Notes: a model not told the origin generated them from the sequence alone. DNA of 64,000 bases from Macrostomum lignano (GCA_002269645.1 NIVC01003116.1:54500-118499); one strand, 5' to 3'. Positions 1 to 64,000 are shown, numbered from the stretch's first letter. Made by a program: numbers and translations.

Positions 1-5658
<5,658 letters not shown>

Positions 5659-6109
5659 GTCTGGCAGCTGGCTGGAGCGAGCGAATTGATTGCAACTGAA
5701 CAAAATGTTTTAATAGCAAACTGGCAAAAGTAATTTAATTTCCATTTTAAAACGGGACTCCATAAAACACGCCCCGCACCGCCCCGAACGCTACACATTA
5801 TAACATTTTTTGTCAATGCAGTATTTGATTGCAAAGAAAAGTATTTGTTGTAAGAGTAATGGAATAAATAAATTCAATTATCATTCTAAATAATAGCATT
5901 ATTATTTTACTAATATTACTATTAATATCGCTTATTATTCACCGAATTGTTTATTTCATAGTGAAAAAACTAAATTCGATACAAACTTGAAGCTTAACAG
6001 AGAACTAACTAACTTTGAAATGTTTCAGTTATAGCCAAATTTGTTATAATGTGTAGCGGTTCGGGGCAGCGCGGGGCGTGTTTTAGGGAGACCCTTTTAA
6101 AACAGCTGC

Positions 6110-6950
6110 GACTCCCTTTCACAACAGCTTTGGCGCCCATTCACAACAGCTGCGACTCCCCTTCACAACAGCTTTGGCGCCCATTCACAACAGCTGCAGC
6201 TCCCCTTCACAACAGCTTTGGCGCCCATTCACAACAGCTGCAGCTCCCATCTATTCACAACAGCTGTGGCGCCCATTCACAACAGCTGTGGCGCCCATTC
6301 ACAACAGCTGTGGTGCCCATTCACAACAGCTGTGGCGCCCATTCACAACAGCCGTGGTGCCCATTTACAACAGCTGTGGCGCCCATTCACAACAGGTGTG
6401 GTGCCCATTCACAACAGCTGCAGCTCCCCTTCACAACAGCTTTGGCGCCCATTCACAACAGCTGCAGCTCCCATCTATTCACAACAGCTGTGGCGCCCAT
6501 TCACAACAGCTGTGGCCTATTTACAACAACTGTGGTGCCCATTCACAACAGCTGTGGCGCCCATTCACAACAGCTGTGGCGCCCATTCACAACAGGTGTG
6601 GCGCCCATTCACAACAGGTGTGGCGCCCATTCACAACAGCTGCAGCTCCCCTTCACAACAGATTTGGCGCCCATTCACAACAGCTGCAGCTCCCATCTAT
6701 TCACAACAGCTGTGGCGCCCATTCACAACAGCTGTGGCCTATTTACAACAACTGTGGTGCCCATTCACAACAGCTGTGGCGCCCATTCACAACAGCTGTG
6801 GCGCCCATTCACAACAGGTGTGGTGCCCATTCACAACAGCTGTGGCGCCCATTCACAACAGCTGTGGCGCCCATTCACAACAGGTGTGGTGCCCATTCAC
6901 AACAGCTGTGGCGCCCATTCACAACAGGTGTGGTGCCCATTCACAATAGC
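6110..6950. repeat. 22-bp minisatellite upstream of LSD1
   Basis: Unit GCGCCCATTCACAACAGCTGTG with variants forming higher-order blocks. Confidence 0.95.
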
Positions 6951-7714
6951 CAGGGCATCCCTAGGTACTGGCCCAATTGATGGTTGCTCCCCAATAAAAA
7001 GTCACAATTACATCCCCAATTAGATAGAATTAAGAATATTGGGATAAGAAAGATTTAGAAATCTCAAATCTTTTTTAATTATTAGAATCCAAGGATTTTA
7101 GGGATTGAAATCCCATTCTATCTACATTGCTCTAAGCACTAAGAAATATAGAAGTTGTGGCCTATGCATTGCTTGCACAATGTAGCTAGCTATATTATAG
7201 GGCCATAAGAATATTGAAATTGCAAAAACTATATAATTGGCTATATATCCAATGAAGTCTAGTATTCATCATAATTAGTAATTTTATTTCGAACTGACAT
7301 TTAAATTGGTTTTGAAAAAATAAATTAGACTTTATATATAGAGATAATATAATGAAAGATAAAGATCTTATCTAATTTTTAAAATATCAATACCATTAGC
7401 CATATAACTAAAAAATCACTTATAGAGTAACTAATTATTTTTATTTTATAGAATTATACAATTAGTTTTATTTTTAAAAATTCAAAAATAAAACTTTATT
7501 ACTTCAGGAATAAAAATTAATCAAGGCAAATCCAAAGCCAAAGGCAATATTAATATGTCCTAATTTTATAATAATGCATTTTCGTAGCAATTCAAGCTAT
7601 TATTAGGATATTAATTTGTGAAATACTAATTTTTAAAGCTTTAAACTAAGTTTAAACTTTTTATTATTGAATTACTAAGGCTAATGTTATAGATAGGGCC
7701 TAGTTTATCAAAAG

Positions 7715-8920
7715 ATTTATTTCATTAACTATAGACTCTCTAAAGGCATCCTTGGAAAGCCTTGCAAGTGTTGCCAATGTAGGCTAATGATATAGTGTTC
7801 CACTCTTCTATCATAGCAGCCTTCAAGAAATCAATATTGCTGTGGCAGATTGCGGACAGCATAGGCCTTGCCCTTAATGTACACCCACACATGCTTGGGC
7901 GCAACCTTTGGATTCACTCGGCCGTTTCTATTGGCAACATACACATGTAAGTCGCTATTGGACGGAATAGTAGTCACGTGACTGCTCTCAGCCAATAGCG
8001 ACTTACATGTGTGTGTTGCCAATAGAAACGGCCGGGTGATTCCCAAAGTTGCGCATGTATGCACCCACACACTGTAATCAAGTGGCAATAGATCTGGCAA
8101 CAATGGCAGCTAGTAAAACTTTGGCTAGAAGTTCATGTTCTACTAATCTGCTCTAGCCATTCTTGTATAACCTTTGATGCATATGCAGGTATTCTATCCT
8201 GTTGAAACACATAATTTCTATCTAGGAAGTTGGCATCAATCCACGGCTTGATTTTGCTAGCAAACATTTATGTACTTTGCTCTACTCAGTTGGTATCTAA
8301 TAGGAAACCATACCAGTGGGCAGATGCAGCCATTTGACACTATGACACCAAGCATCATTACACTTAAAGGGTATTTGGTTGTTGAGATAAACCTGACTGA
8401 CCCTGACTTTGGAACATTCTCTTCAAGCTTGATGAATCTGTCATTGCACAGTTTCAAGCAGGATCTATGTCAAAGCTCTTCTTGTTGCTGAAAATGATGA
8501 TATGTCTAACAGGGGCTAATTTCAAATTGTTTAGAAGTAGGCTTGCTCTTTCTTAGGTTCTGCTGCATTATGTCAACTAGCAGAGGCCTCTCTTGCACTG
8601 CGAGGGACTTGCCACCAAGCTTTTTCATGTTTCTCAAGTTGGTCAACTTGTGGACATTGAATTCTTGTCTTAGACTCACCACTAAATGCCTTGGATTCTA
8701 AAAAATGGCATCTTGAAACTCAGAATTGCTTACTATTACTGGTCAGCTAGTCTTAGGCTTGTCTTTTAAAGCATCTTCAACTCCTTCATTGACTATTCAC
8801 TTAAATTGATATTGTATACTATTCTTTTAGTACAGTTTACTATTGTCATGACATCCTTGGGTTTAATATCTGTACATAGCAAGGTGGCATTGGCAATCTG
8901 GTGCCTTTTTACATTTATCT
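7715..8920 (-). mobile_element. Degenerate Tc1/mariner transposase (maT/DD37D-like), with stops and frameshifts
   Basis: Minus-strand translation gives KRHQIA.. (N-terminal HTH region), IIIFSNKKSFDIDP (FSDEK motif), KYPLSVMMLGVIVSNG, NYVFQQD..PAYASKVIQEWL, LPDLLPLDYSVW (SPDLNPLD motif) and NIDFLKAAMIEEW. Terminal inverted repeats not identified; the subfamily call is from motif resemblance. Confidence 0.85.
7890..8061. mobile_element. 172-bp foldback MITE, hAT-type, nested in the mariner transposase
   Basis: 8-bp direct repeat CACCCACA at 7882-7889 and 8062-8069; ends CA...TG; ~65-bp inverted arms (GCGCAACC..GTCGCTATTGG / CCAATAGCGAC..GTTGCGC). Removing the element plus one copy of the duplication restores the frame DYSVWVYIKGK. 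Confidence 0.85.
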
Positions 8921-11900
8921 TACAATAAAATGGGCAGATTGATCTGAAATGCTAGCCAAAACCTTAGATTATATTGCTCTATAGCTGGCTAAATGGGCTA
9001 GCTGGTAGGCCCTAACATGTATGGTTTTCTATTTATATGCATTTTAAGATCACTGAAAAGACTTTTGCAACACCTAGTACAAAGAATTAAACCTGTTAAA
9101 CTAATGTTTTGTCATAGCTATAAGAGGTCTATAGCTATAAGTTCCTATGGCAAATATGGTAAAATAGGTGCCTATGGTAGCTACGGATACGCCTATGGTA
9201 GCTAGCTAGCTGCTCTTATGGCTACAGCCTAGTTGCTGTCATATTCTGTAGATTCCCATAGCTATAGTTATTTTATTAATTTTAAAAATTAAAAAAATAA
9301 CTAGAAACAGGTAGAGTAAAACAAAGATACTTCAGTAAACTATATTATCAACTTAGAAACTTAGAGAATATACATAATATTAATAAATAACAATAAAACA
9401 CTAGCAAACTCTACTTTTTATTAATATAAAAAAGTTAAGCATTAGTACTTTCAATAGTAATTAAGTATTATTGCTCTGTAAAAAGATAAAATGTATTCTT
9501 ACAAAGGAAATTGAGTGTTTCTTATATTTTTTTAATTAATTTGCAGTTGTTTAAGCACCAGGTTTGGTTATCTTCTTGATTCAAAATATTTAGTTTTCTA
9601 GACTTTTTGTTAAAACTACGATTATGGCTATGGGAATTTTGGGAAATATGATAATATTGGGGTCCCTATGGCACAAAATACGGAGAATTGGAATAGGGGC
9701 CTAAGCCATAGTTTTGCTTACAGCTATAGCTAAAGTACATGGACCCTCCTTACAACCTTACAGGCTATGGCGGAATACTATGTTAAACCTATGCATGGGC
9801 CTATAGTATACTAGGCCTATGCAAACCAATTTTTAATCAACAAATTTACTAGGCCTATCTTTAAGAACAAAAACACTAACTACACTACAATAAGATAAAG
9901 ATAGAGCCTATATAGAATATAATACTTATAAAAATAATTAAAGGCAATTTCCTTCCTAGTTTACTGCATTAAATTATTTTTCAGTTTTTTCAAACTTTCA
10001 GGTTCAGCCCATTTGCCAACTCTGCAACTGGCTGGAAGGCCCAACTATTTGCTTGTTGGCCACGTATGGGCTCCTGAGGAATTCTTGGGTTTGTGAACAA
10101 TGCTCTGAGACTCTAGCTTTGCAGCTACAGCCACGACCACGAGGTGGACTGTGGAGTCCAGTTTGTTGACAACTCATCAAGAGTTGAGAGTCAAGCAAGA
10201 GTCCACATCTTGTGGGCCATTAGCAGCACAAGCCAATACTTGCCATACATAAGTCTTGGTGTATTATATCGAATCGTATACATTCATAATTTTCACATAT
10301 TATTATTATAAATTTAATATTAATATGTGAATGTGAGGAGAGGCGGTGGTGGTAGATAGTTTAATTCGCAGAAAAAAGAACAATAGTAGTAGTAGTAAGT
10401 TTGGCTCAGGCAAGAAGCCTGTTTGGCCAGTATATGCCAGTGTATTTAATATTAATATTATTTCGATAGAATGGGATCTGTGCGGCGAGTTTTACAATAA
10501 TATAGTATTTGAAAGGGCGCCAATTTTTTTTTTCTACGAAACTTCAAAAATCTTCAACGGCAAACAAAGCAAAAAGTATTTAAGTAAGGAATTAAAAGAC
10601 AAGTATGGTGTCACTTGAATTCGTAGGTGATAAAAATAAGTTTATATGTATTAATCAGACAAAAAAATCAGATGAAAGGATTGCTGGCAATTATTAGGCA
10701 TTAAATATGAAGGGTATTTTTGAAGCAAATATGTAAGAAAGAAATAACCAAAAATAGAGTGCTTAAATAAAAATAAGGCGCGATTAGAAAAAGAAAATTT
10801 TTACATAAATAAACGCGTAATATGGGATAGATTGCACCGGTATTGTTTACTCGAAGAGGGGTAGGGACTTAATAGCAAGAGATGCATAGTAGCAAGAGGG
10901 AATAGCAAGTAAAGTATCAAGGTAACCAGGGATTCAATTGGTGTAAGACGGTCAGCAACAGCGTGGTACACATGGTGTTCTCTATAATTTTCATGTCGGT
11001 TAAGGAGGGAGATTTGCTATGAGTTTATAGATCTTCTCAATAGCTAGCAAATCTTTTTTATTTTTGTTTTCGTTTGTAGCAGTAGAAGACAACGACTTGA
11101 AAATTAAAATTGTTTTGGAAAGAAAAACAAAACAACTCTGAAAATAAGCTTATTTTAAGCCCACAAGAGTATAAAAAGCTGACCTTTATTGTGAAATTAA
11201 TTCTTTGTTTTGCGAGTACCAATTATTTAGTCAATACATTGAATACCTTAATTAGGCTCGTGACGTCTACACGTTGTACTAACTCCATGTGACAATGTAG
11301 GTCATTGAATAAAGCTGTTGATAGATGAGCCTGAAGCTGTGAAGCAAAGTCCAAAATTAAGTTTAATCCTGTCTGCCTCTCTAAGTTTCGAAATTTTGAT
11401 CCTCCTGTATGCCAGAAATTAAAGTTAAACGATGCTTCTATTCACAAAGCATAGGATGAAAGATTTTATAATAAGTTATAAGTTAAACAGAAGCATTTTA
11501 ATGTATTTATAAAGCCAATGATTATTTTCTTGGCTTTTACCCCCCCCCCCCCTAGCTTAAACTTAAACCCTCCATTGGCTCCAACTGTGCCTTTCTACAC
11601 TAGGCCGCCTACCTTCCCTGTCTGCCCCAATTTTAATTTTTATAGCCTTTTTTGGAATTCTAGCTCAAAGCTATCACTGCTATGTACATTTTACTATTAG
11701 TAGACTGGTCTACATTATGTACATTGTTGCTGAACCAATTAACAAGTTGTTTATACCTAAAAGATTGGACTCTAAACTTATAAAAATAAATTTAGTTGCC
11801 TTTATTTAAAAAAATATTTTATGTATTCTTCTTTGCTATTAGACTAATAAACTAAAAGTATAAAGCTATTGTATACTAACTAAGTATATATGCCTGAGTG

Positions 11901-12143
11901 GCCCATCTAGCTATTTTAGTATTCTGTGCCTAAACCTAGATTTTAGACTAGAGGCCTAAGTAGTTATCAAATTTATTTTGTTATGTCAAAATGCATAATG
12001 CCTAGGCAAATAAATAAGGTACAACTTAAAAGTGAATAAAGCCTTTTCCTTTCTATATATTTTATTGTCAATGTTAATATTGGAAACTAAAGTTATTTTC
12101 AAGAAAATGTTGATATTGTTTTATTTTCAGATAATTAGTCAGC

Positions 12144-15100
12144 ATGGAGACCCAGTTGTTGCAACCAAATTCAGATCCACTATTGGCTCAATTTACATTA
12201 GATAGTATCAAAGCAAGGCATTTTGCTAATTCTGAAAAGATGCCTAGTACAAAGACAGTTGGAGCAATACCTTCTAACTATGATAGCAGAAAAACACAAG
12301 TATATGTGGTGCCAAGCTCAAAGTAAGTTTTGTCTACATTTTCTATTTTTATAATTGACTTAAACACTTTTTGGTCATTGACACCCAACTTATACTAACT
12401 ATACTAAAACTATAGTATATCTAACTATACTATACTGACCAATCACAGTGATTGGTCAGTGACAGGTGATTCAGTCACATAATTGGCCATTGACACCTGA
12501 CTTAGTCACATCACATGATTAGTCAGTGATAGCCAATTCAGTCATATGATTGGCCACTGACACCTGACTCAGTCACCTGATTAGCCCTTGAGAGTGACTC
12601 AGTCACCGAATTGCTCATTGACACCCAACTCAGTCACATGATTGGCCCCTAACACCTGACACAGTCACCTAATTGCTCACTGACACCCGACTCAGTCACC
12701 TGATTAGCTACTGACACCCAACTCAGTCACATGATTGGCCCCTGACACCCAACTCAGTCACATGATTGGCCCCTGTCACCCAACTCAGTCACCTGATTGG
12801 CCCCTGACAATGCCCAAATCGCAGGTCGGACACGCCAGCCCTCATCGTGTGGAGCCGGCCGCTGACCTCGCGCAAGCGCCTGTCGTCCAGCAGCTGCACC
12901 CTGACGCCCGAGGAGCTGCTGGGTGTCAGCGCGGCCAAACGGGCACTCGGCGGCATCAGCCCCTGGTCAGATGGTCGCGAGAAATTCGACCTAAGCTTCG
13001 ACGAATGGGCCGCCTCCTTGGAAGCCCACGATGCGCCTATTGTCGAATTGGCGCCGTCAGCTGGCGCCGGCGCTCTTGACAATGCCACTGGCGCTGTCGA
13101 CAAACTGCAGCGTCATCCTTCATCGTCGGCAGTTATTGATCAGCATCAGTTCGGCGGCGTTGCCCGTCGGCAGAGTCTGCAAGCTCGTCGTACACCAGCG
13201 GCAGCGACAGTTCAACAACAGCGTCGGGGTGTTCAGCAGTCAATCGCCACCGCAGTGTCTGTGGGCGTTGTCGGAGCCGGCGGGCCAGAATCGGTTTCTT
13301 CGACAGCTCAGATTCCGTTGACTGGCGACATCACCGCCGCATCGACTGAACCTTCGTCAGTAACTGTTTCTCGCAACCGACTGCAGAGTGTGTACTCGCG
13401 GTACTCGGAGAAACAGGTGACAGATTGTGTCTTTTTATCAATCTCTAGATAGTCTCACTTATTAATCTCTAGACAATCTTTCTTATCAATCTCTACACAA
13501 TCTCACTTGTTTCAGGCTTACAAACGCCTGCTGAAAGTGCTCAGACGACATCCATATTTGGACAAGGACTCCATCAAATATAACAAACTTCTGTTGCTAG
13601 AAAATAGCCTCAATATATGTCACAAGTTCCAGGTATGACTCTCTACCATTTGTCTAATTATAATCTCGATTTTTATTAAATTATTGAAACGAGCATTTCA
13701 AAGCATAATAAAAATTTACCAGGCCAGTCTGCGATCTACCGGTAGCGGCAGTCTTCAGCGTCCTGAAACTCTGGAAGATCTGGCCGTTGAAGAGAGCCAC
13801 CTGGTGTCCGCGATTCGCGAGCACGTCACTGAGATTCCGTATTTGGCCGCGCTGGCGCCAAAGTCTGACCGGCGAGCCGCCAAAATTGAAGCCCGAGTCA
13901 GGCGAATGGAGAAGCAGGTGTGTTTGTGTGTGTGTGTTTTACCTGCGCTAAGCTGGCTGGTTAATCTTTATACTGTACATCCATTTGCTCGTATTATAAG
14001 CTTCTACATCCTGTAGTGTAGCTTCTACATCCTGTAGTGTAGCTTCTACATCCCATAGTGCAGCTTCTACATTGTCTAATGTAGCTTCTACATTGTCTAA
14101 TGTAGCTTCTACATTGTCTAATGTAGCTTCTACATTGTCTAATGTAGCTTCTACATTGTCTAATGTAGCTTCTACATTGTCTAATGTAGCTTCTACATTG
14201 TCTAATGTAGCTTCTACATCCTGTAGTGTAGCTTCTACATCCCATAGTGCAGCTTCTACATTGTCTAATGTAGCTTCTACATTGTCTAATGTAGCTTCTA
14301 CATCCTGTAGTGTAGCTTCTACATTGTCTAATGTAGCTTCTACATCCTGTAGTGTAGCTTCTACATCCTGTAGTGTAGCTTCTACATCCCATAGTGCAGC
14401 TTCTACATTGTCTAATGTAGCTTCTACATTGTCTAATGTAGCTTCTACATTGTCTAATGTAGCTTCTACATTGTCTAATGTAGCTTCTACATTGTCTAAT
14501 GTAGCTTCTACATTGTCTAATGTAGCTTCTACATCCTGTAGTGTAGCTTCTACATCCCATAGTGCAGCTTCTACATTGTCTAATGTAGCTTCTACATTGT
14601 CTAATGTAGCTTCTACATCCTGTAGTGTAGCTTCTACATTGTCTAATGTAGCTTCTACATTGTCTAATGTAGCTTCTACATTGTCTAATGTAGCTTCTAC
14701 ATTGTCTAATGTAGCTTCTACATTGTCTAATGTAGCTTCTACATCCTGTAGTGTAGCTTCTACATCCTGTAGTGTAGCTTCTACATCCCATAGTGCAGCT
14801 TCTACATTGTCTAATGTAGCTTCTACATTGTCTAATGTAGCTTCTACATCCTGTAGTGTAGCTTCTACATCCTGTAGTGTAGCTTCTACATCCCATAGTG
14901 CAGCTTCTACATTGTCTAATGTAGCTTCTACATTGTCTAATGTAGCTTCTGACAGTAGCTTCTACATCCTGTAGTGTAGCTTATACATCCTGTAGTGTAG
15001 CTTCTACATCCTGTAGTGTAGCTTCTACATCCTGTAGTGTAGCTTCTACATCCCATAGTGCAGCTTCTACATTGTCTAATGTAGCTTCTACATTGTCTAA

Positions 15101-17873
15101 TGTAGCTTCTACATTGTCTAATGTAGCTTCTACATTGTCTAATGTAGCTTCTACATTGTCTAATGTAGCTTCTACATCCTGTAGTGTAGCTTCTACATCC
15201 TGTAGTGTAGCTTCTACATCCCATAGTGCAGCTTCTACATTGTCTAATGTAGCTTCTACATTGTCTAATGTAGCTTCTACATCCTGTAGTGTAGCTTCTA
15301 CATTGTCTAATGTAGCTTCTACATTGTCTAATGTAGCTTCTACATCCTGTAGTGTAGCTTCTACATCCTGTAGTGTAGCTTCTACATCCCATAGTGCAGC
15401 TTCTACATTGTCTAATGTAGCTTCTACATTGTCTAATGTAGCTTCTACATTGTCTAATGTAGCTTCTACATTGTCTAATGTAGCTTCTACATTGTCTAAT
15501 GTAGCTTCTACATCCTGTAGTGTAGCTTCTACATCCCATAGTGCAGCTTCTACATTGTCTAATGTAGCTTCTACATTGTCTAATGTAGCTTCTACATCCT
15601 GTAGTGTAGCTTCTACATTGTCTAATGTAGCTTCTACATTGTCTAATGTAGCTTCTACATTGTCTAATGTAGCTTCTACATTGTCTAATGTAGCTTCTAC
15701 ATTGTCTAATGTAGCTTCTACATCCTGTAGTGTAGCTTCTACATCCTGTAGTGTAGCTTCTACATCCCATAGTGCAGCTTCTACATTGTCTAATGTAGCT
15801 TCTACATTGTCTAATGTAGCTTCTACATCCTGTAGTGTAGCTTCTACATCCTGTAGTGTAGCTTCTACATCCCATAGTGCAGCTTCTACATTGTCTAATG
15901 TAGCTTCTACATTGTCTAATGTAGCTTCTGACAGTAGCTTCTACATCCTGTAGTGTAGCTTATACATCCTGTAGTGTAGCTTCTACATCCTGTAGTGTAG
16001 CTTCTACATCCTGTAGTGTAGCTTCTACATCCCATAGTGCAGCTTCTACATTGTCTAATGTAGCTTCTACATTGTCTAATGTAGCTTCTACATTGTCTAA
16101 TGTAGCTTCTACATTGTCTAATGTAGCTTCTACATTGTCTAATGTAGCTTCTACATCCTGTAGTGTAGCTTCTACATCCTGTAGTGTAGCTTCTACATCC
16201 CATAGTGCAGCTTCTACATTGTCTAATGTAGCTTCTACATTGTCTAATGTAGCTTCTACATCCTGTAGTGTAGCTTCTACATTGTCTAATGTAGCTTCTA
16301 CATTGTCTAATGTAGCTTCTACATCCTGTAGTGTAGCTTCTACATCCTGTAGTGTAGCTTCTACATCCCATAGTGCAGCTTCTACATTGTCTAATGTAGC
16401 TTCTACATTGTCTAATGTAGCTTCTACATTGTCTAATGTAGCTTCTACATTGTCTAATGTAGCTTCTACATCCTGTAGTGTAGCTTCTACATCCTGTAGT
16501 GTAGCTTCTACATCCCATAGTGCAGCTTCTACATTGTCTAATGTAGCTTCTACATTGTCTAATGTAGCTTCTACATTGTCTAATGTAGCTTCTACATCCT
16601 GTAGTGTAGCTTCTACATCCTGTAGTGTAGCTTCTACATCCCATAGTGTAGCTTCTACATTGTCTAATGTAGCTTCTACATTGTCTAATGTAGCTTCTAC
16701 ATTGTCTAATGTAGCTTCTACATCCTGTAGTGTAGCTTCTACATCCTGTAGTGTAGCTTCTACATCCTGTAGTGTAGCTTCTACATCCTGTAGTGTAGCT
16801 TCTACATCCTGTAGTGTAGCTTCTACATCCCATAGTGTAGCTTCTACATTGTCTAATGTAGCTTCTACATTGTCTAATGTAGCTTCTACATTGTCTAATG
16901 TAGCTTCTACATCCTGTAGTGTAGCTTCTACACCCCATAGTCCAGCTTCTACACCCCATAGTCCAGCTTCTACACCCCATAGTCTAGCTTCTACACCCCA
17001 TAGTCCAGCTTCTACACCCCATAGTCCAGCTTCTACACCCCATAGTCTAGCTTCTACACCCCATAGTCCAGCTTCTACACCCCATAGTCTAGCTTCTACA
17101 CCCCATAGTCTAGCTTCTACACCCCATAGTCCAGCTTCTACACCCCATAGTCTAGCTTCTACACCCCATAGTCCAGCTTCTACACCCCATAGTCTAGCTT
17201 CTACACCCATAGTCCAGCTTCTACACCCCATAGTCTAGCTTCTACACCCCATAGTCTAGCTTCTACACCCCATAGTCCAGCTTCTACACCCCATAGTCTA
17301 GCTTCTACACCCCATAGTCCAGCTTCTACACCCCATAGTCTAGCTTCTACACCCCATAGTCCAGCTTCTACACCCCATAGTCTAGCTTCTACACCCCATA
17401 GTCTAGCTTCTACACCCCATAGTCCAGCTTCTACACCCCATAGTCTAGCTTCTACACCCCATAGTCCAGCTTCTACACCCCATAGTCTAGCTTCTACACC
17501 CCATAGTCCAGCTTCTACACCCCATAGTCTAGCTTCTACACCCCATAGTCTAGCTTCTACACCCCATAGTCCAGCTTCTACACCCCATAGTCTAGCTTCT
17601 ACACCCCATAGTCCAGCTTCTACACCCCATAGTCCAGCTTCTACACCCCATAGTCCAGCTTCTACACCCCATAGTCTAGCTTCTACACCCCATAGTCTAG
17701 CTTCTACACCCCATAGTGCAGCTCCCACGCCGCCGCAATTCCAGGCCGACTCCTGTCACAACTGTCACGCCATGCTGTGTGCCTATTGCCTGACCTCAGC
17801 TGCAGCCTCCAACGGTGCCTCATCGTCTGACGCGAAAAGTGCCGTAGAAACTGTTTCGGCTGTTAAGAAGTAA
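12144..17873 (+). CDS. Uncharacterised ~403-aa protein, 5 coding exons, C-terminal CxxC-x4-CxxC
   Basis: Exons 12144-12322, 12825-13416, 13516-13632, 13723-13917, 17745-17873. All junctions are GT-AG and frame-consistent (phases 2,0,0,0); total 1212 nt ending in TAA. Last exon reads ADSCHNCHAMLCAYC. Family not recognised; the start is uncertain. Confidence 0.78.
12370..12810. repeat. ~29-30-bp degenerate minisatellite in intron 1 of the uncharacterised gene
   Basis: Unit TGACACCCAACTCAGTCACATGATTGGCCC, diverging toward the left. Confidence 0.88.
13995..17720. repeat. 3.7-kb 21-bp minisatellite in intron 4 of the uncharacterised gene
   Basis: Constant core TGTAGCTTCTACA plus 8-nt variable part (TTGTCTAA, TCCTGTAG, TCCCATAG); switches near 16930 to (C/T)AGCTTCTACACCCCATAGTC. 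Confidence 0.98.
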
Positions 17874-18439
17874 AAGAAATACAAGCAGCACAGAAGCCTT
17901 TAACTTTTGTTTCAACTGGTTAGTTGATTACCAGCAACAGTAGGCAATCAGTTCTAAAAGCCTTCTTTTAGTTTGTGTAATTAAAATGATATTTGAAGGC
18001 AATTTAATCGTTTTATTATTGTTGCTTTGCCTTCTGAGTTTCCAACTTGACTAACTAAAGCGCAAGGTGTACTTCTAAGCAACAATAGTTTATGATTGTC
18101 CATCTCTTTGTCGAACAACCATTTTAATAATTTACTCGATCTGTAATATCTTTGGAATAAATTTTGCTGACTATTATTTTCAGGCAATTAAAATTGGGCA
18201 AATCTGAGAGTAGAGAGACACACTAGTGTGGTTTTGGGCGAAAATATACTGACTGACATTTGAGAGCTTGACCTGCCCGCCTTGCTCAGACAGATAAGAT
18301 GTCATTGACTCATTTGACCCTGCTGAGTAAAGGCTTTTTTTTGACTGGCGTCGATACTTTGGACAAAAAAAACTTATTATGCTACTTAGTTCAGATTTTT
18401 CTATGATTTTCTCATTTTGTTTTCTTTCGGACTAAAGCG

Positions 18440-18662
18440 CCATTCTAATCGAAACTGGCACGTCTTTGTGCCATTTTAATCGAAACTGGCACGTCTTTGT
18501 GTCATTCAAATCGAAACTGGCACCATCTTTGTGCCATTCTAATCGAAATTGGCAATTGGCATATCTTTGTGTTTGTGCCATTCTAATCGAAACTGGCATA
18601 TCTTTGTGCCATTCTAATCGAAACTGGAATATCTTTGTGCCATTCTAATCGAAACTGGCACA
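18440..18662. repeat. 31-bp tandem repeat, ~7 copies
   Basis: Unit TTTGTGCCATTCTAATCGAAACTGGCA(C/T)(G/A)TC. Confidence 0.9.
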
Positions 18663-18796
18663 TCGTTTTGACATCATCAGAGAAAAAAATTAGAAATCGC
18701 TGAAAAATAGCCAAAATGAGAGAAATACTAATAGTATTACAGTGCAATATACTGCAAGACAAAGGTTTTGTCTTAGAAAAATTCGAAAAAAATATC

Positions 18797-18869
18797 CGCC
18801 CGAACAGGGACTCGAACCCTGGACCCTCAGATTAAAAGTCTGATGCTCTACCGACTGAGCTATCCGGGC
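18797..18869 (-). tRNA. tRNA-Lys (anticodon UUU)
   Basis: Reverse complement GCCCGGATAGCTCAGTCGGTAGAGCATCAGACTTTTAATCTGAGGGTCCAGGGTTCGAGTCCCTGTTCGGGCG: 73 nt, full cloverleaf, no encoded CCA, downstream T7 Pol III terminator. Confidence 0.97.
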
Positions 18870-19540
18870 TCCTGTATGGTGGCTCACACTCGGTGCATTA
18901 CATATCTGCTCTTTTTAAAATTAACTTTAAAAGTCGTTATGACTCAAGCCAAAGAAATCTAGATCTAGTAGTTCTAAGATCCCTATGCACAAGTCACGAA
19001 AGAAGAGGCAATAGACGCATATCGTTTTCTAGTAACCCACCCCACCACATTCAGCTAAGCGTCACTGCCAAGCAGGCCCCCAATACGTACTTGATGCTAT
19101 TTTTAGCCCGTCGAGAAGGCAAGCTTGGGTGTGGGGTAGAAAAGACAAGCGGCAGAACTCGGCCTGAAGAACTGCTGTCTGCTTTCAGTGCTTTTGCAAT
19201 ATTCAACTTACTTAGGTCTTAACTGTCGTCTCTGTCTTAAGTGAACCTACAAAACTAATAATTTACTACACAAGGATTACCTTAGATTATGCAGATGAGA
19301 AATGCATTATTAAAGTTTCGGTAGCGTCAAGGCTTACCTGTATTTTAAAGTATATGTAACTTGGCTGTACAGCTTATAATTAATATATTAGCTTATATGA
19401 CTGTTTGAAATTTGCCATTTGGGTGTACGGGTCAGCGGAGCTAGCGCTTCCTTTTATCAGCGGAGCCAGCGCTTCCTTTTATTGCTGCTAAAGTGCGCGC
19501 AGCCAGGGCCGGCTGCCTTCGGGGCGCTGCAATGCGTTTG

Positions 19541-19995
19541 GCGCCCCTGGTGCTGGAGCCCCTGGTGCTGGCGCCTCTGGTGCTGGCGCCTCTGGTGCTG
19601 GCGCCTCTGGTGCTGGCGCCTCTGGTGCTGGCGCCTCTGGTGCTGGCGCCTCTGGTGCTGGCGCCTCTGGTGCTGGCGCCTCTGGTGCTGGCGCCTCTGG
19701 TGCTGGCGCCTCTGGTGCTGGCGCCTCTGGTGCTGGCGCCTCTGGTGCTGGCGCCTCTGGTGCTGGCGCCTCTGGTGCTGGCGCCTCTGGTGCTGGCGCC
19801 TCTGGTGCTGGCGCCTCTGGTGCTGGCGCCTCTGGTGCTGGCGCCTCTGGTGCTGGCGCCTCTGGTGCTGGCGCCTCTGGTGCTGGCGCCTCTGGTGCTG
19901 GCGCCTCTGGTGCTGGCGCCTCTGGTGCTGGCGCCTCTGGTGCTGGCGCCTCTGGTGCTGGCGCCTCTGGTGCTAAAGCCCCTGGTGCTAAAGCC
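19541..19995 (-). repeat. 15-bp variant array of the (GGGGCTTTAGCACCAA)n satellite family, inverted orientation
   Basis: (TCTGGTGCTGGCGCC)n, ~30 copies, ending in CCCTGGTGCTAAAGCC, which is one substitution from the reverse complement of the 16-bp unit at 39.8 and 60.9 kb. Confidence 0.93.
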
Positions 19996-20589
19996 GAAAT
20001 GATTGAGGGCGCCAACGCCAAAAGTGAGAGCGCCAAAACCATCGCCGAAAAGCACCGTACACTAAAGCGCCAATAAGAACTACAACAAATTGTACAAGCA
20101 GGTTGCATTTGCATTTCAAACGCCTATCTGTGTACTGAAAGTAAAATACCTTTGTCTTTAAATATTCTTTAAAAAAAATAGCTCGTAGTTGAAGTCATGC
20201 CTTTATCATTCAAAGAATTTAAGGTTAACTTATATTAGCATTGGTTGTGCATTTAATAAGCAGAAGCAGGTCTGTAGCATTAAAAAAATGACCTTTATTT
20301 ACACGTTCTCGGGTATAACGTAGGCAATTATTTAATTAACTTGTTTGAGAGAAGAGGATTACTATTTGTTTTAATGTTCTGCAATAATATTTTTCTTAAA
20401 CGGATAAATTCTGTGCAATTTTATGTAGTTAACATAAACCTGGACACAAGCAAAGTTATTCGTGTACATCACAATAAAAGCAATGAAAATTGCTTGTGCA
20501 ATTAATTTTGTATCTTGTCTATCTTGATAAGAGCAATAGCTAAGAGAATTAGCTAATTTAAACAACAAAAAATGGTATTTTAATATTTA

Positions 20590-22249
20590 TGTAGCGTACT
20601 TTCCCGAAATTTCTTCAGATTTCTAAAAGTCAAAAAACTATTTCCAGAAACTTCTTTGAGTTAGCAGCTAATCTATAACATACGCATATAAATAGTAAAT
20701 AATTAATTATCACTTAAGTATTAATGTTCTAATTATATTTACGTAATGTATATAATTAAAGGGTTATTTCGCTTTGTTAAAATTAGCTAAATCTTTCTAG
20801 AAATTTCCGGAAGGCAATAACAAAGCTATAAATACACGGCGGCGGCAGTGAAACAAATCACTCACGCTCCCCTTGTTTTCTCTTTGATCTAAGTTCCGTT
20901 GGTAAATAACTAAATGAACCACCGCCTTGCTCTTATTCAATAAACAATTAAAGAAAATTCTACAATGGTCCGGTGAGGCGTCGAGCGATCTCTTGCAGAA
21001 TGCGTGTGCATACGCACGCCCGTGACCGCTCATCATGCCATCATTCGCGATCAGCACCGCCGTCGCTACCAACGCCGAAACATAGCACACCACTGTCTAC
21101 TGCCCAGCGTCATCACTTCTCAGCGTGTCTCCCGTCGCCGTCATGTAATATAAATTTAGCTAAACCGTCGCCAACCTCCCTGTTCCCACATCTAAAAACG
21201 ACACGGTATCTCGTCGGTGACCAAATAAACTACGCCTACACGGGCTCACGAACGGCCATCCGATCGAGCCATCCGCGCAGCTAAATGTATGACCTCCACG
21301 TATACGTACCAGCGACATCAACCGCAGCACCGCGCAGACGCGACGTTAGCACTGGGTCTCACCGTCGCGAAAAACTCAATTAGCAATCCACAATAAACCG
21401 GCTGGCACTACTGGCGAGTCTACACATTGCAACCTTCTACGAGGTTCCTCGATAAGCCGGTGGTCAACCAGCTGGCCTAACCCGGACGCCACCCATGAAT
21501 CTTCTCGGTTCTGTTTCAGCCGCAGAGCGACTACCCGCCTTGATCCCTGGCGCCTATCCGTAGTTCGGGAGTCGTCTGTCTGCAAACCGGCAATAACCCG
21601 CAGGTCGTTCCAAACTACAGCGACAAACCGCCATCCTGGAACAGTGCCGCAGAGACCACGGACTTGTTAACCGCCATAATGTACAATCAGTCTGAACTCC
21701 TCGACCGCAGTGCGAGCCCAGCTGCCCCTATCCGTCTCGCGGTGAACCCAGTCGTCATCTGTATTAATTTTCAGCAGCGTAATTTCAACCTGGACTTTAT
21801 TCACGGTAACCCAGCCTCTAATTAACATTAATTAACCGTCATACCTTAGGGACTCCGTCTCCCGTGGGGGGAACTGTTGTAGCGTACTTTCCCGAAATTT
21901 CTTCAGATTTCTAAAAGTCAAAAAACTATTTCCAGAAACTTCTTTGAGTTAGCAGCTAATCTATAACATACGCATATAAATAGTAAATAATTAATTATCA
22001 CTTAAGTATTAATGTTCTAATTATATTTACGTAATGTATATAATTAAAGGGTTATTTCGCTTTGTTAAAATTAGCTAAATCTTTCTAGAAATTTCCGGAA
22101 GGCAATAACAAAGCTATAAATACACGGCGGCAGTGAAACAAATCACTCACGCTCCCCTTGTTTTCTCTTTTATCTAAGTTCCGTTGGTAAATAACTAAAT
22201 GAACCACCGCCTTGCTCTTATTCAATAAACAATTAAAGAAAATTCTACA
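20590..22249 (+). mobile_element. Young non-autonomous LTR retrotransposon (TRIM-like), 1.66 kb
   Basis: LTRs 20590-20964 (375 bp) and 21878-22249 (372 bp), termini TGTAG...CTACA; differences I could find by eye are one 3-bp indel and one substitution. TTTA duplication on both flanks; PBS-like TGGTCCGGTGAG at 20966; polypurine tract GTGGGGGGAA just before the 3' LTR; 913-bp interior with no gag/pol ORF. Confidence 0.93.
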
Positions 22250-23459
22250 TTTAAACTACAGTGCAAAAATGGCTATCCGAGACGTGTATTTAAAAACTCA
22301 TATCGCAGTAATTGTTACAATAAATATGGAAAATTGATGGATGTTTTAACAATTTGTTTAAAATGAATTGCTTGTATTATGCATATTTCCGCCAAAACAA
22401 ACAAAAAACTAGCTAACAATAGAACTATTCAGTCAGATTGAGCTTTCGGCGACCTGTAATAATCAAAGACTAATCTACAAATAGAGCGTTTCCTGCAACA
22501 AGACTACATCATGTAATAATGCGAGTTTAATCTTGATTGGTAGGGGCATTTTGATGCGATAGAAATTTATTAGCACCAAAAATGCCCAGAACCCACTGTT
22601 AAATAGGTACATAGCAGTGGGCCAACCCCCCCCCCCATCGCCCTCACCCTCAAAAATTTGTGATTCGCCCTAAGAGACAGGAATAGGGGCGCCCACCAAG
22701 AGACAGGGGCGCCAGTCAAGATATCAAACATAAAACTCGTGCAAACTTCCAAGCACTATTTAATCTAGTAGATAATAAACGTCTAGCGACATAAACAGTA
22801 CTCTATTAGGAGATCGAAACGAAACACACTCAAAAAGCTCAAGCGTGCAAAAATCAAAAGTCAGAGAATAAGTAACAAAAAATTACATAAAAATTTCGAT
22901 TGAAGACGACGTTTTAATGGAAAAAGTCAGTCAAATTATCGCAAAACTTGGTCTCGAATGCAGTTCAATACATAATAGTAATTAGTAATAGGTGCATTAT
23001 AGGTGCACAGTCGAAAATGGACACAAAACTCTATTTAGCAATCAATTAATAAAACAGGCAAGCTCGTAATTCTGTCAAAATGGTAGACCCTATTAGTACA
23101 AAGTATATAATGTCAGCAGGAAGGTGTAAATACTCTACTCACAGTCATTAGTAGAGATAGCTATGCAATGGACAGGTAGGTTGTTTTCGATAGCACTTAT
23201 TTAAGAAAATTGTTAAACAAACATCACCGCCATTGGACCCAAAGGAAATCAGAATGGTTGCGGTGCAAATTTAATTTTAAAAAATCATGTACAAATAAAA
23301 AAATGGTTTAAAGAATTTAAATTAGGGTAAACAATTAGGATAGGTTGTATGCTTGTTACAATTTTTGGGGTTGCAGTGCTAATTTAGAGTTCAGAGTTCA
23401 AAAGAACGAACAACAAGCATTTAACTCGATGTACAGAAGTGACGCAAGACGGGCGAAAC

Positions 23460-23940
23460 TTAGCCTAGGGCAGTCCCAATTTAGCCCAGCCAATGAGAGA
23501 GCAGTAAGGAGAGAGGTCAGAGTCAGACGGACGAAACTCAGCCTAGGGGGTAGGCCCAATTTAGCCCAGCCAATGAGAGAGCAGTAAGGAGAGATACCAA
23601 AGTCAGACGGACGAAACTCAGCCTAAGGGGGCAGGCCCAATCTTGCTCAGCCAATGAGAGAGCAGTAAGGAGAGAGGTCAGAGTCAGACGGACGAAACTC
23701 AGCCTAGGGGGTAGGCCCAATTTAGCCCAGCCAATGAGAGAGCAGTAAGGAGAGAGGTCAGAGTCAGACGGACGAAACTCAGCCTAGGGGGTAGGCCCAA
23801 TTTAGCCCAGCCAATGAGAGAGCAGTAAGGAGAGATACCAAAGTCAGACGGACGAAACTCAGCCTAAGGGGGCAGTCCCAATTTAGCCCAGCCAATGAGA
23901 GAGCAGTAAGGAGAGAGGTCAGAGTCAGACGGACGAAACT
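23460..23940. repeat. 80-bp tandem repeat, ~6 copies
   Basis: Unit TTAGCCCAGCCAATGAGAGAGCAGTAAGGAGAGAGGTCAGAGTCAGACGGACGAAACTCAGCCTAGGGGGTAGGCCCAAT; period 80 (23481, 23561). Confidence 0.93.
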
Positions 23941-24414
23941 CTGCAACTTAACTTTATATAAACAGCTTTATTTCCATTCTCGTATCTTGTCAACGGGAGA
24001 AACAAGAGGGTAAGACTAAGGGGAAAGCCACTCTTTTCTTTTCCTGCTCGCTATGCACATGCAACTGCATAGATCTAATAGTCTTTAATTTAATTCTTTT
24101 GAAATAATTTTCAGTATGAGACAGTCTGGACTCCGTAAAACAGGGGGAAGATGAAGATGCTGATTCAATGGGTCTGATTGTAGAAAGCAGATGTAATTGT
24201 TGCTGCATTTAAAAACTTTTAATATTCTTTAAAGTCTTTTGCTATTTATGCCACTGAAAAAGTAGGTGGGGTGAGTGCATTTCAAGCAGATCCTCTGTTC
24301 TAATTTTACCGCGCTATTTTAAAATCATTTGCTTCACTAACCTGAAATTGGCTCTTTCTAGCGCGAATTGGAATTTGGATAAAAAATGAGACACGATCCC
24401 AGGAAGAATTCAAT

Positions 24415-25523
24415 TCAATTGCCAAAAGAATTGTCAACAGCGTTTTGCCCTTTGTCTGCGCCCAGCCACTGTCGGATAACCTTTCGAAAATAGGACACAG
24501 TGCCGCGTAGCATAATGCAAAACCAATAGACCTGCAGCGAGCCAAGTATAATGCAACTAATAGTGCATTTAATAGGAATCTTGCCGAGCACCTGGCTGAA
24601 TGGAATACCTCTGTATTGGGCGTAGCAATAGTACAAATATGGAAACATCAGAATGCGACCAATTAGCATTGCGCCGAGCATCACTAGGCCGTTGCTAATG
24701 TAAACTGGAGACGCCTTGCAATCCAACTGCAATGTCAGTTATTAGATAAGAAGCCATTTTAATTTAAAGTCCCGATGGATCAGAGGTGTACATTTGTATG
24801 TAAATGAAAATGGAGTGTTGGTGCAGAGTTTTTGGCTACAGAACACAAAAAACACTGCTTTTTTCTTTCAAAAACTATTGGGGGTAAATGAGCTTACAAT
24901 TGGAGGGAATCTGATGACTTACCTTGGCCAGAATATGCCTGGTCTGAATGTACGGTACAGGCAATTCAAATACATAGAATGCTCCCACAACAAAATCGCC
25001 CAGACCATTCCGGAAGTACTGTAAATGAATTGAATAGATCATATATTTGCAATTATATATGATAATAAAGATATTACCAACAAAAAATTCTTACCAGCAA
25101 CGACGGATAGAACATCAAAGGCAGGGCAAAATGATGAAGAAACATCAGCTTGCGTTTAACCCAGAAAAGCTTGAGAGCCGGTATCAAGTTGTGCCAATTC
25201 GACGAAATACGCCTATCCTTAAGGGGCTCCGTGCGCAGGTACAAAGCCATGGCCATCACAACCAGATCGTAGTAAAAATACGGTACACCAAATCTAGCAT
25301 ACGCATTTGTCAGCCAATGACTGAAAAAAGATTTGTTTAGGTGGTTCTACTGATAGTAGAGTAACTTGCGTATGTTTATTTTTCTAAATGTTCAAAAAAA
25401 GAATTAAAACATGAATGAATAAAAAACAATTAATACCTGTCGTAAATCATATCATGGCGGCAGTTCATCATGACAACCAAGCCGACAAAAACAGCAATGC
25501 ATGCCTGAATGATAGACACGACA
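24415..25523 (-). CDS. TLC-domain membrane protein (TLCD3/FAM57-like), paralog A; first exon not resolved
   Basis: Exons 25523-25437, 25320-25095, 25018-24923, 24726-24415 (stop), GT-AG and frame-consistent. Motifs VVSIIQA..HWLTNAY..PYFYYD, LMFLHH, GLGDFVVGAFYVFELPVPYIQ.R, LYISNG-like ..GRILMFPYLY match the TLC (TRAM/LAG1/CLN8) family. Confidence 0.88.
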
Positions 25524-26114
25524 CTAAAATATAAATGCAAAAACGAAAATTTTCCTCACGATTATATAGTTTTCGATACATATAGGCAAAATTCGCTTGT
25601 CTGAAAAACATTCAAAACCATAAGTTGTTGCTTCTACAAATAAAATATAGAGTGGCCATCCATGAAAATGTTTAGTACAAAGATCAGAGATAATCACCCT
25701 GATCTGTATTCTTGCCCTTTAAAATTAATAGAAAAAGCTGAACTATATTATGACATTGATTATAGTTCTATATAAACTAAAAATAGAAGGAATAAAAAAA
25801 TTGCTAGCAATTGCTGCTGCAAGCATTTTTGTTAACCGGCAATTAGATTCGTTTCTGCTTCTTTGTTTTATTTAGCAAAAAAAGGACAGTTAGTCAATTG
25901 GCTATTTAGGAAGGATTAACGCTAAATAACATATCGTTAATGAATTCCTTGTTACGTAGAATAAATGTAATACACACGTATTAATTCACACTAAAAAAAG
26001 TGCTTCAATTTGGTTGTAAAATTAAAAAAAAGTGGTGAAATAGATGGTGTGATCAATTTTTTTAAATAAATGAACAAGTCAAGATAGGCAAGTAATTGTC
26101 AGTCAAAAAATTTC

Positions 26115-26187
26115 CGCCCGAACAGGGACTCGAACCCTGGACCCTCAGATTAAAAGTCTGATGCTCTACCGACTGAGCTATCCGGGC
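26115..26187 (-). tRNA. tRNA-Lys (anticodon UUU), identical to the 18.8-kb copy
   Basis: Same 73-nt sequence, followed by a T-run terminator on the minus strand. Confidence 0.97.
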
Positions 26188-26749
26188 TCCGACAGTTAAC
26201 AGCACTAAAATCCATAATAAATGAAAAGTATTCAACGGCAAGTAATGTGAGCAGTCAGCAAACATTCCAAGCAAAAATATATTTCTTTTCTACTACTAAT
26301 ATATCTTCTTATATCAGCTTTAATTGCGAATGGGCAAGAATTTAATTGATAAAAACATGATTGTAAAAACACCTTGTCTTGTGAGCTTATTTTGCTACAA
26401 AGAAAATCTGAGATGATGGTCAACTGTCAACACGACAACACTCAACTGTCTCAACACTTGGCAAATTTGTGAATAAAATATTCATGAAACATTGTAATTA
26501 TGTTAATTTTGGTAGAATTCAGCAACTATTAGAAAAAAATTAATTGTTTCATCATTTGGCAACTACTACGAATCAATAAAAAACTATGAACACTACAATT
26601 CTTTTTTGCATTTTTTCAGTTACTAAATAAAAAATCGAATGTAATTAGCAAATAGTGCTACTAACACTTTCAGTGCTGAGAAAAGTAGCGTGTGATTTGC
26701 AAACAAACAAAAAAATGCTTATAATTTAATAATTTATATTTTTATACCT

Positions 26750-27630
26750 AAATTTCTGAGATTCTCACTCAGATTTCTGAGATTCTCTCCCATAGATTGT
26801 TGAGATTATCTCCTATATATTCCTGAGATTCTCACCGATAGATTGCTGAAATTCTCGCCCATAGATTGCTGAGATTCTCACCCATAGATTGCTGAGATTC
26901 TCACCCACAGTTTGCTTAGAATCTCACCCATAGACTTCTGAGATTCCCATCCATAGACTTCTGAGATTCCCATCCATAGATTGCTGAGATTCTCACCCAT
27001 AGATTGGTGAGATTATCTCACATAGATTTCTGAGATTCTTACCCATAGATTTCTGAGATTTTCACCGATAGATTTCTGAGATTCTCACCCATAGATTTCT
27101 GAGATTTTCACCGATAGATTTCTGAGATTCTCACCGATAGACTTCTGAGATTCTCACCCATAAAATCTACAAACCTAATAGTAGTCTGGGTAAGATTGTA
27201 GCTGAGATTCTCACCCATAGATTGCTGAGATTCTCACCCATAGATTGCTGAGAATCTCACCCATAGACTTCTGAGATTCCCACCCATAGATTGCTGAGAT
27301 TCTCACCCATAGATTGCGGAGAATCTCACCCATAGACTTCTGAGATTTCCACCCATATATTGCTGAGATTCTCACCCATAGATTGCGGAGAATCTCACCC
27401 ATAGACTTCTGAGATTTCCACCCATATATTGCTGAGATTCTCACCCATAGATTGCGGAGAATCTCACCCATAGACTTCTGAGATTTCCACCCATATATTG
27501 CTGAGATTCTCACCCATAGATTGCGGAGAATCTCACCCATAGACTTCTGAGATTTCCACCCATATATTGCTGAGATTCTCACCTATAGATTTCTAAGATT
27601 TCCACCCATAGATTGCTGAGATTCTCACCC
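26750..27630. repeat. 23-bp minisatellite
   Basis: Unit ATTCTCACCCATAGATTGCTGAG with variants; a 3-unit (69-bp) higher-order period is visible at 27230-27600. Confidence 0.94.
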
Positions 27631-28069
27631 CAAAACTACTGGGATCAGCACCAAAAGAGAGCCGAAGAACAGGCAGTGTAAGCTCGCTAAGTATGGAGGC
27701 GATGGTTAAAAAACGTGACAACTTTTGACAGCACCTTTGATTAACAAATAAAGATGGTTTGAAAAAGTCAACCGAAAAAACACAGCCATAGAAATCAAGG
27801 TGACGGATGAAGACAAAAAATGTTTTTGTTGCACAGCAATTCGACGAAAAAATTATTAGAAATTGTGAACGTAAACATTCCAAATAAAATAGACAAAAAC
27901 TTGATACATATTTTTGTAACAAATATGTATTTTTGGCATCAAAGTTAAAACTTAAGTAGCTACTATTCATCCAAATATCTAAATAGAAGTATTTTTTTTA
28001 TTCTAAATCGCATTGCGAATAACATGTTTGAAATAGTAACATTAGAGTGTGTTAAAGAGACCGCAATCA

Positions 28070-28420
28070 GTTCACAACCCACCATACCAGTCTACAACTC
28101 ACCATACCAGTTTACAACCCACCATACCAGTAGTCTATAACCCACCATACCAGTTTACAGCCCACCATATCAGTTTACAACCCACCGTATCAGTTCACAA
28201 CCCACCATACCAGTTTACAACCCACCATACCAGTTTACAACCCACCATACCATTTTACAACCCACCATACCATTTTACAACCCACCATACCAGTTTACAA
28301 CCTACCGTATCAGTTTACAACCCACCATACCAGTTTACAACCTACCGTATCAGTTTACAACCCACCATACCAGTTTAAAACCTACCGTATCAGTTCACAA
28401 CCCACCATAACAGTCTAAAA
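28070..28420. repeat. 20-bp minisatellite
   Basis: Unit CAACCCACCATACCAGTTTA. Confidence 0.93.
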
Positions 28421-28563
28421 CCCAAACTCGTTTGCACCTTTCTAGAAATAGTTTTACTAAAAATAACGCATTAAAATGTAATTTCGCGAAGAGATAGAAA
28501 AATCTACCGCATAGAATAATATTAGCAGCTAGTTTAAATGAAAAAACCATATCATTTGCAGTC

Positions 28564-31500
28564 TTATTCTGCTTTGCCGTGAGATCGCAAATATTTAGCT
28601 AGCTTCTTAATCATCATGCCAAACCAATAACCCTGCATAATTAGCATTGATAGCATGCCAATATTGCAAGGTTTCGGCAGCAAACCAATGCCTTGAAATA
28701 GTGGCACTCCGCGATAATCTGCGTATCTCTTGTAGATGTAGAATAATAACACAATTCGCGACAGAAAGAATGTCACAACCAGTACGATTCCGTTCCACAG
28801 GTACAGGGGCATTTCGGATAGGCCCAGCTGAAAAAAATGCAATTTAAAATATTGTTTGGGTAAAATAATGTAGCCGATATGTATCGAAAAACACATAATC
28901 TACTAACATTGAACGCATTAGACAACTACAAAACGACTTGAAGTATTTGTACTGTTGTTTAACTATTTACTTTGTTTTTAAACCGTTACAATTTGGCCAT
29001 TCATTCCGCCCTAAAATGAAACATGTGTATAGTACATGACGGTTTTTGTGGGGGATACCTACTCCATATTCTTATTAATGATTCTTTTTCATGACTTACC
29101 CTGTACATTACGTGACGGATTTGAATGAACGGCACAGAAAAGTCCATTAGAAAGAAGCAGGCTACAATAAAATCGCCTTTGCCGTTACGAAACCACTGAA
29201 AATTAATTTGATAATGAGAAATTCTACATAATCATTAATTTAATGCACTACTTCTAACGTGTCAGTAGCAAACATAGACTTTTATCAGTAGAAATACGCG
29301 TAACAAGAGGAACTCCTTTTAAAAATTACAATTAAAGAAAAAATGCATTATTATTAAAAACTTACCATTAGAGTTGGATAAAAGAATAACAGAGTGATAA
29401 TGTGATGCAGCATCATTAGAGGCTGGCTACGAAAGAATCCAACAAATATTGTTAAGCCACCTTTTAGATTCCTATCTAAACCATAGCAATAGGGCTTCAT
29501 CACTGTATCGTACAGGTAGTAGCCGGAGCTAAAGTACACCCACGCGTTCAACAGCCAAAATCTGAAGCGAAGTTTAGAAAGATTGGATCTTAGAAGTTGA
29601 TAGCTAGGCCTATGGGACTGGCAGCTAAGCATATAGGACTGGCACTAGAGGTTACTCACTTGTCTTCCATAATGTCCATATTGTTCAGATGGTAGATTGT
29701 GATGGCTGCAAAGAGCCAACTCAAAACTGAGAAGACAAATGTTGCCACTCTGAAATGCAGGTTAAATTAGGAATTTTATTTTACTTCATGTAATAAAGGC
29801 CTTAAGAATCAAAATTTTAATTTAATCACTGTGACAATCTTAGGTATTTGTGATAATTAAGATGCAATTATTTTGAAATCTTGGCAGCGCCACATCATTT
29901 AGTAATAGGGTATGGTATCTACAGATTCTTTAATTATAAGTGAGAAATACAAAAGCCATCTGAAAAGTAGCTTATATAGGTAACTAAAAGTATTTTAATA
30001 ATATAAGAGATTGTATAAAATGGTTTTTATGCAAGACAATACAAAACACAAGACAATTTTGTGCAACATGAATTTAGAAGTCAGGACAGTCATAAAACTA
30101 CAAAATAGACTTATGCAAACTATACTAACACTAGGTAATAAAATTAAAAGACAAATAATCAACAACACCAAGCTAACTTAATGTAGCGACAATAAATGTT
30201 GAAACCAAACTTACCAATTTAATAATTAATAGATGCAGCTGATTATGCAAGACACTCCAACAATATACTTCAATGGCTGCTTGCATTGCATAGTTACAAT
30301 ATAGCATTTATATATAAGCATGCCAAAATACATAGGGAATAGGCAAATTAAATAATCATATATCATTTCTAAAGTAATTAACAGAAAAATTACAAAAAAG
30401 ATCCATTTTAGAGAGAGCCACAAAAGTTGATATACAGAAATGGCATACTTAGTCAAGTTTAAAAACATAATAGTCAAATAAAATTAATTTATATGGCCAT
30501 ATTTATAGCATTTAGAGAACTCATCTTTATAAGAAATAGTTTCTAATAGCCAATATAATTAGTATGTCTAGTTATATATAATAGGTTTTGTTTTCAGTAG
30601 ACTAACTTTCTCAGAAATATAATAATTCAAAACTCAATTATTTCTAATACTGTATAAATATTACTAATATTTTGTATATTTTATATATGTTGTTTGTATA
30701 AAATAGTAAAGAGAAATTTTACTATAAATAGGGGCCATCTGAGAGCCTAGTCAAATAAATCATCTTCATGTTTGATTAAACAAGACTTGTTCTTATAATT
30801 GCAGCTTGCAAAGCATCTCTCCAATTATTATATTTGGAGAAGAAAGTCAATCAGCCTCAGGGCTTGTATCTGCTCTTGTGTTAATTATATGTGTTAAGTA
30901 GATAGTGACTTAGGTATAGCCCCAAGATTGGGAGAATTTAATCCATCCTTAGAGAATGAGACATCCAGATTTATAATCTGAGAAAGCACCTTTAGAAGGC
31001 AGAAATCCTACCACAGGGTAAAATAGTCCAGACTCAGAGTCTGAGAAACCCACCTCAGGGCAAAATACCTAGCAAGTAAGCTGTAATCCTCTGATCCCAG
31101 AAACACCCAGGACTGAGAGAATAAAAACTTTTGGAGTATAGAGATAGGATAGATAGTGCCATAAGACCACTTAGGCCAGAAGTACAGTACATATACATAT
31201 GTTACCAGTAGATTAATACATGCGCTACCAGTAGATAAATATACCAGTATATGCTACCAGAAGTACAAATATCTATAAAAGTATAAGAATTATAGGGACT
31301 ATTAGAACAACTTTGGTGTCAGTAATAGAATAAATTAGATAGAGAGCAATCAGCACTGTTACAACTTTGGTGGCAGCTTTAGGAAATTTACAGGATATGA
31401 ATTTGAAGGCATCATTGAGATTATTATAGAGGAGAAAGCACTGCAACATATATACATAAATAATAATAAAATAAAATAAATTAGGCAATTATGATATTTG

Positions 31501-32453
31501 CCTAAATATGTCATCATAGATCTATAATAAATATGTCAAAATGTCAAATATTTATTGGTCTTTATATTAGATTTGTGAGCTAGCTATTATTCATTATTTT
31601 GCCACTAATAAGTAATAAATTATAATAATCACAGAAAAACTGAGTATCAGCTTAGATATTATAATTTATTATTTAACTGATAATTAATAATTTATTTGAG
31701 CTCTATTGTGCTAGAACTGTGTTTTTTATTATAAATAATATAAAGCATAGCTAAAGATTACATTTATTGGCTTTTTTAATTTAAAACACTGTGCTTTAAG
31801 ATAAAAATATGATGCATATTGCATAAGATAATAAATTAGCTACCAGGTAAAACATACTGCCACTGGCACTGCATAATAAATAGGCCTAACTTATATAATT
31901 TTAAAATAAAACTGACTATCTTTCACTTTAGTATATTAATTATCAATAAGTACTTTTGAGTTTTAACTATACAATATTCTGGAATCTGCCAGGGCCAGTC
32001 TCGCTGCAACACTGAGTGATAATTTTCTCTCCAACTTGCAGGCTTTAAGCTTATCCCTCCATCTGCAGCTAGGCTCAACTCAGCTGTTTTCTACCAGCAG
32101 GTGCTTTGCTGACCCTTGTACCAACGTCTATTTAATAACAATGATAATAATAATACAATATTAAGTTATAAACCTTTATTAAATGGGCCACTGTGTTGTG
32201 TTTATGTGCTGCTTAGGGATTGTATAAAATAATTAAATAAAATTTAATCGAGTACTTACTTGATAGAGATATCATAACAATCATTGTCTGTGAGGCATCG
32301 CGTATTACATATTGGTTTGTTCTTGTATCCCTGTAGAAATTTAACACTTACACAGAAAAGCAAGGAAAAGAAAACCGTTCCTAGAATAACCTCTAATATG
32401 TGAACTAAATGCAATGGGACAGCTACTACAGACGGTATAATAGTCAAAGCCAT
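28564..32453 (-). CDS. TLC-domain membrane protein (TLCD3/FAM57-like), paralog B, 279 aa
   Basis: Exons 32453-32260, 29749-29660, 29561-29366, 29195-29100, 28827-28564; total 840 nt, GT-AG, phases 2,2,0,0. Motifs LGTVFFSLLF..DCYDISIK|VATF, FWLLNAW..GYYLYD, LMMLHH, GKGDFIVACFFLMDFSVPFIQ, LYLWNG..FFLSRI. Same intron positions as paralog A, including a shared 96-nt exon. Confidence 0.9.
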
Positions 32454-32869
32454 GACGATGACAGTGATAGATGAACTGCAAAATCATAAAGAGAAAGTAG
32501 GAAATAATAGCTATTAAAGACTTATTTTACTTATTCCTCTAGTCGTCTAACCGACTGACTCTAGTCAACCGTCAGAAAATGAGAATTGCTGGCGCTGTTT
32601 CGTTTGACAAAAAGGGCAAAAAAAAGGAAGGGGGGCGATAAATTAAGTTAAATATATTGTAAATTAAAGAATGTGAACTCTTTGTAATAGCGCGTCAAAA
32701 GAAGCTAAGAAGTCATAGTTACGAAACAAAAATATATATAGTTATACGTTATACCCGAAATTTTCCTGTTTAGCCGACTAAAAATGGAATTTATAAATTC
32801 TATCACGTTTGAATTTGTTATACATTTTGGAATACACAGTACTAATTCAACTCATTTAGAACTGCGCTC

Positions 32870-34070
32870 ATCCAAGGCCAGCCAGGTTGAGCGGGTTGCA
32901 CTGCTTTCGTCCGGTCAGAGCATTGATGGTGGACCAGGCCACGCGACATTTGGCGTCGGGTCCAGCGGCGGGCGGTGACGGCCTGCTGGATGGCGTCGTC
33001 AACAGCAGCGGCCTGAATTGCCGCTGCAGGTACACGTAGACAGCTACCAGATCCTCCTCTACCTCGCGAGTTGGCCACCTACCCAGATGGAGCCTCTCCG
33101 CTCTTCCTTCGCTTACCGAATCGCAGGGTCGTCCTGCCTGCAGATCGGTTGCATCAGCGGGATCCTGCCTTACTCCGCCGCGGCTTTAACCGCAGCTCAC
33201 TTACCTCCATGTACTCGGTGTGCGCCCGCACCTGTCGACAAGCGCACTGACGTAGGCATTAGCGAAATGGCGATGGGCCTGGGCCAACATGTACGGACCT
33301 ACATGTACGCAAAACCTTGTTCAGGTCTCCGAGGACGACCACTGTGTCACACGCTGCGCCGTCTCCTCCACCTGTGCCGTCTCCTCCATCTGCGCCAAGA
33401 GCTGCTCGAAGAAAACTTGAGCCTGGTCAGGTCGGGTGGCAGGAGGCGCGTACGCGCAGAACAGGCAAAAAAGCGTTACGGCCGCGAAGCCAGACGTCGA
33501 CCCGAAGCAGCCGATCAGACATGGAGATGCAGCAACAGCTCTGCTGCAGCCTCGGTCCGATCAGCGCTCCAACTCCTGCACGGCCTCGTTGGTCCGCCGA
33601 CGTGTAACAGAGGGTCCAACCGGCGCTCAGGTCCTCACAATGAATTCCCGGGTCGGCCCTGATGGCCACCTCATGCAACGAGATGACGTCGCATCTGAGG
33701 TCGGGCGCTAGCTGCGCCAGCAGCCCTTTCCACCAGGTGGCCTTTAGAGTGCAGCAGTTCAGCTTCCCGACCCGAAGCGTGGCCCTGTGGTACGGCTGTG
33801 TGGCTCAATGACAATAAGCCTCACGGTCTACGGTGCTACCCGGAAGATCCGATTGGCCAAAGATGGCAGCAGCTCGACGGGCGGAACCTCGTTGCCGATC
33901 TCGCCGGTTTCCTTCACGCCGCCGTTCAACTCGCCGGCACTCGCTTCCCTGCCCTCGCTTGGTCTTTCCGCTGTTGGCCGCCGCAGCAGTTAAGCATAAC
34001 TCTCCGATTACACCACTGGGAGGTCGCGGCGAATATCTGCACCGAGGTGCAAATCTAATATAAGTCTGCA
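32870..34070 (-). mobile_element. Degenerate non-LTR retrotransposon (LINE) fragment: AP endonuclease plus part of the linker
   Basis: Minus strand: LRVGKLNCCTL..CDVISLHEVAIRADPG, GRAGVGALIG, SDRLLRVD, LFCAYAP, VVVLGDLN (APE motifs), then AWSTINALTGRK. Frameshifted and internally deleted; no RT domain. Clade not assigned; left and right limits approximate. Confidence 0.82.
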
Positions 34071-34616
34071 AATATAAAAAGTCACAAATAAGTTACTATA
34101 GCTTCACCCAACACTCCGCCAGAATGATTTGGGTTTCCGCTTTGAACTGCTCGGCCAACTGCATCAGAGTCAAACACAAATACGAGCGTAGGCCTAACTG
34201 TTTCCGGGCCTGTAGTAGTGACAGAATATTTTCACTGCGTGTAATTAAGTGCATAACAGCAAGTATACATTAAACAGTCAAAAACCCACTGTCTAAACAC
34301 TACTATGCCCAACTGTTATCCAAGCTATACCAAAGTAGCCCAAAAGTTGCACTGGGCCGCTTATAATGCATTGATCTACTGTTTTACGAAGTCAAACATT
34401 CAATTTGCTCTCATTCGCACGGGCGTTCGATCTATTTGCTTTCCATTATCTATGAAAGAGAAAAGTTCTATATTTTTTCGAACAAATTTCCGTCTCCCTG
34501 CTGAGGGGATAAAAGCCAGAACTATATAGCTGTGAGCTGAGCCCGCGGCCATCACTCCAGCAGCGCAATTGTCTGATGTTCCGCTTGAATTACCCTAAAA
34601 AAACCAGAATTCAACA

Positions 34617-35564
34617 ATGCTTAACGGCATGCCACAGAACTTGCTGCCGATCACGATGACTCTGTCAACTGTTGGCGTCCTGCTGAACTGCCTGCTGCTG
34701 CTGTTCGCCCTACGTCACCGGATCGCCTCTCGCTCTGCCACGCTGCTAGTCCGAAGTCAGGCGGCCATCGACGCGCTCGTACTGGCTAGCAGCGTTGCCT
34801 TCGTTCAAATAAAATTGATTCCTAAACCAAGCGATGCAACGTACCTCCATGTCCATACTGGCTGGTACTTGTACTGCATCTTCGGTGATAGAAGTCAAAT
34901 CATAGCTTGGATGCTGGTAGATTGCAGCGTTTTCAACCTCGTGGCGTTCTCTATCGAACGGTGCTTGTGCATCTGCTGCAACTTCTGGTGGCGACTGCAC
35001 AAGAAGGCGGCAATGAGGATTTTATTTGCGGGAATCTTTCTCGGCACGTTTGTCGGCTACGTCCCCCTGGCGCTGGTTACCAACTGGCCGCACGAGGTTT
35101 TGAATGGGAATCAATCCTCAGTCGGCTGTCTAACTAACGGTAATCAGAACTTTGAACAACTATTCTCAACACTTGGCGTATTGTGCTCAGTGGTAACTGG
35201 GCTGGTCCCGATGCTGAGCATGCTGATTTGCTATGCGGCTATCATGGTCAGACTGCGCAGATCGTCAACGGTTTCATCATCAGCGTCGATTAGCAACTCG
35301 GATGCCGCATCGAAACGGTTCACCATCATTGTTGGCGTCACTGTTGCCGTCTTTATTGTGTTCAACTTTCCCGGCATTGTGTACTATTTGCTTTGGAATC
35401 TGTCCATCGTCACGGATGACTTGATACCTGCAGACATATCAAGCCTGGCTTTTCCGCTGCTCTCTGCAGCGAACTCATTGGTAAATCCGTTAATTTACTT
35501 GGCGTTTCATCGAAAATTCCTCAAGTTTCTGTTTTGCCGAATCAAGAAAGCTGAGAGGACATGA
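34617..35564 (+). CDS. Intronless class A (rhodopsin-like) orphan GPCR, 315 aa
   Basis: Seven hydrophobic segments; TM1 GVLLN, TM2 AAID, TM3 FSIERC (D/ERY variant), ECL2 Cys, TM6 FIVFNFP, TM7 NSLVNPLIY. Confidence 0.93.
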   Translation: MLNGMPQNLLPITMTLSTVGVLLNCLLLLFALRHRIASRSATLLVRSQAAIDALVLASSVAFVQIKLIPKPSDATYLHVHTGWYLYCIFGDRSQIIAWMLVDCSVFNLVAFSIERCLCICCNFWWRLHKKAAMRILFAGIFLGTFVGYVPLALVTNWPHEVLNGNQSSVGCLTNGNQNFEQLFSTLGVLCSVVTGLVPMLSMLICYAAIMVRLRRSSTVSSSASISNSDAASKRFTIIVGVTVAVFIVFNFPGIVYYLLWNLSIVTDDLIPADISSLAFPLLSAANSLVNPLIYLAFHRKFLKFLFCRIKKAERT

Positions 35565-36619
35565 TTGCACTTTGGTAAAGGCAAATAACAAAAGTTTTGA
35601 CCGCAATATTGATCATTTTAGCGCAACCCTTAAGGTGATAAACACACTGCTCTTTGGACTCTTTGCTGAAATTACGCTTGTAAATGTATCTGCTTGATTA
35701 ATAAACATACTCGGTTATTCTATCACAAAAACATCATGATGTTTAAACCTTCGAATCCTGATAAGAGCAGTATACCGGTTTTAAGATGCCAATCGTCATT
35801 TGTAAATGAGTCGGCATCAGAGTAGGGCCATTAGTTTTTTGCGTAATACAAGTTTTGCTTATAGTAAATATTAAAATACTAAAATTTTGAGCAATAATGG
35901 ATTGCATGTTGACAGTTAGAAAAGTCTATTATTGCATTTGGCGATGTTAACTGATTGTTTGGCTACTAAAAACTACTAAAAGTACTAAAAATTGCTTGTT
36001 ATTGATTTTTTTAACCAACCATTCGCCACACAATTGAAGCTTTCTAATTCTCTGTTTGGCGTACAGTCAAACAGAACAGTCACAACGTACCTAGATTGTC
36101 GACTAACAAATGCTGTTTTGAAGGATGCAACTTAGGAACAGCTGCTTCTAAAAGCAAAATGACGAATTGCCGACGTCCCAAATTTAGCAAATTTCCCATG
36201 TGGGCTCTTCTAAGGCACAGCGGGACTCGCATCAGGGATGGTGATGATGTCTAGACAGAATTTCACCCGTTCCCGTCCGACAGTTTACACTCGTCTTTAC
36301 TGGTACAAGCAATTTATTATATTTCTGCATAAATTCGACATTTTGCGCGCCTTCACCGAGCAGATCAAAGTTGAAAGATAACTCAAATTCTCGAAATTTG
36401 ACCATATAATACCCATATTATAAAGTGCATGTACCTACACGGTCTCATTCTGGTTGCACTTAAGTGACACTGCCGCACTTGACATTGCACGATCTTTTTT
36501 CTCGCCAAAGGAACTCGCAGATTTACGCGTGGAAAATCCAGTAACTCGATGCAATGGTCACCCATTTTGGCATCCATGAAGGTTAAATCTAAATGTCAAG
36601 GCTGATGGGGTATCGCTTA

Positions 36620-37110
36620 AATGCTGTGACTTATGGAGGGAATTGCTGAAACGTCAAGGCTCATGAGGGGAATTGCTGGGATTTAAAGGCTCATACGGGG
36701 AATTGCTAGGATTTCAAGGCTCATGAGGGGAATTGCTAGGATTTCAAGGTTCGAGGGGAACTGCTAGGATGTCAAGATTCATGAAGGGAATTGCTGGGAT
36801 TTCAAGGCTCACGAGGGAAATTGCTGGAATTTCAAGGCTCATGAAGGGAATTGCTAGGATTTCAAGGCTCATGAGGGGGATTGCTAGGATTTCAAGGCTT
36901 ATGAGGGGAATTGCTGGGATGTCAAGACTCATGAGGATAATTGCTGGGATGTCAAGACTCATGAGGGGAATTGCTGGGATTTCAAGGTTCATGAGGGGAA
37001 TTGCTGGGATGTCAAGACTCATGAGGGGAATTGCTGGGATTTCAAGGTTCATGAGGGGAATTGCTGGGATGTCAAGACTCATGAAGGGAATTGCTGAAAT
37101 GCTGTGGCTC
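36620..37110. repeat. 30-bp minisatellite
   Basis: Unit GGAATTGCTGGGATTTCAAGGCTCATGAGG. Confidence 0.93.
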
Positions 37111-37829
37111 ATGGGCGGTTGCTAAAATACTTTGAGAGATACTGATATCTTAGGCTAGATAGCTGGCTTTCATGGCCCGTTGCTTTTTTGCTTTCAACAT
37201 CAGTTGTCTTAAGATTTTAACAACAAGCTAGGACTGTACAAGGTCAAAACCAACATGAGCATGGATCAATGTTCGATCGCCATGACTACAGAGTACTCTA
37301 TGAGTCAACAGTTTTTTTAGCAATAAACTGTAAAGAAGTGACTCAGCTTTGCTTAGTAAAAAGGGAACTAGTCATGCCTGTTGATGTAGTATGCAGTACT
37401 GACTGACTCTTAATGGTTAACCTTGTTAAGGACATGGCACACTTTATTTAGCGACTCAGCCCCTGTCCTGCACTTCAGTCTAATTAATGGCCTAAGCACT
37501 GGGTCATCATCATCTACGATTTGCGCCTCTGTGGGTTTTTTTACAGCATCTCTCCTTATAAGTATATATAGACTGACTCAATCACAAGCGGGGGGCAGCA
37601 GGTGCCGTAACGCCTTTATGGGAGATCTGCTAATAAGCTTCACATTGCATCATTCCTACTCTAATTAAGATCCTTAGGCTGTTTTATTTCGAGTAAAATC
37701 GCGTTATTTGCGCTTGCACTAATTCTATGCCTAAAATTTTGACCTAGCATGTTAGATCTGCCAACTGAAGATAGGACTGAGATCTTTTAGCCACTGTCTC
37801 AATCTACCATGTTGATCTACCATATAGAT

Positions 37830-39245
37830 CTACTCGTACCATCTAATCTGCCATCTAGATCTGCCATCTAGATCTACCATCTAGATCTACCATCTAGATC
37901 TGCCATCTAGATCTGTCATCTAGATCTGCCATCGAGATCTACCATCTAGATCTGCCATCCAGATCTACCATTAAATCTGCCATCTAGATCTGCCATCGAG
38001 ATCTGTCATCTAGATCTGCCATCTAGATCTGCCATCTAGATCTGCCATCTAGATCTGCCATCTAGATCTGTCATCTAGATCTACCATCTAGATCTGCCAT
38101 CTAGATCTGTCATCTAGATCTACCATCTAGATCTGCCATCTAGATCTGCCATCTAGATCTGCCATCTAGATCTGCCATCTAGATCTACCATCTAGATCTG
38201 CCATCTAGATCTGCCATCCAGATCTACCATTAAATCTGCCATCTAGATCTGTCATCTAGATCTACCATCTAGATCTACCATCTAGATCTGCCATCTAGAT
38301 CTGTCATCTAGATCTGCCATCTAGATCTGTCATCTAGATCTACCATCTAGATCTGCCATCTAGATCTGTCATCTAGATCTACCATTAAATCTGCCATCTA
38401 GATCTACCATCTAGATCTGCCATCTAGATCTACCATCGAGATCTACCATCTATATCTACCATCTATATCTACCATCTAGATCTACCATCTAGATCTGCCA
38501 TCTAGATCTACCGTCTAGATCTACCATCTAGATCTGCCATCCAGATCTACCATTAAATCTGCCATCTAGATCTGCCATCTAGATCTACCATCGAGATTTA
38601 CCATCTAGATCTGCCATCTAGATCTGTCATCTAGATCTACCATCTAGATCTACCATCTAGATCTGCCATCCAGATCTACCATTAAATCTGCCATCTAGAT
38701 CTACCATCTAGATCTGTCAACTAGATCTGCCATCTAGATCTACCATCTAGATCTACCATCTAGATCTGTCATCTAGATCTACCATCTAGATCTACCATCT
38801 AGATCTGCCATCCAGATCTACCAATAAATCTACCATCTAGATCTGCCATCTAGATCTACCATCTAGATCTGCCATCTAGATCTGTCAACTAGATCTGCCA
38901 TCTAGATCTGCCATCTAGATCTGCCATCTAGATCTACCATCTAAATCTACCATCTAGATCTGCCATCTAGATCTACCGTCTAGATCTACCATCTAGATCT
39001 GTCAACTAGATCTGCCATCTAGATCTGCCATCTAGATCTGCCATCTAGATCTACCATCTAGATCTACCATCTAGATCTGCCATCTAGATCTGCCATCTAG
39101 ATCTACCGTCTAGATCTACCATCTAGATCTGTCAACTAGATCTGCCATCTAGATCTGCCATCTAGATCTGCCATCTAGATCTACCATCTAGATCTACCAT
39201 CTAGATCTGCCATCTAGATCTGCCATCTAGATCTACCGTCGAGAC
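37830..39245. repeat. 13-bp palindrome-containing minisatellite, ~108 copies
   Basis: Unit CATCTAGATCT(G/A)C containing the palindrome ATCTAGAT. Confidence 0.97.
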
Positions 39246-39801
39246 TTACTATTCATATCTTATATAACTCCAGTACGCACTCATAGTCATATTTATATCA
39301 TTACATGTACTTTATTGTCAGTATGCAGCCCTCTGCTCAATACACCAAAATGTATTAACTTAAAGCTGTCTAGTCAATCTACTTTCCACTTGGTAGATTG
39401 ACTCTCATTGATAAAATAAATATCCCTAGACAGTCAACCAACCCGAAACCAGAACGAAATCCTAACTGCTAACTCTAATCTGTCAAGGCGTTCGTGCGCT
39501 ATACACAATTCTCTAATAATCTTTATTTACAACTCCCGTGTCCTCAGTTAACCTTCGTTTCAATGCCAAGACTAGGCAAGCTTTAGCTTCAGGATATACT
39601 ATATATTATATTGCTCCAGCCAGTTCATTCTAGGAAACCCCGGGTCACGGCTTGGCGCAGCGGGGGGGGTTGGGTTCTGAAAAAGAGTAAGAAAAGAACA
39701 TAAAAATCAAGAAATTTGAGAGCTACCGTAGATTAGCAAAGTAATTTTAATTAGGACTATTTTCCATACAGGGACATAATCAATATTTCTTATTAGATGG
39801 T

Positions 39802-41716
39802 TTTAGCACCAAGGGGCTTTAGCACCAAGGGGCTTTAGCACCAAGGGGCTTTAGCACCAAGGGGCTTTAGCACCAAGGGGCTTTAGCACCAAGGGGCTTT
39901 AGCACCAAGGGGCTTTAGCACCAAGGGGCTTTAGCACCAAGGGGGCTTTAGCACCAAGGGGGCTTTAGCACCAAGGGGCTTTAGCACCAAGGGGCTTTAG
40001 CACCAAGGGGCTTTAGCACCAAGGGGCGCCAGCACCAAGGGGCTTTAGCACCAAGGGGCTTTAGCACCAAGGGGCTTTAGCACCAAGGGGCTTTAGCACC
40101 AAGGGGCTTTAGCACCAAGGGCTTTAGCACCAAGGGGCTTTAGCACCAAGGGGCTTTAGCACCAAGGGGCTTTAGCACCAAGGGGCTTTAGCACCAAGGG
40201 GCTTTAGCACCAAGGGGCTTTAGCACCAAGGGGCTTTAGCACCAAGGGGCTTTAGCACCAAGGGGCTTTAGCACCAAGGGGCTTTAGCACCAAGGGGCTT
40301 TAGCACCAAGGGGCTTTAGCACCAAGGGGCTTTAGCACCAAGGGGCTTTAGCACCAAGGGGCTTTAGCACCAAGGGCTTTAGCACCAAGGGGCTTTAGCA
40401 CCAAGGGGCTTTAGCACCAAGGGGCTTTAGCACCAAGGGGCTTTAGCACCAAGGGGCTTTAGCACCAAGGGGCTTTAGCACCAAGGGGCTTTAGCACCAA
40501 GGGGCTTTAGCACCAAGGGGCTTTAGCACCAAGGGGCTTTAGCACCAAGGGGCTTTAGCACCAAGGGGCTTTAGCACCAAGGGGCTTTAGCACCAAGGGG
40601 CTTTAGCACCAAGGGGCTTTAGCACCAAGGGGCTTTAGCACCAAGGGGCTTTAGCACCAAGGGGCTTTAGCACCAAGGGGCTTTAGCACCAAGGGCTTTA
40701 GCACCAAGGGGCTTTAGCACCAAGGGGCTTTAGCACCAAGGGGCTTTAGCACCAAGGGCTTAAGCACCAAGGGGCTTTAGCACCAAGGGGCTTTAGCACC
40801 AAGGGGCTTTAGCACCAAGGGGCTTAAGCACCAAGGGGCTTTAGCACCAAGGGGCTTAAGCACCAAGGGGCTTAAGCACCAAGGGGCTTAAGCACCAAGG
40901 GGCTTAAGCACCAAGGGGCTTTAGCACCAAGGGGCTTTAGCACCAAGGGGCTTTAGCACCAAGGGGCTTTAGCACCAAGGGGCTTTAGCACCAAGGGGCT
41001 TTAGCACCAAGGGGCTTTAGCACCAAGGGGCTTTAGCACCAAGGGGCTTTAGCACCAAGGGGCTTTAGCACCAAGGGGCTTTAGCACCAAGGGGCTTTAG
41101 CACCAAGGGGCTTTAGCACCAAGGGGCTTTAGCACCAAGGGGCTTTAGCACCAAGGGGCTTTAGCACCAAGGGGCTTTAGCACCAAGGGGCTTTAGCACC
41201 AAGGGGCTTTAGCACCAAGGGGCGCCAACACCAAGGGGCTTTAGCACCAAGGGGCTTTAGCACCAAGGGGCTTTAGCACCAAGGGGCTTTAGCACCAAGG
41301 GGCTTTAGCACCAAGGGGCTTTAGCACCAAGGGGCGCCAGCACCAAGGGGCTTTAGCACCAAGGGGCTTTAGCACCAAGGGGCTTTAGCACCAAGGGGCT
41401 TTAGCACCAAGGGGCTTTAGCACCAAGGGGCTTTAGCACCAAGGGGCTTTAGCACCAAGGGGCTTTAGCACCAAGGGGCTTTAGCACCAAGGGGCTTTAG
41501 CACCAAGGGGCTTTAGCACCAAGGGGCTTTAGCACCAAGGGGCTTTAGCACCAAGGGGCTTTAGCACCAAGGGGCTTTAGCACCAAGGGGCTTTAGCACC
41601 AAGGGGCTTTAGCACCAAGGGGCTTTAGCACCAAGGGGCTTTAGCACCAAGGGGCTTTAGCACCAAGGGGCTTTAGCACCAAGGGGCTTTAGCACCAAGG
41701 GGCGCCAGCACCAAGG
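39802..41716 (+). repeat. 16-bp satellite (GGGGCTTTAGCACCAA)n, ~120 copies
   Basis: Highly homogeneous, with occasional GGGGCGCCAGCACCAA and GGGGCTTAAGCACCAA variants. Confidence 0.98.
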
Positions 41717-42249
41717 GTCGCCAGCCCATGGGAGGAGGGCGCGGCCCCTTTGTGCCCCCTCTGTTTACTCCTCTGTTTCTGAAGATGGTAGACTAAAAAG
41801 CCTATCTCAATACGAATAATCTGCACTAGATAGCAGCATTCAGCAAGTCAGTAAAAGCCTTAATGCGAGGCAGCTGGTTCTGTGCATCGGCAAATAAGAT
41901 ATGGATTTCTTGGACTTAAACACAAACAATTGATGAGCTGGAAACGCCTCCCCCCACATGATGGGATGTGGTTTATTTGATAAAGTTTTCATATTGACAC
42001 ATTGTAATAAAACACACAAAATACTGTTTGACCTTGAATTTTCTGTCCAACAGAATCCTGAATATGATGTCTTACAATTATAATATTCACTATTCTAAAG
42101 TAGTTGGTCTTTAGTGTCTAACATTGGGAGTATTATGTCGAACTCTTATCTTACTTAGGAACACAGTATTTAACTGTGAGGAACGTGGAATGTAACATTT
42201 TAAGAGAATATTATATTGTATATTACTAGTATCCCCACTGTATATATTA

Positions 42250-43030
42250 CAGTGGGGAATATTGGCATCTAACAGTGGCGGGATATGGTGTCTAACAGTG
42301 TGGAATATATGGTGTCTAACAGTGGGGAATATATGGTGTCTAACAGTGGGGAATATATGGTGTCTAACAGTAGGGAATATTGGTGTCTAACAGCAGGGAA
42401 TATTGGTGTCTAACAGTGGGGAATATATGGTGTCTAACAGTAGGGAATATTGGTGTCTAACAGTGGGGAATATATGGTGTCTAACAGTGGGGAATATATG
42501 GTGTCTAACAGTGGGGAATATATGGTGTCTAACAGTGGGGAATATATGGTGTCTAACAGTGGGGAATATATGGTGTCTAACAGTAGGGAATATTGGTGTC
42601 TAACAGCAGGGAATATTGGTGTCTAACAGTAGGGAATGATTGGTGTCTAACAGCAGGGAATATTGGTGTCTAACAGTGGGGAATATATGGTGTCTAACAG
42701 TGGGGAATATATGGTGTCTAACAGTGGGGAATATATGGTGTCTAACAGTGGGGAATATATGGTGTCTAACAGTGGGGAATATATGGTGTCTAACAGTGGG
42801 GAATATATGGTGTCTAACAGTGGGGAATATATGGTGTCTAACAGTAGGGAATATTGGTGTCTAACAGTAGGGAATATTGGTGTCTAACAGTGGGGAATAT
42901 ATGGTGTCTAACAGTAGGGAATATTGGTGTCTAACAGTGGGGAATATATGGTGTCTAACAGTGGGGAATAAATGGTGTCTAACAGTGGGGAATATATGGT
43001 GTCTAACAGTGGGGAATAAACGGTGTCAGG
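42250..43030. repeat. 24-bp minisatellite
   Basis: Unit GTGTCTAACAGTGGGGAATATATG, with a 23-bp variant. Confidence 0.95.
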
Positions 43031-43494
43031 AACCGTTGCGGTCAACCAAATAGGAATATTTCTGTCTGATATGGTAAACCCGAATGCAGTCTTTACCTGT
43101 GACGAGACTCTTATCTCCCATCAGGCCTCTACGGAAACAGTCACAGCCTACTGAGTAACTCAATGGACAACGTCAATTCCTTGTGAATCGTTATCAGCTG
43201 GAGTGTAGAAAAACAAAACTAGCAATATGTGTTTTTTCCAGCTTTTAAGGAAAAGAAGGCGTGCGAGAAAGAAGCTTTTGGGAATCTTGACACAAAAAAT
43301 ATTCGCCAAAGGCTAAAAATAGAATCAGCTAAAAATAGACACTCATAGGAACGAAGTTTAAGCCAAGGCTAGGGAAATGTGAAGATGTATGTAGTTATTA
43401 TGCCATGAAGACGCTCAACTTTGCCTCGGCCCATAAACTAGTCCTGAACCCTTCATGGCCATAGAAAAGTGAAACAAACGTGAAACAAACAGGG

Positions 43495-43930
43495 AATTCC
43501 ACCTGGGCCGGCCATAGACTACTCAATCAAGTTGTCCTTGGTTCTTATTTGACCTGGTGCAATAAAACTCTTAACACGAGCTAAAAACGTTTTTGTAGTC
43601 TATGACCAGGCCCAGAAAGGAAATAAACGGATTATCTGTCACACCCAGAGAATATTGAGTAAACATAGAATCCCAACGTAGCCTTAAAAAAATTAAAGCC
43701 GATTTTCGCGTTCCGCCGGGATTTTTGGCTTCGGACCATAGACTAAAAATATATAAAAATTAGGTTCTCTGAGGTAGAAATATATATGCAATCAATTATT
43801 CAAGTTTACTTGTACGAGTATATTTATCACATTTATCATATTTATCAAAACAGTTTATTCTATGGTCCAAAGCCAAACTCCCGGCGGACAGCGAAAATCG
43901 GCTTCACTTTTTAAAGCTAAGTTGGCATTA
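43495..43930. mobile_element. Two adjacent foldback (MITE-like) elements sharing a CCATAGAC arm motif
   Basis: CTGGGCCGGCCATAGACTAC (~43503) / GTAGTCTATGACCAGGCCCAG (~43596); and ~70-bp imperfect inverted arms at ~43675-43743 and ~43858-43925. Confidence 0.55.
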
Positions 43931-43974
43931 TACGCATTCAGCAAAATCGAGTAGAGAGGAGAGAAGAAAGATGA

Positions 43975-44300
43975 TAGGAGAGATGAAATAGGAGAGATGA
44001 GAGAGGAGAGATGAGAGAGGAGAGATGAGAGAGGAGAGATGAGAGAGGAGAGATGAGAGAGGAGAGATGAGAGAGGAGAGATGAGAGAGGAGAGATGAGA
44101 GAGGAGAGATGAGAGAGGAGAGATGAGAGAGGAGAGATGAGAGATAAGAGATGAGAGATGAGAGAGGAGAGATGAGAGAGGAGAGAGGAGAGAGGAGAGA
44201 TGAGAGATGAACCAGGAGAGATGAGAGATGAGAGAGGAGAGATGAGAGAGGAGAGATGAGAGATAAGAGATGAGAGATGAGAGAGGAGGGATGAAACAGG
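43975..44300. repeat. 12-bp purine-rich repeat (GAGATGAGAGAG)n
   Basis: Read directly. Confidence 0.93.
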
Positions 44301-45179
44301 AGAGAGGAGCGAGGAGAGAGGAGAGGATACATAGATAATGAAGAGCTAAATATAGAGTAGAAAAGCTTACTTTCGCATCCGCAGCCGTCATTCGCTCATG
44401 ATATTGCCGCTGAGATCTCATTAACACAGACCTGGATTCTGCCTTTGGTTCTAATTACAGCCGTGCCTCGCTTCTACTCCATCCCCGTCTTTTATCTTTA
44501 TTTTCGGTCCTATCCCCAGAAGACTGTATAAATGACAAAAAAAGAAGAAAGTTCCCTGCGGTCGAGTAGTTGCTAAAAATAGATCCTATCAATCACTAGG
44601 CGGTCGGGGCGCACTGGTGGCACTCTGCATGCTGGCCTGGGAATCAAGGATACAAATGAGATTGATAGTGAGAAGCGCTGGAAGCAGAGGAAGCTCAACT
44701 AAGTATATATGTAGTGGCCTGGAGTGTTGCTAAAATTAGATAAACGAATCCCTACTCTGAGCCTTTGGGACCAATTTGCCAACCCTAATTGGCTGTAGTA
44801 TTGCGTGCGGTTCTCCCGGGAGGGCCCTCAGCCCCTGAAGGCCAGCAGATCTCAAGCGCCGCGGTTTCTTTTAAGTGAGATCGTATAGCAATACTGCAAC
44901 TTTCATGGCAACATTCTGTCAGAGATTTGATGCCAAAATTTAAATTTTCTTTTGCATCCACTATACTAAAATTGCTTCCTAAGGTTCAATAAAATTAATG
45001 TGGGCAATTTGTCAGAATGTCGATTTAGAAGACTGACCATTTCTCGTTTGGGAATTCCCTAGCGAGCATTTGAGTTGAGCAGGTTGGTCTTTTTAAGAAA
45101 CTATTTGAAGCAACTCTGTACCTCACTCGGTGATGTCTAACATGTATTTCATAAAACTGGCACTGTGCGAAGAGGCCTA

Positions 45180-45575
45180 GGTGTGTCTGAGGTGTCTGCA
45201 GTGTTTCTGAGGTGTCTGCACCGTGTCTGAGGTGTCTGCAGTGTGTCTGAGGTGTCTGCAGTGTGTCTGAGGTGTCTGCAGTGTGTCTGAGGTGTCTGCA
45301 GTGTCTGAGGTGTCTGCTACAGTGTGTCTGAGGTGTCTGCTACAGTGTGTCTGAGGTGTCTGCTACAGTGTGTCTGAGGTGTCTGCAGTGTCTGAGGTGT
45401 CTGCTGCAGTGTGTCTGAGGTGTCTGCAGTGTGTCTGAGGTGTCTGCAGTGTCTGAGGTGTCTGCTGCAGTGTGTCCGAGTTGTCTGTAGTGTGTCTAAG
45501 GTGTCTGCACTGTGTCTGAGGTGCCTGCAATGTGTCTGAGGTGTCTGCAGTGTGTCTTAGGTGTCTGCACCGTGT
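45180..45575. repeat. 18-23-bp minisatellite
   Basis: Unit GTGTGTCTGAGGTGTCTGCA with length variants. Confidence 0.93.
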
Positions 45576-46613
45576 TTCCAATGTTCCCACATGTGGAGTG
45601 CCGAAAAAGTGAAAAGCTGCACTTTCTATGCCGAGAAATTCTGCTGATATTTCCTCTAATAATAGTCATCAAAGCATCCATAGAAGATTTTGAAAGCCTG
45701 TTAAACTGCTAGAGCTTCATTTGATGATGATCCTGAGATGATCTGAGATGGGCCCGGGGTAGAAGCGGTCACCCAGTGCGCCTGAGCCGGGTGCAACCAC
45801 CCCCCCCCAGATCTCAATTTTGGATGCGCACTTCCATACTTAGTTGGGCAAGGGCTTTAGTGCTTTCTATCTACTCTAGGCACAATAGACGGGGCAAGTC
45901 GTTGCTATGACAACAGTCCAATAGATCACGTGAGAGAGGGGAGAGAGAGAAATCGAAATGTCATTTTTACACAGCTACTGTTTTCTACCCGGACAGGCCG
46001 CGGGGTTTTTGCATCCTCTAAGGGCGGATCGGGGGAGTCAGAGATGAGTCAGCGCTGAGTTGATGAGTTGTGATTAGTTTGACCTTAAATAGTCAAGCTG
46101 CTCATTATTCAGTCTGAATAGCATATGATACTTTCGTATCCGGTATGTTGGGGCGGATCTCTTAAACTGATTAGTGACAACTTCACATATTTTTGAAAAG
46201 CCCTTTTTGACGAAAATATGTTATTCATGAGTCTAAAAACAAACCGCAATTAAATCAAACTCGATGAGCTCGTGCGCACGTCACTGGACGCGGGACACTG
46301 AAATGTCAATTGATGCAAGTTATTTTTTCGCTATTTTCAAAAGTAGAAACCGACCATTAAACACTTGCATGGCTTCAAGTTGATCTGTGGGAGAGTCAAT
46401 TACAGGTATACGAGCTACTTAGACGTCAAGAATCAGCGAAGCGCCATGTGTAACTAAAAATAGCATCGCCCAATCCCGAAGCGACCGAGTCCCAGCCAAT
46501 CACGGCCGGTCCTGGGTCACTACTTATAGAGCTCGAGTTCGGCAGTCCCCCTTCAGCGCAGTTTCGCTGGCTAAATCCTTAACAAACAGTCAGACTGCTT
46601 CGAATAATTCCCC

Positions 46614-47759
46614 ATGTCGTCATTGGTACCGAAGCCCAGCGCTTCGAGTCACGGCAGTACGCCGAGAACTTCGATCAACACGGACAGCATCTTGTCCCAG
46701 ATCGAGATGGAGCAGCACTACACGGTGAAGCAGGAGCTCGGCCGAGGCACCTACGGCAAGTGCGTATTAGTCACCTGCAAGGAGACTGGCAAGCAGCTCG
46801 TATTGAAACTGTTGGACAAGCGCACAACCCGGATGAAAGATTTTCTGCACGAGCTCAACACCAGCATCTTCCTGTCGGCGCATCCGAATGTCATCGATGC
46901 CTACAGCGTGGCATTCGAGACCGCAGATTATTATTCGTTCGCGCTTGAGTTCGCCCCACTCGGCGACCTGTTCGAGTTCATTCAGCCGGGACGCGGACTG
47001 CCCGAGGCCACCGTCAAGCTGGTGATCGGCCAGATGGCCTCAGCGCTAGAGTTCATGCACTCGCAGAACATCTGCCATCGGGACTTGAAGCCGGAGAACA
47101 TTGCCGTGTTCGAGCCGGACCTCAGCATAGTTAAGCTAGTGGACTTCGGCATGGCACGCAGCGCGGGAACTCTCTGCAAAAAAGTCGGCCCGTCGATTCC
47201 GTACACGCCGCCTGAGATTGCTCAAGCGGCCCGGAGCGAGACCTACCAGGTGCACACTGGCACGGACGTTTGGTCGTTTGGAGTGTTGATCTTCTGCGCT
47301 CTGACAGGCAGTTTCCCCTGGCAAGTGGCCAAAGAGACGGACAATAGCTACTACGAGTTCGTCCAGTGGCAGAAACGGAAGACGCTGAGAACGCCGACAA
47401 ACTTCCGCGAGTTCGCGCCCAGTCTGCAGAAGCTGCTGCGGAAACTGTTGGAGCCGAAGCTGGCCAGGAGGGCGCCAATTACGAAGGTGCGCAAGTATCT
47501 CAATGACGACTGGACGGTACTGATCGGCGGCAGGCAACCGCGTCTCATCGCAGTCGCTAACGAAGTCTCAGCAGGCGGTGACGTCATCTGCGATCTGGAC
47601 AACGAGGAGCTGGAACAGGCTCGCCTGGCCCGGATGCTGGAAAAGTTTGGCGTCAAAACCAAGGTGAACAAGCGAACCAAGGAGCAGCGCGTGTCCGACT
47701 GGGTGCACCACTCGTCACCGTCGGCCGATCTGCCGAGCGAGGAGAGCGACAACGATTAA
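46614..47759 (+). CDS. SBK1: Intronless Ser/Thr kinase, SBK1 (SH3 domain-binding kinase)-like, 381 aa
   Basis: ELGRGTYGK, LVLK, FLHE, AFETADYYSFALEFAPLGDLF, HRDLKPEN, DFG, PYTPPE, DVWSFGVLIFCALTGSFPW; closely follows the SBK family pattern. Confidence 0.9.
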   Translation: MSSLVPKPSASSHGSTPRTSINTDSILSQIEMEQHYTVKQELGRGTYGKCVLVTCKETGKQLVLKLLDKRTTRMKDFLHELNTSIFLSAHPNVIDAYSVAFETADYYSFALEFAPLGDLFEFIQPGRGLPEATVKLVIGQMASALEFMHSQNICHRDLKPENIAVFEPDLSIVKLVDFGMARSAGTLCKKVGPSIPYTPPEIAQAARSETYQVHTGTDVWSFGVLIFCALTGSFPWQVAKETDNSYYEFVQWQKRKTLRTPTNFREFAPSLQKLLRKLLEPKLARRAPITKVRKYLNDDWTVLIGGRQPRLIAVANEVSAGGDVICDLDNEELEQARLARMLEKFGVKTKVNKRTKEQRVSDWVHHSSPSADLPSEESDND

Positions 47760-48894
47760 ACTACTCATAGTAGTTAACACCCCAGCGCCCCCCTTATTAA
47801 CCCCAGCTAATAATGATTCCCTACGCTCTAATGCTCTTTCTCGCACAAGACGTTTAAACAGTAATGCAAAAAACAGGTTCATAATTCGTTCACTTCCATT
47901 GTGTAGCTACTCGCATCATAAATCATGTACTCCCGTTTGTACAATCGAAATATTTTTTCCAACTGAAGCTACACAACATTATTGACTTGCCACTTTGTTG
48001 CCTGCCTCAATTGTTCACGCGAATAAATTGAATTTTGACGAATTGAACTACATCTTACATAAATATAATTTGTAATAACGCCTACAGTGCAAAGCTGCGC
48101 TTGCCATAATGTGAAGCTGTTTAAAAATTACAGAAAAATCCGTTTTTTAAGAATTTCTTTCGGTGTCTCGAACGATTTATTATCGGGAAGAAAAGTAAGT
48201 TGAAGCCAGCTAGAGGAAAGTGCTTTCAGCCCGTCAGAACATCTGCTGTTCTACCCCGTGCTGCCTCTCCGAGCTCTCGTTTTTCGTCTTAGTCACAAGA
48301 TTTTTCTTTTAAGACGCATCCGCGAGCCGGTAGTCTCAACTCAAATATTGGATTACCAAATAATCCACAGAGGATCTCTCCATAAAGGAGAGAGATTTGC
48401 GCAGATTTCTTATTTTTAGATTTTATGAGCACGGGAAAGAGTTCGTTTCCAAGAGTTGGCGTTCGTTTTCATTTCCTCATCTTAAAATTCAAAGAACGAC
48501 GTTTTCTCTTGTCTTGAGTTCCACGCCCCCCACCGACTCAAAGACCTTTTTTATCTTTCGAACGCCCCCTCATTCTCGCCTCTGTCCAGCTTAAGCGATT
48601 TGTCATAAAAATTCAGCAATTTCTACGTGAAAGGAATATTTTTAAAAGTGAGAGAATTCGTCTTGTAGTCCAGAAGCAATGTCACGATTAGCATGTCTGA
48701 CTCCGCCTCCAACGCCCCCACACTAAAGTACAAGGACGCTACACTCGCAGATCGTGCAAATCCTGCTGGAGGTCAGTTTTTGCAGCAAAATTTATTAGCA
48801 AGATGGATATTTTAGCACTAAATTCCCACGACCTCACCTTCTGGAATTGTCAATTGTTCTTAAGCAGGCATGTGTTCCTTTCGAGTTTGATTCA

Positions 48895-50285
48895 CAAGTT
48901 TATCAACCAAGATTGATTCACAAGCTTATCAACCAAGATTGATTCACAAGCTTATCAACCAAGATTGATTCACAAGTTTATCAACCGAGATTGATTCACA
49001 AGCTTATCAACCAAGATTGATTCACAAGCTTATCAACCAAGATTGATTCACAAGTTTATCAACCGTGATTGATTCACAAGTTTATCAACCGAGATTGATT
49101 CACAAGCTTATCAACCAAGATTGATTCACAAGTTTATCAACCGAGATTGATTCACAAGCTTATCAACCAAGATTGATTCACAAGCTTATCAACCAAGATT
49201 GATTCACAAGTTTATCAACCGAGATTGATTCACAAGCTTATCAACCAAGATTGATTCACAAGCTTATCAACCAAGATTGATTCACAAGTTTATCAACCGT
49301 GATTGATTCACAAGTTTATCAACCGAGATTGATTCACAAGTTTATCAACCGAGATTGATTCACAAGTTTATCAACCGAGATTGATTCACAAGTTTATCAA
49401 CCGAGATTGATTTACAAGTTTATCAACCGAGATTGATTCACAAGTTTATCAACCGAGATTGATTCACAAGTTTATCAACCGAGATTGATTCACAAGTTTA
49501 TCAACCGAGATTGATTCACAAGTTTATCAACCGAGATTGATTCACAAGTTTATCAACCGAGATTGATTCACAAGTTTATCAACCGAGATTGATTCACAAG
49601 TTTATCAACCGTGATTGATTCACAAGTTTATCAACCGTGATTGATTCACAAGTTTATCAACCGTGATTGATTCACAAGTTTATCAACCGAGATTGATTCA
49701 CAAGTTTATCAACCGAGATTGATTCACAAGTTTATCAACCGAGATTGATTCACAAGTTTATCAACCGAGATTGATTCACAAGTTTATCAACCGTGATTGA
49801 TTCACAAGTTGATCAACCGAGATTGATTCACAAGTTTATCAACCGAGATTGATTCACAAGTTTATCAACCGAGATTGATTCACAAGTTTATCAACCGAGA
49901 TTGATTCGCAAGTTTATCAACCGTGATTGATTCGCAAGTTTATCAACCGTGATTGATTCACAAGTTTATCAACCGTGATTGATTCACAAGTTTATTAACC
50001 GAGATTGATTCACAAGTTTATTAACCGTGATTGATTCACAAGTTTATTAACCGAGATTGATTCACAAGTTTATCAACCGTGATTGATTCACAAGTTTATT
50101 AACCGTGATTGATTCACAAGTTTATTAACCGAGATTGATTCACAAGTTTATTAACCGTGATTGATTCACAAGTTTATTAACCGTGATTGATTCACAAGTT
50201 TATTAACCGAGATTGATTCACAAGTTTATTAACCGTGATTGATTCACAAGTTTATTAACCGTGATTGATTCACAGGTTTATCAAC
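48895..50285. repeat. 26-bp minisatellite, ~53 copies
   Basis: Unit CAAGTTTATCAACCGAGATTGATTCA; CAAGCTT/ACCAAG variants at the left, TTATT/ACCGTG variants at the right. Confidence 0.97.
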
Positions 50286-51129
50286 CTAATCGGATATTTA
50301 TTATCTACGAGTATTAGTGCTTTTTACAACCTCCTATATCTCGGCTGATGTTTTTGCAGCAAAATTCACAGGGAATTTGGAATTGTAACCTTTGACAAGA
50401 TAGCAAATCAAGCAAAAAATGGCTACAGAGGGACGCGGGATATTTTCAGACTCTGGATGGATAATTTGATCTGTTGTTGATTGATGCAGAATAACATACT
50501 CGTAGATGATGTAAGGTCGAATTCACTGGAACAGTCCATGACCTCATTGACGGGCAAATGATGTGGGGTATACATGCAATCGGAAAATATTGAAAGTACA
50601 ACAAGACAGAAAAGAACAAGACTCGCGAGTTGGTCGGTCGATTTCTCCTAACGCAATTAGACTGGGGCGCTGGAAGGAGCAGGCGGTCCTTCGCTCACAC
50701 AAAAGCGTCTTCTCGACTAACTTGGCAACGTGTCTATGCGCCCTATAGCTAAATATAGACTAGCACGGCTGCTAATGCCGTCAGCGAAGATCTTCGGGTC
50801 ACACAGCATGACTGACTTTGAACCTTTTCTCTCCAGAAGGGCCAGAGGAGCTGCCCCATGCCAGTCTCGATGGGGTCACGGTCCTGGCAGTAAGATCTAA
50901 ATATAGCTCGTGGGCCTGCAGGTCCTGCGCCACCCCAGTTCATCGCACGCTTGCAAGTAGGAAAAGGAATCAATAAAATTCCCATTTGAATCATTCGCTT
51001 CAATGAGCAAGATGCTGCAGGAAAGGGAATCTGTGGATTGACGAACTAGCGAGACACAGAGTACTAAAGAATGTGCAGACACTTCCCAGTAGAACGCTAA
51101 ATGCTAGAAGGCATGTGTCAGTGGGCCGT

Positions 51130-53190
51130 AAATTGTGTCAGTTACAGCAAAAACAGGGGTGTCTCAGTGGCTGTAAATATTGTGTCAACTACTGCAAAAA
51201 CAGGGGTGTCTCAGTGGCTGTAAATATTGTGTCAACTACTGCAAAACACAGGTGTCTCAGTGGCTGTAAATATTGTGTCAGCTACAGCAGAAACAGGTGT
51301 CTCAGTGGCTGTAAATATTGTGTCAGCTACAGCAAAAACAGGGGTGTCTCAGTGGCTGTAAGTATTGTGTCAGCTACTGCAAAACACAGGTGTCTCAGTG
51401 GCTGTAAGTATTGTGTCAGCTACTGCAAAACACAGGTGTCTCAGTGGCTGTAAGTATTGTGTCAGCTACTGCAGAAACAGGTGTCTCAGTGGCTGTAAAT
51501 ATTGTGTCAGCTACAGCAGAAACAGGTGTCTCAGTGGCTGTAAGTATTGTGTCAGCTACTGCAAAACACAGGTGTCTCAGTGGCTGTAAGTATTGTGTCA
51601 GCTACTGCAAAACACAGGTGTCTCAGTGGCTGTAAATATTGTGTCAGCTACTGCAAAACACAGGTGTCTCAGTGGCTGTAAATATTGTGTCAGCTACTGC
51701 AAAACACAGGTGTCTCAGTGGCTGTAAATATTGTGTCAGCTACTGCAAAACACAGGTGTCTCAGTGGCTGTAAGTATTGTGTCAGCTACTGCAAAACACA
51801 GGTGTCTCAGTGGCTGTAAGTATTGTGTCAGCTACTGCAAAACACAGGTGTCTCAGTGGCTGTAAATATTGTGTCAGCTACTGCAAAACACAGGGGTTTC
51901 TCAGTGGCTGTAAGTATTGTTTCAGCTACTGCAAAACACAGGGGTGTCTCAGTGGCTGTAAGTATTGTGTCAGCTACTGCAAAACACAGGGGTGTCTCAG
52001 TGGCTGTAAATATTGTGTCAGCTACTGCAAAACACAGGGGTGTCTCAGTGGCTGTAAATATTGTGTCAGCTACTGCAAAACACAGGTGTCTCAGTGGCTG
52101 TAAATATTGTGTCAGCTACTGCAAAACACATGAGTGTCTCAGTGGCTGTAAGTATTGTGTCAGCTACTGCAAAACACAGGAGTGTCTCAGTGGCTGTAAG
52201 TATTGTGTCAGCTACTGCAAAACACAGGTGTCTCAGTGGCTGTAAGTATTGTGTCAGCTACTGCAAAACACAGGTGTCTCAGTGGCTGTAAGTATTGTGT
52301 CAGCTACAGCAGAAACAGGTGTCTCAGTGGCTGTAAGTATTGTGTCAGCTACTGCAAAACACATGAGTGTCTCAGTGGCTGTAAGTATTGTGTCAGCTAC
52401 AGCAGAAACAGGTGTCTCAGTGGCTGTAAATATTGTGTCAGCTACAGCAGAAACAGGTGTCTCAGTGGCTGTAAATATTGTGTCAGCTACTGCAAAACAC
52501 ATGAGTGTCTCAGTGGCTGTAAGTATTGTGTCAGCTACAGCAGAAACAGGTGTCTCAGTGGCTGTAAATATTGTGTCAGCTACAGCAGAAACAGGTGTCT
52601 CAGTGGCTGTAAATATTGTGTCAGCTACTGCAAAACACATGAGTGTCTCAGTGGCTGTAAGTATTGTGTCAGCTACAGCAGAAACAGGTGTCTCAGTGGC
52701 TGTAAATATTGTGTCAGCTACAGCAGAAACAGGTGTCTCAGTGGCTGTAAATATTGTGTCAGCTACTGCAAAACACAGGAGTGTCTCAGTGGCTGTAAGT
52801 ATTGTGTCAGCTACTGCAAAACACATGAGTGTCTCAGTGGCTGTAAATATTGTGTCAGCTACAGCAGAAACAGGTGTCTCAGTGGCTGTAAATATTGTGT
52901 CAGCTACAGCAGAAACAGGTGTCTCAGTGGCTGTAAATATTGTGTCAGCTACAGCAGAAACAGGTGTCTCAGTGGCTGTAAGTATTGTGTCAGCTACAGC
53001 AGAAACAGGTGTCTCAGTGGCTGTAAGTATTGTGTCAGCTACAGCAGAAACAGGTGTCTCAGTGGCTGTAAGTATTGTGTCAGCTACAGCAGAAACAGGT
53101 GTCTCAGTGGCTGTAAATATTGTGTCAGCTACTGCAAAACACAGGGGTGTCTCAGTGGCTGTAAATATTGTGTCAGCTAGTGCAAAAACG
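51130..53190. repeat. 45-47-bp minisatellite, ~45 copies
   Basis: Unit GTGTCTCAGTGGCTGTAAATATTGTGTCAGCTACTGCAAAACACAG with variants. Confidence 0.97.
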
Positions 53191-54249
53191 GGTGTCAGGT
53201 GAGCAGTTCAAATCCACTGAACTAATAAGTAATAAATCGGTCCTATAGAATAGCAAGGAGGGAAAACAATGATGATTATACTTTCTATACAAACAGAATG
53301 GCCGTTACAAAAACACTGACGTTGTCACGAAGCAGCTAAACTGATTGGCAGCAACAGGTGGCTTATGAGCATAGCCAAGTGTTTATAATCAGTGCCATCT
53401 GCCAGCTCAGATGGTGAATGCGGGTTTAAGCGGGTTCAATATGAGGTTAGGGGCGGTGTTATTTTTCAAAAATTACTATTTACAGACAAAATGAATTGAC
53501 CATTGTGACGCCTTTTTGCCTACATTTCTTTGCTCACAAAGAAGTTTATTGTGACATTCAGACACACGAATAATTATGATATCAATAACCAAATGCATGC
53601 CTCAAAAGGTCTAATATAAAAGGTTCTTGAATATACTACCAGTTGAATCGATTTCTTAAACTTGCTTAAACCCACTAGAGAGTGTAATGCATTAACTTTA
53701 TTCTTTAAATATGGTCATATTAGAGGCTAATATAATGCAGAACTTCCTTAATACCAATTTAAACGCCCACACACCGGCTCTAAAGTATTATATTTCTCAA
53801 TGAAAGGCTTTGAGCTCCCATTTAGACCTTGTGTCTTCGCAAGGGTGCTTCCAGCTCAAATGTATTAAGCGGCTACCGCCTATTGAATAGTCACTTTCCA
53901 AATAGAGTGTATATAGCTGGCCATGAGTAACACAGAGAGCACTGAAGCGCTCTGAAGAGTACTGGATCTGGGAAGAGACGATCTCAAAGTTCCCCATTTC
54001 AAGACAGCTGAGCACGGCCTTCTGACTCTCGTGCTCACTGCAGACAGATTTTTTTCTATACCATTTAAGCGCCATTACTTTTTCTCCATTTTCTGCCGTG
54101 CTCCCCCACACCGCAACCCGCCCACGCAGTAACTTATTAGACATTTCACTCGTTGTATTGAAATTCATATATTACGAGCGTACGCGCTAATTTACTCGAA
54201 ACTCCTGAGAGGTGCCTTCGACTCAAATTGATTTAATTCCAAGCAGTCA

Positions 54250-54310
54250 TAGTCGAGCAGCTTAGTGGTTTAGGGCATCACACTATCGTTTCGATTCCCT
54301 GCTCAACTGC
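54250..54310 (+). other. tRNA-derived remnant (possible SINE head)
   Basis: GAGCAG..CTGCTC stem, A-box-like GCTTAGTGG, B-box-like TTTCGATTCC; anticodon arm missing. Confidence 0.3.
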
Positions 54311-55065
54311 ATTAATTTGAGGCCCTAAAACTCGCCTGGGGGTTTTCGTGTGATTCACCACCCGTGAAGGCCAACCCCCAAGGCACAGACAGTGTACAAA
54401 TTTTTGACGATTAGAAAGTTAGGGCCGCTGTACACTCCTGTGTGAGTGCGTGCCTGTGCGTATGACTGCGTACGCATCCGCGCGCATGTGTGCCTGCTCA
54501 GGGGAGTCGGCGGAATGGGCAGCAATGCCTCTCGCGGGTTGTGTGACAGTGTCGCTTAAAGTCCCTACCAAAAAAGGTTGACCACGTATCAAATACTTAA
54601 AAAATTATTCGTATGTTTTGAGTAAGATGCGTTTTACAGTAAGACGTTTTACAACAATAAATTTCCAACATTTCCAACTAATAGATAGCTAGAAATCAAG
54701 AGCTGGTTTAGAACTCAATCATTGCATGTGATACGAAAAAAGCTACAAGAAGTATGGGAGAGAGACGCGAAGCCCCTATCGCTATTCTCTCATGGAGCCC
54801 GCTATAGGCCATTGTCGTAGCCCATAACTACCAGTATCAAAGCCTGTGTCAACTCCCAGCTCCCATGCCCGTATCGCTATAGGAAGTTTGTCGTATAGTC
54901 CAGGAGCTGCATTCCCCTAAAAGCTCTGTAACCAATGGCAACAAAACCTAAACTCCTCTTCTCCGGAAAAATAGAGCGCCTGCGCTCCTGAGAGGGAGTC
55001 CCAGGAACTCTCAGAAGATTTCCTACTCAGCTAAAAAAGTGTTGCATCCTATCCCAAGCATACCC

Positions 55066-55798
55066 ATGCATCTGACTGTGCTGTCTGCGATCTGGTCCGC
55101 AGTTTTCTTGCTGACGATCGGCCCGGTGATGACTGACCAGAACTGCCCAGCTCCGTTCCAGCTGCACTCAGCCACACAGCTGTGCCTGCTCATCGAGTCC
55201 AGCGAGAGCTACAGCTGGTGCTCCGCCAACCGAAGGTGCGATGAGCTGGGCGGAGAACTTATCAGCTCGCCGGAGTCCATCGTTGCGCTGCTTGCCTCGA
55301 ATCTGGCTGACAACATCACGGTTGACATGTGGACTGGACTCACCGATCTGGGCTACGAGGTTGGAAAGAACAGGACAGGCTGGCAGAGAGTCAACGGCGA
55401 TGGCGAGTTTCCTAGAAATGACTCGCTCTGGTATGGTAGTGAGCCGAACGACGGCTTTCAGCAGAACTGCATTCGTTTTATCGGACACGTACCAAGTAAG
55501 GGATTCGGCGACAGAGAATGCAGCCATTTGCTCGGCTTCGTCTGCCAGTTCATGGAGCCGCCTGCCGCCACCAAATCGGCCGGCTACTGGACTCCAGCTG
55601 AGTTCAAGAGAACCCGGAACGACACGTACTACTGCCACGAGGAGCTGCACCGGTGGACTCGCTGAAAGCCTGCCTGATCAGAGCCTCCCTCTGTACAACA
55701 GCTGGCTGGCCGCCTGCCGCCTGCTGCAGTTCGCCGACGCTCCGGTCGACTCGGAAATCGAGAGCAGCCCGAACTGGGTCAAGCTGGTCAGGGGCTGA
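55066..55798 (+). CDS. Secreted C-type lectin domain protein with frameshifted PAN/apple-like tail (possible pseudogene or assembly error)
   Basis: ATG 55066, hydrophobic signal peptide, CTLD motifs CP..F..CL..S WC.AN..C, WTGL, W..SEPND, NC..D.EC...FVC. Frame 1 stops at 55665; the PAN-like text continues in other frames (VDSLKACLIR, then YNSWLAACRLL..NWVKLVRG* ending 55798). Confidence 0.8.
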
Positions 55799-56386
55799 GT
55801 GGGTCAGGCTAGTCAGGGGCTGAGTGGGTCAGGCTGGTCAGGGGCTGAGTGGGTCAAGCTGGTCAGGGGCTGAGTGGGTCAGGCTGGTCAGGGGCTGAGT
55901 GGGTCAAGCTGGTCAGGGGCTGAGTGGGTCAAGCTGGTCAGGGGCTGAGTGGGTCAGGCTGGTCAGGGCTGAGTGGGTCAAGCTGGTCAGGGTGTGAGTG
56001 GGTCAAGCTGGTCAGGGGCTGAGTGGGTCAAGCTGGTCAGGGGCTGAGTGGGTCAGGCTGGTCAGGGCTGAGTGGGTCAAGCTGGTCAGGGTGTGAGTGG
56101 GTCAAGCTGGTCAGGGGCTGAGTGGGTCAAGCTGGTCAGGGGCTGAGTGGGTCAGGCTGGTCAGGGCTGAGTGGGTCAAGCTGGTCAGGGGCTGAGTGGG
56201 TCAGGCTGGTCAGGGGCTGAGTGGGTCAAGCTGGTCAGGGGCTGAGTGGGTCAGGCTGGTCAGGGGCTGAGTGGGTCAAGCTGGTCAGGGGCTGAGTGGG
56301 TCAGGCTGGTCAGGGGCTGAGTGGGTCAAGCTGGTCAGGGCTGAGTGGGTCAAGCTGGTTAGGGCTGAGTGGGTCAAGCTGGTCAG
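55775..56386 (+). repeat. 25-bp minisatellite whose first unit is the lectin gene's last codons and stop, ~24 copies
   Basis: Unit TGGGTCAAGCTGGTCAGGGGCTGAG = W V K L V R G stop. Confidence 0.95.
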
Positions 56387-57239
56387 AATCTGAGAGTTGG
56401 TTCGATATTTTACTTTTTTAGATACGAGGTGTTAAAGGAGACACTTTTTGACAAAAATGAAAATTAGAAAGAATCTTACTTAACCGATCTTCAGAAAAGT
56501 ACACGCTTTTTATTGTAAACCTTGTTAAACTATTTTGAATCAAGTGCAGACAATGTATTTCATTTGCTGATCTTAAGTTCAATTGCTATAATATGCCGGA
56601 AAAACTACAAACGCCGCTAATAAACTTTGAAACTAAACCGAAGAAGTTTTAATAAAACTGCTCTATCAACTATATTTATCGTTGACCTTGACTAATTGCT
56701 CAAGGACACCAAGATGCTCCTACATTCATTTCTTTCATTTTCTTTTTTGAGTTTGAAGTCAATTTGAAAAAAAAGGAAGTTGAGAGAAGAGCGGTAAACT
56801 TCAAAGGACGACTTTGAAAAGTGCCGCGCTTTTGCAAGTCAATAGATCAAAAATCGATGGACTACCCTCTCTCTGACGTTGCATCAGTACACTGACTATT
56901 CTAGTGCGGTGAACTTCAATGAACTCACCTGACTTGACTGTTCAATTATCCTACAGCTAGGTTTTTGAAATTCATAATATTCTTCTATTATTAGTGTTGC
57001 AAGCAGGAAATTAACCAAACAATGGTTATTGATTACCGAAGGGCTGAATGTTTTCAGTTTACAAACAGCCGATGAGTGAATTTTGCGTCTAATTTAATAA
57101 AATTGATCACAATTTCTGTTCTATTTTGTTAGAAGGCAGTTCTTCTCAGCGCGATCTAGTTTTAAAGTTCAACAGTCTCCATGCCTTCCAGTTTAAAATC
57201 TCGAATCTCGCAACATGCGTACGCTTGTACATGCAGACT

Positions 57240-57540
57240 ATGTTGTAGCTCCTAGTGGTTAGAGCGTCGGACGCACCTCAAAAAGGTCAGGGGTTCGATT
57301 CTCGATCCCATTCGGAAAAATTTGTGCTCTCGAGTGAGGCACTTAACTCTGCATTGCTTCAGTTCACACAGCTGTAAAATGGGTGACAGCATTACGACGT
57401 AGCTTGGGTAATTGAGGCTGGTGTGGCGACCCCCACAGCCGTATGCAGCCTTCAGATGCGCCACGCAATAGCTGCGGCTGAGCTGTCGGTTGCACATCTG
57501 GCCATTAGGGCAGGTGTAATCAATCATAATTATTATGAGT
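57240..57540 (+). mobile_element. tRNA-derived SINE with CORE-like central domain
   Basis: Head with A box (CCTAGTGGTTAGAGC) and B box (GGTTCGATTC), then GAGGCACTTAACTCTGCATTGCTTCAGTTCACACAGCTGTAAAATGGG resembling the MIR/CORE-SINE core; short simple-repeat tail (AATC/ATT). Confidence 0.75.
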
Positions 57541-58779
57541 ACTTTGCAAACATAAAATTTTTAATATCAAAAACATTTTTGTTGTCCTTTGGCTGTAAGT
57601 TAATGATATTCCACAGAGCTGGTTTTGTTTGGAACAAAAAAGTCAGTTCAGAATGAAAACATTTTTGCAAGCGTAACTAGAAACAATCTAATAAACTACT
57701 CGTAGATCATTCAGAATTTGGTGATGTGACTGGCAGAAGATCTGCTTTGCTTTTAAAGGTAATCAAAGTTATACTTATCAAAAGGACTTTTCTTTTGAAG
57801 CAGATTTAGTTGTATACGAGCGGAACTCCTCCGTTGGAGGAGAAAGGAGATAAAACTCCCATCGCCAGAATTTCTATAGCCTATAGCACTTACAGATAGT
57901 TTTTCTACCTATTAAAAGTTGTCCCATAAAATTGAGCTAAAACTAAATATGTTTAGTTAAATCTATCTCTCACTTTACTTTGCCCCCTTCATGAAAATTA
58001 TGACCTTGTAAAGTCAGCTGTAGTTCTCTCTGGCATGGCAGTCAGTTTTCTATGTGCCTCTTCAGAGAACAAAAGGTATATTTTTACATGTAAGAGAGTA
58101 GAATTTGCGTCAAACTCGATCCCAGTCGCAGTTGTGTTCTAAAAATATTTTTCCGATAGCTTGGAGCAAAAGAATGGGACAGACTGCATGAGACAGAAAA
58201 CCTCGTTCTGCAGCTTAATGCAAAATTGCAGAGGGGAGAAAGCAACTGAAAAATGATATGCTTTATTGTAAGATGCAGGAAAAAGTCAGACGCAAGACAC
58301 AGAAGAGCACGAAATGAGTCTAATTTGAAGAGAGCTCGGAGCTCTACTATAGTATTAGATTTCTCTGTTCTATATTAGTTTCACAGCAGGGTTCCTACCT
58401 GCGCTGCTTATAATTAGGGCGGTCGTGCCAACTCCAAAAGTTTTTTCCATGCAGCGTCTCAGAATTCTGACGGATCAGCCCGTCAGACGGCTCGAAATGA
58501 TGGTGCGAGCTGCATTAATAACCTTCTTGCTTGCGTAATAACACGACTGTAAAGATGAAATTCTTGGCACAAATATGCAATCGCTTGTAGTAATGATCGG
58601 CTGTGTTCATGCACTGATGAAAGACCTTTCCATTGTGACAGAAATAGATTAGCTAATTGTAGTGGAAAGCGGATGGATAGAGATGCAAAAGAAAGATGGC
58701 GAAATGGAGAAGGTAGAAGATTGTGGAAGTAAGAGTCGGAGAGGAAGACCAAAACCAAAGGGGAGTGAAAAGAAGGAGA

Positions 58780-60060
58780 GGTAGACACAGGAAGGAGAGA
58801 AGAGACAGGAAGAAGAGAGAGACAGGAGAGGGAGAGACAGGAGAGAGAGAGAGACAGGGGAAGGAGAGAGACAGGAAGGAGAGGGAGAGATAGGAAGAAG
58901 GCAGGAAGGAGAGAGGGGCAGGAGAGGAGAGACAGGAAGAAGGCAGGAAGGAGAGAAGAGACAGGAGAGAGAGAAAGGAAGGAGAGAGGGGCAGGAGAGG
59001 AGAGACAGGAAGAAGGCAGGAAGGAGAGAAGAGACAGGAGAGAGAGAAAGGAAGGAGAGAGGGGCAGGAGAGGAGAGACAGGAAGAAGGCAGGAAGGAGA
59101 GAAGAGACAGGAGAGAGAGAAAGGAAGGAGAGAGGGCAGGAGAGGAGAGACAGGAAGAAGGCAGGAAGGAGAGAAGAGACAGGAGAGAGAGAAAGGAAGG
59201 AGAGAGGGGCAGGAGAGGAGAGACAGGAAGAAGGCAGGAAGGAGAGAAGAGACAGGAGAGAGAGAAAGGAAGGAGAGAGGGGCAGGAGAGGAGAGACAGG
59301 AAGAAGGCAGGAAGGAGAGAAGAGACAGGAGAGAGAGAAAGGAAGGAGAGAGGGGCAGGAGAGGAGAGACAGGAAGAAGGCAGGAAGGAGAGAAGAGACA
59401 GGAGAGAGAGAAAGGAAGGAGAGAGGGGCAGGAGAGGAGAGACAGGAAGAAGGCAGGAAGGAGAGAAGAGACAGGAGAGAGAGAAAGGAAGGAGAGAGGG
59501 GCAGGAGAGGAGAGACAGGAAGAAGGCAGGAAGGAGAGAAGAGACAGGAGAGAGAGAAAGGAAGGAGAGAGGGGCAGGAGAGGAGAGACAGGAAGAAGGC
59601 AGGAAGGAGAGAAGAGACAGGAGAGAGAGAAAGGAAGGAGAGAGGGGCAGGAGAGGAGAGACAGGAAGAAGGCAGGAAGGAGAGAAGAGACAGGAGAGAG
59701 AGAAAGGAAGGAGAGAGGGCAGGAGAGGAGAGACAGGAAGAAGGCAGGAAGGAGAGAAGAGACAGGAGAGAGAGAAAGGAAGGAGAGAGGGGCAGGAGAG
59801 GAGAGACAGGAAGAAGGCAGGAAGGAGAGAAGAGACAGGAGAGAGAGAAAGGAAGGAGAGAGGGGCAGGAGAGGAGAGACAGGAAGAAGGCAGGAAGGAG
59901 AGAAGAGACAGGAGAGAGAGAAAGGAAGGAGAGAGGGGCAGGAGAGGAGAGACAGGAAGAAGGCAGGAAGGAGAGAAGAGACAGGAGAGAGAGAAAGGAA
60001 GGAGAGAGGGGCAGGAGAGGAGAGACAGGAAGAAGGCAGGAAGGAGAGAAGAGACAGGAG
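58780..60060. repeat. 73-bp polypurine minisatellite
   Basis: Unit GGAGAGGAGAGACAGGAAGAAGGCAGGAAGGAGAGAAGAGACAGGAGAGAGAGAAAGGAAGGAGAGAGGGGCA: no T, 4 C. Confidence 0.95.
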
Positions 60061-60881
60061 AAAGGGCAGAGACAGGGAGATAAGGGAGGCAGTGGAAAAG
60101 GGTCCAAGTACGGTATAAAGACAAGAGCGGCAGTGAAAGCAGGCATGATATATACTCGTAGAAAAGCAAGCAATGCTCAGAAAGCGAAGAATCCATTTAG
60201 GATAGAAGCAAAAAAGCAACAGGAATGTTTTCACAATACTGACATTGCTCTAACCTGCCCTGATGCTCGAATCATAGTGAGCAATGCAAAAAAACTGCTG
60301 ATGCCCGATCGAATGCGGGAGCCCCTATTTCTCCGGCTGAAGTCACATGGGAAATTCGATGAAAAAATCAGTTACTCGACAGTGCAGGGGCACTGAGGGG
60401 CGGTTCACGTCGTCGCAGAAATTTCCCGAATGCACTAATAAGTCTTCTGCTTGTTTAAGGTAAAAAAGCAAAAACATCCTGCTGCCTTTCTCAAATATTA
60501 ATTCGTTGCTCGTTTGAATTAATTTTTATAAAAATCGGCTACGGATGTGATTAATCATTCGACAATCCACTTCTACAGGTTCATCTTTCAATCAGGAAAT
60601 TGCCTAGCACCCAAGAAGGAAAATTCTCGAATCCTTAAAAACTGTTTTAATTTCCAAATTGTTGATTTAATGACAGTTTTTTATAAGTACCTGGGATTGG
60701 CTGGATAGAATACGCTCGTACGCTCGCGATTTTGAAGGAATCAAATGAAGGCGGTTTTATAGGTTTTATAGATTTGGTTGACAGTGATGTAAGAGCTTTT
60801 GTTGGAAAAGATGAAGCAGAGGATTCATAACAATCCGGCGTAGGCACGAGTTTTAATTGGTGGGTGACATTTGAGGGACCA

Positions 60882-62870
60882 GGGGCTTTAGCACCAAGGG
60901 GCTTTAGCACCAAGGGGCTTTAGCACCAAGGGGGCTTTAGCACCAAGGGGCGCCAGCACCAAGGGGCTTTAGCACCAAGGGGCTTTAGCACCAAGGGGCG
61001 CCAGCACCAAGGGGCTTTAGCACCAAGGGGCTTTAGCACCAAGGGGCTTTAGCACCAAGGGGCTTTAGCACCAAGGGGCTTTAGCACCAAGGGGCTTTAG
61101 CACCAAGGGGCTTTAGCACCAAGGGGCTTTAGCACCAAGGGGCTTTAGCACCAAGGGGCTTTAGCACCAAGGGGCTTTAGCACCAAGGGGCTTTAGCACC
61201 AAGGGGCGCCAGCACCAAGGGCGCCAGCACCAAGGGGCGCCAGCACCAAGGGGCTTTAGCACCAAGGGGCTTTAGCACCAAGGGGCTTTAGCACCAAGGG
61301 GCTTTAGCACCAAGGGGCTTTAGCACCAAGGGGCTTTAGCACCAAGGGGCTTTAGCACCAAGGGCGCTTTAGCACCAAGGGGCTTTAGCACCAAGGGGGC
61401 TTTAGCACCAAGGGGCTTTAGCACCAAGGGGCTTTAGCACCAAGGGGCTTTAGCACCAAGGGGCTTTAGCACCAAGGGGCTTTAGCACCAAGGGGGCTTT
61501 AGCACCAAGGGGCGCCAGCACCAAGGGGCTTTAGCACCAAGGGGCTTTAGCACCAAGGGGCTTTAGCACCAAGGGGCTTTAGCACCAAGGGGCTTTAGCA
61601 CCAAGGGGCTTTAGCACCAAGGGGCTTTAGCACCAAGGGCTTTAGCACCAAGGGGCTTTAGCACCAAGGGGCTTTAGCACCAAGGGGCTTTAGCACCAAG
61701 GGGCTTTAGCACCAAGGGGCTTTAGCACCAAGGGGCGCCAGCACCAAGGGGCTTTAGCACCAAGGGGCTTTAGCACCAAGGGGCTTTAGCACCAAGGGGC
61801 TTTAGCACCAAGGGGCTTTAGCACCAAGGGCTTTAGCACCAAGGGGCTTTAGCACCAAGGGGCTTTAGCACCAAGGGGCTTTAGCACCAAGGGGCTTTAG
61901 CACCAAGGGGCTTTAGCACCAAGGGGCTTTAGCACCAAGGGGCTTTAGCACCAAGGGGCTTTAGCACCAAGGGGCTTTAGCACCAAGGGCTTTAGCACCA
62001 AGGGGCTTTAGCACCAAGGGGCTTTAGCACCAAGGGCTTTAGCACCAAGGGGCTTTAGCACCAAGGGGCTTTAGCACCAAGGGGCTTTAGCACCAAGGGG
62101 CTTTAGCACCAAGGGGCTTTAGCACCAAGGGGCTTTAGCACCAAGGGGCTTTAGCACCAAGGGGCTTTAGCACCAAGGGGCTTTAGCACCAAGGGGCTTT
62201 AGCACCAAGGGGCTTTAGCACCAAGGGGCTTTAGCACCAAGGGGCTTTAGCACCAAGGGGCTTTAGCACCAAGGGGCTTTAGCACCAAGGGGCTTTAGCA
62301 CCAAGGGGCTTTAGCACCAAGGGGCTTTAGCACCAAGGGGCGCCAGCACCAAGGGGCTTTAGCACCAAGGGGCGCCAGCACCAAGGGGCGCCAGCACCAA
62401 GGGGCGCCAGCACCAAGGGCGCCAGCACCAAGGGGCGCCAGCACCAAGGGGCGCCAGCACCAAGGGGCGCCAGCACCAAGGGGCTTTAGAACCAAGGGGC
62501 TTTAGCACCAAGGGGCGCCAGCACCAAGGGGCGCCAGCACCAAGGGGCGCCAGCACCAAGGGGCGCCAGCACCAAGGGGCTTTAGCACCAAGGGGCTTTA
62601 GCACCAAGGGCTTTAGCACCAAGGGGCTTTAGCACCAAGGGGCTTTAGCACCAAGGGCTTTAGCACCAAGGGGCTTTAGCACCAAGGGGCGCCAGCACCA
62701 AGGGGCGCCAGCACCAAGGGGCCAGCACCAAGGGGCGCCAGCACCAAGGGGCGCCAGCACCAAGGGCGCCAGCACCAAGGGGCGCCAGCACCAAGGGGCG
62801 CCAACACCAAGGGGCCAGCACCAAGGGGCTTTAGCATCAAGGGGCGCCAGCACCAAGGGGCTTTAGCTCA
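60882..62870 (+). repeat. 16-bp satellite (GGGGCTTTAGCACCAA)n, second large array
   Basis: Same unit and orientation as 39802-41716; GGGGCGCCAGCACCAA variants dominate 62340-62860. Confidence 0.98.
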
Positions 62871-63849
62871 AGGTGCCCTCAAAGCTGCTTACAAGGAGCA
62901 CCAAAAATTTTTGCTTGCCCACTCACTTAAAGTCTGCTTTTTGCAAAAAAAGCTGACCCAAAATGACGATTAAAACTTTGTATTTCAAGATAACGAGAGG
63001 GTAGTTTATAAATGTTCTTAATAGCCTACTTTAAGTAGAAAATAATGATATAGAGTCCCTGGATGAAAGTAAGTCAAAAATGCTCGTAAAATGTCCATTC
63101 AGGCCAGGGTTAAGAAAGCAACATCCGTCCTAGTTAGCTTAGTATTGTATTCGTATAGCACCTATGCATATCGCTGCGATACAGTGCCGCGTTGGTAACT
63201 CTGATTGCTGTGATCTTGAACTTGACAACTTGCGGTTTAAGCTAAATTATGAGGATTGAGGAAATGAGGGTTATGAGGAATTACGAGATTGTTTGTATTA
63301 ACTATTAAATTACGGCTACAGTAATATGGATTATTGATAAGACCGCAGTACTACGCTTGTATACTGCAACTGCAAGCCACTTCTCCTACATAGACTGCAT
63401 TGTATTTGCGCCAGAAAAGCAAATTTTCAAGCCAATTAACAATTATGATAGCTACTAAATTAGACAAATTAAGCGCTTTTTCAAAACCAGCATAGGACGT
63501 GACATGAAGCGTTAGGACTTAAGATACTGAACAGTGTAGTGCAATGCATGAATCGCAATTAGAGAGACGAGCTGTAAATGGAAGGCTGAATTACTGCAAC
63601 GGGGCCCGGTCACCTAACGGCCGTGGGCTAGCCAGACAATCCACTACACAAAAAATACCTGGCTAGCCAGTGAGTCCACGTGTGGACCCACACAGGCTAG
63701 CCTAGAGAGTCCACACAGTGCGCACAGTGATAGTACGCTAGATATGCCAAGGAACGCTGCTATTGGTCCGTGTAGGCTGGGGTCGAGTGCACCCGCGGAC
63801 GGGAATGAGAAGTCTGGAATTCTGAGTGCTAAAAATAGACACCGCTAAA

Positions 63850-63915
63850 AATTGGTCGAGTGGCCAGTGCGCCTGACTTGAAATTGGAAGGTTTGAGGTT
63901 CGAATCTTGCTAGAC
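63850..63915 (+). pseudogene. tRNA-like remnant or SINE head
   Basis: A box TGGTCGAGTGG, ACTTGAAAT loop, B box GGTTCGAATC; acceptor stem not intact. Confidence 0.35.
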
Positions 63916-64000
63916 AAAATATTTTCTTGATGTAAGTATTGTGAGTGTAAAAAAAGCAGAACAGGCAGAAGACCAAAAATTAGAATTTAAGTGAACAACA

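Follow-up and report, generated by a model that had tools for sequence, protein, structure and literature searches.

A 25-bp minisatellite in Macrostomum lignano that very probably grew in place from the end of a C-type lectin gene

A minisatellite beside a lectin gene of Macrostomum lignano very probably arose in place from the end of that gene, by tandem duplication of a 25-nt segment. Judged by the alignment of the protein family, its first unit is, by descent, the gene's last seven codons and stop. The array lies in a 64,000-nucleotide stretch of assembled DNA (NIVC01003116.1:54500-118499), here called the window, and it offers a fixed phase, a polarity and an ancestral state in a region that is more than one-third minisatellite. 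It is a new and unusually well-anchored case of a known phenomenon and not a new kind of element. The features at and around the array are the following, with frames numbered by position modulo 3 and with L001 denoting the closest of the homolog loci discussed below.

55066-55665, plus strand: lectin open reading frame (ORF) of 199 aa in frame 1 (mod3=1), supported by the ORF list, Pfam Lectin_C, homolog alignment and codon usage
55648-55690, plus strand: lesion interval in which frame 1 (mod3=1) gives way to frame 2 (mod3=2), possibly by way of frame 0 (mod3=0), placed by spacing, DNA alignment with L001 and a frame-path dynamic programme
55691-55798, plus strand: conserved second half of a PAN-like domain in frame 2 (mod3=2), LYNSWLAACRLLQFADAPVDSEIESSPNWVKLVRG followed by TGA at 55796-55798, supported by homology, tblastn and codon usage
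55775-56394, plus strand: tandem array of 25 units, from Tandem Repeats Finder (TRF), 25-mer matching and unit parsing
55775-55799, plus strand: unit 1, the putative seed, TGG GTC AAG CTG GTC AGG GGC TGA G (W V K L V R G stop and one further nucleotide), assigned from the family alignment, spacing and identity with L001
55950-56147, plus strand: two identical 99-bp blocks of four units each (units 8-11 equal to units 12-15), from exact string comparison and the 99-bp TRF period
56172-56321, plus strand: three identical 50-bp blocks of two units each (units 17-22), from exact string comparison
56370-56394, plus strand: last unit, TGGGTCAAGCTGGTCAGAATCTGAG, complete but diverged by three substitutions (AGGGGC to AGAATC; W V K L V R I stop)
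56395-56624, plus strand: AT-rich 3' flank, presumably the original 3' UTR, up to and including the first AATAAA downstream of the gene (56619-56624)

TRF reports the array at 55775-56386 with a period of 25, 24.7 copies, 93% matches and a score of 1084, together with a 99-bp higher-order period at 96% matches. Parsing by hand on a TGGGTCA anchor gives 20 units of 25 bp and five of 24 bp, 620 nt in all, arranged head to tail. The preliminary description had given the array as 55775-56386, with about 24 copies and few variants; the array is real and the variants are few (eight, with 11 units identical to unit 1), but it ends 8 nt further on and holds 25 units. Allowing up to three mismatches, the consensus 25-mer TGGGTCAAGCTGGTCAGGGGCTGAG has 20 matches in the whole window, all within 55775-56394 and none in the rest of the 64 kb, while 100 dinucleotide-preserving shuffles gave no match at all. 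The array is thus a minisatellite of 25 units of 24-25 bp, far above chance. The exact 25-mer of the unit has no match in viral, prokaryotic-genome and metagenome collections, which probably do not include the source genome.

The base before the array is C and the base after it is A, and because neither continues the unit, the phase of the repeat is fixed as TGG...TGAG. Private variants are found at the edges of the array, in units 2, 23, 24 and 25, and the last unit adjoins the AT-rich flank directly. The array has a G+C content of 64% with a strong G skew (G 300, or 48%; C 97, or 16%). None of the six frames is free of stops, and the longest stretch without one is 40 aa.

The relation between unit 1 and the gene is provided by the C-terminus of the protein family. 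The query for an exhaustive HMMER search was a stitched protein, read in frame 1 to 55653 and in frame 2 onwards. At E <= 0.001 this search gave 185 relatives, and in eight of them the alignment extends to within 1-4 residues of the query's end. Some of the eight are from Macrostomum lignano and some from marine metagenomes, and each has a lectin domain followed by a PAN-like C-terminal domain. All are distant, with 27-42% identity to the window protein overall and 47-66% in the tail. The 35-aa tail alone is 66% identical to P0120 (E 6e-13) and 53% identical to P0123 (E 7e-12). When the homologs are compared by tblastn with the raw DNA of the window, they follow frame 1 to 55647 and frame 2 from 55691 to 55783-55792; as the raw DNA gives the same frames, the tail homology is independent of the stitching. 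A word-indexed search yielded one extra protein when queried with the tail alignment, and nothing at E <= 0.001 when queried with the 199-aa lectin ORF. The C-terminal domain appears to be of the PAN/apple type, and it is named PAN-like only because two homologs score just below the curated PAN_1 cut-off of 21.4 bits (P0160 with 21.2 bits, E 2.6e-4; P0123 with 19.1 bits, E 1.2e-3). In Pfam, the stitched protein of the window has no PAN hit.

The C-terminal pattern of the family is ...W-V/K/T-K/R-F/Y-x3-5-stop. Individual C-termini are ...LYNSKLRTCRLLQFTDAQVELEIETSADWVKFNVY-stop in P0120, ...CRLLLFTDAQAEAEIETSADWVKFGLH-stop in P0122 (from Macrostomum), ...CRMIDFADASVGDEIENNPNWKRFVKIY-stop in P0123, ...NPNWTKFVKKLY-stop in P0160, ...HGWVKFVME-stop in P0158 and ...QQHWVKYVSVP-stop in P0250; in short form, homologs end in ...ETSADWVKFNVY-stop and ...NNPNWKRFVKIY-stop. 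Six columns of the C-terminal alignment are invariant (C15, C28, N37, C43, D50 and W63 in the numbering of the window row), and the last of these, W63, is the TGG that opens the repeat unit. The preliminary description had taken unit 1 for the end of the gene, with a different ending in the paralogs as the contrary outcome. The homologs prove to share both the terminal motif and its distance: the invariant Asn and Trp are 26 codons apart in the window and in the three closest loci (L001-L003), and the Trp is followed by the stop after seven codons in the window, L001 and L004, and after 8-9 in the other homolog loci. What is conserved at the very C-terminus is only W-V-K and the length, and not the last four residues (LVRG).

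In L001, TGGGTCAAG is identical base for base to the unit, and TGA stands at the same position. At all five homolog loci (L001-L005) the terminal codons are single copy and are followed by unique or low-complexity sequence, with no array derived from the terminal 25-mer at any of them. Because the terminal codons are single copy at these five loci, it can be read from the comparison that they were amplified, and that the gene did not capture a repeat. The earlier proposal that the array grew in place from the last seven codons and stop is upheld by this single-copy state in the relatives and by the string shared with L001. The ancestral state is read here from distant homologs, not from the stage just before amplification.

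The closest known parallels to the gene are the lectin plus PAN-like proteins of Macrostomum lignano (UniRef A0A1I8JSG6 and A0A1I8HX01, both embedded in fused gene models) and their marine-metagenome relatives. These have the same layout as the window gene and share its invariant Cys, Asn, Cys, Asp and Trp, as well as a C-terminal W-x-K/R-aromatic or Leu-x3-5-stop. In contrast to them, the window copy is frame-shifted, and it alone has an amplified terminal 25 nt. The window itself contains no lectin paralog by tblastn, and exact look-ups of the lectin and kinase ORFs in a gene-position index returned no match.

Codon usage supports the same gene end. The codon table was built from the kinase, the receptor and two LSD1-like exons among the neighbouring genes of the window.

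34617-35564: rhodopsin-type receptor, matching the full 7tm_1 profile without a frameshift
46614-47759: SBK1-like kinase, covering 99% of its 383-aa best relative
Minus strand: exons of an LSD1-like amine oxidase
Within the window: an exon encoding a TLC domain

The SBK1-like kinase lies 7.3 kb upstream and is 60% identical to its best relative. With this table, coding log-odds are positive in frame 1 over about 55006-55650, then collapse, and recover in frame 2, where they are positive between about 55680 and the start of the array. The 24 codons at 55703-55774 score 11.7 bits in frame 2, with a third-position G+C (GC3) of 0.92. For reference, in-frame windows of real genes average 8.8 +/- 5.0 bits, and a score of 11.7 bits is attained in 0.09% of windows read off frame, in 0.04% of shuffles and, among non-repeat windows of matched G+C elsewhere, in 1.1%. 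Third-position G+C amounts to 31 of 37 in the new phase against 40 of 72 in the other two (Fisher p 0.005), and the three-base periodicity shifts its phase by one upstream of the array. The frame-path dynamic programme places either one shift near 55648 or two, near 55648 and 55680, and this outcome is stable at 8-10 bits per shift. The coding-level codon signature extends without a gap to the array boundary. For annotation, the lesson is that the true C-terminus was recovered only by codon statistics combined with an exhaustive profile search.

The gene as assembled is broken before its tail. The lectin ORF begins with a hydrophobic, signal-peptide-like N-terminus, followed by a long-form C-type lectin domain at aa 48-162, a linker and the TGA at 55663-55665. 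Its Pfam Lectin_C match (E 3.4e-7, 31.4 bits against a cut-off of 22.6) spans aa 48-162 and positions 2-107 of the 107-column profile, and with a score above the Pfam gathering threshold the product is predicted to be a C-type lectin domain protein. Homologs align unbroken in the lectin frame over 55096-55647. The TGA at 55663-55665 is premature and lies 109 nt upstream of the array, while the seven codons and TGA of unit 1 belong to frame 2 (mod3=2), in an ORF at 55241-55798 that partly coincides with the lectin ORF in another frame and is without a Pfam match. No single open frame therefore runs from the start to the family C-terminus, as the lectin frame stops at TGA 55663 and the tail is read in a different one. 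The earlier statement that the first unit is coding sequence thus holds for the family C-terminus, by homology and codon usage, but not for the assembled lectin frame, which stops 109 nt upstream of a unit read in frame 2.

The lesion itself, about 90-125 nt upstream of the array, shows as a deficit in length. The invariant Cys and the invariant Asn are separated by 64 nt (21 codons and one nucleotide) in the window against 84-93 nt (28-31 codons) at the five homolog loci, so that the window copy is 20-29 nt shorter than the homologs and is without 7-10 codons of the PAN-like domain. Aligned as DNA with L001, the window shows a net gap of 23 nt in this region. One reading of the lesion passes through frame 0, where VDSLKACLIRASL puts a Cys at the position of the corresponding Cys in P0120. 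One single frameshifting deletion is an alternative reading.

The copy is probably a pseudogene, or else a truncated gene for a lectin domain only. Most likely it is a young one: because the tail is well conserved and its codon usage intact, the damage is probably recent. Because of the frame break, unit 1 is probably not translated from the present copy. Both the kinase ORF and the receptor ORF nearby are complete and undamaged, which argues that base-level accuracy of the assembly is good, and the lesion is probably real rather than an assembly error.

The best surviving alternative to this view of the gene is that it is intact in the animal and that unit 1 is translated, the break being an assembly error, a defective allele or a short intron such as the GT..AG interval at 55653-55701. 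This is unlikely, although removal of the 49-nt GT..AG interval would bring frames 1 and 2 together, and the well conserved tail with its undecayed codon usage is what an intact gene would have. An intron, however, adds length, whereas the interval in the window is 20-29 nt shorter than in the homologs, and in their own contigs the homolog genes read through this region as unbroken ORFs. The candidate donors (CCG|GTGGAC and others) are all weak, and the G+C of the interval is about 57%; the two clear introns of the LSD1-like gene, by comparison, have consensus donors (CAG|GTGCGAG and AAG|GTGAGT) and become AT-rich at once. An exhaustive list of GT..AG intervals able to connect the lectin frame with the array has many entries, none with a good donor, and the intron model was rejected on this ground and on the shortness of the interval. 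Against an assembly error, the other ORFs of the window are without frameshifts.

Whether or not the tail is still translated, the unit occupies the former boundary between coding sequence and UTR. G+C is 0.64-0.65 in the tail and array and 0.30 in the next 300 nt, and this fall exactly at the array end places the unit at the old boundary. The AATAAA at 56619 is 225 nt past the array, and neither AATAAA nor ATTAAA occurs between 55601 and 56618. If the signal at 56619 is used, the array would be transcribed as 3' UTR.

In the preferred explanation, birth of the array in place from the gene's end, the founding step would be the tandem duplication of the last seven codons, the TGA and one following base; we infer this mechanism of duplication from the arrangement of the units. 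Since the duplicated block would bring its own stop, the first copy would still end the frame at the ancestral position, and further copies would fall into the would-be 3' UTR and leave the protein unchanged. With the protein unchanged, nothing need have opposed the growth of the array. A duplication that includes the stop codon can, in this way, expand without touching the protein. Expansion to 25 copies could have come about by misaligned replication or unequal exchange, and the identical 99-bp and 50-bp blocks argue for growth by multi-unit duplication, in which the recent steps would have copied two to four units together. The state before amplification would be expected to be a single-copy TGGGTCAAGCTGGTCAG(GGGC or AATC)TGAG followed directly by AGTTGGTTCGATATT.

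As to the last unit, its Ile matches P0123 (...FVKIY-stop), and the Gly of unit 1 matches no homolog. On the basis of this single position, the last unit, at the edge of the array, may keep the older sequence.

The founding sequence of a minisatellite is normally unrecognisable, and the start of such arrays is accordingly much harder to study than their growth (PMC3389668). The model of Taylor and Breden (2000), as it is outlined in that source, invokes slipped-strand mispairing at non-contiguous repeats and predicts an incomplete terminal unit, while that of Haber and Louis (1998), outlined in the same place, invokes duplication of a segment flanked by direct repeats of 5-10 bp (PMC3389668). 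The window array resembles the first model in having arisen, on the preferred reading, in place from unique local sequence, with the single-copy state recognisable in relatives. It differs in consisting of 25 complete units (620 nt) without an incomplete terminal one, and in the spacing of about 9 nt between its GGTCA copies. The second model is resembled in the tandem duplication of a short unique segment that was then expanded; the difference is that no direct repeat of at least 5 nt is present at the junctions. Specifically, no exact direct repeat of at least 5 nt links the unit start TGGGTCAAGC to the 3' flank AGTTGGTTCG, and none links the unit end to the 5' flank. Because neither published founding signature is present, the first duplication cannot be reconstructed; later turnover may have erased the founding flanking repeats.

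Two candidate drivers of the duplication were rejected. The preliminary description had offered the short internal repeat (GGGTCA / TGGTCA) as a slippage template. The internal GGTCA copies are only about 9 nt apart, a spacing that cannot set a 25-bp period, and the self-similarity of the unit is weak, at best 11 of 25 positions (offsets 8-9 and the complementary 16-17). A structure-driven explanation fails likewise, because four units folded as single strands, in either orientation and whether or not G-quadruplex energies were included, gave nothing beyond shuffles (z -1.0 and +0.5), and no G-quadruplex is predicted in the array.

Classical G-rich minisatellites of vertebrates, the VNTRs, have units of 10-100 bp, a high G+C content, strand asymmetry, interspersed variants, block duplications and diverged edges. 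The window array is the same in its unit size, G skew (G 48%, C 16%), variants, blocks and diverged edge units, and differs in that its seed is a conserved coding end. To our knowledge, a conserved coding end is rarely identifiable as the seed of classical minisatellites. With transposon-derived tandem repeats (PMC3389668) the array shares a seed that was a pre-existing functional sequence and not a chance one; here, however, that sequence is the C-terminal codons and stop of a host gene, and no element features lie nearby.

An ordinary mechanism suffices for the array, and nothing mechanistically new is required. A bolder version of birth in place holds that an unusually active process in this genome amplifies arbitrary short unique segments where they stand; we regard this as doubtful. 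Were it true, this would be the first array with a seed fixed to the base, that seed being a conserved coding end. The deficit of 20-29 nt and the duplication of 25 nt could then share one error-prone replication or repair activity, and the 50- and 99-bp blocks could read out its polarity and step size.

It is very improbable that the array is kept by selection, as a set of nuclear-receptor-like half sites or as a regulatory element of the 3' UTR. The 620 nt do contain 25 copies of GGGTCA and 23 of TGGTCA, arranged as GGGTCA-n3-TGGTCA, and the preliminary description had remarked on their likeness to nuclear-receptor elements. Both motifs are nevertheless explained by inherited codons for Trp-Val-(Lys) and Leu-Val-(Arg), the strings being TGG-GTC-A (Trp-Val) and CTG-GTC-A (Leu-Val), and the first string comes from the protein family by inheritance. 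The array has no canonical AGGTCA, and TGGTCA falls outside the RGGTCA pattern. The lack of notable single-strand structure and of any predicted G-quadruplex also speaks against a selected element, as does the damage to the neighbouring gene.

Capture of a pre-existing downstream array by the gene, through a mutation that let the frame run into the first TGA, is close to refuted. With a period of 25 bp and one TGA per unit, any frame that enters the array stops within three units, so that a gene ending in unit 1 would on its own prove nothing. Unit 1, however, supplies the invariant Trp 26 codons past the invariant Asn, with the stop seven codons further on as in L001 and L004. It has TGGGTCAAG in common with L001, the coding signature reaches the array boundary without a gap, and the same codons are single copy at the homolog loci.

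The possibility that the gene ends at TGA 55663, with the array an unrelated minisatellite of the 3' UTR and the codons of unit 1 there by chance, has next to nothing in its favour as an account of origin. The assembled lectin ORF does stop at 55663-55665, and the cysteines of its product of 199 aa are even in number. Yet eight relatives have a C-terminal domain homologous to the frame-2 reading of the 108 nt at 55691-55798, and these 108 nt have coding-level codon usage. As to origin this account is refuted, and it still describes the translatable product if the lesion is real.

Descent of the array from a dispersed satellite or a transposon-borne repeat family that landed beside the gene is extremely unlikely: tandem repeats that stem from transposons are common in humans (PMC3389668) and a 16-bp unit in the window forms arrays at two loci with unrelated flanks, but the 25-bp unit is found only at this locus within the window, has no exact match in the viral, prokaryotic-genome and metagenome collections, and is homologous to the gene's own conserved end. 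There is no mobile-element signature at the array either, as no terminal inverted repeats bracket it and its flanks have no match in the window other than themselves.

The M. lignano genome is 15% simple and tandem repeats, and many of its transcripts are polycistronic precursors (PMC5730564). In the window, TRF finds 29 arrays covering 36% of the sequence. The preliminary description had offered the locus as a model for how the other arrays of the window arose. The LSD1-like introns contain arrays that start 35-60 nt after the splice donors; having no obvious derivation from an exon, they give no support for extending the seed model to other arrays. The preliminary description had treated the other arrays of the window as private to their loci, and this is not so for all of them, since TTTAGCACCAAGGGGC, a unit of 16 bp, makes up two arrays with unrelated flanks, each about 2 kb long, at 39802-41717 and 60881-62867.

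The final unit of the 25-bp array (window positions 56370-56394) reads W V K L V R I stop, and its isoleucine is the residue that P0123, a homolog of the window's lectin, carries at that position; the glycine found there in unit 1 and in the consensus is matched by no homolog. Judged from the sequence, this edge unit may have kept an older version of the repeat. In the 3' flank of another homolog, P0160 (positions 502-955 of its locus, L003), no sequence derived from the terminal codons was found; this flank is low-complexity and CT-rich, with an ACTC microsatellite at its end.

Tandem arrays are abundant in the window, where TRF reports 29 across positions 1-64000, 22 of them at least 300 bp long, together making up 36% of the sequence. 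The background is AT-rich and array-filled, and genes stand within it as G+C-rich islands (50-60%). Two of these arrays (39802-41717 and 60881-62867), each roughly 2 kb long and separated by 19 kb, are built from one and the same 16-bp unit, TTTAGCACCAAGGGGC, and no similarity was found between their flanks. Hence part of this genome's arrays is dispersed and not, as the preliminary description has it for the window's other arrays, private. Arrays are also densely packed in the introns of an LSD1/KDM1A-like gene, starting 35-60 nt past splice donors that fit the consensus, at about 985 and 5113. This gene, a microsatellite within it and two ORFs that may be unannotated genes or exons are as follows:

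898-5703, minus strand: LSD1/KDM1A-like gene, SWIRM domain and amine oxidase
2743-3414: GACA microsatellite, 670 bp, inside one intron of this gene
12847-13452: G+C-rich ORF, 201 aa, without significant Pfam match
33018-33662: G+C-rich ORF, 214 aa, without significant Pfam match

Among the homologs, P0122, P0125 and P0129, which are Macrostomum lignano proteins or UniParc neighbours, carry the lectin-plus-PAN-like module in frame within far larger gene models, namely those of a solute symporter, a guanylate cyclase and a globin-like protein. In P0125, the frame runs on beyond W-T-K-F-I-R into cyclase sequence. The likely explanation for these large models is that polycistronic units were fused in the modelling, or that the genes are nested. 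At a further homolog locus (L005), on a 21-kb metagenome contig, the lectin homolog is followed some 3 kb downstream by a reverse-transcriptase ORF:

L005 8751-10543: reverse-transcriptase ORF, RVT_1 match and weak viral-polymerase C-terminal match
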